Shown: positions 1 to 64,000 of the stretch, in pieces | Layout of the letters: each line of letters opens with the position of its first letter | Position numbering within the stretch: the first letter of the stretch is position 1 | Source: Escherichia coli | Lineage (GTDB): Bacteria > Pseudomonadota > Gammaproteobacteria > Enterobacterales > Enterobacteriaceae | Strand: one strand, 5' to 3' | Assembly (NCBI RefSeq): GCF_044324785.1 | Contig: NZ_CP172127.1 | DNA: 64,000 bases | Notes under the pieces: generated by a model | Database searches by the model: none | Told to the model about the DNA's origin: nothing | What the model saw: only the letters and a program-made list of their open reading frames with translations | Made by a program: the position numbers and the translations under genes

Positions 1-261
1 ACCGGTTTGCGTTGCGCGCAGACACTGCTGATAATCCAGTACGCGTACACTTTCCTGATCGGCAAACTGCTGATGTTGTTTCTCTTTCTTCAGCACGTTT
101 AACACGCTCTGGCAGGCTTCAATTTTTTCTGGCGAACCTTGTGCGGTGTTGATACAGGCGCTGTATGCCTCTTTCAGACGACTGTCTTCCTGTGGCGCGG
201 TTGATTGCGCACAAGCTACCAGCCCCGATGCCATTATGGCGATGAGAATCAGTTTTTTCAT
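1..261 (-). CDS. chiQ: ChiQ (YbfN) lipoprotein, partial: N-terminal 87 codons, C-terminus lies beyond window start
   Basis: Reverse strand ATG at 259-261; translation MKKLILIAIMASGLVAC... with lipobox LVAC; immediately downstream of chiP. Confidence 0.8.
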   Translation of the reverse strand, partial: MKKLILIAIMASGLVACAQSTAPQEDSRLKEAYSACINTAQGSPEKIEACQSVLNVLKKEKQHQQFADQESVRVLDYQQCLRATQTG

Positions 262-310
262 AGCAAATTCCTCAAACGTGCGGCAGGCACAAAACCTGCC
301 GCGTCGGGCA

Positions 311-1717
311 TCAGAAGATGGTGAATGGTGCGATTACCATAAATTTCACGTCACGCTCATCCTGGAAGATGTTGCCGTAACCGCCGCCCCAGCTTGGGAT
401 GTCGGAGTGGTTGTCGTATTCGGTGAAGTGCAGTTTGAACATCGTGCCTTTGGCGCGACCGTCCTGAATGGTGTACACCGCATCCAGGCTGTAGGCAGAC
501 TCTTCAATAGTCCGGTTTTTGTCGTAGTACGCATCCGGATTGCTCTGCCAGGTAGCGGGTTTAGCATCCCATGCGTAAACGTAGGAAGCGCCGATGGCGA
601 AGCCTGGAAGATTCCAGTTTTTCAGGTCATACATCGCACCGAAGAAGACCGCTTTTTCGCCGTTGGCGTTGAAGTCAGAACGGTTATCCCACCAGATATC
701 CAGGCGGCCGTTCGAGGAAGCGTAGGTTGGGGTCATACGTTGCAGGAAGTATCCCTGCTGACCGTCGGCTTTAACCCAGGTGCCTTCCAGACGCAAATCC
801 ACTACGTCAGCCGCCCGGTAACCAAAGGTCAACGCTTGCAGCCAGGCGGTGCCGTCGTAAAGATCGTTGACACTGCGATCGTCAACTTTATCGCGCGTAC
901 CGTAGAACTGATAGCTGGTGGTTAGCGGGCTACCGGCGATATCAAATTTGTAGCTGGCTTTGGCAAAATATTGATCGATATACCCTTCAGCCTGACCAAA
1001 TGCCGCTTCCAGTACGAAGTTATTTTTGAAGTCGTACTTCGCCCCGAGGGAGTGTAAATAGTCAACCTTGGTGGTTTTATCGTTCTGATAAAACTCATCC
1101 ATTTCCAGATGCCACGGTGCTTTGTATTCGTTGGTCCACATGTAGGAGAAACTCAACGCACCCGCATCGCCGTAATCAAAATTCGCCCCGGCTTCCGCAC
1201 CCTGATAAGTACCCGGCATAAAGCTCCAGTGCGGCGCTAACAGCGTCTGACCGGTTGGCTGAATATAACCTGCCCTCGCCCACACCGGACCGTATTTAAA
1301 TTTGGCCGCTGCTTTATACAGGCTTATACCGCTTTTATCGCCGGACCAGTCTTCGTCATAGGCTTTATTGCTTTTTGAAAACGCGATTTCGTTCGGGTGA
1401 GAGCTGTCACCGTTTTCCGCCATTTCAATCGCCGTAAACGCAGCAATATCAAGGCCGAACATATCAGCAGCATAACCGGACTGAAAATCGAGGTTGGCAT
1501 TCCAGGTGGAGTGAGAAAGGTTGGTTTTGTATTTGTCGCCGTCGGTAACATCTTTACGGTCGCGTTCACGCTGCCAGTAATAGATACCGCCGGTTAAGGT
1601 TGAATCGTCGATGAATCCTTCGGCGCGAGCCTCCGGCATTGCCATAAAGCCCGACATTGCTGTAACACCGGCGATAGCCAGCGCCAGCGTACTACGTTTG
1701 CCACTAAACGTACGCAT
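311..1717 (-). CDS. chiP: Chitoporin ChiP (YbfM), outer membrane porin for chito-oligosaccharides
   Basis: 468-aa ORF with signal peptide and C-terminal beta-barrel motif ending ...FTIF; length and sequence match E. coli ChiP. Confidence 0.93.
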
Positions 1718-1800
1718 GGGTTAATCCTCTTTGACGTATAAATTGCTGCACCAAAGGTGAACAGCGAAAAAAATAAAAATTAAAAAAGTAGCGTTGAGAA
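1718..1800 (-). promoter_or_regulatory. chiP 5' leader with Shine-Dalgarno (AGAGGA); expected target region of ChiX sRNA
   Basis: Position directly upstream of chiP start; ChiX regulation is established knowledge, exact pairing not verified here. Confidence 0.4.
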
Positions 1801-2157
1801 AAGTCTCGCTGACTACAGGAACAGACTATTTTTCGCGACGCGAATTATCAATCTCTTTCTGTAACCAGAATGTAAGAACATGAGCAACCGCACATATTTT
1901 GATGATTTTTGTTACAAGGCTTAAGTTGTAGTTGAAAGGTGTGTTGAAGAAAAAATGCGTGAATTTCCAGCAAGATGAAAGCGGTTACATTTTATTTAAT
2001 TATGATTTGTAATTTTAAATTTGCTTTATGAATAAATTACGAAGCAGAATTAATTCGCGAAGAAAAGCAGAAAAAAACGCCGCGGAGCGCGGCGTTTGGG
2101 ATTGTTTGCATATTTCTTGCCGGATTCGGCGTAAACGCTCTATCCGACAACGTAAAA

Positions 2158-3822
2158 TTACTCGCCTACTTTCGCCCAGGTATCACGCAGCCCAACGGTG
2201 CGGTTAAATACCGGTTTTTCCGCCGTAGAATGGCGGCTGTCGAGGCAGAAATAACCTTCACGCTCAAACTGGAATGCTTTACCCGCTACCGCGTCTTTCA
2301 GAGACGGTTCAGCAAAGCCCTGTTTGATCACCAGCGATTCCGGGTTAATCACCGACAGGAAATCATCCGCAGCACCTGGGTTCGGCACGCTGAACAGACG
2401 ATCGTACAGGCGGATTTCAACCGGCAGCGCATGTGCCGAGCTCACCCAGTGAATAACGCCTTTCACTTTACGACCATCTGCCGGATCTTTGCTTAAGGTG
2501 TCGGCGTCATAAGTACAGAAGATGGTGGTGATATTGCCTTCGGCATCTTTCTCCACGCGTTCTGCCTTAATGACGTAAGCATTACGCAGACGCACTTCTT
2601 TACCGAGCACCAGACGTTTGTACTGCTTGTTAGCTTCTTCGCGGAAATCGGCGCGATCGATCCAAATCTCACCGCTAAACGGCACCTGACGGCTACCCAT
2701 TTCCGGTTTGTTCGGATGGTTCGGCATGGTGACCATTTCGCCTTCGCCCTGATAGTTTTCGATAACCAGTTTCACCGGATCGATAACCGCCATTGCGCGC
2801 GGGGCATTTTCGTTGAGATCTTCACGGATGCAGGATTCCAGCGACGCCATCTCAATGGTGTTGTCCTGCTTGGTCACGCCGATGCGTTTGCAGAACTCAC
2901 GAATAGAAGCCGCAGTGTAACCTCGACGACGCAGACCGGAAATGGTCGGCATACGCGGGTCATCCCAGCCTTCAACGTGCTTGTCGGTCACCAGCAGGTT
3001 CAGCTTACGCTTGGACATCACGGTGTATTCCAGATTCAGGCGCGAGAATTCGTACTGGCGCGGGTGAACAGGAATGGTGATGTTGTCCAGCACCCAGTCG
3101 TACAGGCGACGGTTGTCCTGGAACTCAAGCGTACACAGAGAGTGCGTAATACCTTCCAGCGCATCGCTGATGCAATGGGTGAAGTCGTACATCGGGTAGA
3201 TGCACCACTTGTTGCCAGTCTGGTGGTGTTCAGCAAATTTAATGCGGTACAGCACCGGATCGCGCATTACGATAAATGGCGACGCCATGTCGATTTTCGC
3301 ACGAAGGCAGGCTTTACCTTCTTCAAAACCACCGGCACGCATTTTTTCGAACAGCGCCAGGTTCTCTTCAACGCTGCGGTCGCGGTACGGGCTGTTTTTA
3401 CCCGGTTGCGTCAGGGTACCGCGGTATTCGCGGATCTGTTCCGGCGTCAGTTCATCAACGTACGCCAGGCCTTTATTGATCAGTTCGATCGCATAGGCGT
3501 GGAGCTGATCAAAATAATCAGAGGAGTAACGGACGTTACCAGACCAGTGAAAACCTAACCACTCTACGTCGTTTTTGATCGAATCGACATACTCGATATC
3601 TTCTTTTACCGGGTTAGTGTCGTCGAAACGCAGGTTGCACTGGCCTTTATAGTCCTGGGCGATCCCGAAGTTCAGGCAGATAGATTTCGCATGGCCAATA
3701 TGCAGATAGCCATTCGGCTCCGGCGGGAAACGGGTGTGTACTGTGGTGTGCTTACCACTGGCCAGATCTTCATCGATGATCTGACGGATAAAGTTAGTCG
3801 GGCGGGCTTCTGCCTCACTCAT
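2158..3822 (-). CDS. glnS: Glutaminyl-tRNA synthetase
   Basis: 554-aa ORF; class I aaRS HIGH motif (YLHIGHAKS) and KMSKS-like VMSKR; matches E. coli GlnRS. Confidence 0.97.
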
Positions 3823-3983
3823 CGTGGATTCCTCAAAGCGTAAACAACGTATAACGGCGTATGATCTTATAAGCGGGACAGGCTGACAACTGTTAGTTAG
3901 TGAAAATCGAAAATCTCACTGAGATTATGGGGATGATTGATGAAAAAAAAAGCGGCAGAGAAGATCTCCACCGCTTGTCATTG

Positions 3984-4013
3984 TTGGATGCGACGCTCAA
4001 GCGTCGCATCAGG
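3984..4013 (-). terminator. REP-like palindromic hairpin downstream of nagE (likely nagE terminator)
   Basis: Palindrome GGATGCGACGCTCAAGCGTCGCATCAGGC just 3' of nagE stop. Confidence 0.45.
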
Positions 4014-4024
4014 CATAAAGCAGA

Positions 4025-5971
4025 TTACTTTTTGATTTCATACAGCGGTGTTTGACCCGCCACAACATGGCCCTGAGCTTTAATGATCAAGCCACTGAAA
4101 TCGTCGATATTGCTGCAAACCACCGGGCTAATCATCGAGCGGGCGTTAGCGTTCAGGTAATCCAGATCCATTTCCAGAATCGGTTGTCCTGCGCTTACTT
4201 GCGCGCCCTCTTCCACCAGACGTTTAAAGCCTTTACCTTCCAGCGCTACGGTGTCGATACCCATATGGACGACGATCTCCGCGCCTTTTTCGGTTTCCAG
4301 ACAGAACGCGTGGTTGGTGTTGAAGATTTTCACGATTGTCCCTGCGGCTGGTGATACGACGATTTTATCTGTCGGTTTCACCGCCACACCGTCACCCACC
4401 GCTTTGCTGGCGAATGCTTCGTCAGGAACCTGATCCAGTGCCACAACATCACCGGTAATCGGCGATACCAGCTCCGCGATAGACACCGCGTTTGGTACAG
4501 CCTGCGGTTTTGCTACAGAAGCGGCAGTTGCCGGAGTTGCTTCAGCTGACGCAGCGGCTACCGGACCACGGGCAACAACTTTCTTCATTGCATCGCCAAT
4601 GGATTCCGCTTTCGCGCCAACAATCACCTGAATAGTCTGTTTGTTCAGTTTCACTACCCCAGAAGCACCCAGACGTTTACACATCGCATCGTTGACGCGA
4701 GCTGAGTCAACCACGGTCAGGCGCAGACGAGTAATACAGGCGTCAATTGCTTTCAGGTTGTCAGTACCGCCCACCGCAGCAATATAGTTGGTCGCCAGTT
4801 GAGTCAGACCTTCTTCCGTGTTGCTGTTGGCTTCTTCAGTAACGATCTCGTCTTCTTTATCTTCACGGCCCGGCGTTTTCAGGTTGAACATACGGATAAC
4901 CAAACTGAACACCACGAAGTAGATAGCGAAGAAGACAACACCCATCACCAGCAGCATCCAGACGTTCTGGCTGGCGGCCGGCAGGTTATACATCAACGCG
5001 TAGTCGATAGCCCCCGCAGAGAAGGAGAAGCCCGCGTGGATACCCAGCAGCGTTGCCACAAACAGGCTGATACCGGTCAGCAGTGCGTGCAGGAGGTACA
5101 GCAGCGGCGCAAGGAACATGAACAGGAATTCCAGCGGCTCAGTCACACCGGTCAGGAACGCAGTAACAGCAACAGAAAGCAGCATACCGCCAACCATCGG
5201 ACGACGCTCTTTCGGTGCTGCAAAGTACATCGCCAGCGCCGCACCCGGCAGACCGAACATCATGATCGGGAAGAAGCCGGACATGAACATCCCCGCGGTG
5301 CCGTCACCAGCGTAGAAACGGTTGATGTCGCCGTGGAAAACCGTACCCGCCGCGTTGGTGAATTCACCAATCTGGAACCAGGCGATGGTGTTCAGCACCT
5401 GATGCAGACCGGTTGGGATCAGCAGACGGTTGATGAAACCAAAGATACCGGAACCCAGCGCGCCCGCAGAAACGATCCACTCGCCGCCTGCATGGATAGC
5501 GTGCTGTACTGGCGGCCAGACGTAACCAAAAATGGCTGCCAGCACCAGGCAGAAGAAGCCGGTGGCAATCGGCACAAAGCGTTTGCCGCCGAAGAAACTC
5601 AGGAAGTCCGGCAGTTTAATATCGGACCAACGGTTATAGGCTGCACCACCGACCAGACCGGTAATGATACCCGCCAGTACACCCATGTTAATTTCCGGGT
5701 TGATGGTCACCATCGCTTTGGTTAACACAAAGTAACCTACCGCACCCGCCAGCGCCGCCGCACCTGCGCTGTCTTTCGACCAGCTGGATGCCACACCGAT
5801 GGCGAAGATTAATGCGAGGTTATCAAAAATCGCACCGCCCGCCTGGGCAATAAACGCAACGTTAAGTAAATCTGGCTGACCGAATCGCAGCAACAGCGCC
5901 GCCACAGGCAGCACCGCGATAGGGAGCTGTAACGCCCTACCGAGTCGCTGGAAAAAACCTAAAATATTCAT
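4025..5971 (-). CDS. nagE: PTS N-acetylglucosamine-specific EIICBA component
   Basis: 648-aa ORF, polytopic N-terminal domain plus C-terminal EIIB/EIIA; divergent from nagB as in the nag regulon. Confidence 0.96.
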   Translation of the reverse strand: MNILGFFQRLGRALQLPIAVLPVAALLLRFGQPDLLNVAFIAQAGGAIFDNLALIFAIGVASSWSKDSAGAAALAGAVGYFVLTKAMVTINPEINMGVLAGIITGLVGGAAYNRWSDIKLPDFLSFFGGKRFVPIATGFFCLVLAAIFGYVWPPVQHAIHAGGEWIVSAGALGSGIFGFINRLLIPTGLHQVLNTIAWFQIGEFTNAAGTVFHGDINRFYAGDGTAGMFMSGFFPIMMFGLPGAALAMYFAAPKERRPMVGGMLLSVAVTAFLTGVTEPLEFLFMFLAPLLYLLHALLTGISLFVATLLGIHAGFSFSAGAIDYALMYNLPAASQNVWMLLVMGVVFFAIYFVVFSLVIRMFNLKTPGREDKEDEIVTEEANSNTEEGLTQLATNYIAAVGGTDNLKAIDACITRLRLTVVDSARVNDAMCKRLGASGVVKLNKQTIQVIVGAKAESIGDAMKKVVARGPVAAASAEATPATAASVAKPQAVPNAVSIAELVSPITGDVVALDQVPDEAFASKAVGDGVAVKPTDKIVVSPAAGTIVKIFNTNHAFCLETEKGAEIVVHMGIDTVALEGKGFKRLVEEGAQVSAGQPILEMDLDYLNANARSMISPVVCSNIDDFSGLIIKAQGHVVAGQTPLYEIKK

Positions 5972-6094
5972 CTTATTCCCCCTACGAGAACCCTATTTGG
6001 CTCGTTTAAAGCCGTATTTTTATTTTGCTGCAAATTGTACTGCCGATGTTCTGTAATCAGATTGTTAGATCATCTGCTACAGAGTGTGTGAAAA

Positions 6095-6117
6095 TTTAAT
6101 TCGTATCGCAAATTAAA
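6095..6117. promoter_or_regulatory. NagC operator (nagE-proximal), 23-bp palindrome TTTAATTCGTATCGCAAATTAAA
   Basis: Near-perfect inverted repeat TTTAATT...AATTAAA in nagE-nagB divergent region; matches known NagC operator architecture. Confidence 0.65.
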
Positions 6118-6126
6118 CGCGTGTCT

Positions 6127-6148
6127 TTTGTGAGTTTTGTCACCAAAT
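6127..6148. promoter_or_regulatory. CRP binding site TGTGA-N6-TCACC between the two NagC operators
   Basis: TTTGTGAGTTTTGTCACCAAAT matches CRP consensus TGTGA-N6-TCACA. Confidence 0.7.
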
Positions 6149-6187
6149 ATCGTTATCATCACTCCCTTTTACTGGCTAAACCAGAAA

Positions 6188-6214
6188 ACTTATTTTATCA
6201 TTCAAAAAATCAGG
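6188..6214. promoter_or_regulatory. Putative nagB-proximal NagC operator
   Basis: AT-rich imperfect palindrome CTTATTTTATCATTCAAAAAATCAGG about 100 bp upstream of nagB; placement fits the two-operator loop model. Confidence 0.4.
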
Positions 6215-6303
6215 TCGGATTGACGCCTGTCTGCGCAAATCCAGGTTACGCTTAAAGATGCCTAATCCGCCAACGGCTTACATTTTACTTATTGAGGTGA
6301 ATA

Positions 6304-8312
<2,009 letters not shown>

Positions 8313-8320
8313 GAGAAAGT

Positions 8321-9541
8321 ATGACACCAGGCGGACAAGCTCAGATAGGTAATGTTGATCTCGTAAAACAGCTTAACAGCGCGGCGGTTTATCGCCTGAT
8401 TGACCAGTATGGGCCAATCTCGCGGATTCAGATTGCCGAGCAAAGCCAGCTTGCCCCCGCCAGCGTAACCAAAATTACGCGTCAGCTTATCGAACGCGGG
8501 CTGATCAAAGAAGTTGATCAGCAGGCCTCCACCGGGGGCCGCCGCGCTATCTCTATCGTCACCGAAACCCGCAATTTCCACGCAATCGGTGTACGGCTTG
8601 GTCGTCACGACGCCACCATTACTCTGTTCGATCTCAGTAGCAAAGTGCTGGCAGAAGAACATTACCCGCTGCCGGAACGTACCCAGCAGACGCTGGAACA
8701 TGCCCTGCTGAATGCCATTGCTCAGTTTATTGATAGCTACCAGCGCAAGCTGCGCGAGCTGATTGCCATTTCCGTGATCCTGCCAGGGCTTGTTGACCCG
8801 GACAGCGGCAAAATTCATTACATGCCGCATATTCAGGTAGAAAACTGGGGGCTGGTAGAAGCACTGGAAGAGCGTTTTAAAGTGACCTGTTTTGTCGGCC
8901 ACGATATCCGTAGTCTGGCGCTGGCAGAGCACTACTTCGGTGCAAGTCAGGATTGCGAAGACTCCATTTTAGTGCGTGTCCATCGCGGGACCGGGGCAGG
9001 GATTATCTCTAACGGGCGCATTTTTATTGGCCGCAACGGCAACGTCGGTGAAATTGGCCATATTCAGGTCGAACCGCTGGGTGAACGCTGCCATTGCGGC
9101 AACTTTGGCTGCCTGGAAACTATCGCCGCTAACGCTGCCATTGAACAACGGGTATTGAATTTATTAAAGCAGGGCTACCAGAGCCGTGTGCCACTGGACG
9201 ACTGCACCATCAAAACTATCTGCAAAGCCGCGAACAAAGGCGATAGCCTGGCCTCGGAAGTGATTGAGTATGTCGGTCGTCATCTGGGTAAAACCATCGC
9301 CATTGCTATCAACTTATTTAATCCGCAAAAAATTGTCATTGCCGGTGAAATCACCGAAGCCGATAAAGTGCTACTCCCTGCTATCGAAAGCTGCATTAAT
9401 ACTCAGGCACTGAAGGCGTTTCGTACTAATCTACCGGTGGTACGTTCTGAGTTGGATCACCGCTCGGCAATCGGCGCTTTTGCGCTGGTAAAACGCGCCA
9501 TGCTCAACGGTATTTTGCTCCAGCATTTGCTGGAAAATTAA
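8321..9541 (+). CDS. nagC: NagC transcriptional repressor/activator (ROK family)
   Basis: 406-aa ORF, N-terminal HTH, ROK sugar-kinase-like domain with Zn-binding CHCGNFGC. Confidence 0.97.
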   Translation: MTPGGQAQIGNVDLVKQLNSAAVYRLIDQYGPISRIQIAEQSQLAPASVTKITRQLIERGLIKEVDQQASTGGRRAISIVTETRNFHAIGVRLGRHDATITLFDLSSKVLAEEHYPLPERTQQTLEHALLNAIAQFIDSYQRKLRELIAISVILPGLVDPDSGKIHYMPHIQVENWGLVEALEERFKVTCFVGHDIRSLALAEHYFGASQDCEDSILVRVHRGTGAGIISNGRIFIGRNGNVGEIGHIQVEPLGERCHCGNFGCLETIAANAAIEQRVLNLLKQGYQSRVPLDDCTIKTICKAANKGDSLASEVIEYVGRHLGKTIAIAINLFNPQKIVIAGEITEADKVLLPAIESCINTQALKAFRTNLPVVRSELDHRSAIGAFALVKRAMLNGILLQHLLEN

Positions 9542-9588
9542 TGTGCTTTTATAGTGGCGCTTATTGTTGTCAATATTCTGGGTAGTCC

Positions 9589-10341
9589 ATGACCATTAAA
9601 AATGTAATTTGCGATATCGACGGCGTGCTGATGCACGATAACGTCGCCGTACCGGGTGCAGCGGAATTTTTGCACGGGATTATGGATAAAGGCCTGCCGC
9701 TGGTGTTGCTGACCAACTATCCTTCGCAGACCGGGCAAGATCTGGCGAATCGCTTTGCCACTGCCGGTGTCGATGTACCGGATAGCGTGTTTTATACCTC
9801 CGCGATGGCGACCGCCGATTTCCTGCGTCGCCAGGAAGGCAAGAAAGCGTATGTGGTGGGCGAAGGCGCACTGATTCATGAACTGTACAAAGCCGGTTTC
9901 ACTATTACCGATGTGAACCCTGATTTTGTGATTGTTGGCGAAACGCGTTCCTACAACTGGGACATGATGCATAAAGCAGCCTATTTCGTCGCTAACGGTG
10001 CACGCTTTATCGCCACCAACCCGGACACCCACGGGCGCGGTTTTTATCCCGCCTGTGGCGCGTTGTGTGCAGGGATCGAGAAAATCTCCGGGCGCAAACC
10101 GTTCTATGTTGGAAAGCCGAGTCCGTGGATCATCCGCGCGGCATTAAACAAAATGCAGGCGCATTCGGAAGAAACGGTGATTGTCGGCGATAACTTGCGT
10201 ACCGATATTCTGGCGGGCTTCCAGGCCGGTCTGGAGACGATTCTGGTGCTTTCTGGTGTTTCGTCACTCGACGATATCGACAGTATGCCGTTCCGCCCAA
10301 GTTGGATTTACCCATCGGTCGCTGAAATCGACGTTATCTGA
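9589..10341 (+). CDS. nagD: UMP phosphatase NagD/UmpH (HAD superfamily)
   Basis: 250-aa ORF with HAD motif I CDIDGVL; last gene of nagBACD. Confidence 0.95.
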   Translation: MTIKNVICDIDGVLMHDNVAVPGAAEFLHGIMDKGLPLVLLTNYPSQTGQDLANRFATAGVDVPDSVFYTSAMATADFLRRQEGKKAYVVGEGALIHELYKAGFTITDVNPDFVIVGETRSYNWDMMHKAAYFVANGARFIATNPDTHGRGFYPACGALCAGIEKISGRKPFYVGKPSPWIIRAALNKMQAHSEETVIVGDNLRTDILAGFQAGLETILVLSGVSSLDDIDSMPFRPSWIYPSVAEIDVI

Positions 10342-10597
10342 ATAGCAACCACGCCTCAGGGCGTGGTTTCTTATTTTTACCCATCATTAAAATCACCCTA
10401 TTCAATAAAACCCGTCAAAAATTATCGATCCATCAATAAATACGCCACCACACCCTATCCTTTTTCACAAATCAGCAATCGCCATTACGTTTTTTATTTT
10501 TCCACCGCCAAATCGCTTGCGCACAGTGCTGCTTTGCGGCATTTTTTTAAACAAGCAAACACAACAAGCAACAAATACCAGGTTAACGGAGAAGGTT

Positions 10598-12262
10598 ATG
10601 TGTTCAATTTTTGGCGTATTCGATATCAAAACAGACGCAGTTGAGCTGCGTAAGAAAGCACTCGAGCTGTCACGCCTGATGCGTCATCGTGGCCCGGACT
10701 GGTCCGGTATTTATGCCAGCGATAACGCCATTCTCGCCCACGAACGTCTGTCAATTGTTGACGTTAACGCGGGGGCGCAACCTCTCTACAACCAACAAAA
10801 AACTCATGTGCTGGCAGTAAACGGTGAAATCTACAACCACCAGGCATTGCGCGCTGAATATGGCGATCGTTACCAGTTCCAGACCGGGTCTGACTGTGAA
10901 GTGATCCTCGCGCTGTATCAGGAAAAAGGGCCGGAATTTCTCGACGACTTGCAGGGCATGTTTGCCTTTGCCCTGTACGACAGCGAAAAAGATGCATATC
11001 TGATTGGTCGCGACCATCTGGGGATCATCCCACTGTATATGGGCTATGACGAACACGGTCAGCTGTATGTGGCCTCAGAAATGAAAGCCCTCGTGCCAGT
11101 TTGCCGCACGATTAAAGAGTTTCCGGCGGGGAGCTATTTGTGGAGTCAGGACGGCGAAATCCGTTCTTATTATCATCGCGACTGGTTCGACTACGATGCG
11201 GTGAAAGATAACGTGACCGACAAAAACGAGCTGCGTCAGGCACTGGAAGATTCCGTTAAAAGCCATCTGATGTCTGATGTGCCTTACGGTGTGTTGCTTT
11301 CTGGTGGTCTGGATTCCTCAATTATTTCCGCTATCACCAAGAAATACGCCGCCCGTCGCGTGGAAGATCAGGAACGCTCTGAAGCCTGGTGGCCGCAGTT
11401 GCACTCCTTTGCTGTAGGTCTGCCGGGCTCACCGGATCTGAAAGCAGCCCAGGAAGTGGCAAACCATCTGGGCACGGTGCATCACGAAATTCACTTCACT
11501 GTACAGGAAGGTCTGGATGCCATCCGCGACGTGATTTACCACATCGAAACTTATGATGTGACCACTATTCGCGCTTCAACACCGATGTATTTAATGTCGC
11601 GTAAGATCAAGGCGATGGGCATTAAAATGGTGCTGTCCGGTGAAGGTTCTGACGAAGTGTTTGGCGGTTATCTATACTTCCACAAAGCGCCGAACGCTAA
11701 AGAGTTGCATGAAGAGACGGTGCGTAAACTGCTGGCCCTGCATATGTATGACTGCGCGCGTGCCAACAAAGCGATGTCAGCCTGGGGCGTGGAAGCACGC
11801 GTTCCGTTCCTCGACAAAAAATTCCTTGATGTGGCGATGCGCATTAACCCACAGGATAAAATGTGCGGTAACGGCAAAATGGAAAAACACATCCTGCGTG
11901 AATGTTTTGAAGCGTATCTGCCTGCAAGCGTGGCCTGGCGGCAAAAAGAGCAGTTCTCCGATGGCGTCGGTTACAGTTGGATCGACACCCTGAAAGAAGT
12001 GGCAGCACAGCAGGTTTCTGATCAACAGCTGGAAACTGCCCGCTTCCGCTTCCCGTACAACACGCCGACCTCAAAAGAAGCGTATCTGTACCGGGAGATC
12101 TTTGAAGAATTGTTCCCGCTTCCGAGCGCCGCTGAGTGCGTGCCGGGCGGTCCTTCCGTCGCTTGTTCTTCCGCTAAAGCGATTGAGTGGGATGAAGCGT
12201 TCAAGAAAATGGACGATCCGTCTGGTCGCGCGGTTGGCGTTCACCAGTCGGCATATAAATAA
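10598..12262 (+). CDS. asnB: Asparagine synthetase B (glutamine-hydrolysing)
   Basis: 554 aa from internal ATG; N-terminal MCSIFGVF with catalytic Cys2 of class II amidotransferases; track ORF extends 27 codons further upstream. Confidence 0.95.
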   Translation: MCSIFGVFDIKTDAVELRKKALELSRLMRHRGPDWSGIYASDNAILAHERLSIVDVNAGAQPLYNQQKTHVLAVNGEIYNHQALRAEYGDRYQFQTGSDCEVILALYQEKGPEFLDDLQGMFAFALYDSEKDAYLIGRDHLGIIPLYMGYDEHGQLYVASEMKALVPVCRTIKEFPAGSYLWSQDGEIRSYYHRDWFDYDAVKDNVTDKNELRQALEDSVKSHLMSDVPYGVLLSGGLDSSIISAITKKYAARRVEDQERSEAWWPQLHSFAVGLPGSPDLKAAQEVANHLGTVHHEIHFTVQEGLDAIRDVIYHIETYDVTTIRASTPMYLMSRKIKAMGIKMVLSGEGSDEVFGGYLYFHKAPNAKELHEETVRKLLALHMYDCARANKAMSAWGVEARVPFLDKKFLDVAMRINPQDKMCGNGKMEKHILRECFEAYLPASVAWRQKEQFSDGVGYSWIDTLKEVAAQQVSDQQLETARFRFPYNTPTSKEAYLYREIFEELFPLPSAAECVPGGPSVACSSAKAIEWDEAFKKMDDPSGRAVGVHQSAYK

Positions 12263-12641
12263 GACGTGTATTATTGCCCCGGAGAAATCCGGGGCAATTT
12301 CAGTTACTGGGGCGCTTGTTGATTCTGATATGCAGTAAGGAAATGTTCCGGGTTTGCCACATCACTGTTTGACAACTCATCACTGTAGGCCAGTACTTCA
12401 TAGATTAATTTCCCACCACTATTGTTGAATTCCGAATTTCATCCTGTATGACAAAAGAATGGCTGTAGGGTGGGGAAAAAACACAAAGTAAACAATAATT
12501 GACGAATATAGCGCCACGCTGTTCGCAACCTAACCAAACAGTCACTTTCGAGCAATTTTCCTTGAAAAAGAGGTTGACGCTGCAAGGCTCTATACGCATA
12601 ATGCGCCCCGCAACGCCGATAAGGTATCGCGAAAAAAAGAT

Positions 12642-12718
12642 GGCTACGTAGCTCAGTTGGTTAGAGCACATCACTCATAATGATGGGGTCACAGGTTCGA
12701 ATCCCGTCGTAGCCACCA
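12642..12718 (+). tRNA. metT: tRNA-Met (elongator, anticodon CAT)
   Basis: 77 nt GGCTACGTAGCTCAGTTGGTTAGAGCACATCACTCATAATGATGG...CGTAGCCACCA; cloverleaf with CAT anticodon and encoded CCA. Confidence 0.95.
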
Positions 12719-12726
12719 TCTTTTTT

Positions 12727-12811
12727 GCGGGAGTGGCGAAATTGGTAGACGCACCAGATTTAGGTTCTGGCGCCGCAAGGTGTGCGAGTTCAAGTCTCGC
12801 CTCCCGCACCA
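12727..12811 (+). tRNA. leuW: tRNA-Leu (anticodon TAG), long variable arm
   Basis: 85 nt GCGGGAGTGGCGAAATTGGTAGACGCACCAGATTTAGGTTCTGG...CTCCCGCACCA. Confidence 0.95.
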
Positions 12812-12834
12812 TTCACCAGAAAGCGTTGTACGGA

Positions 12835-12909
12835 TGGGGTATCGCCAAGCGGTAAGGCACCGGTTTTTGATACCGGCATTCCCTGGTTCGAATCCAGGTA
12901 CCCCAGCCA
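12835..12909 (+). tRNA. glnU: tRNA-Gln (anticodon TTG)
   Basis: 75 nt TGGGGTATCGCCAAGCGGTAAGGCACCGGTTTTTGATACCGG...CCCCAGCCA; paralog name (glnU vs glnW) ambiguous. Confidence 0.95.
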
Positions 12910-12924
12910 TCGAAGAAACAATCT

Positions 12925-13001
12925 GGCTACGTAGCTCAGTTGGTTAGAGCACATCACTCATAATGATGGGGTCACAGGTTCGAATCCCGTCGTAGCCACC
13001 A
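12925..13001 (+). tRNA. metU: tRNA-Met (elongator, anticodon CAT), identical second copy
   Basis: 77 nt identical to the copy at 12642-12718. Confidence 0.95.
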
Positions 13002-13049
13002 AATTCTGAATGTGTCGAATAAGTTCGGCAAATTCACAAACCAATTTGT

Positions 13050-13124
13050 TGGGGTATCGCCAAGCGGTAAGGCACCGGATTCTGATTCCGGCATTCCGAG
13101 GTTCGAATCCTCGTACCCCAGCCA
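13050..13124 (+). tRNA. glnV: tRNA-Gln (anticodon CTG)
   Basis: 75 nt TGGGGTATCGCCAAGCGGTAAGGCACCGGATTCTGATTCCGG...CCCCAGCCA; paralog name (glnV vs glnX) ambiguous. Confidence 0.95.
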
Positions 13125-13128
13125 CATT

Positions 13129-13160
13129 AAAAAAGCTCGCTTCGGCGAGCTTTTTGCTTT
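13129..13160 (+). terminator. Rho-independent terminator of the tRNA operon
   Basis: AAAAAGCTCGC-TTCG-GCGAGCTTTTTGCTTTT: GC stem, tetraloop, T-run. Confidence 0.8.
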
Positions 13161-13211
13161 TCTGCGTATATTCAATGTCGAATGCGATGTTGACACGTCT
13201 TATCCTTCAAA

Positions 13212-13248
13212 GTCGGATGCGACGCTGACGCGTCTTATCCGACCTACG
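13212..13248. repeat. REP (repetitive extragenic palindrome) element
   Basis: GTCGGATGCGACGCTGACGCGTCTTATCCGACCTACG resembles the E. coli REP consensus; a partial second copy lies just upstream (about 13185-13205). Confidence 0.6.
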
Positions 13249-13277
13249 GTTGGCATGCATCCGGCAATGTTGTAAGG

Positions 13278-14453
13278 CTACAACCCTAACGCATATTTCA
13301 GCGCCTGACGTTTCAACACGCCAGCACGCTCCGCCGCCATCAAACCAAGATTACGCACAAAACGCAGTGGTGGCAGATTATTGCTGAATCCGGCATAAAA
13401 CAGATCCATACCGCTCTGCATAATGAAGTTATCCGCCATGCGCCGCATCTGGTAACGCTTGAGGATCGGATAACTGGCCCACGCTTCGCCATGGCTGCGA
13501 GCGTTGACCAGAACGTCAATCAGGGCATCGACATCACGATAACCAAGATTCACCCCCTGCCCCGCCAGCGGATGAATGGTGTGCGCCGCATCGCCCACCA
13601 GCGCAAGCCCCGGCTGCACATACTGCAACGCATGGCGGCGCGTCAGCGGAAAAGCGCCAGCGGCAAGCGGTGTTACATACCCAAGACGCGACGGGAAATG
13701 CTTCGCGATTTCCGCCTGTAACTGCGCCATATTCATATTCTGCAACTGGCGAATGCGTGCCGGAGAGTCATACCACACCAGCGATGCCCAGTTATCAAAC
13801 AACGGCAGAAACGCACGAGGTCCATCCGGGGTAAATTGCTGCCAGGTGCTGTCGCCGGGATCGTTCTCACACTGTACGCTAATCAACATACACGACTGTG
13901 CATACTGCCAGGCATGAACGCCAATTCCCGCCATCTGCCGCACCTGCGAATTTGCGCCGTCGGCACCAATCACCAGCTTCGCGCGGATCGTTTCACCGCC
14001 CTTCAGTTCCAGCTCCTGAAGATCATTATGGCGATGCAGCGCAATCAGCGAGCCTGGCACACGTAACGTTACTTTCGGATGCGCTTCCAGCGCCTGCCAC
14101 AGCGCCTGTTGCAGGACAGTGTTTTCCACCATGTAGCCAAGCAACGGTAGCTTAAGTTCAGCGGCGTCAAACACCACATGCGCCGTTTCCCACTCCCACG
14201 TTTCCAGTCTGCGGTAGGGATGGCAACGCATAGCCTGTACCGCGTCCCAGACGCCTAAACCTTTAAGCAATGATACCGAAGCCGCGCTGATCGCCGAGAT
14301 CCGCACGTCCGGCTGGCTGTCAGCGACAAACGGTGCAGGTTGGGCATGTTCGATAACCATTACCGAAAATCCGTGCTGAGCCAGTCCCAGCGCCAGTGCG
14401 CCGCCGACCATTCCTCCGCCGACAATGGCAATTTCCGTTGGTTGATTTGTCAT
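13278..14453 (-). CDS. ubiF: Ubiquinone biosynthesis hydroxylase UbiF (FAD-dependent monooxygenase)
   Basis: 391 aa from MTNQPTEIAIVGGGMVGGALA (FAD-binding GxGxxG); track ORF begins 2 codons upstream. Confidence 0.9.
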   Translation of the reverse strand: MTNQPTEIAIVGGGMVGGALALGLAQHGFSVMVIEHAQPAPFVADSQPDVRISAISAASVSLLKGLGVWDAVQAMRCHPYRRLETWEWETAHVVFDAAELKLPLLGYMVENTVLQQALWQALEAHPKVTLRVPGSLIALHRHNDLQELELKGGETIRAKLVIGADGANSQVRQMAGIGVHAWQYAQSCMLISVQCENDPGDSTWQQFTPDGPRAFLPLFDNWASLVWYDSPARIRQLQNMNMAQLQAEIAKHFPSRLGYVTPLAAGAFPLTRRHALQYVQPGLALVGDAAHTIHPLAGQGVNLGYRDVDALIDVLVNARSHGEAWASYPILKRYQMRRMADNFIMQSGMDLFYAGFSNNLPPLRFVRNLGLMAAERAGVLKRQALKYALGL

Positions 14454-14598
14454 GGTCAATCATCCTGTTAGCAATATGCTTTAAGTTTACAGGATTTTTA
14501 CCCCCAAGGGCTGATAACGCTCATACTGGTCACAACGGCAGCAAAGCATTACACTATGCGCCCTGCATTCCTGGCTACTATTTCGCAAGAGCAAGTCG

Positions 14599-16023
14599 AT
14601 GACCAAAAAACTCCATATTAAAACCTGGGGCTGTCAGATGAACGAGTACGATTCATCGAAGATGGCCGATCTGCTGGATGCCACCCACGGCTATCAACTG
14701 ACCGACGTGGCGGAAGAAGCGGATGTGCTGCTGCTGAACACCTGCTCAATCCGCGAGAAGGCTCAGGAAAAAGTCTTCCATCAGTTGGGTCGCTGGAAAC
14801 TGTTAAAAGAGAAGAATCCAGACCTGATTATCGGTGTCGGCGGCTGCGTGGCATCGCAAGAAGGCGAGCACATTCGCCAGCGCGCCCACTATGTCGATAT
14901 TATTTTTGGGCCGCAAACGCTGCACCGTCTGCCGGAGATGATCAACTCCGTGCGCGGCGACCGCAGCCCGGTTGTAGATATCAGCTTCCCGGAAATCGAG
15001 AAGTTTGACCGTCTACCGGAACCGCGCGCCGAAGGGCCGACCGCGTTTGTCTCCATCATGGAAGGCTGCAATAAATATTGTACCTACTGCGTGGTGCCTT
15101 ACACCCGTGGTGAAGAGGTAAGCCGTCCGTCTGACGATATTCTGTTTGAGATTGCCCAGCTTGCGGCTCAGGGCGTGCGTGAAGTCAACCTGCTCGGTCA
15201 GAACGTGAACGCCTGGCGTGGTGAAAACTACGACGGCACCACCGGAACGTTTGCCGATCTGCTGCGTCTGGTTGCGGCGATCGACGGGATCGATCGTATT
15301 CGCTTTACCACCAGCCATCCGATCGAATTCACCGACGATATCATCGAAGTGTACCGCGACACGCCGGAGCTGGTGAGTTTCCTGCATCTGCCGGTACAGA
15401 GCGGTTCCGATCGCATTCTGAACCTGATGGGACGTACCCATACAGCGCTGGAGTACAAAGCGATCATCCGTAAACTGCGTGCGGCGCGTCCGGATATTCA
15501 GATCAGTTCTGACTTCATCGTTGGCTTCCCTGGCGAAACCACCGAAGACTTCGAGAAAACGATGAAGCTGATTGCCGACGTCAATTTCGACATGAGCTAC
15601 AGCTTTATCTTCTCTGCACGTCCGGGTACGCCAGCCGCCGATATGGTTGATGATGTTCCGGAAGAAGAGAAGAAGCAGCGTCTGTATATTCTGCAAGAAC
15701 GTATTAATCAGCAAGCGATGGCATGGAGCCGCCGGATGCTCGGCACCACCCAGCGTATTCTGGTAGAAGGTACATCGCGTAAGAGCATCATGGAGCTTTC
15801 CGGTCGCACTGAAAATAACCGCGTGGTCAACTTTGAAGGCACGCCAGATATGATCGGTAAATTCGTCGATGTAGAAATTACCGACGTCTACCCGAACTCT
15901 CTGCGCGGTAAAGTGGTGCGTACTGAAGATGAAATGGGTCTGCGCGTGGCAGAAACACCCGAATCGGTGATTGCCCGTACCCGCAAAGAAAACGACCTTG
16001 GCGTGGGTTATTATCAGCCGTAA
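14599..16023 (+). CDS. miaB: tRNA i6A37 methylthiotransferase MiaB (radical SAM)
   Basis: 474-aa ORF; radical-SAM CNKYCTYC motif, N-terminal MTTase domain, C-terminal TRAM. Confidence 0.96.
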
Positions 16024-16175
16024 TTCTCAGGCCTGCCGTTCCGGTGGGCCTTGTTTTTTCTCTCTTTATCCCCATCTTTATCGCAATGCTTGCGCCTTTT
16101 TCCTGTGGCGTGAATAATTTCCTTATAGGCCGGTGAATGTTCAGCTTCCGGCGGCATACAGATAAGAGGAACGGT

Positions 16176-17216
16176 TTGAACATAGACACTCGCGAAATCA
16201 CTCTGGAGCCAGCAGACAACGCACGTCTGTTGAGCCTGTGCGGCCCGTTTGATGACAACATCAAACAACTCGAACGCCGTCTCGGCATCGAGATCAATCG
16301 CCGCGATAACCACTTTAAACTGACCGGCCGTCCGATTTGCGTCACCGCTGCGGCAGACATTCTGCGTAGCCTGTATGTCGATACTGCCCCGATGCGCGGT
16401 CAGATTCAGGATATTGAACCGGAACAGATCCACCTTGCGATTAAAGAAGCGCGAGTACTGGAGCAAAGCGCGGAGAGCGTGCCGGAGTACGGCAAAGCGG
16501 TCAATATCAAAACCAAACGCGGCGTAATCAAGCCGCGCACGCCAAACCAGGCGCAGTACATTGCCAATATTCTCGACCATGACATCACCTTCGGCGTTGG
16601 CCCGGCGGGTACGGGTAAAACCTACCTGGCAGTGGCTGCGGCAGTTGATGCCCTGGAGCGTCAGGAAATTCGCCGTATTCTGCTGACTCGTCCGGCGGTC
16701 GAAGCCGGTGAGAAACTGGGCTTCCTGCCTGGCGATTTAAGCCAGAAAGTAGACCCGTATCTGCGCCCACTGTACGACGCGCTGTTTGAAATGCTGGGCT
16801 TTGAGAAAGTCGAGAAACTGATTGAGCGCAACGTTATTGAAGTCGCGCCGCTGGCCTATATGCGTGGTCGTACGCTGAACGACGCGTTTATCATTCTCGA
16901 TGAGAGCCAGAACACCACCATCGAACAGATGAAGATGTTCCTGACCCGTATCGGTTTTAACTCAAAAGCGGTTATCACCGGCGACGTCACACAGATCGAC
17001 CTGCCGCGTAATACCAAGTCAGGCTTGCGTCACGCCATCGAAGTGCTGGCCGATGTTGAAGAGATCAGCTTTAACTTCTTCCACAGCGAAGACGTGGTTC
17101 GTCACCCGGTGGTGGCGCGTATCGTTAACGCTTATGAAGCCTGGGAAGAAGCAGAACAAAAACGTAAAGCGGCGCTGGCAGCAGAACGCAAGCGCGAAGA
17201 ACAGGAACAAAAATGA
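16176..17216 (+). CDS. ybeZ: PhoH-like ATPase YbeZ
   Basis: 346 aa from TTG start ([11 protein letters not shown]...); Walker A GPAGTGKT; 4-nt overlap with ybeY. Confidence 0.88.
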
Positions 17217-17680
17217 GTCAGGTGATCCTCGATTTACAACTGGCATGTGAAGATAATTCCGGGTTACCGGAAGAGAGCCAGTTTCAAACATGGCTGAATG
17301 CGGTGATCCCGCAGTTTCAGGAGGAATCGGAAGTGACGATTCGCGTGGTCGATACCGCCGAAAGCCACAGTCTGAATCTGACCTATCGCGGTAAGGATAA
17401 GCCGACCAACGTGCTCTCCTTCCCGTTTGAAGTGCCGCCTGGAATGGAGATGTCGCTACTGGGCGATCTGGTTATCTGCCGTCAGGTGGTTGAGAAGGAA
17501 GCACAGGAGCAAGGCAAACCACTGGAGGCGCACTGGGCGCATATGGTGGTGCACGGCAGTCTGCATTTGTTAGGTTACGATCACATCGAAGATGACGAAG
17601 CAGAAGAAATGGAAGCCCTCGAAACAGAGATTATGCTTGCTCTGGGCTATGAGGATCCGTACATTGCCGAGAAAGAATAA
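17213..17680 (+). CDS. ybeY: Endoribonuclease YbeY (16S rRNA maturation)
   Basis: 155-aa ORF with metal-binding [11 protein letters not shown] motif. Confidence 0.95.
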
Positions 17681-17769
17681 TTTGCCAGGCATTTGACTGG
17701 CAGATGTCCCCGCCGTTGGTGATTAACGACGGCGTTTTGATTAACTAACATGAGAACCCATACGACGCC

Positions 17770-18648
17770 ATGAGCGACGACAATTCACACAGTAGTGACA
17801 CGATAAGCAACAAGAAGGGATTTTTCTCCCTGTTACTCAGCCAACTTTTCCACGGTGAACCGAAAAACCGTGACGAACTGCTGGCGCTGATCCGTGATTC
17901 CGGGCAGAACGACCTTATCGACGAAGATACGCGCGATATGCTCGAAGGGGTGATGGACATCGCAGACCAACGCGTCCGCGACATCATGATCCCCCGCTCC
18001 CAGATGATTACCCTGAAACGCAACCAGACGCTGGACGAATGCCTTGATGTCATCATCGAGTCCGCCCACTCACGTTTCCCGGTGATTAGCGAAGACAAAG
18101 ATCACATTGAAGGGATTCTGATGGCGAAAGACTTGCTGCCGTTTATGCGCAGCGATGCTGAAGCCTTCAGCATGGACAAAGTGTTACGTCAGGCGGTTGT
18201 CGTTCCTGAAAGTAAGCGCGTAGACCGGATGCTGAAAGAGTTTCGCTCTCAGCGTTACCACATGGCGATCGTCATTGACGAATTCGGTGGGGTTTCCGGT
18301 CTGGTGACCATTGAAGACATCCTGGAACTGATTGTTGGTGAGATTGAAGACGAGTATGACGAAGAAGATGATATCGACTTCCGTCAGCTGAGTCGTCATA
18401 CCTGGACCGTGCGCGCACTGGCTTCCATTGAAGACTTCAACGAAGCCTTCGGCACCCACTTTAGCGATGAAGAGGTTGACACTATCGGTGGTCTGGTGAT
18501 GCAGGCATTTGGGCATCTTCCGGCGCGTGGCGAAACTATCGACATCGACGGTTACCAGTTCAAAGTGGCGATGGCCGACAGTCGGCGTATTATTCAGGTT
18601 CATGTCAAAATCCCGGATGACTCACCCCAGCCGAAGCTGGATGAATAA
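17770..18648 (+). CDS. corC: CorC/YbeX, CBS-domain Mg/Co efflux-associated protein
   Basis: 292-aa ORF with tandem CBS domains and C-terminal CorC/HlyC domain. Confidence 0.93.
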
Positions 18649-18672
18649 AACCGAAACTGGATAGATAACTAC

Positions 18673-20211
18673 ATGGCTTTTGCCTCATTAATTGAACGCC
18701 AGCGCATTCGCCTGCTGCTGGCGTTATTATTCGGTGCCTGCGGAACGCTGGCCTTCTCTCCTTACGACGTCTGGCCTGCGGCGATTATTTCGCTGATGGG
18801 GCTTCAGGCGCTGACCTTTAACCGCCGTCCACTCCAGTCTGCCGCTATTGGCTTTTGCTGGGGATTTGGCCTCTTTGGCAGCGGTATTAACTGGGTCTAT
18901 GTCAGCATCGCGACTTTTGGTGGAATGCCTGGCCCGGTTAACATCTTCTTGGTGGTGCTGCTGGCGGCGTATTTGTCGCTGTATACCGGACTGTTTGCTG
19001 GCGTGCTGTCGCGTCTGTGGCCGAAAACCACCTGGCTGCGCGTGGCGATTGCCGCCCCTGCTCTCTGGCAAGTGACCGAGTTTCTGCGCGGTTGGGTGCT
19101 GACTGGTTTCCCGTGGTTACAGTTCGGCTATAGCCAGATTGATGGCCCGTTAAAAGGGCTGGCACCGATAATGGGCGTGGAAGCCATTAACTTCCTGCTA
19201 ATGATGGTTAGCGGCCTGCTGGCACTGGCGTTGGTCAAACGCAACTGGCGTCCGATGGTGGTGGCCGTCGTGCTGTTCGCCCTTCCCTTCCCGCTGCGTT
19301 ACATCCAGTGGTTTACCCCGCAACCGGAGAAAACCATTCAGGTTTCGATGGTTCAGGGCGATATTCCGCAATCGCTGAAGTGGGACGAAAGCCAGCTTCT
19401 TAATACGCTGAAAATTTATTACAACGCGACGGCACCGCTGATGGGCAAATCGTCGCTGATTATCTGGCCGGAGTCGGCGATAACCGATCTGGAAATTAAT
19501 CAGCAACCGTTCCTCAAAGCACTGGACGGTGAGTTGCGCGATAAAGGTAGCTCGCTGGTAACCGGGATTGTCGACGCGCGTCTCAATAAGCAGAACCGCT
19601 ACGATACCTACAACACCATCATCACGCTGGGTAAAGGTGCACCGTACAGCTACGAATCAGCCGATCGCTATAACAAAAACCATCTGGTGCCGTTTGGCGA
19701 GTTTGTCCCGCTGGAGTCGATTCTGCGTCCGTTAGCGCCGTTCTTTGATCTGCCGATGTCGTCGTTCAGCCGTGGGCCATATATCCAGCCGCCGCTGTCG
19801 GTAAATGGTATTGAGCTTACTGCGGCTATTTGCTACGAGATCATTCTCGGCGAGCAAGTGCGCGATAACTTCCGCCCGGATACCGACTATCTGCTGACTA
19901 TCTCCAACGATGCGTGGTTTGGTAAGTCTATTGGTCCATGGCAGCACTTCCAGATGGCGCGAATGCGTGCGCTGGAGCTGGCGCGCCCATTGCTGCGTAG
20001 CACCAACAACGGTATTACGGCGGTGATTGGCCCGCAGGGTGAGATTCAGGCAATGATCCCGCAGTTCACCCGCGAAGTGTTGACCACTAACGTGACTCCG
20101 ACCACCGGACTTACACCGTACGCACGTACCGGCAACTGGCCTCTGTGGGTGCTGACGGCACTGTTTGGTTTTGCTGCTGTGCTGATGAGCCTGCGTCAAC
20201 GACGTAAATAA
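18673..20211 (+). CDS. lnt: Apolipoprotein N-acyltransferase
   Basis: 512-aa ORF, N-terminal TM segments plus C-N hydrolase domain (catalytic Cys in ICYEIIL). Confidence 0.95.
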
Positions 20212-20222
20212 TCCCTTCTTAT

Positions 20223-20290
20223 CGTGCCGGAATACATCCCGTATTTCGGCACGCTCACCGGATGCGGCATCAGTGCGTTATCCGGATAAC
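20223..20290. repeat. Hairpin followed by REP-like element downstream of lnt
   Basis: CGTGCCGGAATACATCCCGTATTTCGGCACG stem-loop, then CACCGGATGCGGCATCAGTGCGTTATCCGGATAAC (REP-like). Confidence 0.5.
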
Positions 20291-20607
20291 AAAATTCCCC
20301 TATCCAACTTTGGCACATCTATTGCTTTGTTATACAAGGCAAAGCTTGAACCAGCATCAGTACAACCCGATTGCACCACAGCAATCCACGGGTAGCACCA
20401 AAAGAGTGCATTTTAAGAATTTTGCTTCGGAATGGTGCGGCGCATCTCGCAAAAACAAACAATAAAACATCAATATCTTTACATTTAGCCAAACTAAATG
20501 TTACCTAACAAGCACAACACTGCACAATAAAGTTGCAGATGATAACAACACAAACACTCACAACGGGTATCCATGCGTTCTTAACGCAGAAGATAAAGGA
20601 GTTGGAT

Positions 20608-21516
20608 ATGCAATTACGTAAACCTGCCACAGCAATCCTGGCCCTGGCGCTTTCCGCAGGACTGGCACAGGCAGATGACGCCGCCCCGGCAGCGGGCAGT
20701 ACTCTGGACAAAATCGCCAAAAACGGTGTGATTGTCGTCGGTCACCGTGAATCTTCAGTGCCTTTCTCTTATTACGACAATCAGCAAAAAGTGGTGGGTT
20801 ACTCGCAGGATTACTCCAACGCCATTGTTGAAGCAGTGAAAAAGAAACTCAACAAACCGGACTTGCAGGTAAAACTGATTCCGATTACCTCACAAAACCG
20901 TATTCCGCTGCTGCAAAACGGCACTTTTGATTTTGAATGTGGCTCTACCACCAACAACGTCGAACGCCAAAAACAGGCGGCTTTCTCTGACACTATTTTC
21001 GTGGTCGGTACGCGCCTGCTGACCAAAAAGGGCGGCGATATCAAAGATTTTGCCGACCTGAAAGGCAAAGCCGTAGTCGTCACTTCCGGCACTACCTCTG
21101 AAGTTTTGCTCAACAAATTGAATGAAGAGCAAAAAATGAATATGCGCATCATCAGCGCCAAAGATCACGGTGACTCTTTCCGCACCCTGGAAAGCGGTCG
21201 TGCTGTTGCCTTTATGATGGATGACGCTCTGCTGGCCGGTGAACGTGCGAAAGCGAAGAAACCAGACAACTGGGATATCGTCGGCAAGCCGCAGTCTCAG
21301 GAAGCCTACGGTTGCATGTTGCGTAAAGATGATCCGCAGTTCAAAAAGCTGATGGATGACACCATCGCGCAGGTGCAGACCTCCGGTGAAGCGGAAAAAT
21401 GGTTTGATAAGTGGTTTAAAAATCCCATTCCGCCGAAAAACCTGAACATGAATTTCGAGCTGTCAGACGAAATGAAAGCACTGTTCAAAGAACCGAATGA
21501 TAAGGCACTGAACTAA
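20608..21516 (+). CDS. gltI: Glutamate/aspartate periplasmic binding protein
   Basis: 302 aa from MQLRKPATAILALALSAGLAQA (signal peptide); track ORF extends 25 codons upstream. Confidence 0.93.
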   Translation: MQLRKPATAILALALSAGLAQADDAAPAAGSTLDKIAKNGVIVVGHRESSVPFSYYDNQQKVVGYSQDYSNAIVEAVKKKLNKPDLQVKLIPITSQNRIPLLQNGTFDFECGSTTNNVERQKQAAFSDTIFVVGTRLLTKKGGDIKDFADLKGKAVVVTSGTTSEVLLNKLNEEQKMNMRIISAKDHGDSFRTLESGRAVAFMMDDALLAGERAKAKKPDNWDIVGKPQSQEAYGCMLRKDDPQFKKLMDDTIAQVQTSGEAEKWFDKWFKNPIPPKNLNMNFELSDEMKALFKEPNDKALN

Positions 21517-21674
21517 TTACAAGAACCAGGGGCGGAAATTCCAGCCCTCTCGATTGTTACGTAGCACGGACAGACTATACGCCTGATGGTCGTTCCCCAT
21601 CGGGCCTGAAAACCGCAATACGCTGGGTAACAATCTTCGAGGGTAGCAGTTAACGCTGCTACCCTCTTTTTTCT
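21512..21674 (+). ncRNA. sroC: SroC sRNA region (processed from the gltI 3' end/gltI-gltJ spacer) including intrinsic terminator
   Basis: Conserved spacer ending in GAGGGTAGCAG-TTAAC-GCTGCTACCCTC+TTTTTT hairpin at 21640-21674; location matches the known SroC locus. Confidence 0.6.
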
Positions 21675-21685
21675 GGAGTAGATTT

Positions 21686-22426
21686 ATGTCTATAGACTGG
21701 AACTGGGGTATTTTTTTACAACAAGCCCCGTTCGGCAACACCACCTATCTTGGTTGGATCTGGAGTGGTTTTCAGGTGACGATCGCTTTGTCGATCTGCG
21801 CCTGGATTATCGCTTTCCTCGTCGGTTCATTTTTCGGCATTTTACGTACCGTTCCAAACCGTTTTCTCTCCGGTCTGGGTACGTTGTATGTCGAACTGTT
21901 CCGCAACGTGCCGTTGATTGTGCAATTCTTTACCTGGTATCTGGTGATCCCGGAGTTGCTGCCAGAGAAAATCGGCATGTGGTTTAAGGCCGAACTGGAT
22001 CCCAATATTCAGTTTTTCCTTTCATCCATGCTCTGCCTGGGGCTGTTTACCGCCGCCCGTGTTTGCGAACAGCTACGCGCCGCGATTCAGTCGTTGCCGC
22101 GTGGGCAGAAGAATGCCGCGCTGGCGATGGGTCTGACGCTACCGCAGGCTTACCGCTACGTACTGCTGCCTAATGCTTATCGCGTTATCGTCCCGCCGAT
22201 GACCTCAGAGATGATGAACCTGGTGAAAAACTCCGCCATCGCCTCGACCATCGGTCTGGTAGATATGGCAGCGCAGGCCGGTAAATTGCTTGATTACTCA
22301 GCCCACGCCTGGGAGTCGTTTACCGCCATTACGCTTGCGTATGTGTTGATTAACGCTTTTATCATGCTGGTGATGACGCTGGTTGAACGTAAAGTTCGCC
22401 TGCCTGGCAACATGGGGGGCAAATAA
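21686..22426 (+). CDS. gltJ: Glutamate/aspartate ABC transporter permease
   Basis: 246-aa polytopic ORF; 1-nt stop/start overlap with gltK. Confidence 0.94.
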
Positions 22427-23100
22427 TGTACGAGTTTGACTGGAGTTCCATTGTCCCTTCCCTGCCATATCTGCTGGATGGGCTGGTGATCACCCTGAAA
22501 ATCACCGTCACGGCAGTCGTGATTGGTATTTTGTGGGGCACCATGCTGGCGGTGATGCGCTTGTCCAGCTTTGCGCCTGTTGCGTGGTTTGCCAAAGCCT
22601 ACGTTAACGTATTCCGCTCGATTCCTTTAGTCATGGTTTTGCTGTGGTTTTACCTGATTGTGCCGGGTTTTCTGCAAAACGTGCTGGGATTATCGCCAAA
22701 AAATGATATCCGTTTAATTTCGGCGATGGTGGCGTTTTCGATGTTTGAAGCGGCCTACTATTCAGAGATTATCCGCGCCGGTATTCAAAGTATTTCCCGT
22801 GGTCAGTCGAGCGCCGCGCTGGCGTTGGGGATGACTCACTGGCAGTCGATGAAACTGATTATTCTGCCGCAGGCTTTCCGCGCGATGGTGCCGCTGCTGC
22901 TCACTCAGGGCATCGTACTGTTTCAGGATACCTCACTGGTGTATGTGTTATCTCTGGCCGATTTCTTCCGTACCGCCTCAACCATTGGTGAGCGTGATGG
23001 TACGCAGGTTGAGATGATCCTGTTTGCCGGATTTGTTTATTTCGTTATTAGCCTTAGCGCGTCGTTGTTGGTCAGCTACTTGAAAAGAAGGACAGCATAA
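22426..23100 (+). CDS. gltK: Glutamate/aspartate ABC transporter permease
   Basis: 224-aa polytopic ORF; 1-nt stop/start overlap with gltL. Confidence 0.94.
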
Positions 23101-23825
23101 TGATTACCCTGAAAAATGTTTCAAAATGGTATGGTCACTTTCAGGTGCTGACCGACTGCTCAACCGAAGTGAAAAAAGGCGAAGTGGTGGTGGTTTGCGG
23201 CCCGTCTGGTTCCGGCAAATCAACGCTGATTAAAACCGTCAACGGCCTCGAACCGGTGCAGCAAGGTGAAATTACCGTCGATGGCATCGTGGTTAACGAT
23301 AAGAAAACCGATCTGGCAAAGCTGCGTTCCCGCGTCGGGATGGTGTTCCAGCATTTCGAGTTGTTCCCCCATTTGTCGATTATTGAAAACCTGACCCTGG
23401 CGCAGGTGAAAGTGCTTAAACGCGATAAAGCACCCGCTCGTGAAAAAGCATTGAAATTGCTGGAGCGCGTCGGGCTTTCCGCACATGCCAATAAATTTCC
23501 GGCGCAGCTTTCCGGCGGTCAGCAGCAGCGTGTGGCGATCGCTCGCGCATTGTGTATGGATCCTATTGCCATGCTGTTCGACGAACCGACATCGGCGCTG
23601 GATCCGGAGATGATCAACGAAGTGCTGGACGTGATGGTGGAACTGGCGAACGAAGGAATGACCATGATGGTGGTGACCCACGAAATGGGCTTTGCCCGTA
23701 AAGTGGCGAATCGGGTGATCTTTATGGATGAGGGTAAAATTGTCGAAGACTCGCCGAAAGATGCGTTCTTCGATGATCCGAAATCGGACCGCGCAAAAGA
23801 CTTCCTCGCGAAAATTCTGCATTAA
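23100..23825 (+). CDS. gltL: Glutamate/aspartate ABC transporter ATP-binding protein
   Basis: 241-aa ORF; Walker [13 protein letters not shown] signature LSGGQQQR, Walker B. Confidence 0.96.
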
Positions 23826-23942
23826 TCACTCTGGCGCGCATACCCAAGTGCGCGCCATCTCACGCTTTATCGTTTCGCTCCTCGTATCTGTTACATCCTG
23901 GCGTTACCCTTGTCGCAAAGAAGCACACAACAAGGAGCAACA

Positions 23943-24878
23943 ATGGCACTGCCAATTCTGTTAGATTGCGACCCAGGTCATGATGACGCTATCGCAATAG
24001 TTCTCGCCCTCGCCTCACCAGAGCTTGATGTCAAAGCAATTACGTCTTCCGCCGGAAACCAGACACCAGAAAAAACCTTACGCAATGTTCTGCGTATGCT
24101 GACCTTGCTTAATCGCACCGATATTCCGGTGGCAGGCGGCGCGGTAAAACCGTTAATGCGTGAGTTGATTATCGCGGACAATGTGCACGGCGAAAGCGGT
24201 CTCGACGGCCCGGCATTACCGGAACCGACGTTTGCACCGCAAAAGTGTACGGCGGTGGAGCTGATGGCGAAAACGCTACGTGAAAGTGCGGAACCTGTCA
24301 CGATTGTGTCTACCGGACCGCAAACTAACGTTGCCTTGCTGCTCAATAGCCATCCGGAACTGCATAGCAAAATTGCTCGTATCGTGATTATGGGTGGCGC
24401 AATGGGGCTTGGTAACTGGACGCCTGCGGCTGAATTTAATATTTACGTTGACCCGGAAGCGGCAGAAATTGTTTTCCAGTCAGGGATCCCGGTGGTGATG
24501 GCCGGTCTGGATGTTACTCACAAAGCACAAATTCACGTTGAGGACACCGAGCGTTTCCGCGCCATTGGCAACCCTGTTTCAACCATTGTTGCCGAACTGC
24601 TGGATTTCTTCCTCGAATATCATAAAGACGAAAAATGGGGCTTTGTCGGCGCACCGCTGCATGACCCATGCACCATCGCCTGGCTGTTAAAACCGGAGTT
24701 GTTTACCACTGTTGAGCGCTGGGTTGGCGTGGAAACACAAGGGAAATATACCCAGGGTATGACGGTTGTTGATTATTATTATCTGACCGGCAATAAACCG
24801 AATGCTACTGTAATGGTCGATGTTGATCGTCAGGGCTTTGTTGATTTACTGGCTGATCGTCTGAAATTTTACGCTTAA
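23943..24878 (+). CDS. rihA: Pyrimidine-specific ribonucleoside hydrolase RihA
   Basis: 311 aa from [16 protein letters not shown] (nucleoside hydrolase DxDxxxDD motif); track ORF begins 11 codons upstream. Confidence 0.93.
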
Positions 24879-24961
24879 CACACGTCATTGATTAAGATCA
24901 CCACGCGTTACCCGGGTGGTCTTAATCTGTTTATCTCTTTTTCTTTCAAGATATAAATGCA

Positions 24962-26632
24962 ATGGATAATGCAGAACTCGCCATTGGTATCGATCTCGGC
25001 ACTACCAATAGTTTAATTGCCGTCTGGAAAGACGGTGCCGCGCAATTAATTCCAAATAAGTTCGGTGAATATTTAACACCATCCATAATTAGCATGGATG
25101 AAAATAATCATATTTTAGTCGGAAAACCCGCTGTATCACGGCGCACTTCGCATCCGGATAAAACGGCAGCGTTATTTAAACGTGCAATGGGCAGTAATAC
25201 CAACTGGCGGTTAGGCAGCGACACATTTAACGCGCCAGAACTGTCCTCTTTGGTATTACGCTCATTAAAAGAAGATGCCGAAGAATTTCTGCAACGTCCG
25301 ATTAAAGATGTGGTGATCTCCGTTCCGGCTTATTTCAGCGATGAACAACGCAAGCATACCCGTTTAGCAGCGGAGTTAGCCGGGTTAAATGCGGTACGCT
25401 TAATTAATGAACCCACAGCAGCTGCGATGGCATATGGCCTGCATACGCAACAAAATACCCGCTCACTGGTTTTTGATCTCGGTGGCGGCACGTTTGACGT
25501 CACGGTGCTCGAATACGCCACGCCGGTGATTGAAGTTCACGCCTCCGCTGGCGACAACTTTCTTGGCGGCGAAGATTTTACTCATATGCTGGTGGATGAA
25601 GTTTTAAAACGCGCCGCAGTGGCTAAAAACATGCTCAACGAAAGTGAGCTGGCAGCCCTGTACACCAGCGTGGAAGCGGCAAAATGCGGCAATCAATTAC
25701 CGCTGCAAATTAGCTGGCAGTATCAGGAAGAAACGCGTGAGTGCGAATTTTACGAGAACGAACTGGAAGATTTGTGGTTGCCGCTGCTCAATCGCTTGCG
25801 AGTGCCGATTGAACAGGCGTTGCGCGATGCACGTCTGAAGCCAAGTCAAATCGACAGTCTGGTGCTGGTTGGCGGCGCATCACAAATGCCGCTGGTGCAG
25901 CGAATCGCCGTACGTCTGTTTGGCAAATTACCATATCAAAGTTACGACCCGAGCACCATTGTCGCGCTGGGCGCAGCAATCCAGGCCGCCTGCCGCTTAC
26001 GCAGTGAAGATATTGAAGAGGTGATCCTCACTGATATTTGCCCTTACTCGTTGGGTGTTGAAGTTAACCGCCAGGGCGTTTCCGGCATTTTCTCGCCGAT
26101 TATTGAACGAAACACCACTGTACCGGTGTCGCGTGTAGAAACTTACTCGACCATGCACCCGGAACAGGATTCAATTACGGTTAACGTCTATCAGGGAGAA
26201 AATCACAAAGTTAAAAATAACATTCTGGTGGAATCCTTCGATGTGCCGTTGAAGAAAACCGGGGCTTATCAGTCGATTGATATTCGCTTTAGTTATGATA
26301 TCAACGGGTTGCTTGAAGTTGACGTGCTTCTGGAAGACGGCAGCGTTAAGTCCAGAGTCATTAATCACAGTCCTGTAACATTGAGCGCACAGCAGATTGA
26401 AGAGAGTCGGACGCGGTTATCCGCATTGAAAATTTATCCGCGCGATATGCTCATCAACCGTACCTTTAAAGCCAAACTGGAAGAGTTGTGGGCGCGGGCG
26501 CTGGGTGACGAGCGAGAAGAGATCGGCCAGGTGATCACCGATTTTGATGCGGCGTTGCAGTCAAACGATATGGCCCGCGTCGATGAAGTTCGGCGACGGG
26601 CGAGCGATTATTTGGCAATTGAGATCCCTTAA
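24962..26632 (+). CDS. hscC: HscC (Hsc62), atypical Hsp70-family chaperone
   Basis: 556-aa ORF; Hsp70 N-terminal ATPase signature IDLGTTNS, DLGGGTFD; shorter than DnaK. Confidence 0.95.
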   Translation: MDNAELAIGIDLGTTNSLIAVWKDGAAQLIPNKFGEYLTPSIISMDENNHILVGKPAVSRRTSHPDKTAALFKRAMGSNTNWRLGSDTFNAPELSSLVLRSLKEDAEEFLQRPIKDVVISVPAYFSDEQRKHTRLAAELAGLNAVRLINEPTAAAMAYGLHTQQNTRSLVFDLGGGTFDVTVLEYATPVIEVHASAGDNFLGGEDFTHMLVDEVLKRAAVAKNMLNESELAALYTSVEAAKCGNQLPLQISWQYQEETRECEFYENELEDLWLPLLNRLRVPIEQALRDARLKPSQIDSLVLVGGASQMPLVQRIAVRLFGKLPYQSYDPSTIVALGAAIQAACRLRSEDIEEVILTDICPYSLGVEVNRQGVSGIFSPIIERNTTVPVSRVETYSTMHPEQDSITVNVYQGENHKVKNNILVESFDVPLKKTGAYQSIDIRFSYDINGLLEVDVLLEDGSVKSRVINHSPVTLSAQQIEESRTRLSALKIYPRDMLINRTFKAKLEELWARALGDEREEIGQVITDFDAALQSNDMARVDEVRRRASDYLAIEIP

Positions 26633-26640
26633 ACACGGCT

Positions 26641-26673
26641 GCCGGATGCGGCATAAACGCTGCATCCGGCATC
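26641..26673. repeat. REP-like palindrome between convergent hscC and djlC
   Basis: GCCGGATGCGGCATAAACGCTGCATCCGGCATC. Confidence 0.5.
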
Positions 26674-26691
26674 GGCGCAAAAAACACTTCC

Positions 26692-28143
26692 TCAGCTAAA
26701 CAACATCGCGATTTTTCCGAGAGCATAACCTATCACCAGCACCGTTAAGCTGATTTTGATAATGCTGGTAATGCTCTGTGGTTTTTCATCCTCATCATTT
26801 TTTTCTTCGTGGTTTTCAGGTGTTGGCTCATCGACATCTTCATCCTCCGGCTCGAGTTTCACTTTCGTCAACAGCATCCGGGTGATAATGGCCTCTAATG
26901 GATGAGCATCTCCACCTTCCAGCCTTGTATTAAGACGGGCCAGCATCTCTTGTTTCGGGAACGCTTCCAGCACAACCTGTTCCGCTACCCGATACAAATC
27001 CAGTAACGGTGAATCTTGTTCTGTCTCGCTACCGACTCTCGATTTCCACCACGCCCATGCTTTGCGCTTGAAGAATAACGACTCAATAAACGATTGACCT
27101 AACGGCGATAATTTTCCGCTATGTAAAATTTCCGCCCATAACAGCCGCGTCCGGGCGCTCTCACCAGGAACATATTTCAACGGTTGACCTTGCGCATCAA
27201 CCATGCTCTGCGCTTCGATAACCATCACTAACAGCGCGAAATAATCCGGGCAATGACGCTTGCTCCACTGCAACAACAAATTATCGGCTTGTGTAGATGG
27301 GTAACTCTCCCGGTATGCGCAGAGATCGGCAAGCAGGCTTTCCCCCTCGCCACAGTACAACCGTTGCGCACACTGGTAATAACGGGCATCTTCGCTTTCT
27401 GGTTCTTCTGCTTGCCACTGTTGGGCAACAGGAATGAGTTCCGCCATACCTGTTTTCACCGAGCTGTACCAGCGCAACAGTTTGCGATGTAACTTGACAT
27501 CATCAGGAATGAACCACGGACCTTCCATTGCCATAAACGCAGTGACATAGTCGGGATGGTAACGGCAGCAGCGTTCCAGCGCGAAGTAATACTCAACAGT
27601 CTGGTTCTGCAACGCGACGGGATATTCCAGAAGGCTAAGGAAACCGAAACAATCACCAGCCTGAATGGCCTCAAGAAAAGCCTCCCTTTCTTCCTCATCC
27701 ATTCCTTCGCTGTCATTAAACGAATGCCAGTTCAAACGCTCTGCCAGCAAAGAAGCACAATTTAATGAAAGATATCGCGCTTCTATAGCGATTGCACACA
27801 GCGGCCAGCGTAATTGATCGACATCCTCCATGTTCCAGGTATTTAATTGCTGAATAAATTTCTGCCAGGCGGAGGGCTGAAAACGATCACTTTCTGAATC
27901 CAGTAATGTCCTGAATGCACGTAGTATTTCATGTTCAGCGGCGGCATCTTTACCTTCATTATCTGCTTCCTCGACAGGATTTACCGCCAGTCGCAGCGCC
28001 TCTTCATAGGCCTGGCGTAATGCTTTAAACCCCTGCGGATCGGTTTCGGGATGACACAACGGTAAGCGAGCAAGATAAGCCTGGCGGATAATGTCTATTT
28101 GCGTCGTGCTTTCAATTTCGAGGATTTGCCAACATGTTTTCAT
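26692..28143 (-). CDS. djlC: DjlC (YbeV/Hsc56), membrane-anchored J-domain co-chaperone of HscC
   Basis: 483-aa ORF; N-terminal J-like domain with HPE in place of HPD; C-terminal hydrophobic anchor; 4-nt overlap with upstream ybeU. Confidence 0.9.
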
Positions 28144-28847
28144 AGGTCGCTCACATCCTTAAGCGTTACCGGGCATTCAGGCTGGGCAGTCAATGGCTGC
28201 CAGGGAAGCGTGGCATAGAAACGATCGCTTCCCGCTGCCAGCTCTTCGAACATCCGACTCCCGGCGCTATCGTATTTGTACAGGGTTAGCGCCTCGCGTA
28301 GCGAAGCGTTGTCTTCGCACTGAGAAGATTGCCAGTAGAGACGCCCTAACGAATAGGCGGAAAAATAGTGCATCCAGCTGTGATAGTAATGGTGTGCTCG
28401 TATATAGACGCGCGATTGCAGCCATAAACTCTCGTCTTCCGTCAGCCACTTGTTGAGCACACCAACCCGTGATAAAAAACCCATCCGCACATAATCCCAG
28501 GCTTTGATTCCCCCTTCCCCACAACACATAGCGGTTTGGGCAACGAATTGGGTATAAATCAACCCTCTCTCCGAGCCGCCAGCAATTAATGCTTTCCACT
28601 CTTCAGGGGAAGAGCGATGCCATGTCAGATATAAGCCAGCTAAATCATTGGCATGACCATCATCGGTCATCTGATAAATAGTCTGAATTAAATCATCACG
28701 ATTATTTATTCCCCAGGATGATGAGAGATCGAATTCTTTTATCCCGGTATACATTTTTGGCGAGTCATGCGCAGGCTTGCAACCCTGATTAAGTATTTCC
28801 ATGGGCGTAGAAAGCGCAAAAAGAAGATATTGTTCTTCCTTATTCAT
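28140..28847 (-). CDS. ybeU: YbeU, DUF1266 family protein
   Basis: 235-aa ORF; clear paralog of YbeR (shared [30 protein letters not shown]). Confidence 0.88.
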
Positions 28848-28948
28848 TTGTTAATAATCCCTTAAGTGCATTAACTGACTACTTTTTTATTATTGATGAG
28901 TATAAACTTGACGCTTTCAAAATAAAAAGAAAATCGAAGCATTCACAC

Positions 28949-29503
28949 ATGAATAAAAAATTAATGTATATATTCGCAATATTTATAGTTGCAGCAATAA
29001 CCTGTATTAGCCAACCCAAGAAAACGACGTTGCGTGATAAAGCCATGGCGAATTATGCCTTTGATTATTTAAGCTCACCGGGCAGTCTTCCATTCACCAC
29101 GGCAGCCACGGAGCTTTCCGCGATTCATGGTCACTCAACGTCGCAATATCGCCTTGGAGAATTTTATCTTCATGGTAGCGACGGTAAACCACTGGATTAT
29201 ACACAGGCGAGATACTGGTATGAGCAATCAGCGGAACAGGAAAATCCACGCGCGCAAAGTAAACTGGGGTGGATCTACCTCAAAGGTCTGGGGGTCAAAC
29301 CCGATACCCGTAAAGCAATTCTCTGGTATAAGGAAGCAGCTGAACAAGGGTATGCTCATGCTCAATATACTTTAGGTTTGATCTACAGAAACGGCTCAGG
29401 TATTAATGTTAACCATTATGAATCTCAAAAATGGTTAAAACTGGCCGCCAAACAACATTACAAAAATGCGGAAAGATTACTTGCCGGGCTTCCCGCACAT
29501 TAA
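28949..29503 (+). CDS. ybeT: YbeT, Sel1-repeat (TPR-like) protein with N-terminal hydrophobic segment
   Basis: 184-aa ORF; Sel1 repeats (e.g. [32 protein letters not shown]); divergent from ybeU. Confidence 0.88.
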
Positions 29504-29512
29504 CGTCGACTG

Positions 29513-30940
29513 TCACCCGAACAGATGGAGTATTTTCCCTATCAAACCGGCAAAGATAAAAATGTAGAAAATAATTTTGATGACGCCCAGACAGCCCGGC
29601 CCACCATCGTCAACGGGCATTGGCTGCGGTTGCGGCTCCGGTTCGACGGTTTGCTTCTCGGTAAAATTTGCCGCCTGAATTAATAATCGACGAATCATTA
29701 ATGCTTCCAGTGGACAACGATCTTCTGCATCAAGGCGGCTCACAATCGGCATTAATGATTCTTCTGTCGGTTGGCTGGCCTGAACTAATTGTTTAGCAAC
29801 TAAATATAATGGCCATAAGGGATGTTCTGTATCACGCGTGAGTGAGATTCGCGGCTTACGTCCTTTGTGCAAAACCATCTCGACCAGAGAACGCCCCAGC
29901 GCAGAGAGTTTTTCATCACTGAGTATTTCGTATAAATGAAAACGCGTACGAGCGCTGTCACCAGGGACATAAAGTAGCGGTTTTCCCTGATCGTTAACCA
30001 GATCACGCGCTTCAATCATCATCACCACTAATGGGTAATAATCGACCCGATGCTGACGGCACCATTGCAACATTAAAGCATCCGCCTGAGTGGAGGGATA
30101 CTCGCGCCAGTAGTCACAAAGTTCTGCCAGCAGGCTTTCGCCTTCTCCACAATAGACGCGTTGCGCGTATTCATAATAACGCGCATCTTCATTATCAGGT
30201 TCAGCTTCCCGCCACGACCGGGCGTAATCCAGAAGTTCGGGGATATCCAGACGGCTTGTGCTATACCAGCGGAGTAAATTTCTGTGCAAATTTGCATCAT
30301 CGGGGATGATCACTGCGCGATGTTGCGCTAAATACAATGTCAGCCATTCTGGATGCGATGACCAAATCCGAGCGAACATTTGGTAAAAATCGATGGTGTC
30401 ATTTTGCACGGCAACGGGCAGATGCAGAATGGTCTGGAAGTTAAAAACATTCCCCTTCGCAATGGCATATAAAAAGGATTCCAGTTCTTCTTCGTCTATT
30501 TCCCCGACGTTTTCCTCCTGCAACCACCGCAATCTTTCTGCTAATAACACCACGCACTCGAAGGATAAATGGGCAGTGTTCATGGCGATTGTGCACAGCG
30601 ACCAGCGTAATTCATCAATCTCTTCCATCGAGCAATAATTTAATTGCTGAATGAATCGCTGCCAGGCGGAGGGCAGAAAACGTTCGATATCAGAGGCAAG
30701 TAACGCGCGAAAGGCGAGCAGAATTTCATGTTCTGCTACCTCATATTCTTCTGGTTGCCAAACAGATTTAGCAGGCGACTGCGCAATCCGTAGCGCATCC
30801 TCATACGCCTGACGAAGTTGTTTAAAACCCTGCGGATCGGTTTCTGGATGAAAGGACGGTAACAGCGCCAGATAAGCGCGGCGGATAATATCGACGTCAG
30901 TCGTTTGAGATATATCGAGGATCTGCCAGCAATTTTTCAT
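29513..30940 (-). CDS. djlB: DjlB (YbeS), membrane-anchored J-domain protein, paralog of DjlC
   Basis: 475-aa ORF; N-terminal J-like domain (HPE), C-terminal hydrophobic anchor; 4-nt overlap with upstream ybeR. Confidence 0.9.
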
Positions 30941-31644
30941 AGGTCGCTCATATCCTTAAGCGTTTCCGGGCATGCAGAATAGTAAGCCAATGGTTGCCAG
31001 GACAAGGTAGGGTAATACGCATCATCACTGGCAAATAATTGATAAAACATATCATTGCCGGAATCGTCGTATTCTTTACGCGCTAAGAATTCACGTAATA
31101 ACTGAAGATTATCATCTTCGGGAGACTGCCAATATTGCCGACCAAAGGTATAACCGGCAAAGTATTGCCGCCAGTTACTATAATAACGTAGAGCCCGTAG
31201 ATGAATACGCGACTGGATCCATAGACTTTCTTCTTCACTCAACCAGTTATTAAGTACGCCCATTCGGCTTAAAAAACCCATCCGGACATAATCCCAGGCT
31301 TTAATTCCTCCCTCACCACAGCATTCGGCGGTGCTGGCGACAAATTGCGCATAAGCCTGACCTTGCTCATTTAATTCAGCAAGATAGTCACGCCATTCAC
31401 ATGGCGAATAACGAAACCAGCAGTGATAAAACCCTGCCAACCGCGCGGCATGACCGTTATCAATCATTCGGTGAATTGTGCGCAGCAGGTCATCACGGTT
31501 ATCAATTCCCCAGGAGGAAGAAAGGTCAAAAAAGCGTGTACCTAAATACATTTTGGGGGATGAATGCGAAGGTAAACAGCATTCATTGCGTATTTCCATC
31601 GGAGTGGAAAGTGCAAACAATATTTTTTGCGACTCCATGTCCAT
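30937..31644 (-). CDS. ybeR: YbeR, DUF1266 family protein, paralog of YbeU
   Basis: 235 aa from [18 protein letters not shown]; track ORF has 9 extra N-terminal codons. Confidence 0.85.
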
Positions 31645-31807
31645 ATAATTTATCCTTAAATATTCATTCAATGAATATTAACCACGTTGCGAGGCTCATT
31701 TATTTATACTTTTCTGACGCAACATAATACGCATAAAATAAGGTTTACGCAAAAATGGAACACATAAAAATATAATATGCTTTATATGCAACCATAAGGA
31801 AATGATA

Positions 31808-32785
31808 ATGATTTTTACGTCAAGTTGCTGCGATAATTTATCAATAGATGAGATTATCGAACGTGCTGAAAAAGGCGATTGCGAGGCTCAATATATTATT
31901 GGGTTTTATTATAATCGCGATAGCGCAATTGACTCTCCGGACGACGAAAAGGCTTTTTACTGGCTGAAGCTGGCCGCTGAGCAAGGTCATTGTGAAGCAC
32001 AATATTCCTTAGGGCAAAAGTATACCGAGGATAAAAGCCGTCATAAAGATAATGGGCAAGCCATCTTTTGGCTGAAAAAAGCTGCCCTACAAGGCCATAC
32101 TTTCGCTTCCAACGCCCTTGGCTGGATACTGGATCGTGGAGAAGACCCCAACTATAAAGAAGCGGTTGCCTGGTATCAGATAGCCGCGGAGAGCGGAATG
32201 TCTTATGCGCATAATAATCTTGGGTGGATGTACAGAAATGGCAACGGAGTCGCACAAGACTATACGCTGGCATTTTTCTGGTACAAACAAGCTGCATTAC
32301 AAGGCCATAGTGACGCGCAAAACAATCTGGCCGATCTTTATGAAGACGGAAAAGGCGTTGCTCAAAACGAGACACTCGCCGCATTCTGGTATTTGAAAAG
32401 CGCACAGCAGGGTAATCGGCATGCCCAGTTTCAAATTGCATGGGATTATAACGCTGGCGAAGGGGTGGACCAGGACTATAAGCAAGCCATGTACTGGTAT
32501 CTGAAGGCTGCCGCTCAGGAAAGCGTCGGCGCTTACGTCAACATCGGTTATATGTATAAACATGGACAAGGCGTTGAGAAAGATTATCAGACCGCCTTTG
32601 AATGGTTTATGAAAGCCGCTGAATGCAATGACGCCACTGCCTGGTATAACCTGGCCATTATGTATCACTACGGAGAAGGAAGACCTGTCGATCTCCGACA
32701 GGCTCTCGACCTGTATCGTAAAGTTCAGGCATCCGGTACCAGGGATGTCAGTCAAGAAATCCGTGAGATTGAAGATTTACTGTAA
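31808..32785 (+). CDS. ybeQ: YbeQ, Sel1-repeat protein
   Basis: 325 aa from MIFTSS; at least seven Sel1 repeats of the form A..LG.(M/I)Y..G.GV..D; divergent from ybeR. Confidence 0.88.
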   Translation: MIFTSSCCDNLSIDEIIERAEKGDCEAQYIIGFYYNRDSAIDSPDDEKAFYWLKLAAEQGHCEAQYSLGQKYTEDKSRHKDNGQAIFWLKKAALQGHTFASNALGWILDRGEDPNYKEAVAWYQIAAESGMSYAHNNLGWMYRNGNGVAQDYTLAFFWYKQAALQGHSDAQNNLADLYEDGKGVAQNETLAAFWYLKSAQQGNRHAQFQIAWDYNAGEGVDQDYKQAMYWYLKAAAQESVGAYVNIGYMYKHGQGVEKDYQTAFEWFMKAAECNDATAWYNLAIMYHYGEGRPVDLRQALDLYRKVQASGTRDVSQEIREIEDLL

Positions 32786-32795
32786 GAGATAAAAA

Positions 32796-32825
32796 CAAGG
32801 GCCGGGGAATTTTATTCGGCCCATA
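32796..32825. terminator. Probable bidirectional terminator between convergent ybeQ and ybeL
   Basis: GGGCCG...CGGCCC hairpin flanked by A-run upstream and T-rich sequence downstream. Confidence 0.5.
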
Positions 32826-32855
32826 TTCTCTTTATTGCTGTGCGAAATCAAACCA

Positions 32856-33338
32856 TTAAGGCTCGAACGGGCGTCTCTGGAACTGGTCATGACCACATTT
32901 CGGGCATAGCGTCAGCACTTCCGGTGTATAGATCGGGAGATGGAAATGACATTTCTCGCAGACCAGATTACCCAGCCCGACCACTTCTCCGCTGTGATAA
33001 ACCCCGTGATGATTGAGGTCCTGGAAAACTTCGCGCCATTCAAGCTGCGTTTTATCGGTGATGTCTGCCAGTTCCTGCCACAAGCTTTCTTTAATCACCC
33101 GCATAAAGACGCTGTCAGACTCTTCTTTCAGGCTCTCTTCATAGCTCATGGCGAACTCTTCCAGGTCACGTCTGACAGCTCGCGTCAGCTCATCGACCTC
33201 GGTTCGCGTTAACTCCCCTGTTTTTATTACGCGCTCGCGCGCCTGCTCCACCAGTGCGTCGATATCACGTTCGCCATTGCGCAGACGTTCGCTCAGTGAC
33301 GCGACCAGTTCACGGTAATATTGAGCAACCTTGTTCAT
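32856..33338 (-). CDS. ybeL: YbeL (DUF1451), zinc-ribbon protein
   Basis: 160-aa ORF with C-terminal CxxC...CxxC (CEKCHFH...CPKCGHD). Confidence 0.9.
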   Translation of the reverse strand: MNKVAQYYRELVASLSERLRNGERDIDALVEQARERVIKTGELTRTEVDELTRAVRRDLEEFAMSYEESLKEESDSVFMRVIKESLWQELADITDKTQLEWREVFQDLNHHGVYHSGEVVGLGNLVCEKCHFHLPIYTPEVLTLCPKCGHDQFQRRPFEP

Positions 33339-33572
33339 CGTTTCATCTCCCGGGTCGTTAACTGACTATAATAATAGACGTTCTTTGTTCCTTGCTTTGC
33401 TAATACGCCCACAAACTCTGTAAATTAATGTATGAATAATCCGGGCATCATTTCAACGTCGAGTGCGCGAAAGGCTGTTTTGACGCGGACGTTTGGGCTA
33501 TGCTATGCGGATCTGAAAAACCACCTCAACGCTACATTTGTAGCCGTATTGAAAACAGGACCACTGGCTGCC

Positions 33573-36155
33573 ATGCAAGAGCAATACCGCCCGGAAGAGA
33601 TAGAATCCAAAGTACAGCTTCATTGGGATGAGAAGCGCACATTTGAAGTAACCGAAGACGAGAGCAAAGAGAAGTATTACTGCCTGTCTATGCTTCCCTA
33701 TCCTTCTGGTCGACTACACATGGGCCACGTACGTAACTACACCATTGGTGACGTGATCGCCCGCTACCAGCGTATGCTGGGCAAAAACGTCCTGCAGCCG
33801 ATCGGCTGGGACGCGTTTGGTCTGCCTGCGGAAGGCGCGGCGGTGAAAAACAACACCGCACCGGCACCGTGGACGTACGACAACATCGCGTACATGAAAA
33901 ACCAGCTCAAAATGCTGGGCTTTGGTTATGACTGGAGCCGCGAGCTGGCAACCTGTACACCGGAATACTACCGTTGGGAACAGAAATTCTTCACCGAGCT
34001 GTATAAAAAAGGCCTGGTATATAAGAAGACTTCTGCAGTCAACTGGTGCCCGAACGACCAGACCGTACTGGCGAACGAACAAGTTATCGACGGCTGCTGC
34101 TGGCGCTGCGATACCAAAGTTGAGCGTAAAGAGATCCCGCAATGGTTTATCAAAATCACTGCTTACGCTGACGAGCTGCTCAACGATCTGGATAAACTGG
34201 ATCACTGGCCAGACACCGTTAAAACCATGCAGCGTAACTGGATCGGTCGTTCCGAAGGCGTGGAAATCACCTTCAACGTTAACGACTATGACAACACGCT
34301 GACCGTTTACACTACCCGTCCGGACACCTTTATGGGTTGTACCTACCTGGCGGTAGCGGCGGGTCATCCGCTGGCGCAGAAAGCGGCGGAAAATAATCCT
34401 GAACTGGCGGCCTTTATTGACGAATGCCGTAACACCAAAGTTGCCGAAGCTGAAATGGCAACGATGGAGAAAAAAGGCGTCGATACTGGCTTTAAAGCGG
34501 TTCACCCATTAACGGGCGAAGAAATTCCCGTTTGGGCAGCAAACTTCGTATTGATGGAGTACGGCACGGGCGCAGTTATGGCGGTTCCGGGTCACGACCA
34601 GCGCGACTACGAGTTTGCCTCTAAATACGGCCTGAACATCAAACCGGTTATCCTGGCAGCTGACGGCTCTGAGCCAGATCTTTCTCAGCAAGCCCTGACT
34701 GAAAAAGGCGTTCTGTTCAACTCTGGCGAGTTCAACGGTCTTGACCATGAAGCGGCCTTCAACGCTATCGCCGATAAACTGACTGCGATGGGCGTTGGCG
34801 AGCGTAAAGTGAACTACCGCCTGCGCGACTGGGGTGTTTCCCGTCAACGTTACTGGGGCGCGCCGATTCCGATGGTGACGCTGGAAGACGGTACCGTAAT
34901 GCCGACCCCGGACGACCAGCTGCCGGTGATCCTGCCGGAAGATGTGGTGATGGACGGCATTACCAGCCCGATTAAAGCAGATCCGGAGTGGGCAAAAACT
35001 ACCGTTAACGGTATGCCAGCGCTGCGTGAAACCGACACTTTCGACACCTTTATGGAGTCCTCCTGGTACTATGCGCGCTACACTTGCCCGGAGTACAAAG
35101 AAGGTATGCTGGATTCCAAAGCGGCTAACTACTGGCTGCCGGTGGATATCTACATTGGTGGTATCGAACACGCCATTATGCACCTGCTCTACTTCCGCTT
35201 CTTCCACAAACTGATGCGTGATGCAGGCATGGTGAACTCTGACGAACCAGCGAAACAATTGCTGTGTCAGGGTATGGTGCTGGCAGATGCCTTCTACTAT
35301 GTTGGCGAAAACGGCGAACGTAACTGGGTTTCCCCGGTTGATGCTATCGTTGAACGTGACGAGAAAGGCCGTATCGTGAAAGCGAAAGATGCGGCAGGCC
35401 ATGAACTGGTTTATACCGGCATGAGCAAAATGTCCAAGTCGAAGAACAACGGTATCGACCCGCAGGTGATGGTTGAACGTTACGGCGCGGACACCGTTCG
35501 TCTGTTTATGATGTTTGCTTCTCCGGCTGATATGACTCTCGAATGGCAGGAATCCGGCGTGGAAGGGGCTAACCGCTTCCTGAAACGTGTCTGGAAACTG
35601 GTTTACGAGCACACAGCGAAAGGTGGTGTTGCGGCACTGAACGTCGATGCACTGACTGAAGATCAGAAAGCGCTGCGTCGCGATGTGCATAAAACGATCG
35701 CTAAAGTGACCGATGATATCGGCCGTCGTCAGACCTTCAACACCGCAATTGCAGCGATTATGGAGCTGATGAACAAACTGGCGAAAGCAACGACCGATGG
35801 CGAGCAGGATCGCGCCCTGATGCAGGAAGCGCTGCTGGCGGTAGTCCGTATGCTTAACCCGTTCACCCCGCACATCTGCTTCACGCTGTGGCAGGAACTG
35901 AAAGGCGAAGGCGATATCGACAACGCGCCGTGGCCGGTTGCTGACGAAAAAGCGATGGTGGAAGACTCCACGCTGGTCGTGGTGCAGGTTAACGGTAAAG
36001 TCCGTGCCAAAATCACCGTTCCGGTGGACGCAACGGAAGAACAGGTTCGCGAACGTGCTGGCCAGGAACATCTGGTAGCAAAATATCTTGATGGCGTTAC
36101 TGTACGTAAAGTGATTTACGTACCCGGTAAACTCCTCAATCTGGTCGTTGGCTAA
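33573..36155 (+). CDS. leuS: Leucyl-tRNA synthetase
   Basis: 860 aa from [12 protein letters not shown]; HMGH and KMSKS class I motifs; track ORF extends 47 codons upstream. Confidence 0.96.
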
Positions 36156-36169
36156 GCGCGGGAGGAAGC

Positions 36170-36751
36170 GTGCGATATCTGGCAACATTGTTGTTATCTC
36201 TGGCGGTGTTAATCACCGCCGGGTGTGGCTGGCATCTGCGTGATACCACGCAGGTTCCTTCCACTATGAAGGTCATGATCCTGGACTCAGGCGATCCGAA
36301 CGGGCCATTAAGCCGTGCGGTGCGTAACCAGTTACGTCTGAATGGTGTCGAGTTGCTTGATAAAGAAACCACGCGTAAGGACGTTCCATCCCTGCGTTTG
36401 GGTAAAGTGAGCATCGCGAAAGATACCGCATCGGTATTCCGTAACGGTCAAACAGCAGAGTATCAGATGATCATGACGGTCAATGCGACCGTGTTGATCC
36501 CCGGCCGTGACATCTACCCGATTAGCGCCAAAGTCTTCCGTTCGTTCTTCGATAACCCGCAAATGGCGTTAGCGAAAGATAACGAACAAGACATGATCGT
36601 AAAAGAGATGTACGACCGTGCTGCCGAACAGCTGATTCGTAAGCTGCCAAGCATCCGTGCTGCGGATATTCGTTCCGACGAAGAACAGACGTCGACCACA
36701 ACGGATACTCCGGCAACGCCTGCACGCGTCTCTACCACGCTGGGTAACTGA
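36170..36751 (+). CDS. lptE: LPS assembly lipoprotein LptE (RlpB)
   Basis: 193-aa ORF, GTG start, lipobox ITAGC; 1-nt overlap with holA. Confidence 0.93.
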
Positions 36752-37782
36752 TGATTCGGTTGTACCCGGAACAACTTCGCGCGCAGCTCAATGAAGGGCT
36801 GCGCGCGGCGTATCTTTTACTTGGTAACGATCCTCTGTTATTGCAGGAAAGCCAGGACGCTATTCGTCAGGTAGCTGCGGTACAAGGATTCGAAGAACAC
36901 CACACTTTTTCCATTGATCCCAACACTGACTGGAATGCGATCTTTTCGTTATGCCAGGCCATGAGTCTGTTTGCCAGTCGACAAACGCTATTGCTGTTGT
37001 TACCAGAAAACGGACCGAATGCGGCGATCAATGAACAACTTCTCACACTCACCGGACTTCTGCATGACGACCTGCTGTTGATCGTCCGCGGTAATAAATT
37101 AAGCAAAGCGCAAGAAAATGCTGCCTGGTTTACTGCTCTTGCGAATCGCAGCGTGCAGGTGACCTGTCAGACGCCGGAGCAGGCTCAGCTTCCCCGCTGG
37201 GTTGCTGCGCGTGCAAAACAGCTCAACTTAGAACTGGATGACGCGGCAAACCAAGTGCTCTGCTACTGTTATGAAGGTAACCTGCTGGCGCTGGCCCAGG
37301 CACTGGAGCGTTTATCGCTACTCTGGCCAGACGGCAAACTGACATTACCTCGCGTTGAACAGGCGGTGAATGATGCCGCGCATTTCACCCCTTTTCATTG
37401 GGTTGATGCTTTGTTGATGGGAAAAAGTAAGCGCGCGTTGCATATTCTTCAGCAACTGCGTCTGGAAGGCAGCGAACCGGTTATTTTGTTGCGCACATTA
37501 CAACGTGAACTGTTGTTACTGGTTAACCTGAAACGCCAGTCTGCCCATACGCCACTGCGTGCGTTGTTTGATAAGCATCGGGTATGGCAGAACCGCCGGG
37601 GCATGATGGGCGAGGCGTTAAATCGCTTAAGCCAGCCGCAGTTACGTCAGGCCGTGCAACTCCTGACACGAACGGAACTCACCCTCAAACAAGATTACGG
37701 TCAGTCAGTGTGGGCAGAGCTGGAAGGGTTATCTCTTCTGTTGTGCCATAAACCCCTGGCGGACGTATTTATCGACGGTTGA
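36751..37782 (+). CDS. holA: DNA polymerase III delta subunit
   Basis: 343-aa [20 protein letters not shown]...; matches HolA. Confidence 0.95.
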
Positions 37783-37783
37783 T

Positions 37784-38425
37784 ATGAAATCTTTACAGGC
37801 TCTGTTTGGTGGCACCTTTGATCCGGTGCACTATGGTCATCTTAAACCTGTGGAAACGCTGGCGAATTTGATTGGTCTGACGCGGGTCACAATCATCCCT
37901 AATAATGTTCCTCCGCATCGTCCCCAGCCGGAAGCGAACAGCGTACAGCGTAAACACATGCTTGAACTGGCGATTGCCGACAAGCCATTATTTACTCTTG
38001 ATGAACGCGAGCTAAAGCGCAATGCCCCCTCTTACACTGCGCAAACACTGAAAGAGTGGCGGCAGGAACAAGGGTCGGACGTGCCGCTGGCGTTTATTAT
38101 TGGTCAGGATTCACTGCTGACCTTTCCGACCTGGTACGAATACGAAACGATACTCGACAATGCACATTTGATCGTCTGTCGGCGTCCAGGTTACCCACTT
38201 GAAATGGCGCAACCGCAATACCAGCAATGGCTGGAAGATCATTTGACACATAACCCAGAAGATCTTCACCTTCAGCCTGCCGGTAAAATTTATCTGGCTG
38301 AAACGCCGTGGTTTAACATCTCGGCGACCATCATCCGCGAACGTTTGCAAAACGGTGAATCGTGTGAGGATTTATTGCCGGAACCGGTACTGACTTACAT
38401 TAACCAACAAGGCTTGTATCGCTGA
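37784..38425 (+). CDS. nadD: Nicotinate-nucleotide adenylyltransferase
   Basis: 213-aa ORF with [11 protein letters not shown] nucleotidyltransferase motif. Confidence 0.96.
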
Positions 38426-38448
38426 TACCTGTCGTTACGGAGGGCATG

Positions 38449-39060
38449 ATGCGACTGTGGTTAATTCGTCATGGTGAAACGCTAGCGAATATCGATGGTC
38501 TGTACAGCGGTCATGCTCCCACACCCCTGACTGCGCGCGGTATTGAGCAAGCGCAAAATCTGCATACGCTGCTACATGGTGTTTCCTTTGACCTGGTTTT
38601 ATGCAGTGAACTGGAACGGGCACAGCATACCGCGCGACTGGTTCTCAGTGATCGCCAGCTCCCCGTGCAAATAATCCCTGAACTCAACGAAATGTTTTTT
38701 GGCGACTGGGAGATGCGACATCATCGCGACCTCATGCAAGAAGATGCCGAAAACTATAGCGCGTGGTGCAATGACTGGCAGCATGCAATCCCCACGAACG
38801 GTGAAGGATTTCAGGCATTTTCGCAACGTGTGGAACGCTTTATCGCAAGGCTTAGTGAATTTCAGCACTATCAGAATATTTTAGTCGTCAGCCATCAGGG
38901 TGTACTGAGTCTGTTAATCGCCCGTTTAATTGGCATGCCTGCCGAGGCTATGTGGCATTTTCGCGTTGACCAGGGGTGTTGGAGCGCCATTGATATCAAC
39001 CAAAAATTCGCGACGCTACGCGTCCTCAATAGCCGTGCCATCGGGGTCGAGAATGCATGA
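38449..39060 (+). CDS. cobC: Adenosylcobalamin/alpha-ribazole phosphatase CobC (histidine phosphatase family)
   Basis: 203 aa from MRLWLIRHGET (RHG catalytic motif). Confidence 0.9.
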   Translation: MRLWLIRHGETLANIDGLYSGHAPTPLTARGIEQAQNLHTLLHGVSFDLVLCSELERAQHTARLVLSDRQLPVQIIPELNEMFFGDWEMRHHRDLMQEDAENYSAWCNDWQHAIPTNGEGFQAFSQRVERFIARLSEFQHYQNILVVSHQGVLSLLIARLIGMPAEAMWHFRVDQGCWSAIDINQKFATLRVLNSRAIGVENA

Positions 39061-39301
39061 CTTTTCTGTTTTTTTACGGGTAAGCCGCAACGACCATTGA
39101 CAGCCCCGGGCAGGCTGATATTCTCCGCAGCCAGACTTTTTTCGCCAGACACGACTTTGTAGAAATTGTTTTACAAAAATGGCGATGCAATCTGCGGCGC
39201 GGGGTGGGATGATAGCCCACTTTCGAAAGCCGATTCGGCGACAATTGTCCCGAAATCGCCTCTGGTTCAGGTATACTGACAGACCATTTTTATCTATTTG
39301 A

Positions 39302-39637
<336 letters not shown>

Positions 39638-39640
39638 TGC

Positions 39641-40108
39641 GTGAAGCTGCAACTTGTCGCCGTGGGAACGAAAATGCCGGACTGGGTACAAACCGGTTTT
39701 ACCGAGTACCTGCGTCGTTTTCCGAAAGATATGCCCTTCGAGCTGATTGAAATTCCGGCCGGAAAACGCGGCAAGAATGCGGACATCAAGCGCATACTCG
39801 ACAAAGAGGGTGAGCAGATGTTGGCGGCCGCAGGCAAAAACCGCATTGTCACCCTCGATATTCCAGGCAAGCCCTGGGATACGCCGCAGTTAGCCGCTGA
39901 GCTGGAACGCTGGAAGCTGGATGGTCGCGACGTCAGTCTACTGATTGGCGGGCCTGAAGGGTTGTCGCCTGCCTGTAAAGCGGCGGCGGAGCAGAGCTGG
40001 TCGCTGTCGGCGCTTACCCTTCCCCATCCGCTGGTTCGCGTGCTGGTCGCAGAGAGTCTGTACCGGGCGTGGAGCATCACCACCAACCATCCTTATCACC
40101 GTGAGTGA
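39641..40108 (+). CDS. rlmH: 23S rRNA (pseudouridine1915-N3)-methyltransferase RlmH (YbeA)
   Basis: 155-aa ORF with GTG start, SPOUT fold. Confidence 0.93.
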
Positions 40109-40138
40109 TAAGGGAGCTTTGAGTAGAAAACGCAGCGG

Positions 40139-42040
40139 ATGAAACTACAGAACTCTTTTCGCGACTATACGGCAGAGTCCGCGCTGTTTGTGCGCCGGGC
40201 GCTGGTCGCCTTTTTGGGGATTTTGCTGCTGACCGGCGTGCTTATCGCCAACCTGTATAATCTGCAAATTGTTCGCTTTACCGATTACCAGACCCGCTCT
40301 AATGAAAACCGCATTAAGCTGGTGCCTATCGCGCCCAGCCGCGGCATTATCTACGACCGTAACGGTATCCCTCTGGCCCTCAACCGCACTATCTACCAGA
40401 TAGAAATGATGCCGGAGAAAGTCGATAACGTGCAGCAAACGCTGGACGCTCTGCGCAGCGTGGTTGATCTGACCGATGACGATATTGCTGCATTCCGAAA
40501 AGAGCGTGCACGCTCACACCGTTTCACCTCCATTCCGGTGAAAACTAACCTGACCGAAGTACAAGTGGCGCGCTTTGCCGTCAATCAGTACCGTTTTCCG
40601 GGTGTCGAAGTTAAAGGCTATAAACGTCGTTACTATCCTTACGGTTCGGCGTTGACCCACGTCATCGGCTATGTGTCGAAAATCAACGATAAAGACGTCG
40701 AACGCCTGAATAATGACGGCAAACTGGCCAACTATGCAGCAACGCATGATATCGGTAAGCTGGGCATTGAGCGTTACTATGAAGATGTGCTGCACGGTCA
40801 GACCGGTTATGAAGAGGTTGAAGTTAACAACCGTGGGCGTGTTATTCGCCAGTTAAAAGAAGTACCACCGCAAGCCGGACACGATATTTACCTGACGCTG
40901 GATCTCAAACTCCAGCAATATATTGAAACGCTGCTGGCGGGTAGCCGCGCAGCGGTGGTAGTCACCGATCCGCGTACAGGTGGGGTGCTGGCGCTGGTTT
41001 CCACGCCTAGTTATGACCCAAACCTGTTTGTTGACGGTATCTCCAGCAAAGATTATTCCGCCTTGCTGAACGACCCGAATACACCGCTGGTGAACCGCGC
41101 CACACAGGGGGTTTATCCTCCCGCGTCTACAGTTAAACCCTATGTGGCGGTTTCGGCATTGAGCGCCGGAGTGATCACGCGCAATACGACGCTGTTTGAC
41201 CCAGGCTGGTGGCAACTGCCAGGTTCGGAAAAACGTTATCGTGACTGGAAAAAATGGGGCCACGGGCGTCTGAATGTCACAAGATCGCTGGAAGAATCTG
41301 CGGATACCTTCTTCTATCAGGTGGCCTACGATATGGGGATCGATCGCCTCTCCGAATGGATGGGTAAATTCGGTTATGGTCATTACACCGGTATCGACCT
41401 GGCGGAAGAACGTTCCGGCAACATGCCTACCCGCGAATGGAAACAGAAACGCTTTAAAAAACCGTGGTATCAGGGTGACACCATTCCGGTTGGTATCGGT
41501 CAGGGTTACTGGACAGCGACCCCAATCCAGATGAGTAAGGCACTGATGATCCTGATTAATGACGGTATCGTGAAGGTTCCGCATTTGCTGATGAGCACCG
41601 CCGAAGACGGCAAACAGGTGCCATGGGTACAGCCGCATGAACCGCCCGTCGGCGATATTCATTCCGGTTACTGGGAGCTGGCGAAAGACGGTATGTACGG
41701 TGTTGCTAACCGCCCTAACGGTACAGCGCATAAATACTTTGCCAGCGCACCGTACAAAATTGCGGCGAAATCTGGTACCGCTCAGGTCTTCGGTCTGAAA
41801 GCGAACGAAACCTATAATGCGCACAAAATTGCCGAGCGTTTACGTGACCACAAACTGATGACTGCCTTTGCGCCATACAACAATCCGCAAGTGGCTGTCG
41901 CCATGATTCTGGAGAACGGTGGCGCGGGTCCAGCGGTTGGTACGCTGATGCGCCAGATCCTCGACCACATTATGCTGGGTGATAACAACACCGATCTGCC
42001 TGCGGAAAATCCAGCGGTTGCCGCAGCGGAGGACCATTAA
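40139..42040 (+). CDS. mrdA: Penicillin-binding protein 2 (elongasome transpeptidase)
   Basis: 633-aa ORF; transpeptidase motifs STVK, SGT, KSGTA. Confidence 0.97.
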
Positions 42041-42042
42041 TC

Positions 42043-43155
42043 ATGACGGATAATCCGAATAAAAAAACATTCTGGGATAAAGTCCATCTCGATCCCACAA
42101 TGCTGCTGATCTTACTGGCATTGCTGGTTTACAGCGCCCTGGTTATCTGGAGCGCCAGCGGTCAGGATATTGGCATGATGGAGCGTAAAATCGGCCAAAT
42201 CGCGATGGGTCTGGTCATCATGGTGGTGATGGCGCAAATTCCTCCACGCGTTTATGAAGGCTGGGCCCCCTATCTCTATATCATCTGTATTATTTTGCTG
42301 GTGGCGGTAGATGCTTTTGGTGCCATCTCTAAAGGCGCTCAACGCTGGCTGGATCTCGGTATCGTTCGTTTTCAGCCGTCGGAAATTGCCAAAATAGCCG
42401 TACCACTGATGGTAGCGCGCTTTATCAACCGCGACGTTTGCCCGCCGTCGTTGAAGAACACAGGCATCGCGCTGGTACTGATATTTATGCCCACGCTGCT
42501 GGTGGCTGCGCAGCCTGACCTGGGGACATCAATCCTCGTTGCGCTTTCCGGTCTGTTTGTACTGTTCCTCTCTGGCCTTAGCTGGCGTCTGATTGGCGTC
42601 GCAGTAGTGCTGGTGGCGGCGTTCATTCCTATTCTGTGGTTCTTCCTGATGCATGATTACCAGCGCCAGCGCGTAATGATGCTCCTGGACCCGGAATCAG
42701 ACCCACTCGGCGCGGGCTATCATATTATTCAGTCTAAAATTGCTATTGGCTCCGGTGGATTACGCGGCAAAGGCTGGCTGCACGGTACTCAGTCACAGCT
42801 TGAATTTCTCCCCGAACGCCATACCGACTTTATCTTCGCGGTACTGGCGGAAGAGCTGGGATTAGTGGGCATTTTGATTCTGCTCGCTCTCTACATTCTG
42901 CTGATCATGCGCGGGCTGTGGATAGCCGCCAGAGCGCAAACCACCTTTGGTCGCGTCATGGCTGGCGGCTTAATGCTGATATTATTCGTTTATGTCTTCG
43001 TAAATATTGGTATGGTAAGCGGTATTCTGCCGGTTGTAGGGGTTCCGCTCCCACTGGTCAGTTATGGAGGATCGGCGCTAATTGTGCTGATGGCTGGGTT
43101 CGGGATTGTAATGTCAATCCACACCCACAGGAAAATGTTGTCGAAAAGCGTGTAA
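42043..43155 (+). CDS. mrdB: RodA, SEDS-family peptidoglycan glycosyltransferase
   Basis: 370-aa polytopic ORF immediately after mrdA. Confidence 0.96.
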
Positions 43156-43165
43156 GAGGTGCGCA

Positions 43166-44254
43166 ATGCGTAAGCAGTGGCTCGGGATCTGCATCGCGGC
43201 AGGAATGCTCGCGGCATGTACAAGCGATGATGGTCAGCAACAGACGGTAAGTGTACCGCAGCCTGCGGTATGTAACGGCCCCATAGTTGAAATTAGCGGG
43301 GCGGACCCGCGTTTCGAACCACTGAACGCGACGGCAAATCAGGATTACCAGCGCGACGGTAAAAGCTACAAAATCGTGCAGGATCCGTCTCGATTTAGCC
43401 AGGCGGGACTGGCGGCAATCTATGATGCCGAACCCGGCAGTAACCTGACGGCCTCTGGCGAAGCATTCGATCCGACACAGCTGACAGCGGCCCATCCAAC
43501 GCTTCCGATCCCCAGCTACGCCAGAATCACTAACCTGGCTAACGGACGAATGATCGTGGTGCGCATTAATGATCGCGGTCCTTACGGCAACGACCGCGTT
43601 ATTTCGCTTTCTCGCGCGGCAGCTGACCGTCTTAACACGTCAAACAACACCAAAGTTCGTATCGATCCGATTATTGTCGCCCAGGATGGTTCGCTTTCTG
43701 GTCCTGGTATGGCCTGTACCACAGTTGCCAAACAGACTTACGCCCTGCCTGCACCTCCCGATTTAAGCGGTGGCGCGGGAACAAGTTCAGTGTCTGGCCC
43801 GCAGGGTGACATTCTTCCGGTCAGTAATTCGACGCTAAAAAGCGAAGATCCGACCGGCGCGCCGGTAACCAGCAGCGGTTTCCTCGGTGCACCAACGACG
43901 TTAGCGCCTGGTGTGCTGGAAGGCAGCGAACCAACACCTGCGCCACAGCCCGTTGTTACAGCCCCCTCGACAACGCCTGCAACCTCGCCTGCAATGGTGA
44001 CACCGCAAGCCGCCTCACAAAGCGCCAGCGGCAACTTTATGGTGCAAGTCGGGGCCGTTAGCGATCAGGCTCGTGCGCAACAGTACCAACAGCAACTGGG
44101 ACAGAAGTTCGGCGTCCCCGGTCGCGTAACTCAAAATGGCGCAGTCTGGCGGATCCAGCTTGGCCCATTCGCCAGCAAAGCCGAAGCCAGTACCTTGCAG
44201 CAACGTTTGCAAACCGAAGCCCAATTACAGTCATTTATTACCACCGCGCAGTAG
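43166..44254 (+). CDS. rlpA: Septal ring lytic transglycosylase RlpA (rare lipoprotein A)
   Basis: 362-aa ORF, lipobox LAAC, DPBB domain, C-terminal SPOR domain. Confidence 0.95.
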   Translation: MRKQWLGICIAAGMLAACTSDDGQQQTVSVPQPAVCNGPIVEISGADPRFEPLNATANQDYQRDGKSYKIVQDPSRFSQAGLAAIYDAEPGSNLTASGEAFDPTQLTAAHPTLPIPSYARITNLANGRMIVVRINDRGPYGNDRVISLSRAAADRLNTSNNTKVRIDPIIVAQDGSLSGPGMACTTVAKQTYALPAPPDLSGGAGTSSVSGPQGDILPVSNSTLKSEDPTGAPVTSSGFLGAPTTLAPGVLEGSEPTPAPQPVVTAPSTTPATSPAMVTPQAASQSASGNFMVQVGAVSDQARAQQYQQQLGQKFGVPGRVTQNGAVWRIQLGPFASKAEASTLQQRLQTEAQLQSFITTAQ

Positions 44255-44393
44255 CGTAAAGCAGGCATCTGATGTGTCAATTTCTGTAAATGACGTTAAC
44301 AAAGTCACGCGGAAAGTCAGATGCCTGCCGGTAGTGCATTTGCTATAGTAGGGCACTTTTTTTAATTCCATCACGGATGTCGTAGTTCAGACC

Positions 44394-45605
44394 ATGAATA
44401 CCATTTTTTCCGCTCGTATCATGAAGCGCCTGGCGCTCACCACGGCTCTTTGCACAGCCTTTATCTCTGCTGCACATGCCGATGACCTGAATATCAAAAC
44501 TATGATCCCGGGTGTACCGCAGATCGATGCGGAGTCCTACATCCTGATTGACTATAACTCCGGCAAAGTGCTCGCCGAACAGAACGCAGATGTCCGCCGC
44601 GATCCTGCCAGCCTGACCAAAATGATGACCAGTTACGTTATCGGCCAGGCAATGAAAGCCGGTAAATTTAAAGAAACTGATTTAGTCACCATCGGCAACG
44701 ACGCATGGGCCACCGGTAATCCGGTATTTAAAGGTTCTTCGCTGATGTTCCTCAAACCGGGCATGCAGGTTCCGGTTTCTCAGCTGATCCGCGGTATTAA
44801 CCTGCAATCGGGTAACGATGCTTGCGTCGCCATGGCCGATTTTGCCGCTGGTAGCCAGGACGCTTTTGTTGGCTTGATGAACAGCTACGTTAACGCCCTG
44901 GGCCTGAAAAATACCCACTTCCAGACGGTACATGGTCTGGATGCTGATGGTCAGTACAGCTCCGCGCGAGATATGGCGCTGATCGGCCAGGCGTTGATCC
45001 GTGACGTACCGAATGAATACTCGATCTATAAAGAAAAAGAATTTACGTTTAACGGTATTCGCCAGCTGAACCGTAACGGTCTGTTATGGGATAACAGCCT
45101 GAATGTCGACGGCATCAAAACCGGACACACTGACAAAGCAGGTTACAACCTTGTTGCTTCTGCGACTGAAGGCCAGATGCGCTTGATCTCTGCGGTGATG
45201 GGCGGACGTACTTTTAAAGGCCGTGAAGCCGAAAGTAAAAAACTGCTGACCTGGGGCTTCCGTTTCTTCGAAACCGTTAACCCACTGAAAGTAGGTAAAG
45301 AGTTCGCCTCTGAACCGGTTTGGTTTGGTGATTCTGATCGCGCTTCGTTAGGTGTTGATAAAGACGTGTATCTGACCATTCCGCGTGGCCGCATGAAAGA
45401 TCTGAAAGCCAGCTATGTGCTGAACAGCAGTGAATTGCATGCGCCGCTGCAAAAGAATCAGGTCGTCGGTACTATCAACTTCCAGCTTGATGGCAAAACG
45501 ATCGAACAACGCCCGCTGGTTGTGCTGCAAGAAATCCCGGAAGGCAACTTCTTCGGCAAAATCATTGATTACATTAAATTAATGTTCCATCACTGGTTTG
45601 GTTAA
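44394..45605 (+). CDS. dacA: D-alanyl-D-alanine carboxypeptidase DacA (PBP5)
   Basis: 403-aa ORF with signal peptide and SxxK (SLTK), SGN, KTG motifs. Confidence 0.97.
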
Positions 45606-45654
45606 AAATCGAACACTTGAAAGTGTAATTTCCGTCCCCATATACTAAGCATCA

Positions 45655-45690
45655 GTAAAAAACTCCCGCCTTCTGGCGGGAGTTGCTATT
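45655..45690 (+). terminator. Rho-independent terminator after dacA
   Basis: AAAAAACTCCCGCC-TTCT-GGCGGGAGTT followed by GCTATTT. Confidence 0.7.
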
Positions 45691-45714
45691 TAATTACGTT
45701 ACGCCGGAGCTGAC

Positions 45715-45978
45715 ATGAAAACCAAACTTAACGAACTGCTTGAATTCCCTACTCCTTTTACTTACAAAGTTATGGGGCAGGCGTTACCTGAGCTGGTTGA
45801 TCAGGTGGTTGAAGTGGTACAGCGCCATGCGCCAGGTGACTACACCCCAACGGTAAAACCAAGCAGCAAAGGCAACTACCACTCGGTATCTATCACTATC
45901 AACGCCACTCATATCGAGCAGGTTGAAACACTGTATGAAGAACTGGGTAAAATCGATATTGTCCGCATGGTTCTGTAA
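45715..45978 (+). CDS. ybeD: YbeD (UPF0250/DUF493)
   Basis: 87-aa [24 protein letters not shown]... Confidence 0.92.
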
Positions 45979-46080
45979 CTCGCTTCTCCGTTACCCGGCT
46001 CCTGGTCGGGTAACTCCCCTCTCCTCGCTGTGATATACTTTTCCCCCCCACTTTTACTCATTCTCCACGGAGATGCCGTT

Positions 46081-46722
46081 TTGTATCAGGATAAAATTCT
46101 TGTCCGCCAGCTCGGTCTTCAGCCTTACGAGCCAATTTCCCAGGCTATGCATGAATTCACCGATACCCGCGATGATAGTACCCTTGATGAAATCTGGCTG
46201 GTCGAGCACTATCCGGTATTCACCCAAGGGCAGGCAGGAAAAGCGGAGCACATTTTAATGCCGGGTGATATTCCGGTGATTCAGAGCGATCGCGGTGGGC
46301 AGGTGACTTATCACGGGCCGGGGCAACAGGTGATGTATGTGTTGCTTAACCTGAAACGCCGTAAACTCGGTGTGCGTGAACTGGTGACCTTGCTTGAGCA
46401 AACAGTGGTGAATACCCTGGCTGAACTGGGTATAGAAGCGCATCCTCGGGCTGACGCGCCTGGTGTCTATGTCGGGGAAAAGAAAATTTGCTCACTGGGT
46501 TTACGTATTCGACGCGGTTGTTCATTCCACGGTCTGGCATTAAACGTCAATATGGATCTTTCACCATTTTTACGTATTAATCCTTGTGGGTATGCCGGAA
46601 TGGAAATGGCTAAAATATCACAATGGAAACCCGAAGCGACGACTAATAATATTGCACCACGTTTACTGGAAAATATTTTAGCGCTACTAAACAATCCTGA
46701 CTTCGAATATATTACCGCTTAA
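46081..46722 (+). CDS. lipB: Octanoyltransferase LipB
   Basis: 213 aa from TTG start ([12 protein letters not shown]...); catalytic Cys in PCGYAGMEM; track ORF extends 17 codons upstream. Confidence 0.9.
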
Positions 46723-46981
46723 TTCCATACATCAATGGCCCAATTTACACTGGGTCATTACTCATAATACCTGCTAATGCTTTACATCTCCTTCGCGTTT
46801 GTATATTTTCTTTATCACTTGCAGAAATGCGATGCTACGCCTTGCTCCGTAACTCACCCCATTGATTAACTTATTGAAATAGTTGATTATGGTGAGCAAA
46901 AGCGTTCCGTTCCAATTAGACATAAGATTATTGTAATTTTTTTAAATATTATTTTTCCATGAATAAAATTGGAGTAAGTGC

Positions 46982-47935
46982 GTGGATAGTAATAATCAAA
47001 TTGAAACCTGTTTAAGCAGAAAGTCGTCAGAAGGTAAACCACAAATATTTACAACCTTACGAAATATTGATCTTAACCTTCTGACTATTTTTGAAGCTGT
47101 ATATGTACATAAAGGGATCGTTAATGCAGCGAAAGTGCTTAATCTGACACCCTCGGCAATCAGTCAGTCTATTCAGAAACTGCGCGTTATATTCCCTGAC
47201 CCATTGTTTATTCGCAAAGGCCAGGGTGTCACTCCTACCGCATTTGCGATGCATCTACATGAGTATATCAGTCAGGGCCTTGAGTCCATTCTTGGCGCGC
47301 TGGATATCGAAGGAAGCTATGATAAGCAACGAACGATAACTATTGCGACCACCCCCTCGGTCGGAGCCCTGGTCCTTCCTGTCATCTATCGGGCGATTAA
47401 AACTCACTATCCGCAGCTTTTACTGCGCAATCCGCCCATCAGCGACGCGGAAAACCAACTCAGTCAGTTTCAAACCGATCTCATCATCGATAACATGTTT
47501 TGCACCAATCGTACGGTGCAACATCATGTTCTGTTCACCGACAATATGGTGTTAATTTGCCGTGAGGGAAATCCACTACTCTCTTTAGAAGATGACAGGG
47601 AGACTATCGACAACGCTGCGCATATACTCCTGTTACCGGAAGGGCAAAATTTCAGCGGTCTGCGGCAGAGAGTTCAAGAGATGTTTCCGGACCGGCAAAT
47701 CAGTTTCACCAGCTACAACATTTTGACAATCGCTGCACTGGTTGCCAACAGTGACATGTTAGCGATTATTCCCAGCCGTTTTTATAACCTGTTTAGCCGT
47801 TGTTGGCCGCTAGAAAAACTGCCTTTTCCGTCCTTAAATGAGGAGCAAATAGATTTCTCTATCCACTACAACAAATTCAGCCTGCGTGATCCCATCCTGC
47901 ACGGGGTAATAGATGTTATCCGTAATGCATTTTGA
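46982..47935 (+). CDS. ybeF: LysR-type transcriptional regulator YbeF
   Basis: 317-aa ORF with GTG start; N-terminal HTH (LNLTPSAISQSIQKLR). Confidence 0.88.
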   Translation: MDSNNQIETCLSRKSSEGKPQIFTTLRNIDLNLLTIFEAVYVHKGIVNAAKVLNLTPSAISQSIQKLRVIFPDPLFIRKGQGVTPTAFAMHLHEYISQGLESILGALDIEGSYDKQRTITIATTPSVGALVLPVIYRAIKTHYPQLLLRNPPISDAENQLSQFQTDLIIDNMFCTNRTVQHHVLFTDNMVLICREGNPLLSLEDDRETIDNAAHILLLPEGQNFSGLRQRVQEMFPDRQISFTSYNILTIAALVANSDMLAIIPSRFYNLFSRCWPLEKLPFPSLNEEQIDFSIHYNKFSLRDPILHGVIDVIRNAF

Positions 47936-48143
47936 AAAAGTATTGTTACAGCCAGATCACAGCGAAGAGCGAAAAAATGGCACAATCCAACAACAATTTT
48001 ACATTTTCGCGACCGCTTTGGCTGCTTTCAGGTCCGTTTCAATGATATACTGCCAGTCGTTAATTCAAAAATAGTTGATAATTACAACAATCTATTGAAT
48101 TGAAACGCTTTCCTTCGTAATTCGCAACTGGAACACGCACGCT

Positions 48144-49109
48144 ATGAGTAAACCCATTGTGATGGAACGCGGTGTTAAATACCGCGATGCCGATAAGATG
48201 GCCCTTATCCCGGTTAAAAACGTGGCAACAGAGCGCGAAGCCCTGCTGCGCAAGCCGGAATGGATGAAAATCAAGCTTCCAGCGGACTCTACACGTATCC
48301 AGGGCATCAAAGCCGCAATGCGCAAAAATGGCCTGCATTCTGTCTGCGAGGAAGCCTCCTGCCCTAACCTGGCGGAATGCTTCAACCACGGCACAGCAAC
48401 GTTTATGATCCTCGGCGCTATTTGTACCCGCCGTTGTCCGTTCTGTGACGTTGCCCACGGTCGCCCGGTAGCTCCGGATGCCAATGAACCAGTGAAACTG
48501 GCGCAGACCATTGCCGATATGGCGTTGCGTTATGTGGTTATCACCTCCGTTGACCGTGATGACCTGCGCGATGGCGGTGCCCAGCACTTTGCGGATTGCA
48601 TTACTGCCATTCGGGAAAAAAGCCCGCAAATCAAAATTGAAACTCTGGTGCCGGATTTCCGCGGTCGTATGGATCGTGCTCTGGATATTCTGACCGCCAC
48701 ACCACCAGATGTGTTCAACCATAACCTGGAAAACGTACCGCGTATTTACCGTCAGGTACGGCCTGGTGCAGATTACAACTGGTCGCTGAAGCTGCTGGAA
48801 CGCTTTAAAGAAGCGCATCCGGAAATCCCGACCAAGTCTGGTCTGATGGTGGGTCTGGGTGAAACCAATGAAGAAATTATTGAGGTAATGCGCGACCTGC
48901 GCCGTCATGGTGTGACGATGCTAACGCTGGGGCAATATTTGCAGCCAAGCCGCCATCACCTGCCGGTTCAACGTTACGTTAGCCCGGATGAGTTCGACGA
49001 AATGAAAGCCGAAGCGCTGGCGATGGGCTTTACCCATGCTGCATGCGGTCCGTTTGTCCGCTCGTCTTACCACGCCGATTTGCAGGCGAAAGGGATGGAA
49101 GTTAAGTAA
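48144..49109 (+). CDS. lipA: Lipoyl synthase (radical SAM)
   Basis: 321-aa ORF; cysteine motifs [12 protein letters not shown] and CTRRCPFC. Confidence 0.97.
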
Positions 49110-49140
49110 TCCTGTAATAATTACTTACATCTGTCTGATA

Positions 49141-49170
49141 AAAAACCCGCTTTTTGAAGCGGGTTTTTTG
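49141..49170. terminator. Bidirectional rho-independent terminator between lipA and tatE
   Basis: AAAAACCCGCTT-TTTG-AAGCGGGTTTTTTG, symmetric A/T runs. Confidence 0.8.
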
Positions 49171-49209
49171 TATCGAACAAGATATTGAGGGAGCGTCCTG
49201 CTCGCCACG

Positions 49210-49413
49210 TCACTCTTTATGAGAGAGCTTTTCAGCCTGAAGATCAACGTCTGCGCCTTTTTTCGCCGCAGCATCGTCATCATTCATCGCCTTCTTGAAC
49301 CCTTTAATGGCCGCTCCAAGGTCTCCGCCCAGCGTACGTAACTTCTTAGTCCCAAACAGCAGAACGACCAGCGCCGCAACTACCAGCAGTTTGGTAATAC
49401 TAATCTCACCCAT
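49210..49413 (-). CDS. tatE: Twin-arginine translocase subunit TatE
   Basis: 67-aa [36 protein letters not shown]... Confidence 0.95.
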
Positions 49414-49541
49414 AGATACCTTCTTGACATATAACCGGCAACAGAACGCGCCTTAAAAACCAGAGAATATTAACGGTCATTCGACGCGCGCACACAATAG
49501 CAATCTGTAACAAGGTGAATCAAGCGCCGAGTAAAAAAACA

Positions 49542-50336
49542 TCATAATAATTGCGGCGGCGCAAAGCGACGGTTGTTTAAGACGGGCAGTTGCGCGCGCA
49601 CCTGACGCACACGTTCAGGCGTCACTTCCGCCATAATGAGTGCAGGCATTTCTGACGCTGCCGCAATGGTGACGCCAAAGGGATCTATAATTCGGCTTTG
49701 CCCGATATTTTTGTTCCCGCACTCCCCCGCCGCCACCATATAACAGGTGGTATCCAGCGCACGAGCGGCAAGCAACGTTGACCAGTGATGCTCTTTGAGC
49801 GGCCCACGAACCCAGGCGGCAGGAAGTACCAGGATTTCAGCTCCCTGTAATGCCTGTGCCAGCGCCAGCTCTGGAAAGCGTAAGTCATAACAGGTCATCA
49901 GACCGACCTTCATCCCTTCCACCTCCAGTAACGGAGCTATTTCATTACCAGCATCAACATGGCGTGATTCCTGAATGGCAAATGCATCATAGAGATGCAG
50001 TTTGGCATAACGGGCGACGATGTTTCCTGCCTGTAGCGCCACCAGCATATTCCATGCGCGCCCCGGCGTTGAAGGAACATGAATCGTCAGAATTGTCGTC
50101 ATCATGTTACGTTTACTTTCTCGCCGTAAACGTCCGAGGAATTCGCCTTCCAGCAGCTGTGCTGATTTAACCGATAGATCTGCATCATGATCATCACGCG
50201 CCAACAATGCTTCCGGCAGGACAAACAGCGAAACGTCGTTTTCCGCCGCCTGCGCCATCAACGAGGCACAAATCTCAGCGTTCTTTTCCCACACAGATGT
50301 AACAGCAAACTGTCCTGCGGCAACCAGCATTGCCAC
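49542..50336 (-). CDS. ybeM: YbeM, C-N hydrolase (nitrilase superfamily) protein, apparently intact
   Basis: 264-aa uninterrupted ORF with E...K...C triad context ([10 protein letters not shown]); true start may be the third codon. Confidence 0.8.
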
Positions 50337-50425
50337 CTCCTCCTGTCAGAGTCGTAAAATTCGCCAACGGCGATTATTCGGCGTTACACTTATCACTCAT
50401 ACAAATCAAATAGCAGGATTTTGCA

Positions 50426-50809
50426 GTGTTACAACTTCTTTTAGCAGTTTTTATTGGCGGTGGTACGGGAAGCGTGGCGAGATGGCTGTTAAGTATGCGA
50501 TTTAACCCGCTGCATCAAGCGATTCCGCTGGGGACGCTGGCTGCAAACCTGATTGGGGCATTCATCATAGGAATGGGATTCGCCTGGTTTAGCAGGATGA
50601 CGAACATTGATCCAGTGTGGAAAGTATTAATCACCACCGGATTTTGTGGCGGTCTAACAACCTTCTCAACATTTTCGGCAGAAGTGGTGTTTTTGTTACA
50701 AGAGGGCCGCTTTGGCTGGGCGTTACTGAACGTTTTCGTCAACCTTTTGGGGTCTTTTGCCATGACCGCACTGGCTTTCTGGCTGTTTTCCGCCTCAACC
50801 GCACACTAA
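50426..50809 (+). CDS. crcB: Fluoride channel CrcB/FluC
   Basis: 127-aa four-TM ORF with GTG/TTG-type start; conserved [11 protein letters not shown]. Confidence 0.94.
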
Positions 50810-50813
50810 AGAC

Positions 50814-50844
50814 CAAAAAAACCCGCTGATTAAGCGGGTTTTGA
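50814..50844. terminator. Bidirectional terminator between crcB and cspE
   Basis: AAAAAAACCCGCT-GATTA-AGCGGGTTTTG. Confidence 0.8.
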
Positions 50845-50861
50845 ATTCTTGCTGACGTATC

Positions 50862-51071
50862 TTACAGAGCGATTACGTTTGCAGCAGAAGGGCCTTTGGC
50901 ACCGTTAGTGATTTCGAACTCTACGCGCTGACCTTCAGCAAGAGTTTTAAAACCATTAGTCTGGATTGCAGAGAAGTGTACGAACACGTCTTTGCTGCCG
51001 TCTTCCGGAGTAATGAAACCGAATCCTTTGGACTCATTAAACCACTTAACGTTACCTTTAATCTTAGACAT
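50862..51071 (-). CDS. cspE: Cold-shock-like protein CspE
   Basis: 69 aa [20 protein letters not shown]... (RNP1 motif); track ORF extends upstream to an alternative start. Confidence 0.95.
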
Positions 51072-51245
51072 CAAAATTACCTTTACATGAAAAATAGACA
51101 CAAATGCTGTGTCGGTTACCAGTACACCAATTGTGGTACGCTTTGTCCAGTGCAACTTTACTAAAAAGTGATAAAAGTCGCGTTATTTTTGATGTTACTT
51201 ATTTTAGTTATTGATTTTAAAGAAGTTACTAAAACTTCATTTGTC

Positions 51246-51806
51246 TCAAAACTGAAAGCGCATCCAGGCAAAGTACACATTGCCATTGTTGTAGGTACCC
51301 GGAATGTAGGTCATCTGAAAAGTCACTGGACCATAACCCACAGAGGCCAATGGCAGTAGAACCGGGAGAGGGATGTAATTCCAGTTATCGCGTGCCGTTA
51401 CGCCAGCGGTGAATCCCAGACCTAAATGAAAATTTTCATCCGCCAGCGGTCGCCAGGTACTTTCCCATCCGTATCCGGCAATCGGTTCCCATTTGTTCCA
51501 CGAGTCCTTAAATGCCATGGCATACAGGCCATGCCAGTTTCCTTTTTCATCCCAACGCGACAGGCCAAAACCGCCACCCCACGGTCGCTCGTTATAGCGA
51601 TCGGTTTTTTCTTTGTCGTAAGCGAAACGTGCATGCCAGGTGATGGCAGGAATATATAAATCATAATGTTCAGGCTGTTGCCAGGTTTGTGCAATATTTT
51701 CTCTAAACGTTGTCATCCACTCATCTGCGTTAGCAAAAACTTTACCAACGCTGATTAACTGAATAAAAACAAAGGAAAAGATAGCGACATATTTACTCAC
51801 GTTCAT
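51246..51806 (-). CDS. pagP: Lipid A palmitoyltransferase PagP (CrcA)
   Basis: 186 aa from [25 protein letters not shown] (signal peptide); outer-membrane beta-barrel ending ...RFQF. Confidence 0.93.
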
Positions 51807-52394
51807 TTGTGACCATAAAACATTTATCAAAAATCTACTACCAGCATAGCAAAGCTACAATTAACATAACCTTAATAGCCCCAACATAAAGAATAATCTG
51901 AATAGCTGCTCTATTTATTTCCGCTTGTTTAAGTTAAATATTTCCGCGCATCGATTAAAGATGATGCGTCGTTTTCTGCGATGGGAATAGTCAAAAAAGA
52001 AAAACCAAGTCTTTTTTGATGACAAAATGCAATCAAGGAAAAATTATTTTATTTTTTAACGAGATACAACAATCATCTTAACGAAGTATATAATATATAT
52101 CGTCAACCCATGCTCATGATAGATTATTTTATGAGCACGCAACCGCAGCTAACACCATTGCAATTAACAAATTTGCATCAATCCTCCATCAATTTACACA
52201 CATTATTATGTGATAATTGCCAACCGCTAAATATGCGTTTTGTTATCTATGTATAAAAACAGCAACTTCAATGTCTTAATGGCAGTTTTTCTTGATTTTA
52301 ATCAGCATTCATCGCCAATTTATTGGGCATATTTTTTCCTTAAGCTTTAGGAATTTTTTATTATTTACTTTGGGGCCTGGAGACAGGAAAAATT

Positions 52395-53780
52395 ATGCTG
52401 ACATTCATTGAACTCCTTATTGGGGTTGTGGTTATTGTGGGTGTAGCTCGCTACATCATTAAAGGGTATTCCGCCACTGGCGTGTTATTTGTCGGTGGCC
52501 TGTTATTGCTGATTATCAGTGCCATTATGGGGCACAAAGTGTTACCGTCCAGCCAGGCTTCAACAGGCTACAGCGCCACGGATATCGTTGAATACGTTAA
52601 AATATTGCTAATGAGCCGCGGCGGCGACCTCGGCATGATGATTATGATGCTGTGTGGCTTTGCCGCTTACATGACCCATATCGGCGCGAATGATATGGTG
52701 GTCAAGCTGGCGTCAAAACCATTGCAGTATATTAACTCCCCTTACCTGCTGATGATTGCCGCCTATTTTGTCGCCTGTCTGATGTCTCTGGCCGTCTCTT
52801 CCGCGACCGGTCTGGGTGTTTTGCTGATGGCAACCCTGTTTCCGGTGATGGTAAACGTTGGTATCAGCCGTGGTGCAGCTGCTGCTATTTGTGCCTCCCC
52901 GGCGGCGATTATTCTCGCACCGACTTCAGGGGATGTGGTGCTGGCGGCGCAGGCTTCCGAAATGTCGCTGATTGACTTCGCCTTCAAAACGACGCTGCCT
53001 ATCTCAATTGCTGCAATTATCGGCATGGCGATCGCCCACTTCTTCTGGCAACGTTATCTGGATAAAAAAGAGCACATCTCTCATGAAATGTTAGATGTCA
53101 GTGAAATCACCACCACTGCTCCTGCGTTTTATGCCATTTTGCCGTTCACGCCGATCATCGGAGTGCTGATTTTTGACGGCAAATGGGGTCCGCAATTACA
53201 CATCATCACTATTCTGGTGATTTGTATGCTGATTGCCTCCATTCTGGAGTTCATCCGCAGCTTTAATACCCAGAAAGTTTTCTCTGGTCTGGAAGTGGCT
53301 TATCGCGGGATGGCAGATGCATTTGCAAACGTGGTGATGCTGCTGGTTGCCGCTGGGGTATTCGCTCAGGGGCTTAGCACCATCGGCTTTATTCAAAGTC
53401 TGATTTCTATCGCTACCTCGTTTGGTTCGGCGAGCATCATCCTGATGCTGGTATTGGTGATCCTGACAATGCTGGCGGCAGTCACGACCGGTTCAGGCAA
53501 TGCGCCGTTTTATGCGTTTGTTGAGATGATCCCGAAACTGGCGCACTCTTCCGGCATTAACCCGGCGTATTTGACTATCCCAATGCTGCAGGCGTCAAAC
53601 CTCGGCCGTACCCTGTCACCCGTTTCTGGCGTAGTCGTTGCGGTTGCCGGGATGGCGAAAATCTCACCATTTGAAGTCGTAAAACGCACCTCGGTGCCGG
53701 TGCTTGTTGGGCTGGTGATTGTTATCGTTGCTACAGAGCTGATGGTGCCAGGAACGGCAGCCGCGGTCACAGGCAAGTAA
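52395..53780 (+). CDS. dcuC: Anaerobic C4-dicarboxylate transporter DcuC
   Basis: 461-aa polytopic ORF preceded by a long AT-rich leader. Confidence 0.94.
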   Translation: MLTFIELLIGVVVIVGVARYIIKGYSATGVLFVGGLLLLIISAIMGHKVLPSSQASTGYSATDIVEYVKILLMSRGGDLGMMIMMLCGFAAYMTHIGANDMVVKLASKPLQYINSPYLLMIAAYFVACLMSLAVSSATGLGVLLMATLFPVMVNVGISRGAAAAICASPAAIILAPTSGDVVLAAQASEMSLIDFAFKTTLPISIAAIIGMAIAHFFWQRYLDKKEHISHEMLDVSEITTTAPAFYAILPFTPIIGVLIFDGKWGPQLHIITILVICMLIASILEFIRSFNTQKVFSGLEVAYRGMADAFANVVMLLVAAGVFAQGLSTIGFIQSLISIATSFGSASIILMLVLVILTMLAAVTTGSGNAPFYAFVEMIPKLAHSSGINPAYLTIPMLQASNLGRTLSPVSGVVVAVAGMAKISPFEVVKRTSVPVLVGLVIVIVATELMVPGTAAAVTGK

Positions 53781-53820
53781 ATAGTCATGCCGGAGGCAAG
53801 TTTCCTCCGGCTTTATCATG

Positions 53821-54501
53821 TCACCCACTGTGGTATATGCGTTGCGGTCTGCCAACTTTGCCGTGAACAATTTCAGCAATAATCAGATGGCGGCTGGCGC
53901 AATATTCAAGATAACGTCTGGCAGTGGTGCGGCTGATAGTCAGTGCCTGCGCCACCGTTTCTGCCGTATGTTGCACACCAGGCTCTTTAAACAGTTTTCG
54001 CACTGCGTTTAGCGTCAAGGGGTCAATGCCGGTCGGCAGTTCGTCTTTGGGTTCACCGCGAGCATAGGCATTAAACATCTCATCAATTTGCTTCTGGCTG
54101 GCGCTATCAATACTTTCCAGCATATGTTTACGCTGGCGGAAGCGGGTTAGCGTTTGCCCCAGCCGTTCATAGGCAATTGGCTTAATGAGATAATCAAATA
54201 CACCACAACGTACGGCTTCAGACACCGTTTCCATATCACTGGCTGCAGTGGTAAACACCACGTCGCCGGGATAATGCGCCTGCACCAGTTCATGCAGTAA
54301 ATTAATCCCTCTACCGTCAGGAAGATAGTTATCAAGCAAGATTAGCCCCGGCTTAAAACGCTCGATCATCATTCGGGCCTGCGCCAGGTTTCCCGCCAGT
54401 AATATCTGACTGAATCCGGGAATGTGACGAATATATTCCGCATGCATCTCTGCCAGCGGCGTTTCGTCCTCAACGATCAATAGGGTTAATGGAGCTGTCA
54501 T
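53821..54501 (-). CDS. dpiA: Response regulator DpiA (CitB)
   Basis: 226-aa ORF, receiver domain with phospho-acceptor Asp context (LILLDNYLPDG) and C-terminal HTH. Confidence 0.94.
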   Translation of the reverse strand: MTAPLTLLIVEDETPLAEMHAEYIRHIPGFSQILLAGNLAQARMMIERFKPGLILLDNYLPDGRGINLLHELVQAHYPGDVVFTTAASDMETVSEAVRCGVFDYLIKPIAYERLGQTLTRFRQRKHMLESIDSASQKQIDEMFNAYARGEPKDELPTGIDPLTLNAVRKLFKEPGVQHTAETVAQALTISRTTARRYLEYCASRHLIIAEIVHGKVGRPQRIYHSG

Positions 54502-56128
54502 TAGGTTTCACTTTCGGAATATAGATTGAAAATAAGGTACCGCAGGGATCATTATCTTCGAGAGTGATAACACCACCGCAGCGCGTTACGTAGCTGGCAA
54601 TCAAGTACAACCCAATGCCATGTTCGCCGGGCTCGTCAGCACGCGTACTGACACCCTGCTCAAATATTTTGTCTCGTAGAGACTCTGGAACGCCGCAGCC
54701 CTGATCGGCGACTTCAATCACCACATCATCGCCTTCATCGCTGAGGAATAATTCAACGATCTTGTTTCCTTCATCGCTACGTAGGCTGGCTTCGAAGGCG
54801 TTATCAAGTAAATTGCCAACAATGGCTGCAAACTCGGTGCTGTCCAGTCCTGGCGGCAGTTGCGAAAGCTGACTTCCGGGGACGATGACCATTTTTAGCC
54901 CCAGTTCGCGGGCGCGCTGCACTTTACCAAAAAGCAGCCCCGCCACCTGGCGATCGGCAAACGCCTCGCGCAGGCTATCAATAAGCTGTTGCTGGGCCTG
55001 AGACTCCCCCTGCACCATCGCCAACACGCGATCATACTCTTTCATCTGCAACAGACCATTGAGCGTCGACATCCAATTGAGATGCTCGTGTCGCAATGTG
55101 CGCAGGCTCTCGACGTATTGTTTAATTTGCGTCAGTTGCGCATTGAGGGTGGATATTTCGTCTTTACTACGAAAGCTGATAATGGCCCCCAGCAAATCAT
55201 CACCTGAACGAATAGCTTCCCGGTTGGCAATAACGCTCAGACCGTTAAAGTTCGCCACCACATCCTGACGTTTTTCATCAATCTGTTCGGTAAAGAAATC
55301 GGCGGGCCTGACCACTTCAGCAATGGGTTTACCCAACCATTGCCGTCCGGGGGAACTCAGACCCAGCATCTTTCTTGCGTTACGATTGATGGCGGTAATG
55401 TAACCATGCGGATCCACCGCAATGAGCCCTTCATAAACCGAACTAAACAGCGCCTCTTGCTGACGGACCACGCGTGCGATTTGCTTTGGCTCCATGCCCA
55501 TCATCTGCCGACGGATATGCGCGGCCAGGAACCACGATAGCAACATCAGAATCCCTAACAGCACGACAAACACGCCAGCCATCGGTAATAAAAACTCAGC
55601 CCGCCAGCTATCAATTTTACTCACCAGGTAGCCAATCGACACCACGCCGATGACTTTTCCATCGTCATCAAAGATTGGCGTTTTGGCACGCATCGCCATG
55701 CCAATTGACCCTTTCCCGGTGATGAAGTAGCTCTCTCCTTTCTCCAGCGCGCCCGGTTTGGTGAACTGCATAGGATAACCAATTTTCTCCGGATTAGGAT
55801 GGTAAAGACGAATCGAGTGCCGATCGCCAATCACCACATAATCAAAATCGGTATCTCTTTGTAATTTGTTAGCGATGGTCGCCAGCCTCTTGTAGTCACG
55901 CGTTTTCACTGCGCTGATGATACTGTCATTAGAAGCAATAATTTTTGCCTGATTCATTGCCATGTCGCGCACATGAAGCGTTAAATAGTCCTCAAAACTG
56001 GCCGTAAAATATTGCGCCAGGGCTGCAATGACAAATATTGAGAACACCAGAATCAGCAAAAAGATACGCAGCGGAAATGCCAGTCTTTGGAAAAATGCAA
56101 ACTGTTTATTCTCGTTAAGCTGCAACAT
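54470..56128 (-). CDS. dpiB: Sensor histidine kinase DpiB (CitA)
   Basis: 552 aa from MLQLNENKQF; two TM segments, periplasmic domain, PAS, H-box and ATPase domain; 32-nt overlap with dpiA. Confidence 0.93.
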   Translation of the reverse strand: MLQLNENKQFAFFQRLAFPLRIFLLILVFSIFVIAALAQYFTASFEDYLTLHVRDMAMNQAKIIASNDSIISAVKTRDYKRLATIANKLQRDTDFDYVVIGDRHSIRLYHPNPEKIGYPMQFTKPGALEKGESYFITGKGSIGMAMRAKTPIFDDDGKVIGVVSIGYLVSKIDSWRAEFLLPMAGVFVVLLGILMLLSWFLAAHIRRQMMGMEPKQIARVVRQQEALFSSVYEGLIAVDPHGYITAINRNARKMLGLSSPGRQWLGKPIAEVVRPADFFTEQIDEKRQDVVANFNGLSVIANREAIRSGDDLLGAIISFRSKDEISTLNAQLTQIKQYVESLRTLRHEHLNWMSTLNGLLQMKEYDRVLAMVQGESQAQQQLIDSLREAFADRQVAGLLFGKVQRARELGLKMVIVPGSQLSQLPPGLDSTEFAAIVGNLLDNAFEASLRSDEGNKIVELFLSDEGDDVVIEVADQGCGVPESLRDKIFEQGVSTRADEPGEHGIGLYLIASYVTRCGGVITLEDNDPCGTLFSIYIPKVKPNDSSINPIDR

Positions 56129-56188
56129 TGTTTTCCTTGCGGGTTGTCCCGAGCCTCTTTGACGAATGTAATTAAAATGTTGAATCAA

Positions 56189-56507
56189 AATACATAGATA
56201 TTAAATATAATCGTGGCAAATTTTATTCATTAAATCAATTAAATCACTTAAACCTGCGGGTCATTTCGTAATTACATTAATTAAAAAACTTAAAACCATT
56301 AAATAAATAAAAAACCACTAACTCTATGTGAAATAAATCAAAATTTCACGCTGCAATACTCCTTAGGATGTATAGCGAAAGGAGAAAAAGATATACCTCG
56401 ATCGCCCCCCTTTCTCCCAAGTGAAAATAAAAGGTTATCAGTTTGCAACATCGAACAACATTCGTTGCAAATCGATAACAACATGCACCTTCAGGATACT
56501 ATTTATT
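56189..56507. promoter_or_regulatory. Divergent dpiB / citC control region, AT-rich with short direct repeats
   Basis: About 320 bp intergenic with repeated CATTAAAT / TTAAATCA motifs (for example near 56239-56265). Confidence 0.5.
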
Positions 56508-57566
56508 ATGTTCGGCAATGATATTTTCACCCGTGTAAAACGTTCAGAAAATAAAAAAATGGCGGAAATCGCCCAATTCCTGCATGAAAATGATTTGAGC
56601 GTTGACACCACAGTCGAAGTATTTATTACCGTAACCCGCGATGAAAAGCTTATCGCGTGCGGTGGAATTGCCGGAAATATTATTAAATGCGTTGCTATCA
56701 GTGAATCCGTTCGCGGTGAAGGACTGGCGCTGACATTAGCCACCGAGCTAATTAACCTCGCCTATGAGCGGCACAGCACGCATCTGTTTATTTATACCAA
56801 AACCGAATACGAGGCGCTGTTCCGCCAGTGCGGTTTTTCCACGCTGACCAGTGTACCCGGCGTGATGGTGCTGATGGAAAACAGCGCCACGCGACTGAAA
56901 CGCTATGCCGAATCGCTGAAAAAATTTCGTCATCCAGGGAACAAGATTGGCTGCATTGTGATGAACGCCAATCCCTTTACGAATGGTCACCGTTATCTGA
57001 TTCAACAGGCTGCAGCACAGTGCGACTGGCTGCATCTGTTTTTAGTTAAAGAAGATTCTTCACGCTTTCCCTATGAAGACCGGCTGGATCTGGTGTTAAA
57101 AGGCACCGCCGATATTCCACGCCTGACTGTGCATCGCGGCTCCGAATACATCATCTCCCGCGCTACGTTCCCTTGCTACTTCATTAAAGAACAGAGCGTC
57201 ATTAACCATTGTTACACCGAAATTGATCTGAAGATTTTCCGTCAGTACCTCGCTCCCGCGCTGGGTGTAACTCACCGCTTTGTCGGTACTGAACCCTTTT
57301 GTCGCGTTACCGCCCAGTACAACCAGGATATGCGCTACTGGCTGGAAACGCCGACTATCTCCGCACCGCCCATCGAACTGGTTGAAATTGAGCGGCTGCG
57401 TTACCAGGAGATGCCGATATCCGCTTCCCGGGTACGTCAACTGCTGGCGAAAAACGATCTCACGGCTATCGCGCCGCTGGTCCCTGCAGTCACGCTGCAT
57501 TATTTGCAGAACCTGCTTGAGCACTCCCGCCAGGACGCGGCAGCTCGTCAAAAGACCCCCGCATGA
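56508..57566 (+). CDS. citC: [Citrate lyase] ligase CitC
   Basis: 352 aa from MFGNDIFTRVK; track ORF extends 29 codons upstream from a GTG. Confidence 0.92.
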   Translation: MFGNDIFTRVKRSENKKMAEIAQFLHENDLSVDTTVEVFITVTRDEKLIACGGIAGNIIKCVAISESVRGEGLALTLATELINLAYERHSTHLFIYTKTEYEALFRQCGFSTLTSVPGVMVLMENSATRLKRYAESLKKFRHPGNKIGCIVMNANPFTNGHRYLIQQAAAQCDWLHLFLVKEDSSRFPYEDRLDLVLKGTADIPRLTVHRGSEYIISRATFPCYFIKEQSVINHCYTEIDLKIFRQYLAPALGVTHRFVGTEPFCRVTAQYNQDMRYWLETPTISAPPIELVEIERLRYQEMPISASRVRQLLAKNDLTAIAPLVPAVTLHYLQNLLEHSRQDAAARQKTPA

Positions 57567-57580
57567 GAAACAGGTGAAAA

Positions 57581-57877
57581 ATGAAAATAAACCAGCCCGC
57601 CGTTGCAGGCACCCTTGAGTCTGGGGATGTGATGATACGCATCGCCCCACTCGATACGCAGGATATCGACCTGCAAATCAACAGCAGCGTTGAAAAACAG
57701 TTTGGTGATGCCATTCGCACCACCATTCTGGACGTTCTCGCCCGCTACAACGTGCGCGGCGTACAGCTGAATGTCGATGACAAAGGCGCACTGGACTGCA
57801 TTTTACGTGCACGACTGGAAGCCCTGCTGGCACGCGCCAGCGGTATCCCGGCTCTGCCATGGGAGGATTGCCAATGA
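57581..57877 (+). CDS. citD: Citrate lyase acyl carrier protein (gamma subunit)
   Basis: 98-aa [24 protein letters not shown]... Confidence 0.95.
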
Positions 57878-58782
57878 TTTCCGCTTCGCTGCAACAACGT
57901 AAAACTCGCACCCGCCGCAGCATGTTGTTTGTGCCTGGTGCCAATGCCGCGATGGTCAGTAACTCATTCATCTACCCGGCTGATGCCCTGATGTTTGACC
58001 TCGAAGACTCCGTGGCATTGCGTGAAAAAGACACAGCCCGCCGCATGGTTTACCACGCGCTGCAACATCCGCTGTATCGCGATATTGAAACCATTGTGCG
58101 TGTCAACGCGCTGGATTCCGAATGGGGTGTCAACGACCTGGAAGCCGTCGTTCGCGGTGGTGCGGACGTTGTGCGTCTGCCGAAAACCGATACCGCTCAG
58201 GATGTTCTGGATATCGAAAAAGAGATCCTGCGTATCGAAAAAGCCTGTGGTCGTGAACCCGGCAGCACCGGCCTGCTGGCGGCGATTGAATCTCCGCTGG
58301 GCATTACCCGCGCAGTGGAAATCGCTCACGCTTCCGAGCGTTTGATCGGTATCGCCCTCGGTGCAGAAGACTATGTGCGCAACCTGCGTACAGAACGCTC
58401 CCCGGAAGGAACTGAACTGCTGTTCGCACGCTGTTCCATTTTGCAGGCCGCGCGCTCTGCGGGTATTCAGGCGTTCGATACCGTCTATTCCGACGCTAAT
58501 AACGAAGCCGGATTCCTGCAAGAAGCCGCCCACATCAAACAGCTGGGCTTTGACGGCAAATCGCTGATCAACCCGCGTCAGATTGATCTGCTGCACAACC
58601 TCTACGCACCGACCCAGAAAGAAGTGGATCACGCCCGCCGCGTCGTAGAAGCCGCTGAAGCCGCCGCTCGCGAAGGCCTCGGCGTGGTTTCCCTGAACGG
58701 CAAGATGGTGGACGGTCCGGTTATCGATCGCGCCCGTCTGGTGCTCTCCCGCGCAGAACTTTCCGGCATCCGCGAAGAATAA
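57874..58782 (+). CDS. citE: Citrate lyase beta subunit (citryl-CoA lyase)
   Basis: 302 aa from [10 protein letters not shown]; 4-nt overlap with citD. Confidence 0.94.
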
Positions 58783-58792
58783 GGCAATCAAA

Positions 58793-60325
58793 ATGACGCA
58801 GAAAATTGAACAATCTCAACGACAAGAACGGGTAGCGGCCTGGAATCGTCGCGCTGAATGCGATCTTGCCGCTTTCCAGAACTCGCCAAAGCAAACCTAC
58901 CAGGCTGAAAAAGCGCGCGATCGCAAACTGTGCGCCAACCTGGAAGAAGCGATTCGTCGCTCTGGTTTACAGGACGGCATGACTGTTTCCTTCCACCACG
59001 CTTTCCGTGGCGGTGACCTGACCGTCAATATGGTGATGGACGTCATCGCGAAGATGGGCTTTAAAAACCTGACTCTGGCCTCCAGCTCCCTGAGTGATTG
59101 CCATGCGCCGCTGGTAGAACACATTCGCCAGGGCGTGGTTACCCGCATTTATACCTCTGGCCTGCGCGGTCCACTGGCGGAAGAAATCTCCCGTGGTCTG
59201 CTGGCGGAACCGGTGCAAATCCACTCTCACGGCGGACGTGTGCATCTGGTACAGAGCGGCGAACTGGATATCGACGTGGCTTTCCTCGGCGTCCCGTCCT
59301 GTGATGAATTCGGTAATGCCAACGGCTACACCGGTAAAGCCTGCTGCGGCTCCCTCGGCTATGCAATGGTTGATGCCGACAACGCAAAACAGGTTGTGAT
59401 GCTCACTGAAGAACTGCTGCCTTATCCGCATAATCCGGCAAGCATTGAGCAAGATCAGGTTGATCTGATCGTCAAAGTTGATCGCGTTGGCGATGCCGCG
59501 AAAATCGGCGCTGGCGCGACCCGTATGACCACTAACCCGCGCGAACTGCTTATTGCCCGTAGCGCTGCAGATGTGATTGTCAACTCTGGCTACTTCAAAG
59601 AAGGTTTCTCCATGCAAACCGGCACCGGTGGCGCATCGCTGGCGGTAACCCGTTTCCTGGAAGACAAAATGCGTAGCCGCGATATTCGCGCCGACTTCGC
59701 CCTTGGCGGTATTACCGCAACGATGGTTGACCTGCACGAAAAAGGTCTGATCCGCAAACTGCTGGATGTACAGAGCTTTGACAGCCACGCGGCACAATCG
59801 CTGGCCCGTAACCCCAATCACATCGAAATCAGCGCCAACCAGTACGCTAACTGGGGTTCAAAAGGCGCATCGGTTGATCGTCTCGACGTGGTGGTACTGA
59901 GCGCGCTGGAAATTGACACCCAGTTCAACGTTAACGTGCTGACCGGCTCTGACGGCGTACTGCGTGGTGCTTCCGGTGGTCACTGCGATACCGCGATTGC
60001 CTCTGCACTTTCCATCATCGTCGCACCGCTGGTACGCGGTCGTATTCCGACTCTGGTGGATAACGTGCTGACCTGCATCACCCCGGGCTCCAGTGTCGAT
60101 ATTCTGGTCACAGACCACGGTATCGCAGTTAACCCGGCACGTCCGGAACTGGCAGAACGTCTGCAGGAAGCGGGGATCAAGGTGGTTTCTATTGAGTGGC
60201 TGCGTGAACGTGCGCGTCTGCTGACCGGTGAACCACAGCCGATTGAATTCACCGACCGCGTCGTTGCCGTTGTGCGTTACCGCGATGGCTCGGTGATCGA
60301 TGTTGTGCATCAGGTGAAGGAATAA
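58793..60325 (+). CDS. citF: Citrate lyase alpha subunit (citrate CoA-transferase)
   Basis: 510-aa ORF MTQKIEQSQRQERVAAWNRR... Confidence 0.96.
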   Translation: MTQKIEQSQRQERVAAWNRRAECDLAAFQNSPKQTYQAEKARDRKLCANLEEAIRRSGLQDGMTVSFHHAFRGGDLTVNMVMDVIAKMGFKNLTLASSSLSDCHAPLVEHIRQGVVTRIYTSGLRGPLAEEISRGLLAEPVQIHSHGGRVHLVQSGELDIDVAFLGVPSCDEFGNANGYTGKACCGSLGYAMVDADNAKQVVMLTEELLPYPHNPASIEQDQVDLIVKVDRVGDAAKIGAGATRMTTNPRELLIARSAADVIVNSGYFKEGFSMQTGTGGASLAVTRFLEDKMRSRDIRADFALGGITATMVDLHEKGLIRKLLDVQSFDSHAAQSLARNPNHIEISANQYANWGSKGASVDRLDVVVLSALEIDTQFNVNVLTGSDGVLRGASGGHCDTAIASALSIIVAPLVRGRIPTLVDNVLTCITPGSSVDILVTDHGIAVNPARPELAERLQEAGIKVVSIEWLRERARLLTGEPQPIEFTDRVVAVVRYRDGSVIDVVHQVKE

Positions 60326-60328
60326 GCC

Positions 60329-61733
<1,405 letters not shown>

Positions 61734-61783
61734 TTATTTAAGCACTTGATAAATTTGGAAATATTAATTTTCGGAGAACTCGT

Positions 61784-63247
61784 ATGTCTTTAGCAAAAGA
61801 TAATATATGGAAACTATTGGCCCCACTGGTGGTGATGGGTGTCATGTTTCTTATCCCTGTCCCCGACGGTATGCCGCCGCAGGCATGGCATTACTTCGCT
61901 GTGTTTGTGGCAATGATTGTCGGCATGATCCTCGAGCCAATTCCGGCAACAGCGATCAGTTTTATTGCGGTTACTATTTGCGTTATTGGCAGTAATTACC
62001 TGCTCTTTGATGCCAAAGAATTAGCTGCCCCAGCGTTTAATGCGCAAAAACAGGCGCTGAAATGGGGCCTGGCTGGTTTTTCCAGCACCACGGTATGGCT
62101 GGTATTTGGCGCATTTATTTTTGCATTAGGGTATGAAGTTTCCGGGTTAGGTCGTCGCATTGCCCTTTTCCTGGTGAAATTCATGGGCAAACGCACGCTG
62201 ACGTTGGGTTATGCGATTGTCATTATCGACATTCTGCTGGCACCGTTTACACCGTCCAACACCGCGCGTACTGGCGGGACCGTTTTTCCGGTCATTAAAA
62301 ACCTGCCGCCGTTGTTTAAATCATTCCCGAACGATCCGTCCGCGCGTCGTATTGGCGGCTATTTGATGTGGATGATGGTCATTAGTACCAGTCTGAGTTC
62401 GTCCATGTTTGTCACCGGTGCGGCACCAAACGTGCTGGGTCTGGAGTTCGTCAGCAAAATTGCCGGTATCCAGATTAGCTGGTTGCAGTGGTTCCTCTGC
62501 TTCCTGCCGGTTGGCGTTATCTTACTTATCATTGCGCCGTGGCTTTCCTACGTGCTTTACAAACCGGAAATCACACACAGTGAAGAAGTAGCAACCTGGG
62601 CGGGTGATGAACTAAAAACCATGGGTGCGCTGACACGCAGAGAGTGGACGCTGATTGGCCTTGTATTGCTCAGCTTAGGTTTGTGGGTATTTGGCAGTGA
62701 AGTCATTAATGCTACTGCGGTAGGTCTGCTGGCAGTTTCACTAATGCTGGCCCTGCACGTTGTGCCGTGGAAAGACATTACCCGCTATAACAGCGCATGG
62801 AACACGCTGGTCAACCTGGCAACTCTGGTTGTGATGGCTAACGGCCTGACTCGTTCTGGTTTTATTGACTGGTTCGCCGGTACCATGAGTACGCACCTGG
62901 AAGGATTCTCACCAAACGCAACGGTGATTGTACTGGTTCTGGTGTTCTACTTTGCACACTACCTGTTTGCCAGCCTGTCTGCGCACACCGCAACCATGCT
63001 GCCGGTTATTCTGGCCGTCGGTAAAGGTATTCCGGGCGTACCAATGGAACAACTGTGTATCCTGCTGGTGCTGTCTATCGGTATCATGGGCTGTCTGACG
63101 CCGTATGCAACCGGTCCTGGGGTGATTATTTACGGCTGTGGCTATGTGAAATCAAAAGATTACTGGCGTCTTGGCGCAATCTTCGGGGTGATTTACATCT
63201 CTATGTTGCTGTTGGTTGGCTGGCCGATTCTCGCCATGTGGAACTAA
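61784..63247 (+). CDS. citT: Citrate:succinate antiporter CitT (DASS family)
   Basis: 487-aa polytopic ORF. Confidence 0.95.
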   Translation: MSLAKDNIWKLLAPLVVMGVMFLIPVPDGMPPQAWHYFAVFVAMIVGMILEPIPATAISFIAVTICVIGSNYLLFDAKELAAPAFNAQKQALKWGLAGFSSTTVWLVFGAFIFALGYEVSGLGRRIALFLVKFMGKRTLTLGYAIVIIDILLAPFTPSNTARTGGTVFPVIKNLPPLFKSFPNDPSARRIGGYLMWMMVISTSLSSSMFVTGAAPNVLGLEFVSKIAGIQISWLQWFLCFLPVGVILLIIAPWLSYVLYKPEITHSEEVATWAGDELKTMGALTRREWTLIGLVLLSLGLWVFGSEVINATAVGLLAVSLMLALHVVPWKDITRYNSAWNTLVNLATLVVMANGLTRSGFIDWFAGTMSTHLEGFSPNATVIVLVLVFYFAHYLFASLSAHTATMLPVILAVGKGIPGVPMEQLCILLVLSIGIMGCLTPYATGPGVIIYGCGYVKSKDYWRLGAIFGVIYISMLLLVGWPILAMWN

Positions 63248-63278
63248 TACGTTCGCCAAACGCTGAATAAATCATCAC

Positions 63279-63312
63279 GCCCGCCAGGTAAGCCCACCTG
63301 GCGGGCTTTTTT
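63279..63312 (+). terminator. Rho-independent terminator after citT
   Basis: GCCCGCCAGG-TAAGCCCAC-CCTGGCGGGC followed by TTTTTT. Confidence 0.8.
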
Positions 63313-63360
63313 ATGATTTAATAGATAGTATTCAGTGTATGTATGAGTTCCACACCCATT

Positions 63361-64000
63361 ATGAAAGCATTCTGGCGTAACGCCGCGTTGCTCGCGGTTT
63401 CTCTGCTTCCCTTCTCTTCTGCCAACGCCGTAGCGTTGCAGGCAAAACAGTATGGCGATTTTGATCGCTATGTCCTGGCCCTCTCCTGGCAAACCGGATT
63501 TTGCCAGAGTCAACACGATCGAAATCGTAACGAACGAGATGAATGTCGCCTGCAAACCGAAACGACCAACAAAGCTGATTTTCTGACCGTACATGGTCTG
63601 TGGCCAGGATTGCCTAAATCGGTTGCTGCCCGTGGTGTTGATGAACGCCGCTGGATGCGCTTCGGTTGCGCTACTCGCCCAATCCCGAATCTACCAGAAG
63701 CGCGCGCCAGCCGAATGTGTTCATCGCCGGAAACCGGGTTATCGCTGGAAACGGCCGCTAAACTAAGTAAAGTCATGCCAGGAGCTGGCGGACGTTCCTG
63801 CCTGGAACGCTACGAATATGCCAAACACGGTGCCTGCTTTGGTTTTGATCCAGACGCATACTTCGGCACGATGGTACGCCTGAATCAAGAAATTAAAGAG
63901 AGCGAAGCCGGAAAATTCCTTGCGGATAACTACGGTAAGACAGTGAGCCGCCGTGACTTTGACGCCGCCTTTGCCAAAAGCTGGGGAAAAGAGAACGTGA
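63361..64000 (+). CDS. rna: Ribonuclease I (RNase T2 family), 5' partial: continues past window end
   Basis: ATG at 63361; translation MKAFWRNAALLAVSLLPFSSANA (signal peptide) ...FLTVHGLWPG (T2 RNase CAS I motif); no stop before window end. Confidence 0.9.
   Translation, partial: MKAFWRNAALLAVSLLPFSSANAVALQAKQYGDFDRYVLALSWQTGFCQSQHDRNRNERDECRLQTETTNKADFLTVHGLWPGLPKSVAARGVDERRWMRFGCATRPIPNLPEARASRMCSSPETGLSLETAAKLSKVMPGAGGRSCLERYEYAKHGACFGFDPDAYFGTMVRLNQEIKESEAGKFLADNYGKTVSRRDFDAAFAKSWGKENV

Follow-up and report, generated by a model that had tools for sequence, protein, structure and literature searches.

How is chiP of Escherichia coli switched on and off, and how much of the DNA that separates it from glnS is needed for the switch? 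In the original prediction, made for a window of 64,000 nt (the whole stretch of DNA that was analyzed), positions 1718-2157 had been regarded as a long upstream or leader region of chiP, a gene silenced by the small RNA ChiX and regulated by NagC. The analysis described here indicates that the region is the known two-layer switch of the chitoporin gene, with NagC acting at the promoter and ChiX on the leader, a reading to which we would assign a probability of roughly 0.93. The circuit formed by chiP, ChiX, the chb decoy, ChiZ and NagC is already known and appears to be carried unchanged in this genome.

The ORF coordinates place exactly 440 bp between glnS and chiP (1718..2157), in agreement with the predicted length. 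The start of chiQ also lies in the window, on the minus strand, so that the order is glnS-chiP-chiQ, and the orientation of the window is opposite to that of the K-12 map. The predicted AT-richness was borne out, with a G+C content of 36.6% in the gap versus 50.6% in the whole window, and so was the SD motif: on the minus strand the gap ends with CGTCAAAGAGGATTAACCC, directly followed by the ATG, with AGAGGA at 1730..1725 and a 7-nt spacer, TTAACCC (1724..1718). Neither the length nor the AT-richness needs a special explanation, both being ordinary for such a region.

By alignment, window positions 1718-2157 are the orthologue of the glnS-chiP intergenic region of K-12, where the gene order is also glnS-chiP-chiQ, and the promoter, the NagC operator, the hairpins, the ChiX site, the SD motif and the start codon (Table 1) are all identical in the two genomes. 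The comparison with the K-12 leader that had been proposed as a check revealed identity apart from one extra T (U in the RNA), and the same holds for the chiP-proximal 240 bp as a whole, in which the additional T lies in a T-run; scattered substitutions occur between -150 and -330. The K-12 gap is longer (576 bp versus 440 bp) because it contains about 137 bp more of REP/BIME sequence after glnS. The region is typical of the species: a 701-bp stretch around the gap was matched in 5424 of 5426 complete E. coli genomes, with flanks annotated as glnS and chiP, and the closest of the 5426 genomes is about 98.1-98.6% identical to the window, which therefore stems from an E. coli-like lineage that is missing from this set. 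The nucleotide identity of the window is 96.5% with K-12 (over about 5 kb), 97.3% with strain 2016C-3878 and 93% with Escherichia whittamii. An affinity to E. whittamii was considered, as a ChiP segment is 100% identical, but it was rejected on the lower nucleotide identity.

Table 1. Features of the glnS-chiP region and neighboring genes, in coordinates of the 64,000-nt window
Feature	Position	Strand	Basis and remarks
chiP	311..1717	-	ORF listing and sequence; 468 aa, signal peptide
chiP start codon ATG	1715..1717	-	first base A (window 1717) is the counterpart of the mapped K-12 ChiZ 3' end
ChiX pairing site CGUCAAAGAGGA (-19..-8), includes SD AGAGGA 1730..1725	1725..1736	-	exact-match search, duplex energy
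chiP 5' UTR, equivalent of K-12 ncRNA chiZ (b4808)	1718..1816	-	K-12 annotation, alignment
Leader hairpin 2 (leader nt 52-72)	1745..1765	-	MFE fold, covariation
UA-rich linker CUUUUUUAAUUUUUAUUUUUU(U), probable Hfq rim-binding stretch	1767..1787	-	sequence; holds the one-U difference from K-12
Leader hairpin 1 (leader nt 1-29)	1788..1816	-	MFE fold, covariation
chiP -10 hexamer TAGTCT, 17-bp spacer	1823..1828	-	position relative to K-12 chiZ/chiP 5' end; invariant across genera
Proximal NagC operator GATAATTCGCGTCGCGAAAAATA, -33 to -11, overlaps both hexamers	1827..1849	-	published site, PWM
chiP -35 hexamer TTGATA	1846..1851	-	position relative to K-12 chiZ/chiP 5' end; invariant across genera
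CRP-like box TGTGCGGTTGCTCATG, centered at -70.5 from start	1879..1894	-	fixed-distance conservation; putative CRP assignment
TGTAACAAAAATCATC box, centered at -92.5	1901..1916	-	TGTWACA in 55/73 distinct sequences
TGTAACCGCTTTCATC box, CRP-like or LacI-family-like, centered at -165.5	1974..1989	-	mismatch scan, cross-genus alignment
Probable distal NagC operator TCTGCTTTTCTTCGCGAATTAAT	2049..2071	-	PWM, cross-genus conservation; putative assignment
glnS intrinsic terminator	2065..2097	-	terminator scan and inverted repeat; conserved in K-12
Degenerate single REP, glnS 3' UTR	2118..2150	+	K-12 alignment; sub-threshold Rfam naRNA4 match
glnS	2158..3822	-	ORF listing and sequence
nagE	4025..5971	-	ORF listing and sequence

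The notion of a 440-bp leader had to be revised. Homology to the K-12 start retains as leader only the last 99 nt or so, predicted to begin at 1816 and to make up only about a quarter of the gap, and the remaining 340 bp or so are promoter and operator DNA together with the 3' end of glnS. The 99-nt leader is colinear with the 98-nt chiZ of K-12 (b4808, annotated at 708236..708333, directly 5' of chiP), the single 1-nt insertion being an extra U within the UA-rich linker. ChiZ, the name given to this leader in K-12, was absent from the original prediction.

ChiX, which has also been named MicM, SroB and RybC, comprises 84 nt in K-12, and its seed is largely unpaired in the predicted fold. Nucleotides 45-56 (UCCUCUUUGACG) are a perfect complement (12/12) of CGUCAAAGAGGA at 1736..1725, on the SD motif of chiP. 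When 25-nt tiles across the gap and 60 nt of coding sequence were scanned against ChiX nt 24-60, this was the best site, with a calculated duplex energy of -21.0 kcal/mol, compared with -12.2 kcal/mol for the next best site; dinucleotide shuffles of 500 nt gave -14.0 +/- 2.1 kcal/mol, and 3 of 400 reached the observed value. The cost of opening the site would be small, 1.6-2.5 kcal/mol for the leader and 0.9 kcal/mol for ChiX. A more impressive value of -45.5 kcal/mol, obtained with RNAduplex for full-length ChiX and a 159-nt leader, was discarded as an artefact of huge interior loops. The ChiX pairing site expected in the leader is thus borne out by an uninterrupted complement over the SD motif, and a lack of complementarity was not seen.

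It could be argued that a strong SD motif produces this complementarity by chance, and that the leader is not controlled by ChiX in this lineage, for example after a loss of chiX. The CCUCU core of ChiX resembles the anti-SD sequence of 16S rRNA, the SD motif supplies 6 of the 12 paired bases, and 12-mer matches to any part of ChiX were found four times in the 64 kb, where about 0.6 would be expected. Three of these four are A/T runs that pair with the A-rich linker of ChiX; for the seed 12-mer alone, chance would give about 0.008 occurrences in the window, and its match coincides with the chiP SD motif. A 12-mer match as such is not rare in 64 kb, and therefore the case rests on the position, the specificity for the seed and the conservation. 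Six of the paired nucleotides (CGUCAA) lie outside the SD motif, and this part has kept both its sequence and its offset in about 25 genera. The chiX gene itself lies outside the window (no match to the sroB/ChiX family of Rfam was found within the 64 kb, and the K-12 copy is about 200 kb away), and its presence and its seed in this genome are therefore inferred from its occurrence in 5422 of 5426 E. coli genomes, a distribution that argues against a loss. In addition, the site equals that of K-12 base for base, and for K-12 a support of the pairing by compensatory mutations is among the results cited in Adams et al. 2021, as is the ChiX- and Hfq-dependent repression of chiP in K-12 and Salmonella.

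The conservation was evaluated with 80 species-level chiP loci from Escherichia, Salmonella, Citrobacter, Klebsiella, Raoultella, Enterobacter, Kluyvera, Kosakonia, Buttiauxella, Leclercia and other genera. No block of the leader is better conserved than GTCAAAGAGGA: its distance from the ATG is constant in 68 of the 80 loci, and 74 of the 80 deviate by at most 1 nt. The exceptions are sites in Kosakonia, which read GUCCAGAAGGA or GUCUAGAAGGA (loci L047, L053, L058, L059 and L068, at about 1480-1492, and L051), plus one Leclercia MAG, which indicates that the site can drift. As judged from the sequences, the Kosakonia sites would mispair with a ChiX of the E. coli type. If ChiX of Kosakonia has the seed UCCUUCUGGAC, this would be natural compensatory evidence, while a seed of the E. 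coli type would mean a weakened control in this genus. Taking both sides together, an accidental complementarity appears very improbable, and ChiX pairing at the SD motif is retained as the explanation.

The chiP leader of Salmonella enterica, a ChiX target with Rho-dependent polarity on chiQ, has the same architecture and an identical ACGUCAAAGAGGAUUAAC. Its NagC operator differs in one base (locus L013), its hairpins have a different sequence as a result of compensatory changes, and the distal operator region and the upstream spacer have diverged. A different kind of variation was observed in five Citrobacter loci and one MAG labelled Raoultella (L014, L021, L022, L023, L025 and L026), which contain an ERIC-like insert of about 125 nt between hairpin 2 and the ChiX site (e.g. 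at about 1355-1476 in L023). The insert is flanked by repeated TTATAC and doubles the length of the 5' UTR, with the ChiX site and the SD motif left intact.

The leader consists, from its 5' end, of hairpin 1, the UA-rich linker, hairpin 2, an 8-nt spacer, the ChiX site with the SD motif, the 7-nt spacer and the AUG. In the MFE fold, stem-loops occupy the 5' part and the ChiX site is exposed. RNAalifold did not detect a consensus structure in a MAFFT alignment of 58 leaders, because the hairpins are misaligned in an alignment based on sequence only. A covariance model was built from 16 close relatives and the remaining leaders were re-aligned to it, yielding 57 leaders; the leader of the window, which was part of the seed alignment, scores 112 bits. 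In this alignment, which was fitted to the model structure so that the pair counts are biased upward, 54 distinct leaders show 86-94% pairing in hairpin 1 (helices 1-2), with double changes at 9/9 pairs, and 92-97% pairing in hairpin 2 (helices 3-4), with double changes at 6/7 pairs. For both hairpins together, 92.1% of the cells are paired, compared with 28-77% when the partners are slid, 15 of 16 pairs have changed on both sides, and none of 500 shuffles reached the observed values.

Two covarying hairpins might indicate that the leader functions mainly in cis, as an attenuator or riboswitch in which a ligand or protein triggers termination at hairpin 2 and a U-rich tract, independent of ChiX. 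In leaders of the Enterobacter type, hairpin 2 is indeed followed by UUUUAAUU, and K-12 accumulates a short transcript of about the size of the leader. The origin of that transcript points in another direction. ChiZ has been described as an Hfq-dependent chiP 5' UTR fragment of about 90 nt that contains the ChiX pairing site, is made with the involvement of Rho, and sponges ChiX (Adams et al. 2021). Its 3' end in K-12, mapped by Term-seq to 708334 (the A of the chiP ATG; Adams et al. 2021), is 27 nt past hairpin 2 and is ascribed to Rho; in the window, the 61 nt around this position are the same. The scan for terminators detected none at hairpin 2 of the window, conservation in the leader peaks at the unpaired ChiX site and not at a ligand pocket, and the Rfam covariance models yielded nothing at or above the gathering score between positions 1500 and 2400 and nothing relevant even at E<=10. 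Attenuation is thus an exceedingly improbable main function of this leader. In Salmonella, an Hfq CLIP peak with crosslinks lies in a UA-rich sequence of the chiP 5' UTR and fits the model of a class-II sRNA for ChiX (PMC5207318); this signal presumably corresponds to the linker at 1767..1787.

The first layer of the switch is located upstream of the leader. A generic sigma-70 scan misses the chiP promoter because TAGTCT fits only three of six -10 positions, and its sole match, at 2018..1989, is no more than what is expected by chance. The proximal operator is letter for letter the site called 'ybfM proximal' in the NagC list of FITBAR (Table 1 in PMC3098098), ybfM being another name of chiP. 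When scored with a PWM derived from the nine remaining published sites, 'ybfM proximal' being left out, it reaches 22.0 bits and ranks first among about 64,000 window positions, followed by the window's own operators of nagE (21.9 bits) and nagB (17.7 bits). These two sites are situated at 6095-6117 and 6189-6211, in the divergent nagE-nagB region. NagC operators are 23-bp quasi-palindromes with an invariant TT at -6,-5 and AA at +5,+6 (PMC4288165), and the chiP operator follows this rule (GATAA-TT-CGCGTCGCG-AA-AAATA, 1849..1827). Its positions -11 and +11 are G and A, respectively; the high-affinity class has C or G at +/-11, and palindromy is not required there (PMC4288165). The operator is nearly invariant in 79 of the 80 loci. 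A review states that NagC represses chiP (PMC4098024), and the presence of the exact published operator on the promoter supports the predicted NagC control in this genome as well.

The label 'proximal' in the published list implies a distal partner. The probable distal operator is the site at 2071..2049, 222 bp upstream when measured from center to center. It keeps the TT and AA at +/-5,6 and has T/T at +/-11, which is the low-affinity type. Its PWM score is 8.8 bits here and 13-18 bits at the orthologous position in many genera, with some at about 9-12 bits. Of 79 loci, 45 have retained the right half, CGCGAATTAAT, at a distance of 162-245 bp upstream (200-245 bp in 43 of them), and the left half has been eroded in Escherichia by the T-tail of the glnS terminator. 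Two competing candidates, at 2015-2037 (14.5 bits) and 2001-2023 (12.2 bits), were also found; the former has the best second score when only the window is considered, but it is not at the position conserved across genera and was rejected.

By analogy, NagC may form a loop between the two operators. The operator pairs of nagE-nagB and chbB, which act in repression by DNA looping, consist of the same 23-bp quasi-palindromes with TT and AA at +/-5,6, and they combine a strong operator at the promoter with a weaker one upstream, as does the candidate pair at chiP. Furthermore, 'chbB distal' shares TCTTCGCGAATTA with the distal candidate. The spacing of about 222 bp at chiP is unlike that of the nagE-nagB and chbB pairs.

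Between the two operators, a TGTGC-N6-TCAT motif was found at a fixed distance in all 73 distinct promoter sequences (73/73). In its longer form, TGTGC-N6-TCATG, it matches 7 of 10 positions of the CRP consensus TGTGA-N6-TCACA, and ybfM is among the CRP targets detected by genomic SELEX (PMC3105977). The box centered at -70.5 is probably a CRP site and resembles those of class I, which are located near -61.5, -71.5 or a comparable position. It is conserved as strongly as the NagC operator, and in sequence terms the ChiX site, the NagC operator and the CRP-like box are all conserved in about 80 enterobacterial species. The boxes at -92.5 and -165.5, the latter reading TGTAAC-CG-CTTTCA, are partly conserved. 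A more ambitious interpretation would view the upstream 230 bp as a nucleoprotein scaffold, with a distal NagC operator that abuts the terminator and a loop of about 222 bp that encloses three CRP- or LacI-like boxes; parts of it, such as the box at -165.5, may bind a regulator new to chiP, and the leader would represent an RNA family without an Rfam entry, present in about 25 genera. As a whole, this proposal is rather unlikely.

The glnS-proximal end of the gap is accounted for by the 3' end of that gene. The glnS terminator has a 10-bp stem (2097..2075) with a 3-nt loop and a T-rich tail. A match to the REP-derived naRNA4 family at 2073-2149 has 25.4 bits, far below the gathering threshold of 59.5, and the segment 2118..2150 is presumably similar to the REP consensus. 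One might ask whether the AT-rich part from 1852 to 2067 is an independent gene for a small protein or an sRNA instead of regulatory DNA. A mechanical search lists ORFs of 41 aa (1848..1973, minus strand), 59 aa (2028..2207, plus strand) and 37 aa (2037..2150, minus strand) in or near it, and it contains the promoter-like match mentioned above. The 41-aa ORF starts at a TTG, is frameshifted with respect to K-12 by a 1-nt indel and is annotated neither in K-12 nor in the nearest strain, and the number of promoter-like matches in the gap equals the expectation from shuffles. The conservation of this part across genera is limited to short palindromic boxes, which are typical of protein-binding DNA, and Rfam matches are missing. 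The mechanical ORFs of the gap are not credible genes, the probability of a hidden gene is close to nil, and the AT-rich part is best regarded as regulatory DNA.

How chiP would be regulated in this strain is taken from the literature, and what is contributed here are the elements, their identity with those of K-12, the energetics and the conservation. Transcription would start around 1816 from a sigma-70 promoter (TTGATA-17-TAGTCT) that NagC occludes by binding to 1849..1827, probably assisted by looping to the weaker operator at 2071..2049, with the conserved CRP-like site at -70.5 lying between the two operators; GlcNAc-6-P would release NagC. In the transcript, the two hairpins would flank the UA-rich Hfq-binding stretch and leave CGUCAAAGAGGA single-stranded, so that the constitutive, Hfq-dependent ChiX could pair with the 12 nt, cover the SD motif and block translation. 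The block would expose the early coding region of chiP to Rho-dependent termination, silencing chiQ as well. Chitosugars would relieve this second layer by inducing the chb operon, the mRNA of which titrates and destroys ChiX, and ChiZ, the short transcript of the leader with its 3' end at the ATG, would be a second ChiX sponge.

As a discovery, this carries little weight, since the circuit is a textbook example of sRNA silencing combined with target mimicry. The value lies in the annotation: every element is placed at base resolution in an Escherichia lineage other than K-12, the '440-bp leader' is resolved into a 99-nt leader and promoter, operator and terminator DNA, and the conservation of the ChiX site, the NagC operator and one CRP-like box is documented across Enterobacteriaceae. 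The covariance model could seed an Rfam entry for ChiZ or the chiP leader.

Two further observations concern other parts of the window. A second complement of the ChiX seed, CGUCAAAGAGG, comprises 11 nt at 56164..56154 on the minus strand, about 27 nt upstream of the ATG of dpiB (citA) at 56127. The same seed is involved in both cases; the match is clear of the SD motif at dpiB, in contrast to the 12 nt that overlap it at chiP. A regulation of DpiA/DpiB by RybC is reported in the cited literature, which makes it the other ChiX target reported in E. coli, and therefore the window would hold two ChiX targets. Matches to Rfam families at gathering level were present elsewhere, at 12642-13121, 21512-21674 and 50814-51256, and represent a cluster of five tRNAs, sroC, and a leader of the cspA thermoregulator family on the minus strand.

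What the first reader, a model, noticed from the sequence alone, without database searches (positions are those of the whole stretch)
6095..6214. nagE-nagB divergent promoter region shows the two-operator NagC loop architecture with a central CRP site
Seen in sequence: near-perfect 23-bp palindrome TTTAATTCGTATCGCAAATTAAA (6095-6117), CRP consensus TGTGAgttttgTCACC (6129-6144), and a second AT-rich imperfect palindrome near 6188-6214. Established knowledge: NagC represses nagE and nagBACD by binding two operators and looping across a CRP site. The sequence agrees with that model.
Basis: partly seen in the sequence, partly recalled or inferred. Interest (0 to 1): 0.15.

Follow-up and report, generated by a model that had tools for sequence, protein, structure and literature searches.

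The report
Known E. coli nagE-nagB control region

Summary
All three strings are at the stated coordinates, in the 332-bp gap between divergent nagE (4025-5971, -) and nagBACD (6304-10341, +) of an E. coli chromosome.

6095-6117 is the reverse complement of the published nagE NagC operator. 6189-6211 is identical to the published nagB operator. A NagC matrix built only from seven other published sites ranks them 2nd and 3rd of 63,978 positions in the window; the known chiP site is 1st.

Public start-site data put nagE +1 at 6075 and nagB +1 at 6209. Box E then covers -20 to -42 of nagE. Box B covers -20 to +3 of nagB. The single CRP site sits at -61.5 (nagE) and -72.5 (nagB).

Across 79 species, 61 keep a 93/94-bp operator spacing, and 58 of those keep CRP 30.5 bp from box E. 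Conservation peaks on the three elements.

Three corrections:
- The palindrome is 8 of 11 arm pairs, not near-perfect.
- CRP is a third of the way along the loop, next to box E, not central.
- Box B is 6189-6211.

Binding and looping were not tested here; the primary footprint papers were not held. Already known, low interest.

The parts
6095..6117 (.). NagC operator at nagE (box E), TTTAATTCGTATCGCAAATTAAA. Weak, hybrid NagC/Mlc-type operator with T/A at positions -11/+11. Spans -20 to -42 of the nagE promoter.
   Evidence: Reverse complement of the published nagE site TTTAATTTGCGATACGAATTAAA. Matrix rank 2 of 63,978. TT/AA at +/-5,6 as required. Mean information 1.55 bits per column in 51 species. 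Hybrid character stated in PMC4288165.
6126..6147 (.). cAMP-CRP site, core TGTGAgttttgTCACc at 6129-6144, centre 6136.5. This is -61.5 for nagE and -72.5 for nagB. It lies inside the NagC loop, next to box E.
   Evidence: 9 of 10 core bases; the only core with 2 or fewer mismatches in the intergenic region. Half-sites carry 1.84 and 1.86 bits per column in 51 species while the middle 6 bp drift at 0.70. nagB and nagE are known CRP targets recovered by genomic SELEX. Position relative to start sites.
6189..6211 (.). NagC operator at nagB (box B), CTTATTTTATCATTCAAAAAATC. Strong operator with C at -11 and +11. Spans -20 to +3 of the nagB promoter.
   Evidence: Identical to the published nagB site. 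Matrix rank 3 of 63,978. 1.49 bits per column in 51 species. Called the strong operator in PMC4288165.
6075..6111 (-). nagE core promoter: +1 at 6075 (A), -10 CACACT at 6088..6083, -35 TTGCGA at 6111..6106 (inside box E). The 5' leader is 104 nt.
   Evidence: Cappable-seq start site at U00096.2 703063(+), which equals window 6075. Hexamers were read by eye at 17-bp spacing, so they are inferred. The generic promoter scan did not find them.
6172..6209 (+). nagB core promoter: +1 at 6209 (A), -10 TATCAT at 6196-6201 (inside box B), -35 region TGGCTA/CTGGCT at 6172-6178. The 5' leader is 95 nt.
   Evidence: Start site at NC_000913.2 702929(-). Its printed upstream 51-mer equals window 6159-6209. 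Conserved block cTgGC at 6172-6176 in 51 species. Hexamer assignment is inferred.
4025..5971 (-). nagE, the GlcNAc-specific PTS transporter IIABC. It makes the inducer GlcNAc-6-P.
   Evidence: NF007608 equivalog, 1446 bits over 1-648. RefSeq annotation.
6304..10341 (+). nagB (6304-7104), nagA (7164-8312), nagC (8321-9541; the repressor) and nagD (9589-10341).
   Evidence: NCBIfam equivalogs for all four. RefSeq annotation. NagC carries the STGGRR linker motif described in PMC4288165.

Best explanation
This is the native E. coli nagE-nagBACD control region.

Repression. Without GlcNAc-6-phosphate, NagC (encoded in the same operon at 8321-9541) binds the strong operator box B, which covers the nagB -10 and +1. 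It binds cooperatively to the weak operator box E, which covers the nagE -35. The operator centres are 94 bp apart, about 9 helical turns. The DNA between them loops out and both divergent promoters are shut.

Activation. One cAMP-CRP site inside the loop, 30.5 bp from box E, serves both promoters from class I positions: -61.5 for nagE and -72.5 for nagB.

Induction. GlcNAc entering through NagE becomes GlcNAc-6-P, which releases NagC and opens both operons.

Shown here: sequence identity to the published operators, matrix ranks, positions relative to mapped start sites, and conservation. Taken from the literature: NagC binding, cooperativity, looping, phase dependence and CRP activation. Inferred: the -10 and -35 hexamers, and that CRP sits on the same DNA face as NagC (2.9 and 6.05 turns from the operator centres).
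For: - Genes identified. The region is at least 99% identical in 5409 complete E. coli genomes.
- Operators identical to published sites, with matching K-12 coordinates.
- Leave-out matrix ranks 2 and 3 of 63,978, with the known chiP site 1st as a positive control.
- Shuffle tests.
- Start sites at 6075 and 6209 from independent public data sets. Geometry computed.
- 61 of 79 species loci keep 93/94-bp spacing. 53 of 55 loci with a divergent nagE keep it. CRP is 30.5 bp from box E in 58 of 61.
- Information content peaks on box E, the CRP half-sites and box B, and falls in spacers and flanks.
- Model statements in held papers.
- No RNA family match in the region.
Against: - The primary footprint and looping papers (Plumbridge & Kolb 1991, 1993, 1995, 1998; Plumbridge 2001) were not held. 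Operator positions therefore rest on a secondary table and reviews.
- Binding cannot be tested in silico.
- The conserved 94-bp and 30.5-bp distances do not by themselves prove loop phasing. One shared CRP site fixed at class I positions, plus operators that must overlap the core promoters, would give the same spacing.
- PMC3105977 mentions 'multiple' CRP sites in this spacer. I find only one core.
- PMC4288165 writes the box E ends as -11A/+11T. The sequence reads T and A on either strand, a minor discrepancy in notation.
Confidence: 0.95

Rival explanations
1. The CRP site is only a shared class I activator. Its position inside the loop and the fixed 94-bp spacing are by-products of promoter geometry, not of any structural role in the repression loop.
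For: -61.5 and -72.5 are standard class I positions. Box E must overlap the nagE -35 and box B the nagB -10, so 30.5 + 63.5 bp follows automatically. Variants with 93 bp exist in 10 species.
Against: Held papers report that changing operator phasing derepresses both operons and that box E depends on cooperative loop formation with box B. From memory only, not verified here: Plumbridge & Kolb 1998 reported that CAP stabilises the loop and that moving the CAP site by 6 bp derepresses. The near-integral turn counts (2.9 and 6.05) fit a bend directed into the loop.
Confidence: 0.25
2. Box E is physiologically an Mlc operator, or a shared Mlc/NagC operator, so nagE is also under glucose-linked Mlc control.
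For: Box E has A/T at both +/-11 positions, the Mlc signature. This holds in 58 of 61 species. PMC4288165 calls it a hybrid Mlc/NagC site.
Against: [quoted passage not shown] It also states that with box B present the site is preferentially regulated by NagC.
Confidence: 0.08
3. The motifs are chance AT-rich quasi-palindromes in an AT-rich intergenic region (38% G+C).
For: Palindromy alone is unremarkable: 8 of 11 pairs, and three 23-mers with at least 8 of 11 in this one spacer. CRP cores with one mismatch occur at the chance rate across the window.
Against: Exact identity to published sites. Matrix ranks and shuffles. Footprint-like conservation in 51-61 species while the neighbouring bases drift.
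Confidence: 0.01

Closest known systems
E. coli K-12 nagE-nagBACD regulatory region (Plumbridge & Kolb 1991, 1993, 1995, 1998; Plumbridge 2001)
   Same: It is the same locus. Both operators are identical in sequence, K-12 coordinates map one-to-one (window = 709138 minus the NC_000913.2 coordinate), and the CRP site and divergent genes are the same.
   Different: Nothing within 5972-6303. The strain is not K-12: the nearby chiP-glnS spacer is only about 93.6% identical to K-12.
Other two-site NagC targets (glmUS, chbBCARFG, fimB) and the single-site target galP
   Same: The same 23-bp NagC site type. Most need two sites and looping (PMC5401889).
   Different: At nagE-B both operators overlap core promoters and repress two divergent operons at once. 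At glmUS NagC also activates. galP uses one site.
lac operon O1-O3 loop with the CRP site inside it (from general knowledge, not tested here)
   Same: A repressor loop of about 9 turns encloses a CRP site at -61.5, so activator bend and repressor loop coexist.
   Different: The repressor family differs (LacI versus ROK-family NagC). lac has one promoter and an auxiliary operator. Here both operators are primary promoter-occluding sites for two promoters.
Mlc operators (ptsG, manX, etc.)
   Same: A near-indistinguishable 23-bp quasi-palindrome with invariant TT/AA at +/-5,6. Box E shares the A/T at +/-11.
   Different: Mlc sites are regulated by Mlc, which responds to glucose transport. Box E is regulated by NagC because of cooperativity with box B.

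Membership tests
NagC operator (23-bp NagC/Mlc-type site) | Invariant TT at -6,-5 and AA at +5,+6 around the centre of a 23-bp quasi-palindrome | tested here: met
   Met by box E and box B by direct reading. Rule taken from PMC4288165.
NagC operator (23-bp NagC/Mlc-type site) | High score with a matrix built from independent, experimentally known NagC sites | tested here: met
   7-site matrix excluding nagE, nagB and chiP gives ranks 2 and 3 of 63,978. Shuffle P is 0.001 and 0.011.
NagC operator (23-bp NagC/Mlc-type site) | C or G at +/-11 (mark of a high-affinity, NagC-specific site) | tested here: inconclusive
   Box B meets it with C and C. Box E does not, with T and A. The literature describes this as the known hybrid, weak character of the nagE operator, not as non-membership.
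NagC operator (23-bp NagC/Mlc-type site) | Identity with sites shown to bind NagC | tested here: met
   Exact string match to the nagE and nagB entries of FITBAR Table 1.
NagC operator (23-bp NagC/Mlc-type site) | Physical protection by NagC (footprint) | not testable with these tools
   Primary papers not held. A control footprint on nagE-nagB is mentioned in PMC5401889.
Two-operator repression loop | Two operators on the same helical face, each overlapping a promoter | tested here: met
   94 bp is 8.95 turns. Box E spans -20 to -42 of nagE and box B spans -20 to +3 of nagB.
Two-operator repression loop | Repression lost when one operator is removed or phasing is changed | not testable with these tools
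   Reported in the literature as cited in PMC2946308 and PMC4288165.
Class I CRP-dependent promoter | Match to TGTGA-N6-TCACA | tested here: met
   9 of 10 bases. It is the sole such core in the spacer, and half-sites are near-invariant in 51 species.
Class I CRP-dependent promoter | Site centred near -61.5, -71.5/-72.5, -82.5 and so on from the start site | tested here: met
   -61.5 for nagE and -72.5 for nagB, using public start-site data.
Class I CRP-dependent promoter | CRP binding and cAMP-dependent activation | not testable with these tools
   Literature: genomic SELEX target. Activation is stronger for nagE.

The most novel reading that the evidence does not exclude
The exact geometry seems frozen across Enterobacterales, Aeromonas and part of Vibrionaceae: box E, then 30.5 bp to CRP, then 63.5 bp to box B, with a deliberately weak A/T-ended operator at nagE and a strong C-ended one at nagB. 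It has also survived replacement of the adjacent nagE gene by a lineage only about 38% identical over the N-terminal 120 residues. If nobody has documented this, it would suggest selection on the loop itself, and on operator asymmetry, rather than on each site separately.
Probability: 0.35. Interest if true: 0.2.

Novelty: already known. Interest (0 to 1): 0.06.

Why it matters
It matters little as a discovery, because this control region has been dissected experimentally since about 1990. The check does show that the first-stage reader can recognise a real, complex regulatory architecture from raw sequence. It also fixes the details: operator limits, CRP position, and promoter and start-site coordinates. 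The cross-species comparison adds a modest point: spacing and strong/weak operator asymmetry are conserved far beyond E. coli.

Tried and rejected
- The generic sigma-70 scan found neither real promoter, only a hit at 6277-6305 at the chance rate. Both nag promoters have 3-4 of 6 hexamers, as expected for CRP-dependent promoters.
- The inverted-repeat finder did not report box E and gave one unrelated overlapping pair instead.
- Fetching the primary papers failed: PMC29661, PMC2446801, NAR 26:1254/PMC147383, PMC177988, PMC4288677.
- A full-text search for the CRP site string returned only unrelated antibody and vector papers.
- K. pneumoniae start sites for nagE and nagB were not in the stored part of the supplement.
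- Rfam gave only a sub-threshold snoRNA chance hit. An RNA-element reading is rejected: box E and the CRP site lie upstream of both start sites and are not transcribed from either promoter.
- I looked for a second CRP site, prompted. None has 2 or fewer mismatches.

Full report
**What is there**

The window is E. coli chromosome. The 332-bp stretch 5972-6303 is at least 99% identical in 5409 complete E. coli genomes and 100% identical in every listed hit.

It lies between divergent genes. nagE is at 4025-5971 on the minus strand. nagB (6304-7104), nagA (7164-8312), nagC (8321-9541) and nagD (9589-10341) are on the plus strand. All are identified by NCBIfam equivalog models above cut-off and by RefSeq annotation of an identical locus. 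glnS and chiP/chiQ lie beyond nagE, and asnB lies beyond nagD.

**Observation check**

- TTTAATTCGTATCGCAAATTAAA at 6095-6117
- TGTGAGTTTTGTCACC at 6129-6144
- an AT-rich element within 6188-6214

Two descriptions are too generous. First, the 23-mer pairs only 8 of 11 arm positions (the outer seven perfectly). 107 of 63,978 23-mers in the window do as well, three of them in this same spacer, and the repeat tool did not report it. Box B pairs 5 of 11. Second, a CRP core with one mismatch occurs 3 times in the window against 1.9 expected. Palindromy and core match alone are therefore not beyond chance.

**Independent tests of the interpretation**

1. *Published sites.* Table 1 of the FITBAR paper (PMC3098098) lists experimentally known NagC sites compiled from El Qaidi & Plumbridge 2008 and J. 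Plumbridge. It gives nagB as CTTATTTTATCATTCAAAAAATC and nagE as TTTAATTTGCGATACGAATTAAA. The first is window 6189-6211. The second is the reverse complement of 6095-6117. Their K-12 coordinates in that paper (702949; 703020/703043) agree with the mapping window = 709138 minus the NC_000913.2 coordinate. I validated that mapping on the nagB, nagE and glnS coordinates.

2. *Leave-out matrix.* I built a symmetric matrix from the seven listed sites that are not in this window. The three best 23-mers of 63,978 are:

| Rank | Window | Site | Bits |
|---|---|---|---|
| 1 | 1827-1849 | known chiP/ybfM site (positive control) | 21.8 |
| 2 | 6095-6117 | box E | 18.3 |
| 3 | 6189-6211 | box B | 14.7 |

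In 5000 dinucleotide shuffles of the spacer, a maximum of at least 18.3 bits had frequency 0.001. A maximum of at least 14.7 had frequency 0.011, and both together never occurred. The CRP core appeared in 0.5% of 1000 shuffles.

3. *Start sites.* Kim et al. 2012 (Table S1) give a nagB start at NC_000913.2 702929(-). Its printed upstream 51-mer equals window 6159-6209, so +1 is 6209 and the leader is 95 nt. The Cappable-seq table of Ettwiller et al. 2016 has a start at U00096.2 703063(+), which is window 6075 on the nagE strand, giving a 104-nt leader. I had predicted 6075 beforehand from hexamers read by eye (note). The resulting geometry is:

| Element | Position |
|---|---|
| Box E | -20 to -42 of nagE; contains a TTGCGA -35 at 6111..6106 |
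| Box B | -20 to +3 of nagB; contains a TATCAT -10 at 6196-6201 |
| CRP centre (6136.5) | -61.5 for nagE, -72.5 for nagB |

Both CRP positions are class I. The hexamer assignments are inferences; the generic promoter scan misses them.

4. *Conservation.* A scan of one genome per species with NagB returned 80 loci from Enterobacterales, Aeromonas, Vibrionaceae and others. I scanned the 420 bp upstream of nagB with the same seven-site matrix.
   - The two best hits are 94 bp apart in 51 loci and 93 bp apart in 10.
   - Among loci with a detectable divergent nagE, 53 of 55 have this spacing.
   - The best CRP core between the boxes is exactly 30.5 bp from the box E centre in 58 of 61.
   - In 51 distinct sequences anchored without gaps, information per column is high on the three elements and low elsewhere:

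   | Region | Bits per column |
   |---|---|
   | Box E | 1.55 |
   | CRP half-sites | 1.84 and 1.86 |
   | Box B | 1.49 |
   | Middle of the CRP site | 0.70 |
   | Spacers | 0.42-0.62 |
   | Flanks | 0.23-0.37 |

   - One further conserved block, cTgGC at 6172-6176, coincides with the nagB -35 region.
   - Vibrio species whose nagB stands alone keep one strong site near -51 and no fixed partner.

**Mechanism**

Held papers state the following.
[quoted passage not shown] - Most NagC-controlled operons, including nagE-B, need two sites and looping (PMC5401889).
- Altering operator phasing derepresses both operons (PMC2946308).
- The operators overlap the nagE and nagB start regions, and cAMP-CRP activates both operons, nagE more strongly (PMC12562284).
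- nagB and nagE are known CRP targets recovered by genomic SELEX (PMC3105977).
- GlcNAc-6-P is the inducer that displaces NagC.
- NagC also has constitutive internal promoters (PMC2806358).

The window's NagC is intact, matching equivalog NF047937 at 719 bits. It carries the STGGRR linker that the 2015 paper ties to NagC-type recognition.

The sequence agrees with the strong/weak asymmetry. Box B has C at both ends and box E has T and A. This pattern holds in 58 of 61 species for box E and for the -11 C of box B.

The CRP site is inside the loop but not central. It is 30.5 bp (2.9 turns) from the box E centre and 63.5 bp (6.05 turns) from the box B centre. The near-integral turn counts would put CRP on the same face as NagC, compatible with a bend directed into the loop. 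This is my inference.

My recollection that Plumbridge & Kolb 1998 showed CAP stabilising the loop could not be checked, because the paper is not held.

The conserved distances do not prove loop phasing. A single CRP site locked at two class I positions, plus operators that must cover the core promoters, would produce the same spacing. The proof of looping is the published genetics, not my comparison.

**Alternatives**

- An RNA element is excluded. Rfam finds nothing, and box E and the CRP site lie upstream of both start sites.
- Chance is excluded.
- An Mlc role at box E is possible in principle. The literature says it does not happen at physiological protein levels.

**Verdict**

This is an already known, textbook-grade system, so interest is low. 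The only mildly new material is how deeply the geometry and operator asymmetry are conserved, including across two very different nagE lineages.

Noticed in passing
window 1827-1849 (and 2015-2037): The top NagC matrix hit of the whole window, GATAATTCGCGTCGCGAAAAATA on the minus strand, is the published 'ybfM proximal' NagC site upstream of chiP. The 4th-ranked hit (12.1 bits, TTAAATTTGCTTTATGAATAAAT) lies in the same chiP-glnS spacer and could be a second, distal site.
   Followed up: partly
window 1713-2157: The chiP-glnS spacer is strikingly polymorphic within E. coli. Only 8 complete genomes are at least 99% identical to this window, and 4149 are at 90-95% (K-12 BW25113 at 93.6%). By contrast the nagE-nagB spacer is at least 99% identical in 5409 genomes. 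The spacer is 445 bp here and 576 bp by K-12 coordinates.
   Followed up: partly
L003, L008 and 41 other loci, about 740-1190 on the minus strand: Two deeply different NagE lineages sit divergent to nagB. They are about 38% identical over the first 120 residues, and one has a 23-residue insertion. Even congeners differ: E. cloacae has the E. coli type and E. asburiae the other. Both score as GlcNAc PTS IIBC (TIGR01998). The operator/CRP architecture is the same beside both.
   Followed up: partly
L003 (NZ_JAATUR010000059.1, labelled E. coli SCPM-O-B-8794): This contig has a NagB 100% identical to E. coli and an E. coli-like box B-to-nagB segment, but the alternative nagE lineage and a diverged left half of the spacer. 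Its nagE DNA matches none of 5,426 complete E. coli genomes. It may be a recombinant, a mislabel or an assembly chimera. Its box B carries an extra G (CATTCGAAAAAATC).
   Followed up: partly
window 6260 (+) and 6054 (-): Secondary start sites appear in public data. A nagB start lies 44 nt upstream of the ATG, downstream of box B (15 reads against 13 for the main start). A weaker nagE-strand start is at 6054. Either could be NagC-independent basal promoters or processing ends.
   Followed up: no
window 6172-6176: A small conserved block, cTgGC, sits in the otherwise drifting CRP-box B spacer, at -37 to -33 of nagB. It is most simply the nagB -35 element, though C6176 fits the -35 consensus in only one of the two possible registers.
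   Followed up: partly
L041, L044, L046, L048, L053, L055, L067, L068 and others (Vibrio, Aliivibrio): Where nagB is not next to nagE, a single strong NagC-type site (for example CTTATTTTATAATGCGAATTAAT, 19 bits) sits about 51 bp upstream of the nagB ATG. It has no partner at a fixed distance and no CRP core nearby.
   Followed up: no
window about 3933-4055 (+): RefSeq annotates a 40-codon 'hypothetical protein' (WP_001297734.1) on the strand opposite to the nagE 3' end and partly overlapping it, in the glnS-nagE junction.
   Followed up: no
PMC4288165 text versus window 6095 and 6117: The paper describes the wild-type nagE operator as '-11A,+11T'. The 23-mer reads T at -11 and A at +11 on either strand. 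This is probably a notation slip and does not affect the A/T-versus-C/G argument.
   Followed up: no

Follow-up and report, generated by a model that had tools for sequence, protein, structure and literature searches.

A metT tRNA operon with single copies of both tandem glutamine tRNA genes in an Escherichia coli genome record

Results

Organization of the locus

The window analysed here is the whole stretch of 64,000 nucleotides of Escherichia coli DNA taken from contig NZ_CP172127.1 (assembly GCF_044324785.1). Over these 64 kb ARAGORN finds exactly five tRNA genes, all on the plus strand, and the Rfam tRNA model marks the same five sites with scores of 57.6–71.1 bits against a gathering score of 29. 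The first gene is a tRNA-Met(CAU) gene equivalent to metT of K-12 (12642–12718) and is followed by a tRNA-Leu(UAG) gene equivalent to leuW (12727–12811), both being the same as their K-12 counterparts, and by a single tRNA-Gln(UUG) gene (12835–12909) that stands in place of glnU and glnW. A second tRNA-Met(CAU) gene, which the alignment with K-12 also identifies as the metU equivalent (12925–13001), precedes a single tRNA-Gln(CUG) gene (13050–13124) in place of glnV and glnX. The first-pass annotation had placed five tRNA genes at 12642–13124 between asnB and ubiF, and these coordinates are exact. Both tRNA-Met genes are identical over their 77 nt, and the two tRNA-Gln genes share 68 of 75 positions. 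According to ARAGORN the window contains no other tandem tRNA array.

As in K-12 the operon lies on the strand of asnB, between asnB and ubiF. The upstream flank, asnB, codes for asparagine synthetase B (10598–12262, plus strand, 554 aa, 100% identical to AsnB of K-12), and the downstream flank, ubiF, is convergent (13278–14453, minus strand, 391 aa) and differs from UbiF of K-12 by 8 substitutions (98% identity). A consensus scan predicts a sigma-70 promoter for the operon at 12574–12602 on the plus strand (TTGACG-17 nt-CATAAT, 10/12), followed by a GC-rich discriminator; in the alignment this sequence, whose function as promoter is deduced from its letters, is identical in K-12 and other E. 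coli. Downstream of the last tRNA gene a terminator scan yields a Rho-independent terminator at 13130–13165 on the plus strand, consisting of a hairpin with 11 pairs and a loop of 4 (13130–13155) and a T-tract. Its sequence aligns without a difference to K-12, where the terminator of the metT operon has been characterised experimentally and where the operon is made as one transcript, with processing by RNase P after RNase E has removed the terminator (PMC2241853).

Some length variation is found in the non-coding parts of the locus. The homopolymer upstream of metT (12634–12640) has seven A residues in the window, eight in K-12 and nine in GF60, and the gap between metT and leuW (12719–12726) contains six or seven T residues depending on the strain. 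In many E. coli an insertion of ∼434 bp is located between asnB and metT (L003 505–942, L125 4707–5144, L137 6314–6751), encoding a hypothetical ORF of 145 aa with no Pfam match. K-12 and the window (12263–12641) lack this insertion.

Comparison with the seven-gene operon of K-12

The first-pass annotation correctly gave seven genes for the K-12 operon, and the alignment with K-12 that it proposed reveals the window to be this seven-gene operon minus one 109-bp and one 112-bp unit, that is, five genes and 221 bp less. The first gap comprises one Gln(UUG) gene and the 34-nt glnU–glnW spacer, the second one Gln(CUG) gene and the 37-nt glnV–glnX spacer. Both gaps are exactly one repeat period long and are situated inside perfectly identical sequence, as each Gln pair of K-12 contains a 77-bp perfectly identical stretch that recurs with a period of 109 or 112 bp. 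The contraction junctions are somewhere in the stretches 12835–12911 and 13048–13124, with BLAST segment boundaries at 12911 and 13048, and because of the 77-bp identity within the pairs they cannot be placed more finely than this. The outer spacers (leuW–Gln, Gln–metU, metU–Gln, and Gln–terminator) are kept, all tRNA columns are invariant between the window and K-12, and nothing else substantial is missing. Thus position, promoter, terminator, gene order, and tRNA sequences are those of the K-12 metT operon, but the window has one copy per Gln isoacceptor where K-12 has two, and it departs in this from the canonical seven-gene content.

The lineage of the window

Along its entire 64 kb the window is collinear with K-12, with 96.7–98.3% identity, and it is devoid of the IS5 element (IS5D) which K-12 carries between gltI and lnt (∼20504–20508 in the window). 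Escherichia whittamii is equidistant from the window and K-12 (95.6%). A 25-kb similarity query gave a misleading ranking, as seven-gene genomes were split at the operon, and was repeated with a query free of the operon; the closest complete RefSeq E. coli then has 98.8% identity over 16.8 kb, and none of the 5,426 complete RefSeq E. coli genomes is a closer relative than that. Judged by these identities, the window is E. coli in the broad sense and not K-12, and its lineage is absent from the complete RefSeq collection. That the DNA is not from K-12 had already been concluded from the number of tRNA genes. The conclusion stands on the identity values and the missing IS5, whereas the gene count is weak evidence for it because ECCTRSRTH03, whose flanks are K-12-like, and the K-12 derivative MC1061 also have reduced operons.

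When compared with L003, L137, and L138, the window shows a mosaic of divergence between positions 9499–12392 and 12388–18453. In GF60 and two other E. coli the identity to the window is 98.7–98.9% towards ubiF and only 95–96% towards asnB, which suggests that a recombination event ended in or close to the tRNA operon.

Clone-mates were retrieved by the exact UbiF and DjlB proteins of the window; the exact AsnB protein was uninformative as a lineage marker, being identical across much of E. coli. The DjlB allele of the window occurs in ∼400 index blocks, and the clone is represented by draft and WGS assemblies only. It is very tight, with 0–1 SNP per 9–21 kb between the window and several public draft assemblies, for example, 1 mismatch in 21,428 bp for L147. 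The flanks of L135 are 100.0% identical to the window over 8,819 bp and those of L136 and L140 are 99.99% identical (8.8 kb), and all three have seven genes. Within the operon segment they differ from the window by nothing but the 109-bp and the 112-bp gap, with 0 SNPs, and L135 carries both internal spacers, TCTTCTTCGAGTAAGCGGTTCACCGCCCGGTTAT between glnU and glnW and ATTTATTCAAGACGCTTACCTTGTAAGTGCACCCAGT between glnV and glnX. As these seven-gene clone-mates have no SNP, the five-gene state is specific to the record of the window and is not typical of its lineage.

A further clone-mate, L139, has eight genes, with one extra 112-bp unit as the only difference in the operon. This assembly (GCA_028598205.1, L139/L149) is a noisy long-read assembly with 12 gap openings per 21 kb relative to the window and with missing calls for leuS, ybeQ, and gltL, so that its extra Gln(CUG) unit is of uncertain reliability. 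The short-read assemblies of the clone L141–L143 end inside the operon. An 87-aa spurious ORF is possible only in forms with a single Gln(CUG) gene, and a lookup of this ORF for five-gene clone members found none on record.

The operon in the Enterobacterales

A scan with one genome per species recovered the operon from about 120 Enterobacterales, and in 101 of them it is not cut by a contig end. Seven genes are the majority state (62/101). Two Gln(UUG) genes with one Gln(CUG) gene are found in 13 operons, the reverse combination of one Gln(UUG) and two Gln(CUG) genes in 11, eight genes in 7, and other architectures in 6. Just 2 of the 101 have five genes, those of E. whittamii (L077) and of a Pluralibacter MAG (L051); Enterobacter sp. 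kpr-6 (L118) has the five-gene form as well, with the locus cut at its right end.

The internal spacers allow the direction of change to be read. The K-12 glnU–glnW spacer is homologous in Salmonella, Citrobacter, Kluyvera, Enterobacter, and Klebsiella (our count of other genera is six), with 25–30 of 34–38 positions identical between genera and 0 of 500 shuffles reaching the score, and the glnV–glnX spacer is homologous in four other genera by the same shuffle test (0/500). Salmonella, Citrobacter, Kluyvera, and Enterobacter share both spacers with Escherichia. Both Gln pairs are therefore older than these genera, and on this comparison seven genes is the ancestral state, from which the five-gene form arose by secondary loss.

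Smaller operons also exist as the common state of whole genera. All five Erwinia species have one Gln(UUG) and two Gln(CUG) genes, and Serratia, Buttiauxella, and Chimaeribacter have two Gln(UUG) genes and one Gln(CUG) gene. Like in the window whole repeat units have been lost from the same tandem pairs, but only one unit is lost in these genera, and the six-gene state, being shared by several species within a genus, is a real and inherited one.

Two further observations concern the spacers. The glnU–glnW spacer of K-12 and other genera can be drawn as a small hairpin with compensatory-looking changes in the stem (GCGGTTCACCGC, GCGGATTGCCGC, GCGGTTCTCCGC), which may be a processing signal. Citrobacter amalonaticus (L069) and Trabulsiella odontotermitis (L048) have degenerate tandem fragments in the spacers around the Gln(CUG) genes; at their start these resemble the 5′ half of tRNA-Gln, a similarity that is lost further on (e.g., TGGGGTATCTCCAGGCTGTAAGGCACCGGGCTGAGTCCGGCACGAGATACGAGACGGTATAAT), and ARAGORN calls no tRNA in them.

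Reduced operons among complete E. coli genomes

The two Gln–Gln junctions of K-12 were used as queries against the 5,426 complete E. coli genomes. Both junctions are present in 5,210 genomes (96%); another 188 have one of them and 28 have neither, so that a reduced metT operon occurs in about 4% of the complete genomes. Exactly five genes are found in at least 15 genomes, and some operons are reduced further. No more than 4.5% of the genomes lack either junction, for which independence predicts at most about 3 double losses, and double losses are several-fold commoner than this.

The five-gene operon is not new to public genomes and belongs to a known type of variation. The public five-gene records (IPCEC31, GF60, ECCTRSRTH03, STK39-3-E, FDAARGOS_1077, others, and E. 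whittamii Sa2BVA5) have the same architecture and the same junction anatomy as the window, but other flank alleles, which are 96–98.9% identical to those of the window. For two of them the closest relatives were inspected. All 60 of 60 genomes with flanks 100% identical to those of IPCEC31 have seven genes. ECCTRSRTH03 has the flanks of K-12 except for one mismatch, and among the 60 top-ranked genomes that match it exactly over 8 kb, itself included, 58 have seven genes and one has eight. Each of the two five-gene genomes tested thus stands alone among its nearest relatives, with no five-gene clade around it. The eight-gene form is also found in JKHS016.

Assembly errors at tandem tRNA arrays

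The metT operon is experimentally essential as a unit in MG1655, and leuW, glnUW, and glnVX are each the sole gene or genes for their own anticodon (PMC11480407). Nevertheless, leuW is absent from the whole genome in 13 of the 5,426 complete E. coli genomes, and given the essentiality of the operon some of these "complete" assemblies are demonstrably wrong at this locus. In the assembly of MC1061 the metT locus consists of a Met and a Gln(CUG) gene only, N18-04097 retains Met-Leu-Gln(UUG)-Gln(CUG), and in CEA224S there is no tRNA gene between asnB and ubiF. The seven most severely reduced records are five with Met + Gln, IAL7250 with this form and a second Gln (Met + Gln ×2), and CEA224S with none. 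The Met + Gln form of the five records is the shortest path through a graph in which identical genes are merged. We consider that NZ_CP195014.1 (L144, L154), NZ_CP166080.1 (L145), and the records without leuW are probably mis-assemblies in RefSeq. MC1061, CEA224S, GF47, AVS0947, and IPCEC48 show the same unit-precise loss of repeated tRNA genes at the metT locus as the window, but they lose the essential leuW or Gln(UUG) and cannot be real, whereas the form of the window would be viable. Reduced operons are concentrated in a few sequencing projects: GF, AVS, IPCEC, and CEA account for 10 of the 15 genomes with five genes and for 4 of the 7 records with the strongest reduction. A literature search for the accessions of the sister assemblies and the strain names of these over-represented projects returned nothing relevant.

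The unlinked array glyV–glyX–glyY, with three copies in K-12, served as an independent test. Counting of its junctions was dropped, as its two spacers are nearly identical, and a spread sample defined by the flanks only was used. In this evenly spread sample three copies are found in 56 of 59 genomes, two copies in 2, and four copies in 1; of the two-copy genomes, SL112 also has a shortened metT operon. When records with a reduced metT operon were tested directly, MC1061 (Met + Gln(CUG) only) had one copy and ECCTRSRTH03 (five genes) two copies, and STK39-3-E and IPCEC31 (both five genes) had three. Two of four directed tests were thus positive against a base rate of ∼3%, an indication that collapse is genome-wide in a sizeable fraction of the reduced assemblies, though not in every one. 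The glyVXY array is also polymorphic in its own right: a common variant has a spacer of ∼157 nt between two Gly genes (L157/L158, L160) and a locus span of ∼1,620 bp compared to 1,499 bp, and two-copy and four-copy forms also occur.

Discussion

The alignment leaves two agents that could have produced the five-gene operon, the cell and the assembler. They are not separable from the sequence because both act via the 77-bp identity and give the same product. The first-pass annotation had explained the short operon by recombination between tandem identical tRNA genes, and the window is indeed the product that is expected from such an event; the collapse of repeats by the assembler, which yields the same letters, is a possibility that it missed.

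We suggest, with modest confidence, that the contraction is an assembly collapse of the tandem repeats rather than an event in the cell. Each missing unit would have been lost through the 77-bp identity between its two tandem copies. In an assembly graph both copies of each Gln gene would merge into one node, the internal Gln–Gln spacer would form a small loop on this node, and a path skipping both loops would yield exactly the sequence of the window. Consistent with this are the unit-precise gaps, the intact outer spacers, and the tRNA gene sequences that otherwise equal those of K-12. We infer the assembler as the cause because the contraction affects both pairs, seven genes are present in the clone-mates with zero SNPs, no five-gene clade that would indicate inheritance turned up around the two genomes tested, and artefacts of this type are proven in other records. 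The excess of double losses, the contraction of glyVXY in MC1061 and ECCTRSRTH03, the concentration of reduced operons in a few projects, and the short-read assemblies of the clone that stop within the operon count in the same direction. Several observations speak against a collapse. In other respects the assembly of the window is of high quality, and it extends across the operon; the window agrees with its clone-mates base for base, contains no N, and is free of frameshifts in the 28 genes compared. In addition, STK39-3-E and IPCEC31 have five genes and yet three glyVXY copies, so not every five-gene record shows genome-wide collapse, and the copy number has changed for real in evolution, as in Erwinia and in Serratia, Buttiauxella, and Chimaeribacter.

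The main alternative is a real, very recent, and strain-specific double deletion by unequal homologous recombination or replication slippage between the tandem Gln genes. We regard it as a serious possibility, though as one that we tend not to believe. Gaps of one repeat period with junctions within 77-bp identical stretches are what such deletions would leave behind, the duplicated state from which they would start is ancestral (homologous spacers, seven genes in 62 of 101 operons), and expansions, as expected of an unstable array, are also seen (L139, JKHS016, and 7 of 101 species operons). The stable differences in copy number between genera, the accuracy of the window assembly elsewhere, and the two five-gene records without glyVXY contraction point in the same direction. 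The seven genes of E. coli W are down to six in its laboratory descendant LY180, which may be a real loss on a laboratory scale; in the LY180 family glyVXY is contracted too, and the derived assemblies share coordinates and may not be independent. Furthermore, the loss of redundant tRNA copies is tolerated: in E. coli, deletions of other redundant tRNA copies slow growth in rich media, whereas in poor media they have no effect or are of advantage (PMC9981150). With every essential isoacceptor still encoded, the five-gene form would be viable. On the other hand, a real deletion needs two independent events in a clone with 0 SNPs to seven-gene sisters, and the excess of double losses is several times what independence allows. 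The variant is also not inherited, as the clone-mates have seven or eight genes and the two tested five-gene genomes stand alone, and in other records products of the same appearance have been proven to be artefacts.

Should the contraction be real, the operon would still function, as the promoter, the terminator, and every isoacceptor are retained, and the gene dosage of glutamine tRNA would be halved with the UUG:CUG ratio kept at 1:1. By analogy with the other redundant tRNA copies, the strain would then be expected to grow more slowly in rich media and equally well or better in poor media. One could go further and regard the two Gln pairs as a fast reversible dosage switch that toggles between five, seven, and eight genes in one clone, with the coordinated loss of both units being repeatedly selected, for example, by slow growth in nutrient-poor niches. 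Such a switch would explain the excess of double losses; we consider it improbable. In Pseudomonas fluorescens SBW25 tRNA gene copy number is flexible via tandem duplication (PMC7661048, PMC10954465), and, as would hold for the window, this is a change of tRNA dosage by repeat-mediated rearrangement on short time scales. However, the changes in SBW25 are large-scale gains observed experimentally under selection, whereas the change in the window would be a loss of units of ∼110 bp. Tandem tRNA genes are already known to be gained and lost, and biologically the contraction described here matters little. The practical consequence is that tRNA gene counts from assemblies, even "complete" ones, are unreliable at tandem arrays, and that comparisons of tRNA copy number should be verified against reads.

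It is very unlikely that the five-gene operon is an allele typical of the lineage, or that recombination brought it in from a donor with five genes, for example, a strain resembling E. whittamii. Recombination boundaries do occur at the operon, as the mosaic of GF60 demonstrates (98.9% identity to the window on the ubiF side vs 95.1% on the asnB side). But E. whittamii is just 95.6% identical and its spacers differ, and the seven-gene sisters share every unique base of the operon, including the lineage-specific metU–Gln(CUG) spacer. We therefore reject this origin, as clone-mates with the same unique bases have seven genes.

The first-pass annotation had described the operon as collapsed or never expanded. 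The unit-precise gaps bear out the first description; the second, that the lineage of the window never duplicated its Gln genes, has the five-gene forms of E. whittamii, the Pluralibacter MAG, and Enterobacter sp. kpr-6 in its favour, but it is practically untenable and is rejected in view of the glnU–glnW and glnV–glnX spacers homologous in six and four other genera, the seven-gene majority among the complete Enterobacterales operons, and the clone-mates with zero SNPs that carry both internal spacers.

Outside the tRNA operon, Rfam finds a full-length sroC at 21512–21674 on the plus strand of the window and a match to the cspA thermoregulator at 50814–51256 on the minus strand, which lies over the cspE region as placed by its K-12 position.

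Follow-up and report, generated by a model that had tools for sequence, protein, structure and literature searches.

Behind several genes of the Escherichia coli DNA analysed here, a stretch of 64 kb that we call the window, lie short palindromes resembling REP elements, and the question is whether these are intact, mobilisable repeats or something left behind by them. REPs are imperfect palindromes of approximately 35 nt, spread by the RayT (TnpA-REP) transposase; no repeats of E. coli are more abundant or have been known for longer, strain K-12 having some 600 copies, and their location is exclusively extragenic. They also occur in larger arrangements, BIME-1 being composed of a Y unit, an L linker with an IHF site, and a Z1 unit, and BIME-2 of tandem Y/Z2 arrays. 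A sequence-only reading had listed four sites, after the tRNA operon (site 1), downstream of lnt (site 2), between hscC and djlC (site 3) and downstream of nagE (site 4), and had called them typical, ordinary E. coli REPs. Our answer, in which we have considerable confidence, is that five sites carry REP- or BIME-derived sequence at differing stages of decay, located in 3′ untranslated regions in which they would act as hairpins. This is ordinary, already-annotated E. coli biology; what appears to be added, from comparison of the sequences, is the distinction of one canonical unit from five relics, a fifth site that had been missed, and within-species evidence for two collapsed BIMEs.

The window is, over its whole length, the reverse complement of positions 644364-710000 of K-12 MG1655, to which it aligns with 97-98% identity. 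The order of genes is chiP, glnS, nagE, nagBACD, asnB, the metT tRNA operon, ubiF, miaB, ybeZYX-lnt, gltIJKL, rihA, hscC, djlC and onward. Compared with K-12, there is no IS5 between lnt and gltI, and the alignment reveals two short intergenic segments that are absent from the window.

The E. coli REP has been described as an imperfect palindrome with GTAG in front and an AA/GC mismatch interrupting the stem, and TnpA-REP requires both the GTAG and the mismatch for binding and cleavage (PMC3333891, PMC8266576). A scan of the window with a Stern-type consensus of fixed spacing (GCCKGATGNCGRCGYNNNNNRCGYCTTATCMGGCCTAC, up to three mismatches) gave no match, the spacing being different even in the one canonical unit (unit B of site 1). 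Because this rendering of the consensus was too rigid, data-driven models were built. They were seeded with the canonical Y and Z2 units of the K-12 REPtron and REP325, together with those quoted in the supplement of Harris et al. 2026, and the final training set comprised 43 distinct units from 215 kb of K-12 DNA outside the window region. The training alignment supports a two-part stem, in that 97.5% of the cells are paired, compared with 26-45% after sliding of the partners, and in five pairs both sides have changed.

The covariance model derived from these 43 units was run over the window with the filters off. The highest score was that of unit B (13210-13250; 57.9 bits, E 6e-14), followed by unit A of the same site (13182-13203; 19.9 bits, E 0.0024), a unit behind glnS (2117-2154; 19.9 bits, E 0.0025), site 3 (26639-26677; 18.3 bits, E 0.0065), site 4 (4016-3980; 17.5 bits, E 0.011) and site 2 (20258-20285; 15.6 bits, E 0.037). 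The best unrelated match reached 10.7 bits (E 0.87), so that the top matches in the 64 kb are the four listed sites and the glnS unit, with noise beginning at E ~0.9. A sequence-only profile returned the same ranking, the best scores in 30 dinucleotide shuffles rising to 12.1 bits. REP-like palindromes at all four listed sites are thus borne out both by the sequence and by an independent model. Rfam gave no match at these sites at its gathering thresholds, and RefSeq record NC_000913.3 contains no REP features.

Copy numbers were obtained by short blastn against 5426 complete E. coli genomes, with counting capped at 40 pieces per record. Unit B has at least 40 similar places in each of 5425 genomes, and site 3 and site 4 have medians of 40 and 36 places per genome under this cap; these three are highly repeated and dispersed. 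Site 2 is only weakly so (median three places per genome), and unit A is not (median one). All of the units are extragenic, lying between open reading frames and between the K-12 genes, and the blastn matches carry no annotated feature.

Comparison with a reference genome is also informative. In the supplementary tables of bioRxiv 10.64898/2026.03.23.713779, REP59 is the lnt-insH3 element (MG1655 689265-689298), REP57 lies between hscC and djlC (approximately 681679-681717) and REP62 between nagE and glnS (705898-705933). Through the alignment these coordinates map onto sites 2, 3 and 4, respectively. The ubiF/glnX site is absent from those tables; it is the sole REP-like sequence between REP59 and REP61 and, going only by the numbering, is probably REP60. 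The check that the sequence-only reading had proposed, comparison with a REP consensus and with reference genomes, therefore comes out in its favour: models made from K-12 units match all four sites, and three of these are orthologues of named K-12 elements. Its description of them as typical holds for membership of the family, but only unit B is canonical and no intact BIME is present; the literal motif that it quoted, GCCGGATGCG...TTATCCGGC, is intact in no unit.

The units share with the Y, Z1 and Z2 types of MG1655 their positions, extragenic location, palindromic character and arms, and unit B has the full succession of GTAG, foot, bulge and stem. They differ in that two lack the bulge and one the foot, and in that a GTCGGA...TCCGAC foot goes with a Z2-like interior in unit B. 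On inspection of the sequences GTAG was found only in unit B (as CTAC, 13244-13247); neither unit A nor sites 2-4 nor the glnS unit (2117-2152) has it. Unit B and site 2 have the AA/GC bulge; unit A retains the bases that form it, the glnS unit has it in degenerate form, and sites 3 and 4 have continuous stems without it. Window positions 53789-53811 are the orthologue of another annotated MG1655 element, "REP56" (GCCGGAGGCAAGTTTCCTCCGGC, between dpiA and dcuC), a simple hairpin with no match to the covariance model; the MG1655 annotation thus includes non-canonical hairpins and is permissive.

Unit B (13212-13247) is encoded on the minus strand, which is the sense of the ubiF mRNA and reads GTAGGTCGGATAAGACGCGTCAGCGTCGCATCCGAC. 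It possesses GTAG, a 7-bp foot, an AA/GC internal loop, a 5-bp inner stem and a loop of 4 nt; the RNA hairpin folds with -22.3 kcal/mol (z -5.0), and the sequence profile gives 41.9 bits. In the foot, the rarer T-A pair is found where most units have C-G (2 of the 43 training units), a compensated variant. To its left lies unit A (13171-13205, plus strand), which consists of TTCAATG and a REP that lacks CTAC and the 3′ foot. It is the left-hand copy, now decayed, in a tandem duplication of 35 bp; five of the 35 positions are not those of the right copy (13206-13240; 86% identity), and tandem- and direct-repeat searches return a period of 35 and two copies. Its covariance match covers model positions 8-29 only, and it forms no hairpin (-4.8 kcal/mol, z +0.14). 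From its sequence, unit A is evidently the product of a local tandem duplication and not an independent REP. A nested insertion of unit B into an older hairpin had been considered, as unit A pairs with a downstream fragment in the fold; this was dropped, since REP heads are all mutually complementary and the duplication explains unit A. Nearly all E. coli genomes, and also E. whittamii, have the same arrangement, which must therefore be old.

Between the tRNA genes and the REP units is the intrinsic terminator of the tRNA operon (13130-13155, plus strand), recognised by the terminator scan and as an inverted repeat (I19), with an 11-bp stem that is preceded by an A-run and followed by a T-run. 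Both strands of it fold, and it may terminate in both directions. The sequence-only reading had placed a REP at 13185-13248 after the tRNA operon. A REP is indeed present and the position is right, but the range starts inside the decayed copy (13177-13205), the canonical unit, which ends in CTAC, occupying 13212-13247; and the site lies beyond the operon's own terminator, in the 3′ UTR of the convergent ubiF gene, and belongs to the ubiF transcript.

An exact-pattern scan of species genomes for the junction of units A and B matched two species; the pattern is fragile, missing the E. coli representative itself. One of the matches led to a different allele between djlC and hscC. In Escherichia sp. 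MOD1-EC7003 and in E. coli SBF22, this spacer contains a tandem array ending in CCGACCTAC, followed by a canonical Y REP with GTAG; 77 of the 5426 E. coli genomes carry it. Arrays of this kind, with foot-less REP units at a period of 35 bp, TTCAAYG joints and CCGACCTAC as the closing sequence, occur at two unrelated loci, namely ubiF-tRNA in essentially all E. coli and E. whittamii (window 13171-13247) and djlC-hscC in the 77 genomes and MOD1-EC7003 (400-505 of locus L012, 3283-3387 of locus L010). At the left end of the MOD1-EC7003 array (L010 3247-3283) there are five GGATGCC heptamers, a repetition of the REP head motif.

In the window, the spacer of the convergent genes hscC and djlC contains site 3 (26640-26671), whose sequence, TGCCGGATGCGGCATAAACGCTGCATCCGGCA, is a palindrome with hardly a flaw and has neither GTAG nor bulge. 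Its covariance scores are 18.3 bits (plus strand) and 15.3 bits (minus strand), and in the sequence profile both strands match the REP head; its hairpins have energies of -29.6 and -27.2 kcal/mol. Alignment with the array allele shows what the allele of the window and K-12 has retained: the flanks, the head GATGCCGGATGC that belongs to the leftmost inverted unit, and the tail GCGTTTAYGCCGCATCCGGCA that belongs to the Y REP. The sequence separating head and tail is missing. The product that a Y pair is predicted to give has one mismatch in 32 nucleotides to K-12 REP57. Site 3 therefore looks like an inverted-REP head joined to a Y REP tail after deletion of the centre of a BIME.

Site 4, in the 3′ UTR of nagE (3981-4015, minus strand), consists of TTGTTGGATGCGACGCT directly followed by CAAGCGTCGCATCAGGCA and likewise has neither GTAG nor bulge. 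It forms a perfect stem of 10 bp, and its feet, GTTGGAT and ATCAGGC, are not complementary. The two strands score 17.5 and 14.9 bits with the covariance model, and the head half 20.7 bits with the sequence profile. In strain 2018-10-1CC (locus L013), the nagE-glnS spacer contains an intact inverted pair, TTGTTGGATGCGACGCTTAAGCGTCTTATCCAACCTGG - ACTGAGCTTTT - GTAGGCCTGATAAGACGCGTCAAGCGTCGCATCAGGCA, with units of 44.8 and 62.7 bits, and the sequence of site 4 is exactly that of the two outer arms of this BIME. Site 4, too, looks like a BIME that has lost its centre by deletion, so that only the outer arms of a tail-to-tail inverted pair persist. Such an origin would account for three peculiarities: the feet do not pair because they come from two different units, the bulge is lost because each retained arm is the "GC" side, and GTAG is lost because it lay in the deleted centre. 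A regular-expression census of 215 kb of other K-12 DNA found no bulge-less palindromes against 50 canonical units, with a pattern that misses short-loop forms. In isolate 30821_1#274 (L014 90-200), the palindrome downstream of nagE has a different loop, GCTGCCGCG, and its neighbour on the other side is a gene for an SLC13-family permease, not glnS, so that this junction has been rearranged in some strains.

A different history, which we consider unlikely, would derive sites 3 and 4 from single REP units in which the mismatch was "perfected" by hairpin-templated repair or by point mutation. Replacement of AAG by GCA in a single Y REP would in fact suffice to give the sequence of site 3. Such a process would, however, have left GTAG in place, and instead the left flank is the inverted-REP head GATGCCGGATGC, as in MOD1-EC7003; the non-complementary feet of site 4, for their part, match those of two different units of 2018-10-1CC, as expected for a chimera. 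At both sites, deletion is the direction of change that parsimony would favour over an insertion recreating two complete canonical units. Intact alleles still segregate in a minority of strains at nagE-glnS and djlC-hscC, and that at djlC-hscC, rare as it is in E. coli (77/5426), could have been imported.

We lean, somewhat, towards the combined reading that bulge-less, GTAG-less "REP" palindromes such as REP57 and REP62 are centre-deleted BIMEs, no longer recognisable by RayT and fixed as immobile 3′-UTR RNA structures, and that the TTCAAYG array closed by CCGACCTAC and followed by a Y REP is an undescribed variant of the BIME. The idea of such a collapse is not new, the same route from BIME to singlet having been suggested for Pseudomonas REPIN singlets (Bertels and Rainey). 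Sites 3 and 4 look like the singlets of Pseudomonas fluorescens, which are regarded as defunct remnants (Bertels and Rainey 2011); these belong to a different REP family and host, and in E. coli one and the same locus is intact in some strains and collapsed in others. The two sites would be within-species examples of the conversion of a BIME into a single perfect hairpin, a route earlier only suggested for the Pseudomonas elements.

The SBF22 allele of djlC-hscC, in which CTAC-GA-GTAG and a complete Y REP come after the 35-bp array, draws attention to the sequence to the right of unit B. Positions 13252-13269 (plus strand, GGCATGCATCCGGCAATG) may be the 3′ half, or tail, of an inverted Y-type REP, in which case site 1 would be the relic of an inverted pair. 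We offer this tentatively, the head TTGCCGGATGC on the minus strand scoring 4.6 bits with the sequence profile, which is not significant alone.

The fifth site, which escaped the sequence-only reading although its four sites are real, is in the 3′ UTR of glnS. A degenerate Y-like unit, TTGCCGGATTCGGCGTAAACGCTCTATCCGACAACG (2117-2152, plus strand), lies between the stop codon (2158) and the glnS intrinsic terminator (2075-2097, minus strand), which was found by scan and fold and has a GC-rich stem of 10 bp followed by T7. In K-12, three units are found after glnS (L001 47767-47936), namely a canonical Y, a Z1 that an L linker separates from it, and a degenerate Y; the scores of the K-12 units are 62.7, 38.5 and 32.7 bits, and they include a canonical BIME-1. 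The window has a single, degenerate unit, on either side of which lie the outer flanks of the K-12 cluster. Of the 5426 E. coli genomes, 2456 carry the K-12 allele. K-12 has a second canonical BIME-1 (Z1 - L linker - Y, approximately 140 bp) in the umpH-asnB spacer, REP61, an allele of 2280 of the 5426 genomes; it is absent at window positions 10368-10400.

Presence/absence polymorphism of BIME-1 between strains has been published (PMC1187871), and the lack of both K-12 elements in the window agrees with this behaviour. The covariance-model scan found no intact inverted REP pair in the window, which also has no intact BIME and no L linker, as against the BIME-1 elements of K-12 at umpH-asnB and glnS-chiP and the inverted pairs of other strains at nagE-glnS and djlC-hscC. 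To judge from these alleles, the 3′-UTR sites appear to be repeatedly colonised and eroded by REPs. The suggestion of the sequence-only reading that REPs are recombination hotspots fits, in a general way, the allele differences between strains at these loci. With REP content varying at five 3′-UTR sites, the structure of the 3′ UTR varies between strains without any coding change.

It might be argued that all of the listed units are intact REPs or BIMEs that RayT can mobilise, and hence active non-autonomous mobile DNA. In favour of this, no canonical feature is missing from unit B, whose score is that of a bona fide REP, and REP content at these loci does vary between strains. Yet GTAG is missing from sites 2-4 and from the glnS unit (2117-2152), and the bulge from sites 3 and 4 as well, and TnpA-REP requires both features; these four score 15-20 bits compared with 57-63 for canonical units, and there is no intact inverted pair in the window. 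We regard such general mobility as quite improbable. Unit B alone keeps the features that RayT needs and could, on its sequence, be a candidate substrate; the rayT gene itself is outside the window (K-12 247637-248134). "REP" annotations thus mix a canonical unit on which RayT could act with immobile relics, which bears on analyses that equate all REPs as regulators.

Decay, rather than mobility, is what we favour for the remaining units. Site 2 (20256-20290, plus strand) is the REP59 orthologue in the lnt 3′ UTR and maps to K-12 689265-689298. This degenerate Y-like unit retains the foot and a GC/TT internal loop; the inner stem is eroded, and ATAAC stands in place of CTAC. With 7.0 bits (E 0.34) in the sequence-only profile it is within the range of shuffled sequences, so that its status as a REP is statistically borderline. 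Directly after the lnt stop codon, just upstream of the unit, is a further hairpin (20224-20252, plus strand) with a 13-bp stem, GTGCCGGAATAC...GTATTTCGGCAC, that has no covariance-model match and no U-run. The region 20212-20300 folds with -34.2 kcal/mol (z -5.4). The DNA downstream of lnt, including site 2, is present in the window's version in only 2187 of 5426 E. coli genomes. This junction (20212-20400) is variable: AST215 and E. whittamii instead have a convergent gene for a rhomboid protease (L009 750-900; L011 7650-7800), and AST215 has merely a scrap of REP tail, while E. whittamii has a canonical BIME-1.

Site 2 is the place at which to ask whether the hairpins, or at least this one, are gene-specific terminator or stabiliser stem-loops that came to resemble REPs by convergence on GC-rich palindromes. 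Its position within the noise of the sequence-only profile, its roughly three similar places per genome and the permissive MG1655 annotation, with a "REP56" that the model does not match, could be read in that way. Against this, site 2 retains the asymmetric GGATGC...TTATCC arms specific to the family together with the internal loop, it is the sixth-best covariance match and above the noise gap, and the E. whittamii allele downstream of lnt carries a canonical BIME-1; sites 3 and 4 and unit B, moreover, have from 12 to more than 40 similar places per genome. Convergence is, in our estimate, very improbable. That the matches are chance palindromes in GC-rich intergenic DNA has next to no likelihood and is refuted for all sites except, arguably, site 2, whose weak score by itself would allow it, given covariance E-values of 6e-14 to 0.04 with a clear gap to the noise at 0.87, shuffles that reach at most 12.1 bits, and the copy numbers of unit B and sites 2-4.

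We therefore return to REP-derived sequence at differing stages of decay: an intact unit at 13212-13247 with a left neighbour that tandem duplication produced and that has since decayed, degenerate single units without GTAG at lnt and glnS, and palindromes at nagE and hscC/djlC that would be the outer arms of tail-to-tail inverted pairs with the centre deleted. All of them are situated in the 3′ UTRs of genes, and the earlier claim that they mark operon boundaries agrees with the position of every site at a gene 3′ end. At ubiF, nagE and glnS the order is stop codon, REP and then a separate intrinsic terminator (13130-13155, 3976-3950 and 2097-2075, respectively), from which it follows that the REP is not the terminator there. 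The terminator of nagE (3950-3976, minus strand), found by the terminator scan, has a 12-bp stem followed by T8 and is located downstream of the REP62-like hairpin. No intrinsic terminator was predicted by the scan after lnt or between hscC and djlC, and in the folds the REP hairpins and the hairpin at 20224-20252 are the only strong structures at these two places. Like Rho-independent terminators, the REP hairpins are GC-rich stem-loops at 3′ ends; unlike these, none has a U-run behind it or was flagged by the terminator scan, and canonical terminators adjoin three of them. Their folding energies correspond to z values of -4 to -6.

The role of the REPs is most likely that of a transcribed hairpin which would protect 3′ ends and assist termination. 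Judging from position and folding, the hairpin would hold up 3′-to-5′ exonucleases and would pause, or help to terminate, transcription; at ubiF, nagE and glnS it would be an accessory structure of the 3′ UTR, and at lnt and hscC/djlC it is the likely 3′-end-forming structure. K-12 REP57 is listed among bidirectional terminators (bioRxiv 10.64898/2026.03.23.713779), and in K-12 Rho binding in vitro peaks over REP59 and at a distance of 43 nt from REP62. The proposal of the sequence-only reading that such repeats act as terminators or stabilisers fits these data, but it does not extend to termination at ubiF, nagE and glnS, where the terminator is separate. Nor do REPs uniformly lengthen mRNA half-lives, their effects being dependent on context (Harris et al.).

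Several features in the neighbourhood of these sites deserve mention. The empty site of K-12 IS5D is found at window positions 20505-20508; the target is CTAA, which is duplicated in K-12. A targeting of REP59 by this IS5 was considered and rejected, since the insertion occurred at CTAA, approximately 215 bp from the REP59-like unit and not within it. The metT-type tRNA operon (12642-13124) contains five genes (Met, Leu, Gln-UUG, Met and Gln-CUG) as opposed to seven in K-12. The region 12500-14000 is covered to at least 80% in one place in only 149 of 5426 E. coli genomes, and the five-gene allele of the operon seems, on sequence comparison, to be uncommon among E. coli. Rfam matches to the small RNA SroC, in the gltI-gltJ spacer, and to the cspA-thermoregulator family occur at 21512-21674 and 50814-51256 (minus strand), the latter approximately where the K-12 coordinate map places cspE; both are expected for this region.

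Follow-up and report, generated by a model that had tools for sequence, protein, structure and literature searches.

The spacer between gltI and gltJ in Escherichia coli ends in a terminator-like hairpin, with gltJ and two further genes of the same operon lying beyond it, and the question raised by this locus is whether the spacer only apportions expression within the operon or also gives rise to a regulatory RNA. The locus was analyzed in a 64,000-nt stretch of E. coli DNA (contig NZ_CP172127.1, hereafter the window). An earlier note, made from the letters of the window, had proposed that the spacer corresponds to sroC, the source of a small RNA processed from the gltIJKL mRNA that acts as a sponge for GcvB, a small RNA which itself represses about 1% of E. 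coli genes. SroC is a textbook example of an mRNA by-product controlling a global regulator, and the analysis described here leaves that picture unchanged.

The gltI–gltJ spacer is the sroC locus

The genes and the small RNA are arranged as follows.

20608–21516, + strand: gltI, encoding the periplasmic glutamate/aspartate-binding protein of 302 amino acids and the parental mRNA of SroC (sequence, list of open reading frames, and RefSeq annotation of K-12 and the collinear strain N3)
21512–21674, + strand: SroC small RNA, 163 nt (Rfam RF00369 and identity to K-12)
21675–21678, + strand: gltJ Shine-Dalgarno sequence GGAG, 2 nt past the U tract and 7 nt ahead of the ATG (sequence)
21686–22426, 22426–23100 and 23100–23825, + strand: gltJ, gltK and gltL, encoding permease and ATPase subunits (open reading frames, annotation)

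Direct reading of positions 20400–22600 placed the gltI stop codon TAA at 21514–21516 and the gltJ ATG at 21686. The spacer thus measures 169 nt, and 13 nt, including the Shine-Dalgarno GGAG, separate its terminal T run from the gltJ ATG; the figures of 170 nt and about 12 nt proposed earlier were therefore right to within one or two bases. The gene order corC-lnt-gltIJKL-rihA-hscC is that of E. coli, and lnt-gltI-[sroC]-gltJKL-rihA is found as in K-12 and N3. Together with the near-universal presence of sroC in E. coli, this gene order identifies the window as E. coli chromosome, in the opposite orientation to K-12 numbering. Outside SroC itself, the window strain differs from MG1655 in lacking the IS5 element that lies upstream of gltI in the latter.

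The entire window was scanned against Rfam. Family RF00369 (sroC) was the sole match in this region, with 174.8 bits (gathering score, 45 bits) and an E-value of 7.4e-37, covering model positions 1–163 of 163 without truncation and falling at exactly 21512–21674, as the earlier note had it. The curated record of K-12 MG1655 lists the ncRNA sroC (b4763) at 686681–686843 on the minus strand, between gltI and gltJ, and alignment to this gene showed 163 identical positions out of 163. Across window positions 21480–21700 a single difference from K-12 was observed in 221 columns, located in gltI upstream of SroC. The position also agrees with the K-12 annotation: the RNA lies on the + strand, in the gltI–gltJ spacer, and its 5′ end is just inside the gltI coding sequence, the first five nucleotides (ACUAA) overlapping the end of the gltI reading frame, namely its final sense codon and its stop. 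Among complete E. coli genomes, 5421 of 5426 carry the sroC segment, with an identity of 99% or more in 5249 of those 5421, and the stretch from the terminator to the gltJ start is identical in approximately 5397. The segment occurs at a median of one place per genome and a maximum of two.

The locus is therefore a known small RNA identical to its reference, and its K-12 counterpart (b4763) is its equal in every feature compared: sequence, position, fold, terminator and both GcvB sites. Identity, fold, terminator, complementarity and conservation were all established computationally. We assign a probability of about 0.96 to the reading that this segment is the sroC locus and that SroC is made from the gltI mRNA and acts on GcvB as in the published model; that reading, which the earlier note had anticipated, is supported, met with no contradicting observation, and has already been published, so that it adds nothing to the published picture.

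The fold of SroC is supported by compensatory changes

The 163-nt RNA folds with −66.3 kcal/mol, compared with −40.5 ± 4.0 kcal/mol for 200 shuffled sequences (z = −6.5). The fold consists of two stem-loops followed by the terminator hairpin.

21529–21548, + strand: SroC stem-loop 1 (SL1; minimum-free-energy and centroid fold)
21552–21635, + strand: SroC stem-loop 2 (SL2), a long interrupted helix bearing both GcvB contact sites (fold)

Homologues were collected by scanning one genome per species for AGCACGGACNNACTATA, which returned 97 loci. About 58 of these were gltI–gltJ spacers of Enterobacteriaceae, from about 15 genera overall that included Escherichia, Salmonella, Citrobacter, Enterobacter, Kluyvera, Klebsiella, Raoultella, Kosakonia, Phytobacter, Pluralibacter, Lelliottia, Siccibacter and others. 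The remaining loci, approximately 40, were chance matches in unrelated phyla; none of them carried downstream the motif BS1 described below, and they were discarded. An alignment of 55 spacers plus the window (56 sequences, hereafter A2) was used to count how well the fold of the window is kept. In A2, 88.5% of the cells were paired, versus 37–54% when partner columns were slid by 1–3, and the covariation score was 0.203 versus 0.047–0.069 in the slid controls; the tested structure came from one member of the alignment, and these figures are biased in its favour relative to the slid versions. Independent of that choice are the compensatory changes: 16 pairs were changed on both sides, and these were concentrated in SL2. 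The apical helix of SL2 provided the clearest case, with compensatory changes in six of nine pairs and 97.4% of the cells paired, and the basal helix showed such changes in 6 of its 13 pairs. In SL1, 87.5% of the cells were paired and two of the eight pairs were changed on both sides.

A Rho-independent terminator defines the 3′ end

The 3′ part of the spacer contains the inverted repeat GAGGGTAGCAGT / GCTGCTACCCTC, which spans 21639–21666 and gives rise to the following elements.

21639–21666, + strand: intrinsic terminator hairpin of 12 pairs (7 G-C) with a 4-nt loop, −21.3 kcal/mol (terminator scan, folds)
21667–21672, + strand: U6 tract, TTTTTT in the DNA (sequence; K-12 Term-seq 3′ end at the last U)

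The hairpin arms, GAGGGTAGCAG(T) and (G)CTGCTACCCTC, occupy 21639–21650 and 21655–21666, respectively, and the GC-rich hairpin followed by six T residues that had been noticed earlier is thus present as described. A terminator scan of positions 20200–24200 found 10 sites, compared with 5.2 ± 2.9 in shuffled sequences. The site at 21639–21666 was by far the strongest, the next best having seven pairs, and its pairs showed ensemble probabilities of 0.89–1.0.

A transcript 3′ end at the hairpin, which the earlier note had predicted, is found in published Term-seq data from MG1655 (PMC7815308, Adams et al. 2021). The end at 686683(−), equivalent to window position 21672, is annotated inside sroC, falls on the last U of the tract, 14 nt ahead of the gltJ start, and was covered by 42,928 reads on average in LB at OD 0.4 (PMC7815308). 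A second end, 686689(−), equivalent to 21666 at the base of the stem and also annotated inside sroC, appears in the tab of another growth condition with 84,415 average reads (PMC7815308). The former end has a Rho score of 1.10 ('No') and an intrinsic-terminator score of 3.71 versus a threshold of 3.0 (PMC7815308). Carried over to the window by identical sequence, these K-12 data indicate that the 3′ end is Rho-independent.

The terminator was called strong in the earlier note. This holds thermodynamically (−21.3 kcal/mol), but the authors who studied the operon describe it as a 'leaky Rho-independent' terminator giving a monocistronic gltI mRNA beside the full operon mRNA (PMC4474525). A single gltIJKL promoter has been described (PMC4474525), and no sigma-70-like promoter was matched on the + strand anywhere in 20200–24200, in what is a weak test. 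With one operon promoter and no promoter-like site for gltJKL, termination would have to be incomplete, and expression of gltJKL would come only from transcripts that pass 21639–21672. The related claim that gltJKL is attenuated relative to gltI stands qualitatively and amounts to the published leaky-terminator model. In a K-12 DirectRNA-seq table (LB, OD 0.4), however, coverage in 800-nt windows drops by no more than from 102 upstream to 82 downstream, values that reflect steady-state RNA and not termination efficiency. Attenuation of gltJKL under these conditions may thus be mild.

The terminator differs between genera and is nearly invariant in its stem

The hairpin of Salmonella and most other genera is GAGGGUAGC-GCU-GCUACCCUU, with 9 pairs, a 3-nt loop and −13.1 kcal/mol, followed by U8. 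By contrast, 7 nt (CAGTTAA) are inserted at the top of the hairpin in Escherichia; the inserted CAG pairs with a pre-existing CUG, producing the hairpin of 12 pairs and 4-nt loop described above. A U-to-C change leaves Escherichia with a U tract of 6 instead of 8. Kluyvera has different insertions, of about 6–9 nt, at the same point and with the same lengthening effect. By parsimony, the lengthenings in Escherichia and Kluyvera would represent two independent events. Most mechanistic work on SroC was done with the Salmonella RNA, and the terminator of Escherichia is structurally unlike the Salmonella one on which the 'leaky' model is based, which means that read-through fractions should not be transferred between the two unless measured.

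In 53 of 55 distinct homologues the sequence of the terminator stem, like that of the AAUCUUC preceding it, is almost unchanged, whereas the other SroC stems covary. That the terminator is tuned or regulated instead of being a passive leaky stop is unlikely, but it would have consequences: were it tuned, the split between gltI/SroC and gltJKL could differ between genera, and were its sequence read by a factor, termination and, via the release of SroC, GcvB levels would come under the control of that factor.

A specific form of this idea takes the spacer for a regulated attenuator, either resembling a riboswitch or serving as the site of a trans-acting factor, at which termination responds to glutamate/aspartate or to a protein and thereby controls the release of SroC. 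Miyakoshi et al. raised it, citing conserved nucleotides outside the GcvB contacts (PMC4474525), and the near-invariance of the terminator stem and AAUCUUC in the homologues points in the same direction. However, no Rfam riboswitch or leader family was matched in the spacer, and a search for a competing antiterminator fold found none, the best structure with the 3′ arm forced open being 20 kcal/mol worse. In co-transcriptional prefixes of the RNA, the alternative pairing of the 5′ arm extended SL2 by a few pairs, amounting to only about −2.5 kcal/mol. The invariance is equally explicable by constraints that overlap here, namely those of termination, of a 3′ end bound by Hfq and of the gltJ start next to it, which would be its simplest account. 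We consider a regulated attenuator improbable, a little more so than tuning in the wider sense. Pairing with MgrR as the cause of the invariance was also considered: the best local SroC–MgrR duplex (−15.9 kcal/mol) was no better than those of shuffled sequences (−17.8 ± 2.2 kcal/mol), and the proposal is unsupported by sequence, which leaves the reported SroC–MgrR link neither confirmed nor refuted.

SL2 presents two exact matches to GcvB

Complementarity was computed against K-12 GcvB, gcvB itself being located outside the window. Three elements were relevant.

21568–21575 (SroC 57–64), + strand: BS2, GGACAGAC, an 8-nt Watson-Crick match to GcvB 156–163 (GUCUGUCC, R3/SL4 region)
21590–21596 (SroC 79–85), + strand: BS1, UCGUUCC, a 7-nt Watson-Crick match to GcvB 13–19 (GGAACGA, SL1)
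20542–20566 (boundaries approximate), + strand: C/A-rich stretch of the gltI 5′ UTR with complementarity to R1, the region of GcvB rich in G and U

BS1 and BS2 are 14 nt apart in SroC, and their partner sites are about 137 nt apart in GcvB. This corresponds to the published sites, two regions of 7 or 8 nt separated by 14 nt, for which probing showed GcvB residues G14, G18 and G156 to be protected by SroC (PMC4474525); the sites of SroC on GcvB are likewise given in PMC10250213. The published R3 mutations G156C, G160C and C162G fall within the BS2–GcvB duplex. Watson-Crick stretches of at least 7 nt between SroC and GcvB numbered four, compared with a mean of 1.4 in shuffled sequences, 6.7% of which reached four. 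With a count modestly above that of the shuffles, the pairing claim rests on the exact match to published, mutationally tested sites and not on statistics. Whole-molecule RNAduplex predictions of SroC or the gltI 5′ UTR with GcvB produced one long, loop-ridden duplex indistinguishable from those of shuffles; being uninformative, they were set aside in favour of exact complementary stretches. In the gltI 5′ UTR, window positions 20542–20553 form a 12-nt pairing (Watson-Crick and G-U) with GcvB 73–84, and the complementarity to R1 extends beyond it. This C/A-rich site has been reported to be both a GcvB target and a translation enhancer (PMC4474525).

BS1 coincides exactly with the 7-nt loop at the apex of SL2, and each of its positions had an unpaired probability of at least 0.98. 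Its sequence is the same in 54 of the 56 homologues, the two from Siccibacter differing by one change, whereas the stem varies. The invariance of BS1 is independent of the search pattern; that of BS2 in A2 was imposed by the pattern and carries no weight.

These observations bear on the possibility that the spacer is only an intra-operon attenuator or 3′-end stabiliser that sets the ratio of GltI to GltJKL, the 163-nt RNA being an inert decay intermediate. Conservation of the terminator and of a fixed spacing to the gltJ ribosome-binding site is in keeping with this, the spacing of GGAG to the terminator being kept in nearly all 56 homologues, and ABC transporters generally require their binding protein in excess (PMC4474525). 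By contrast, a loop whose sequence is invariant on a stem that changes with compensation is what would be expected of a site pairing in trans and not of a stabiliser, and both sites match GcvB exactly. Moreover, deletion of sroC mimics deletion of gltI in its effect on GcvB and OppA, while deletion of gltJKL is without effect (PMC4474525). In E. coli, RIL-seq recovered SroC–GcvB chimeras, which account for about 70% of the GcvB chimeras in stationary phase (PMC5145812), and SroC shortens the half-life of GcvB to 3.8 min, compared with more than 16 min otherwise (PMC10250213). An inert RNA is contradicted by the published data on sroC deletion and compensatory mutations, and we regard it as very improbable; the attenuator role is real and belongs to the main explanation instead of being an alternative to it.

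Proposed pathway from gltI mRNA to GcvB decay

For the reading preferred here, a GcvB-directed SroC cut from the gltI mRNA, the processing, Hfq dependence, GcvB decay and physiology are carried over from the literature through sequence identity, and would combine as follows. Transcription would begin upstream of gltI and proceed through it. At the hairpin 21639–21666 and the U6 tract, part of the polymerases would stop without Rho, generating a monocistronic gltI mRNA ending at about 21672, and the others would read through into gltJKL, an arrangement by which, in the published model, a single promoter supplies the binding protein in excess over the membrane components. Directed by Hfq and by the 5′ monophosphate on upstream decay intermediates, RNase E would then cut at 21512, 2 nt before the gltI stop codon, freeing the very stable, tightly folded 163-nt SroC with a 5′ monophosphate. 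Such processing, with a 5′ end inside the gltI coding sequence, was shown in Salmonella in vivo and in vitro (PMC4474525), and the 5′ end given here is the annotated K-12 end by identity. On Hfq, SroC would bind GcvB via the loop of SL2 (BS1) and an internal bulge (BS2), exposing GcvB to RNase E. Loss of GcvB would de-repress its large regulon of amino-acid transport and metabolism, including gltI through the C/A-rich site of its 5′ UTR, and would thus close a positive loop; repression of gltI by GcvB through that site, and hence feedback on the parental mRNA, has been reported (PMC4474525).

Instead of being released by processing, SroC might be transcribed independently, from a promoter of its own within the 3′ end of gltI, as is the case for some 3′-UTR small RNAs such as DapZ and MicL (PMC4474525). 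The scan of 20200–24200 for sigma-70-like sites on the + strand, weak as a test, gave no such promoter. Published findings, namely a 5′ monophosphate, the lack of a start site at the 5′ end, a requirement for RNase E in vivo and accurate processing in vitro (PMC4474525), make this origin hardly credible. Equally implausible is that the region codes for protein: a 75-codon minus-strand open reading frame (21517–21744) and a 7-codon one in SL2 (AUG at 21586, stop at 21607–21609) exist mechanically, but homologous spacers are set apart by indels of lengths not divisible by three (such as the 7-nt hairpin insertion and 6–7-nt deletions in SL2), and substitutions track base-pairing and not codon structure. 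In the mini-ORF, moreover, GUG, GGG or AGG takes the place of the AUG, and Enterobacter and Kosakonia lack the stop codon.

Comparison with related systems

A REP/BIME repeat was ruled out by the single-copy nature of the element in E. coli genomes. Intercistronic REP/BIME stem-loops, as in malE-malF and hisJ-hisQ, are multi-copy repeats that shield the upstream mRNA from 3′ exonucleases and raise the expression of binding proteins over that of the downstream membrane components. The gltI–gltJ element would likewise bias expression, but it occurs in single copy and is a genuine intrinsic terminator, at which a Rho-independent 3′ end has been mapped. The same contrast was drawn in PMC4474525.

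SroC resembles CpxQ, SdhX, MalH, OppZ and NarS. These Hfq-dependent small RNAs are cut by RNase E from the 3′ part of an mRNA whose terminator they share, begin with a 5′ monophosphate, and in most cases act in the same pathway as the operon that gives rise to them (PMC9438474). Unlike them, SroC originates at an intra-operon terminator that follows the first gene, and not at the operon end, and its main target is another small RNA, which is destabilised, and not an mRNA. In this respect SroC is akin to the chbBC spacer, which acts on ChiX, and to 3′ETS-leuZ, which acts on RyhB and RybB: in all three cases a longer transcript yields a by-product by which a small RNA dependent on Hfq is titrated or destroyed, and all three link mRNAs of one regulon. 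The means differ, however, since two short, separated pairings of SroC trigger cleavage of GcvB by RNase E, whereas pairing with ChiX opens its terminator to PNPase (PMC4474525).

A practical point concerns annotation. In automatic RefSeq (PGAP) records the spacer is left unannotated, and sroC is therefore absent from nearly all E. coli annotations despite its presence in virtually every complete genome of the species. The locus also serves as a positive control, a curated small RNA having been recognised from raw sequence at its exact coordinates.

Conservation and variation of the SroC terminator

The stem of the SroC terminator, together with the motif AAUCUUC on its 5' side (window 21632-21674), was found to be sequence-invariant in 53 of the 55 distinct homologues of A2, an alignment of 56 Enterobacteriaceae gltI-gltJ spacers that includes that of the window. 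In contrast, the stems of SL2 covary freely across the same alignment. The invariance of the terminator stem and of AAUCUUC was accounted for neither by the GcvB sites nor by complementarity to MgrR, an sRNA with a reported link to SroC (crude test).

The length of the hairpin differs between genera. Comparison within A2 showed that the Escherichia terminator (window 21639-21666) is longer through an insertion of 7 nt, and that Kluyvera and relatives (L011, L030, L033, L060, L081, L088 and L092) carry insertions of ca. 6-9 nt, of other sequence, at the same point. The lengthened terminators of Escherichia and Kluyvera comprise 11-13 pairs, with free energies of -20 to -23 kcal/mol, versus 9 pairs and -13.1 kcal/mol elsewhere; in E. 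albertii the extension contains a mismatch, giving -14.6 kcal/mol.

The K-12 Term-seq map includes a weak 3' end of 965 reads on the antisense strand, at 686719(+), which corresponds to window position ~21636 on the minus strand and lies just beyond the terminator hairpin in that orientation; this is an indication that the symmetric hairpin also halts or stalls rare antisense transcripts arriving from gltJ.

Divergent homologues and distribution of SroC

In the two Siccibacter loci of A2, L016:3522-3739(-) and L051:11866-12083(+), an insertion of ca. 70-80 nt splits the 3' half of SL2 and shifts the AAUCUUCGAGGG/terminator block downstream, and BS1, the GcvB contact site in the apical loop of SL2, carries a U-to-C change. 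Judged from sequence, the Siccibacter SroC may be a variant or a non-functional form, and it has been likened here to the Yersinia case in the literature (PMC4474525). Another group of loci, L028 (Citrobacter braakii), L090 and L097 (Phytobacter) and L042 (Intestinirhabdus), shows an unusual sequence 5' of SL1, unrelated to the common ...AACTAATTAAAA, indicating that the context of the gltI stop codon and the 5' processing site of SroC are not conserved there.

Of 5426 complete E. coli genomes, 5421 contain the RNA and the other 5 lack the segment; a few genomes carry it at two places, and two places are plasmid-borne. In the PGAP-annotated E. coli RefSeq records matching the segment (H1-H39), gltI and gltJ alone are listed under the match, and among the records compared an sroC annotation was found in the curated K-12 record only.

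Genomic surroundings

The lnt-gltI spacer upstream of the operon (window 20212-20607) spans 396 bp and contains no insertion sequence. In K-12 MG1655, IS5D (insH3) occupies the equivalent site, immediately 5' of the gltI promoter region; thus the window is not MG1655, and the promoter context of gltI and SroC is unlike that of MG1655.

An Rfam 'cspA thermoregulator' match on the minus strand (window 50814-51256; 123.6 bits versus a gathering score of 78) falls on the paralogue cspE rather than on cspA. Since the coding portion of the model is conserved and supplies a large share of this score, the match need not mean a thermosensing 5' UTR.

A tRNA array was also present:

12642-13124, tRNA array of five genes: Met, Leu, Gln(UUG), Met, Gln(CUG)

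N3, an otherwise collinear strain, has seven tRNA genes here versus five in the window, and the K-12 array is likewise of seven (metT-leuW-glnU-glnW-metU-glnV-glnX). Each of the Gln genes that is duplicated in the seven-gene arrays occurs once in the window array, a loss of one copy that looks like the product of recombination between the tandem copies.

Follow-up and report, generated by a model that had tools for sequence, protein, structure and literature searches.

A proposed, conserved three-gene machine of HscC, a membrane-anchored J-protein and a DUF1266 protein

Introduction

Some specialised bacterial Hsp70s are known to have a single client that is encoded nearby, and HscA-HscB-IscU is the established case. 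Like it, the HscC system pairs a specialised, low-abundance Hsp70 with a class C J-protein of its own, has the gene of a third dedicated protein next to these two, and needs no GrpE-type exchange factor. The differences are several. IscU, a transient client whose function is known, lacks translational coupling to HscB and is found in many genomes without HscBA, whereas stand-alone DUF1266 proteins accompany a J-protein and an Hsp70 in every context examined, overlap the J-protein gene and in one lineage are fused to the J-protein. Further, the HscC system is membrane-tethered and its J-proteins carry HPE rather than HPD.

Other described systems share single features with this one. In Pam18(Tim14)-Pam16(Tim16)-mtHsp70, a membrane-anchored J-protein and a small obligate partner likewise position an Hsp70 at the membrane, but Pam16 is a degenerate J-like domain whereas DUF1266 has an unrelated fold of 13 helices, and we know of no translocon association for the HscC system, unlike the Pam18-Pam16 import motor. 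DnaK-DnaJ-GrpE is also an Hsp70 machine of three genes; DUF1266, however, did not resemble GrpE or other exchange factors in the structural comparisons made, and is coupled to the J-protein, not to the Hsp70. The TPR-containing J-proteins and receptors (DNAJC7/TPR2, DNAJC3/p58IPK, TOM70, Sti1/Hop) differ in that sequence comparison does not identify the solenoid of DjlB and DjlC as TPR (Pfam assigns it to PF27158, DjlB_C_2nd), and in that the Djl proteins combine an N-terminal HPE J-domain and a tail anchor with what we propose is a separate obligate subunit. Another class C J-protein, DjlA, is likewise tethered at the inner membrane; its anchor is N-terminal, its HPD J-domain is C-terminal and to our knowledge it has no DUF1266-type partner. 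The partner of DjlA is DnaK (PMC8215388).

Specific stimulation of the HscC ATPase has been reported for DjlC only (Kluck et al. 2002, cited in PMC8215388), and Peschke et al. 2018, cited in the same review, showed that DjlC inserts into the membrane. Loss of hscC, or of djlB plus djlC, confers sensitivity to Cd2+ (PMC8215388), and a UV phenotype of the system has been established by others. HPE is regarded as a hallmark of DjlB/C (PMC13254874, PMC10410713) and as the sole tolerated variant of HPD (PMC13254874). Reviews from 2021 to 2026, among them PMC8215388, PMC13254874 and PMC10410713, give DjlB and DjlC as the sole partners of HscC, name no client and do not mention DUF1266. The sole mention of DUF1266 in the literature that we searched is a row of an expression table (PMC7582179).

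Results

Organization of the hscC locus

The window, a stretch of 64,000 nucleotides of Escherichia coli DNA, contains the following features.

24962-26632, plus strand: hscC (annotated), open reading frame for an atypical Hsp70 of 556 aa, the proposed shared ATPase motor of the module
26636-26674, no strand: REP-like palindrome separating the convergent stops of hscC and djlC, with a hairpin fold
26692-28143, minus strand: djlC, J-protein of 483 aa
27979-28143, minus strand: J-domain of DjlC, HPE-type (aa 1-55)
Within djlC, minus strand: TPR-like helical solenoid (aa about 62-430), then an acidic linker
26716-26772, minus strand: tail-anchor TM segment of DjlC (aa 458-476)
28140-28143, minus strand: ATGA, overlap of the ybeU stop and djlC start, putative translational coupling
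28140-28847, minus strand: ybeU, DUF1266 protein of 235 aa, cytoplasmic and all-helical, proposed obligate partner subunit of DjlC
28848-28948, no strand: AT-rich divergent control region of ybeU and ybeT (GC down to 0.40 in surrounding windows)
28949-29503, plus strand: ybeT, Sel1-repeat protein of 184 aa with a hydrophobic signal or anchor near its N-terminus (aa about 6-19)
29513-30940, minus strand: djlB (annotated), djlC paralogue of 475 aa with the same design of HPE J-domain, solenoid and tail anchor (TM aa 449-467)
30937-31644, minus strand: ybeR, paralogue of ybeU, 235 aa, annotated as a DUF1266 protein
30937-30940, minus strand: ATGA, overlap of the ybeR stop and djlB start, putative coupling to djlB
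31645-31801, no strand: AT-rich divergent control region of ybeR and ybeQ (GC 0.39-0.41)
31802-32785, plus strand: ybeQ, cytoplasmic Sel1-repeat protein of 327 aa (325 aa in RefSeq) with about 7 repeats
24879-32855, no strand: dispensable island from the rihA stop to the ybeL stop, an empty site in island-less E. coli

In the E. coli genome that matches best (98.9% identity), RefSeq annotates the same seven genes. The mechanical reading frame of ybeR begins at a TTG (31671), whereas its annotated and conserved start is the ATG at 31644; RefSeq places the ybeQ start at 31808, two codons downstream of the ORF start. An earlier note on this DNA had described two minus-strand pairs, ybeU>djlC and ybeR>djlB, with 4-nt stop/start overlaps, each pair divergent from a Sel1-repeat gene, and a close convergence of ybeT and djlB. 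The coordinates and strands bear this out: both overlaps are ATGA, and nine nucleotides separate the ybeT and djlB stops.

The same note had hscC converging on djlC across a REP-like palindrome, and the spacer indeed contains a hairpin of 13+3 bp with a dG of -29.6 kcal/mol (z = -6.6; equal stability in 0 of 200 shuffles). The element lies outside genes and is GC-rich and imperfectly palindromic, of the GCCGGATG...CATCCGGC type. It reads tGCCGGATGCGGCataaacGCTGCATCCGGCa at 26640-26671 and is similar to the REP palindrome found at the empty rihA-ybeL site of island-less strains. A role as bidirectional terminator or mRNA stabiliser is probable.

Duplication of the gene pair

YbeU and YbeR align without gaps over 235 aa with 60% identity, and DjlC and DjlB are 52% identical, in agreement with the paralogy claimed before; the Sel1 repeats of YbeT and YbeQ share 33-37%. 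Residual identity at the DNA level, also claimed, is found in four collinear blocks (71-83% identity) at a constant offset of 2797 nt, and the duplication is tandem. A 19-mer said to occur in both djl genes is exact in djlB but has one mismatch in djlC; two matches were obtained in 0 of 100 shuffles. The pair is duplicated beside one nearby Hsp70 in Escherichia and in one other lineage (L010), and it is duplicated as well in Pokkaliibacter (L009), where the contig stretch ends ahead of any Hsp70.

HscC and its J-proteins

HscC scores 377-385 bits on the DnaK and HscA models of NCBIfam, far under their cut-offs of 620-822, and is therefore neither DnaK nor HscA; five neighbouring Hsp70s of other genera score in the same way. 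It has the NBD and SBD of an Hsp70, is not an orthologue of DnaK or HscA and falls in the size class of about 556-566 aa. The Hsp70 adjoining the trio of Clostridium is 44% identical to HscC from end to end.

In DjlC and DjlB the J-motif is HPE, not HPD, as it is in 87 of 90 homologous J-domains. The C-terminal hydrophobic anchors noticed previously are present as a single 19-residue segment in each protein. Between J-domain and anchor, DjlC is modelled as a TPR-like helix-turn-helix superhelix that resembles solved TPR proteins. Based on its similarity to DjlC, DjlB is assumed to stimulate the HscC ATPase as well.

Conservation of the trio

The following counts were taken outward from DUF1266 genes and DUF1266/J-protein pairs. 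Ninety pairs were collected from Escherichia, Klebsiella, Erwinia, Rahnella, Pectobacterium, Gilliamella, Pseudomonas, Marinobacter and others, and in all 90 the two genes overlap (86 by ATGA, 4 by TAATG). Of 81 loci, 77 have an Hsp70 of 555-563 aa next to the pair and the remaining 4 lie on contigs that end too early, so that an HscC-type Hsp70 is present in 77/77 loci with enough flank. The earlier note had named a lack of synteny between DUF1266 and J-protein genes in other genomes as a result that would speak against its inference, and the inference passes this test. Eleven representatives of stand-alone DUF1266 proteins, with profile E-values of 1e-61 to 1e-12, all adjoin a long gene with a start that overlaps DUF1266. 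This gene was confirmed to encode a J-domain plus the Djl middle region in 8 of the 11 loci, and an Hsp70 is also present where the contig permits. In Clostridium carboxidivorans and Gallaecimonas the order is permuted to Hsp70 > long TPR-bearing protein > DUF1266, again with overlap; the long protein of the former has DnaJ, TPR and DjlB_C_2nd matches, and that of the latter a faint TPR match only. Finally, one protein (P0370) carries an HPE J-domain, TPR repeats and DUF1266 on a single chain, and its J-domain is 61% identical to that of the Clostridium Djl protein. In most other lineages the J-protein has, as its anchor, a DUF805-like domain with 2-3 predicted TM helices.

These data leave little room for the suggestion that the DUF1266 genes are unrelated neighbours of hscC and the djl genes with incidental overlaps: 4-nt overlaps are common in bacterial operons, but the 90/90 coupled junctions in distant genera, the permuted order in a Firmicute and the fusion protein effectively refute it for DUF1266. 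It stays partly open for the Sel1 genes, because these are absent from most lineages.

The Sel1 genes had been taken for a partner of each pair. As separate genes they are lineage-specific and not part of the core, whereas Sel1/TPR repeats do occur fused to the J-protein elsewhere. YbeT and YbeQ have tandem repeats of about 36-44 residues with multiple repeat-register alignments. They match Sel1-built NCBIfam models (MerG, MotX, ExoR, AlgK), all under the equivalog or curated cut-offs, and the similarity is therefore at the level of the repeat only. Because of its N-terminal hydrophobic segment, which YbeQ lacks, YbeT probably exposes its repeats to the periplasm. The two proteins may be lineage-specific docking accessories, with YbeT probably periplasmic or anchored and YbeQ cytoplasmic.

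The DUF1266 proteins and a predicted YbeU-DjlC complex

YbeU matches DUF1266 (PF06889) with an E-value of 4.4e-45 over model positions 2-175 of 175, in a family of 1015 clusters at 50% identity. It is confidently predicted to be all-helical, with 13 helices; no solved structural relative was found, and the modelled fold is novel. W117, D118, R121, R127, E139, W158 and W172 are invariant. Instead of a surface on which proteins dock, the invariant W/D/R/E/H residues could indicate a catalytic or ligand site. In some multi-domain proteins DUF1266 is found joined to Cu_amine_oxidN1, SLH or LRR domains. These fusion proteins are probably extracellular, which implies a role of the domain that is independent of Hsp70.

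A model of YbeU-(GGGGS)5-DjlC(1-440), 700 residues in all, was made with AlphaFold from an alignment of 21 pairs. Its pLDDT is 83 and its pTM 0.76, in a construct in which the covalent linker may itself favour packing. By our estimate independently placed parts would yield a pTM of at most about 0.55-0.57, and the model lies about 0.2 above this. The confident linked model suggests a physical YbeU-DjlC complex, and it is the pTM that points to the putative interface.

Distribution and regulation of the island

Megablast found hscC in 4409 of 5426 complete E. coli genomes and did not detect it in 1017 (19%). The full djlB-ybeR unit is present in 3707 of the 5426, and about 13% of E. coli genomes have lost both genes of the pair together. 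In island-less strains rihA and ybeL lie 44 bp apart with the REP palindrome alone between them, and one strain has different cargo at the site. The island lies between rihA and ybeL in E. whittamii and in two Escherichia sp. genomes, and Klebsiella spallanzanii has just one pair, next to ybeL-leuS in a locus that lacks a RihA match. This common chromosomal site in four enterobacterial genomes other than E. coli is consistent with vertical inheritance and later loss. The earlier statement that the locus is not a novel insertion is right, yet the segment behaves as a dispensable island. The loci of a Marinobacter-like genome and of Pokkaliibacter have PspA-type neighbours.

The island is silenced by H-NS. 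Overexpression of SlyA raises ybeT 4.1-fold and ybeU-djlC 2.8-fold, and both are in the H-NS regulon list (PMC5797941). A DUF1266 gene, EC042_RS03510, not mapped to either ybeU or ybeR, is up 308-fold in a comparison tabulated for an hns mutant at 25 C (PMC7582179). DjlC is listed among the positively Crl-regulated proteins.

Discussion

As a whole, these results suggest that HscC works as a three-part rather than a two-part machine. The coupling, the permuted trios, the fusion in P0370 and the confident linked model support DUF1266 as a dedicated partner of the J-protein, and together with the synteny they support the earlier note's proposal of a self-contained, membrane-associated module around HscC. 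In the reading that we prefer, the functional unit is made up of three proteins: the HscC-type Hsp70, its membrane-anchored DjlB/C-type J-protein, and DUF1266 as an obligate, J-protein-bound specificity (adaptor) subunit; we give this a probability of about 0.5. The two pairs, ybeU/djlC and ybeR/djlB, would be translated as coupled units, which would favour matched synthesis of their products. DUF1266 would bind the J-protein as a stable subunit, the suggested docking site being the TPR-like solenoid, and the J-protein would be held at the membrane by its tail anchor in E. coli and by the DUF805-like domain in most other lineages. The HPE J-domain would then recruit HscC-ATP and trigger its ATPase, and HscC would clamp the protein offered by the DUF1266/solenoid head. 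DUF1266 would thus act in trans as the specificity subunit of a class C J-protein. Tandem duplication of the [djl-DUF1266 | Sel1] unit in E. coli would provide two diverged specificity heads for a single common HscC, in a module whose expression is conditional, being silenced by H-NS, raised by SlyA overexpression and, for DjlC, positively regulated by Crl.

The adaptor role itself is inferred, and the present evidence fits an adaptor, a regulator or a client and cannot decide among them. We think it rather unlikely that DUF1266 is a dedicated client, such that the J-protein hands YbeU or YbeR to HscC, which would switch its conformation or activity, for example that of the W/D/R/E pocket. HscA-HscB-IscU, in which a specialised Hsp70 serves a single client encoded nearby, offers a precedent, the seven invariant residues resemble a functional site, DUF1266 works without Hsp70 in the probably extracellular fusion proteins, and the synteny with the J-protein fits equally. 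However, a partner that is coupled 1:1, confidently docked and fused with a J-domain in P0370 is easier to see as a permanent subunit than as a substrate undergoing turnover, and no HscC-binding motif was identified in DUF1266.

Still less probable is a role for DUF1266 in regulating the HscC cycle, as a nucleotide-exchange factor in a trio like dnaK-dnaJ-grpE or as a Pam16-like brake on the J-domain. The conservation and the fusion suit a regulator of the J-domain equally well, and the comparisons made with GrpE, BAG and HspBP1/Sil1 revealed no fold resemblance of DUF1266 to these exchange factors.

The earlier note had also raised a stress or defence role. We consider it similarly improbable that the trio is a conflict/defence or envelope-stress system in which the Hsp70 cycle is the switch and the membrane domain of the J-protein the effector. 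Such a system might be expected from the presence/absence polymorphism and internal deletions within E. coli, the strong silencing by H-NS, the repeated duplication and divergence of the specificity pair, the patchy distribution with different cargo in one strain, and the PspA-type neighbours. Against this, a search of PADLOC-DB 2.0 gave no matches for HscC, DjlC, DjlB, YbeU or YbeR, and, among the seven proteins, only weak repeat-level PtuA matches for YbeT and YbeQ (E 2e-3 and 2e-4, no stretch passing alone); the trio has no recognisable nuclease, protease or NADase effector domain; housekeeping genes flank it both in E. coli and on a Pseudomonas-like contig; it is not phage-borne and is on plasmids only in Erwinia persicina (megaplasmids); and it keeps the same chromosomal site in the four other enterobacterial genomes. 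A defence role is therefore not supported.

More tentatively, the preferred reading of DUF1266 as adaptor may be extended. It is conceivable, though we lean against it, that DUF1266 is an unrecognised class of Hsp70 co-factor, an obligate J-protein-binding specificity subunit of novel fold that extends from Clostridia to Gammaproteobacteria and has a W/D/R/E pocket recognising a specific ligand or client of envelope or stress origin. In that case the trio would be a conditional, membrane-tethered sensor-remodeller, possibly with a role in conflict or envelope defence, and not a general chaperone.

Since 2002 HscC has remained the orphan of the three bacterial Hsp70 types, and DUF1266 offers a concrete handle on it. 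If DUF1266 is the specificity subunit, the earlier biochemistry of HscC plus DjlC was done without one component, the search for clients would become tractable by way of YbeU and YbeR, and a widespread domain of unknown function would gain a functional context. The locus would also be a clean natural case of a single Hsp70 motor common to duplicated, diverging J-protein/adaptor heads.

Organization of the hscC locus

The seven genes consist of a single hscC and, beside it, two tandem copies of one three-gene unit (djl <- DUF1266 / Sel1 ->). The open reading frames found in the window agree with the coordinates of the earlier note.

Genes of the hscC island (open reading frames)
24962-26632, plus strand: hscC, Hsp70
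26692-28143, minus strand: djlC, J-protein
28140-28847, minus strand: ybeU, DUF1266 protein
28949-29503, plus strand: ybeT, Sel1-repeat protein
29513-30940, minus strand: djlB, J-protein
30937-31644, minus strand: ybeR, DUF1266 protein
31802-32785, plus strand: ybeQ, Sel1-repeat protein

RefSeq records the identical seven-gene set, with rihA on one side and ybeL on the other. The window is DNA of Escherichia: for the 10-kb stretch around the island there is a match in 5424 of the 5426 complete E. coli genomes, the best at 98.9% identity. Two stop/start overlaps had been noticed from the sequence, and an ATGA overlap is indeed present at both DUF1266/J junctions (ybeU/djlC and ybeR/djlB); 9 nt separate the stops of ybeT and djlB. 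The proposed paralogy of the pairs holds at the protein level, where YbeU and YbeR are 60% identical in an ungapped alignment, DjlC and DjlB are 52% identical and the repeats of YbeT and YbeQ about 35%. It is also visible in the DNA, as had been suggested, in four collinear blocks of 71-83% identity with a constant offset of 2797 nt, the best conserved of which covers the junction of the DUF1266 stop and the J start. A 19-mer described as common to the djl genes is an exact match in djlB but has one mismatch in djlC. The REP-like palindrome reported between hscC and djlC is a stable REP-type hairpin (dG -29.6 kcal/mol, z = -6.6). A promoter and terminator scan returned fewer promoter-like sites than shuffled sequence.

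Conservation of the DUF1266/J-protein/Hsp70 trio

An exhaustive profile search yielded 1015 DUF1266 (PF06889) clusters at 50% identity; it was needed for the distant members, as a word-indexed protein search gave matches within the Enterobacteriaceae only. We looked up 11 stand-alone DUF1266 representatives individually (profile E-values 1e-61 to 1e-12). In 11/11 a long overlapping gene adjoins DUF1266, with DjlB_C_2nd or DnaJ matches in eight, and an HSP70 of 557-566 aa is present wherever the contig is long enough. A genome scan with the alignment of the YbeU-like subfamily, using one genome per species, found 78 loci in Escherichia, Klebsiella spallanzanii, Rahnella, Erwinia, Pectobacterium, Limnobaculum, Gilliamella, Pseudomonas, Marinobacter and Bowmanella.

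By ORF and HMM analysis, the collected loci contain 90 DUF1266-to-J pairs, 86 joined by ATGA and four by TAATG, so that every pair is coupled. The J-domain carries HPE in 87 of the 90, and an Hsp70 of HscC length adjoins the pair in 77 of 81 loci, the remaining four being truncated contigs. Five of these neighboring Hsp70s were compared with the DnaK and HscA models and behaved like HscC. The Hsp70 gene is mostly convergent with the J gene, and in 29 loci their 3' ends overlap, usually by 4 nt in Pseudomonas. This is a conserved end-to-end arrangement (Pseudomonas loci among L020-L090; for example 13380-13383 in L036), and the overlap might couple expression through antisense transcription.

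The earlier note had proposed looking for such pairs beside HscC-type Hsp70s outside the Enterobacteriaceae, and they occur in Pseudomonas, Marinobacter, Clostridium and others. The trio spans phyla: in Clostridium carboxidivorans P7 the order is Hsp70, an 858-aa J/TPR/DjlB_C_2nd protein and DUF1266, all overlapping and in the same direction, and the Hsp70 shares 44% identity with E. coli HscC from end to end. Gallaecimonas has the same permuted order, with a 630-aa middle gene for which only a faint TPR match was recorded. One protein, P0370, contains an HPE J-domain, TPR repeats and DUF1266 in a single chain, and its J-domain is 61% identical to that of Clostridium; such a fusion is a "Rosetta stone" link of the classical kind. 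The pair is duplicated beside a single Hsp70 in Escherichia and in the lineage of comparison locus L010. Pokkaliibacter (L009) has a duplicated pair too, on a contig stretch that stops before any Hsp70 is visible. The trio is conserved, its DUF1266/J coupling is universal among the pairs, and the pair is duplicated and lost as a unit.

Several loci have features of their own. In Escherichia sp. MOD1-EC7003 (L013, 3648-5003) a third, broken Djl copy lies between ybeL and ybeQ as a 93-aa J-domain ORF and a 344-aa middle-domain ORF, indicating a further unit, since decayed. Beside the trio in two Marinobacter-like loci (L007, 12.5-15.2 kb; L008, 9.9-12.5 kb) and in Pokkaliibacter (2.1-7.6 kb) is a PspA_IM30/DUF2170/GSP_synth/DUF1190/DUF350/DUF2491 cluster that resembles yjfIJKLMC; a membrane-stress link is possible, as is mere common ancestry of the region. 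A contig-end ybeU fragment in L017, labelled Paenibacillus sp. USDA918EY (10001-10387), is 98% identical to E. coli within a 764-aa ORF and is probably contamination or a chimeric assembly. Similar cases in AFDB are a Trichuris trichiura "DNAJC13-like" entry with 94% identity to YbeU and a 627-aa E. coli entry in which YbeU and DjlC are merged.

Two forms of the J-protein

Beyond the Enterobacteriaceae the J-protein is about 890-920 aa long and consists of the J-domain, the DjlB middle region, a ~400-aa extension and a DUF805-like membrane domain that has an RRLHD...NRYGPP motif and, by hydropathy scan, 1-3 (mostly 2-3) TM segments. E. coli and K. spallanzanii have a 472-483-aa form with a single tail anchor. 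In the Erwinia persicina plasmid p_Cp2 (L098, 138 kb, non-mobilizable) the long J gene at 9678-12337 is annotated in four pieces, a J domain, two hypothetical proteins and a DUF805 protein, reflecting either a pseudogene or sequencing errors; the incomplete gene table for this interval contains no Hsp70 gene.

A Sel1 partner had been assigned to each pair, which is correct for the Escherichia loci but does not extend to the others analyzed, where separate Sel1 genes are absent. In the L010 lineage Sel1 repeats are fused C-terminally to both J-proteins, and TPR repeats lie within the chain of the Clostridium J-protein and of P0370. TPR-type repeats are thus recurrent but not universal. We considered the 400-aa extension as a cryptic Sel1/TPR counterpart of YbeT and YbeQ and rejected this at the sequence level (hhalign probability 0.1%).

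Protein parts and a predicted YbeU-DjlC complex

On the DnaK and HscA NCBIfam models HscC reaches about 380 bits, far under their cut-offs of 620-822, and is therefore a third type of Hsp70. DjlC, DjlB, YbeU and YbeR matched no NCBIfam model. The Pfam J-domain match of DjlC is weak (E 0.034) and its motif is HPE in place of HPD, a recognized hallmark of DjlB/C (PMC13254874, PMC10410713). Its middle region is the recent Pfam family PF27158 (DjlB_C_2nd), and DjlC and DjlB each end in a single hydrophobic tail anchor. The J-protein has a TPR-like scaffold and DUF1266 a novel fold, in which the invariant residues W117, D118, R121, R127, E139, W158 and W172 could form a ligand or catalytic site. 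DUF1266 is also combined with Cu_amine_oxidN1, SLH, LRR or peptidase domains in multi-domain proteins, which cautions against a pure docking role.

Many clusters of E. coli ybeU homologues are shortened products (193-aa, 170-aa and 161-aa forms, the latter two with >300 member sequences each), and "putative tRNA ligase" is the annotation of some clusters. In some lineages ybeU therefore seems to be frequently frameshifted or to be decaying. YbeT and YbeQ are most similar among NCBIfam models to MerG, a phenylmercury-resistance Sel1 protein, a curious likeness beside the Cd2+ phenotype of hscC and djlB djlC mutants. We rejected it as a link to that phenotype because the scores (52 and 95 bits, well under the 350-bit cut-off) reflect common Sel1 repeats, and the similarity is probably at the level of the repeats only.

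We modelled YbeU-(GGGGS)5-DjlC(1-440) as one 700-residue chain, with 21 syntenic pairs as the paired alignment. The prediction reached pLDDT 83 and pTM 0.76, and confidence is low only in the linker, the hinge from J-domain to solenoid, one short loop and the tail. YbeU makes up 34% of the chain and the TM-score scale d0 is ~9 Å for N = 700, so that by our estimate an unconfident placement of YbeU would limit pTM to at most about 0.55-0.57. The value obtained therefore implies that YbeU is placed confidently relative to DjlC. This prediction, from one covalently linked run judged by pTM in which the linker may bias packing, supports a YbeU-DjlC complex, short of proof.

Presence, loss and replacement in E. 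coli

hscC is present in 4409 of 5426 complete E. coli genomes (81%) and an intact djlB-ybeR unit in 3707 (68%). About 13% of genomes keep hscC-djlC-ybeU-ybeT after loss of djlB, ybeR and the ybeQ 5' part, and a djlC/djlB recombinant was found. Strains without the island have 44 bp between rihA and ybeL, occupied by a REP palindrome. In E. whittamii and in two further genomes of Escherichia sp. the island lies between rihA and ybeL, and K. spallanzanii carries one pair next to ybeL-leuS, so that loss is the best reading of the absences in E. coli. In E. coli EC2641 (L002, 2442-3392) a DUF6985 gene and a hypothetical gene replace the island, indicating that the site is able to hold alternative cargo; PADLOC had no match for either gene. 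Identity of hscC (24962-26632) to the window allele is 90-95% in 1232 genomes, 95-99% in 3054 and >=99% in 121, whereas over the whole 10-kb region nearly all genomes are 95-99% identical. This wide spread suggests divergent allele classes or recombination.

Expression

Both divergent control regions are AT-rich (GC ~0.40). ybeT and ybeU-djlC belong to the H-NS regulon, and SlyA overexpression raises them 4.1-fold and 2.8-fold, respectively (PMC5797941). In strain 042 a DUF1266 gene, with ybeU and ybeR not distinguished, is up 308-fold in a comparison tabulated for an hns mutant at 25 C (PMC7582179), and DjlC is listed among positively Crl-regulated genes (PMC6469107). These data fit with the finding that HscC, DjlB and DjlC fall under the proteomic detection limit in growing cells (PMC8215388).

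A proposed three-component Hsp70 machine

We favor a membrane-tethered Hsp70 machine of three components as the best-supported interpretation. DUF1266 would be a permanent subunit bound to the J-protein, supplying or helping to supply client specificity, HscC would be the motor common to both pairs, and the duplicated pairs would serve as alternative heads; the physical complex, the adaptor role and the client are the parts that we infer. Others have shown that HscC is stimulated specifically by DjlC, that DjlC inserts into the membrane and that mutants are sensitive to Cd2+ and UV (PMC8215388). The earlier suggestion that DUF1266 is a dedicated partner of its J-protein gains support from the coupling of 90/90 pairs, the Hsp70 beside 77/81 and the P0370 fusion. 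Dedication alone would also suit an IscU-like client of HscC, the HscA-HscB-IscU system resembling the trio in its dedicated third protein. Pam18-Pam16-mtHsp70 offers a membrane J-protein with an obligate partner. DUF1266 might also be an exchange factor or a Pam16-like regulator. TPR-containing J-proteins are likewise among the closest analogues of the proposed machine.

A defence or conflict system, as the earlier note had allowed, lacks support: PADLOC has no match for the seven island proteins beyond weak repeat-level ones, housekeeping genes flank the island, and mobile-element carriage is confined to Erwinia persicina megaplasmids, the other plasmid matches being mostly chromosome-sized records (0.7-4.9 Mb) or otherwise chromosomal-looking. 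The phage collection held two fragments only, of 1.5-2.6 kb; the YbeR-like DUF1266 sequences in these records (OR851168.1, 2.6 kb; OR845923.1, 1.5 kb) are most likely host DNA, either packaged or contaminating, and not phage genes.

The locus, the HscC-DjlB/C partnership, HPE and the tail anchor were already known, and a role of DUF1266 as part of the HscC system appears to be new. DUF1266 goes unmentioned in HscC-related reviews of 2021, 2023 and 2026 (PMC8215388, PMC10410713, PMC13254874), and the literature search found the term only as an expression-table entry in one paper and nothing on function under the old gene names; most subscription journals lay outside this search, and an earlier description is possible. 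The trio is unlikely to surprise specialists in chaperones, yet it opens a long-standing question, that of HscC's task and partners, to direct tests.
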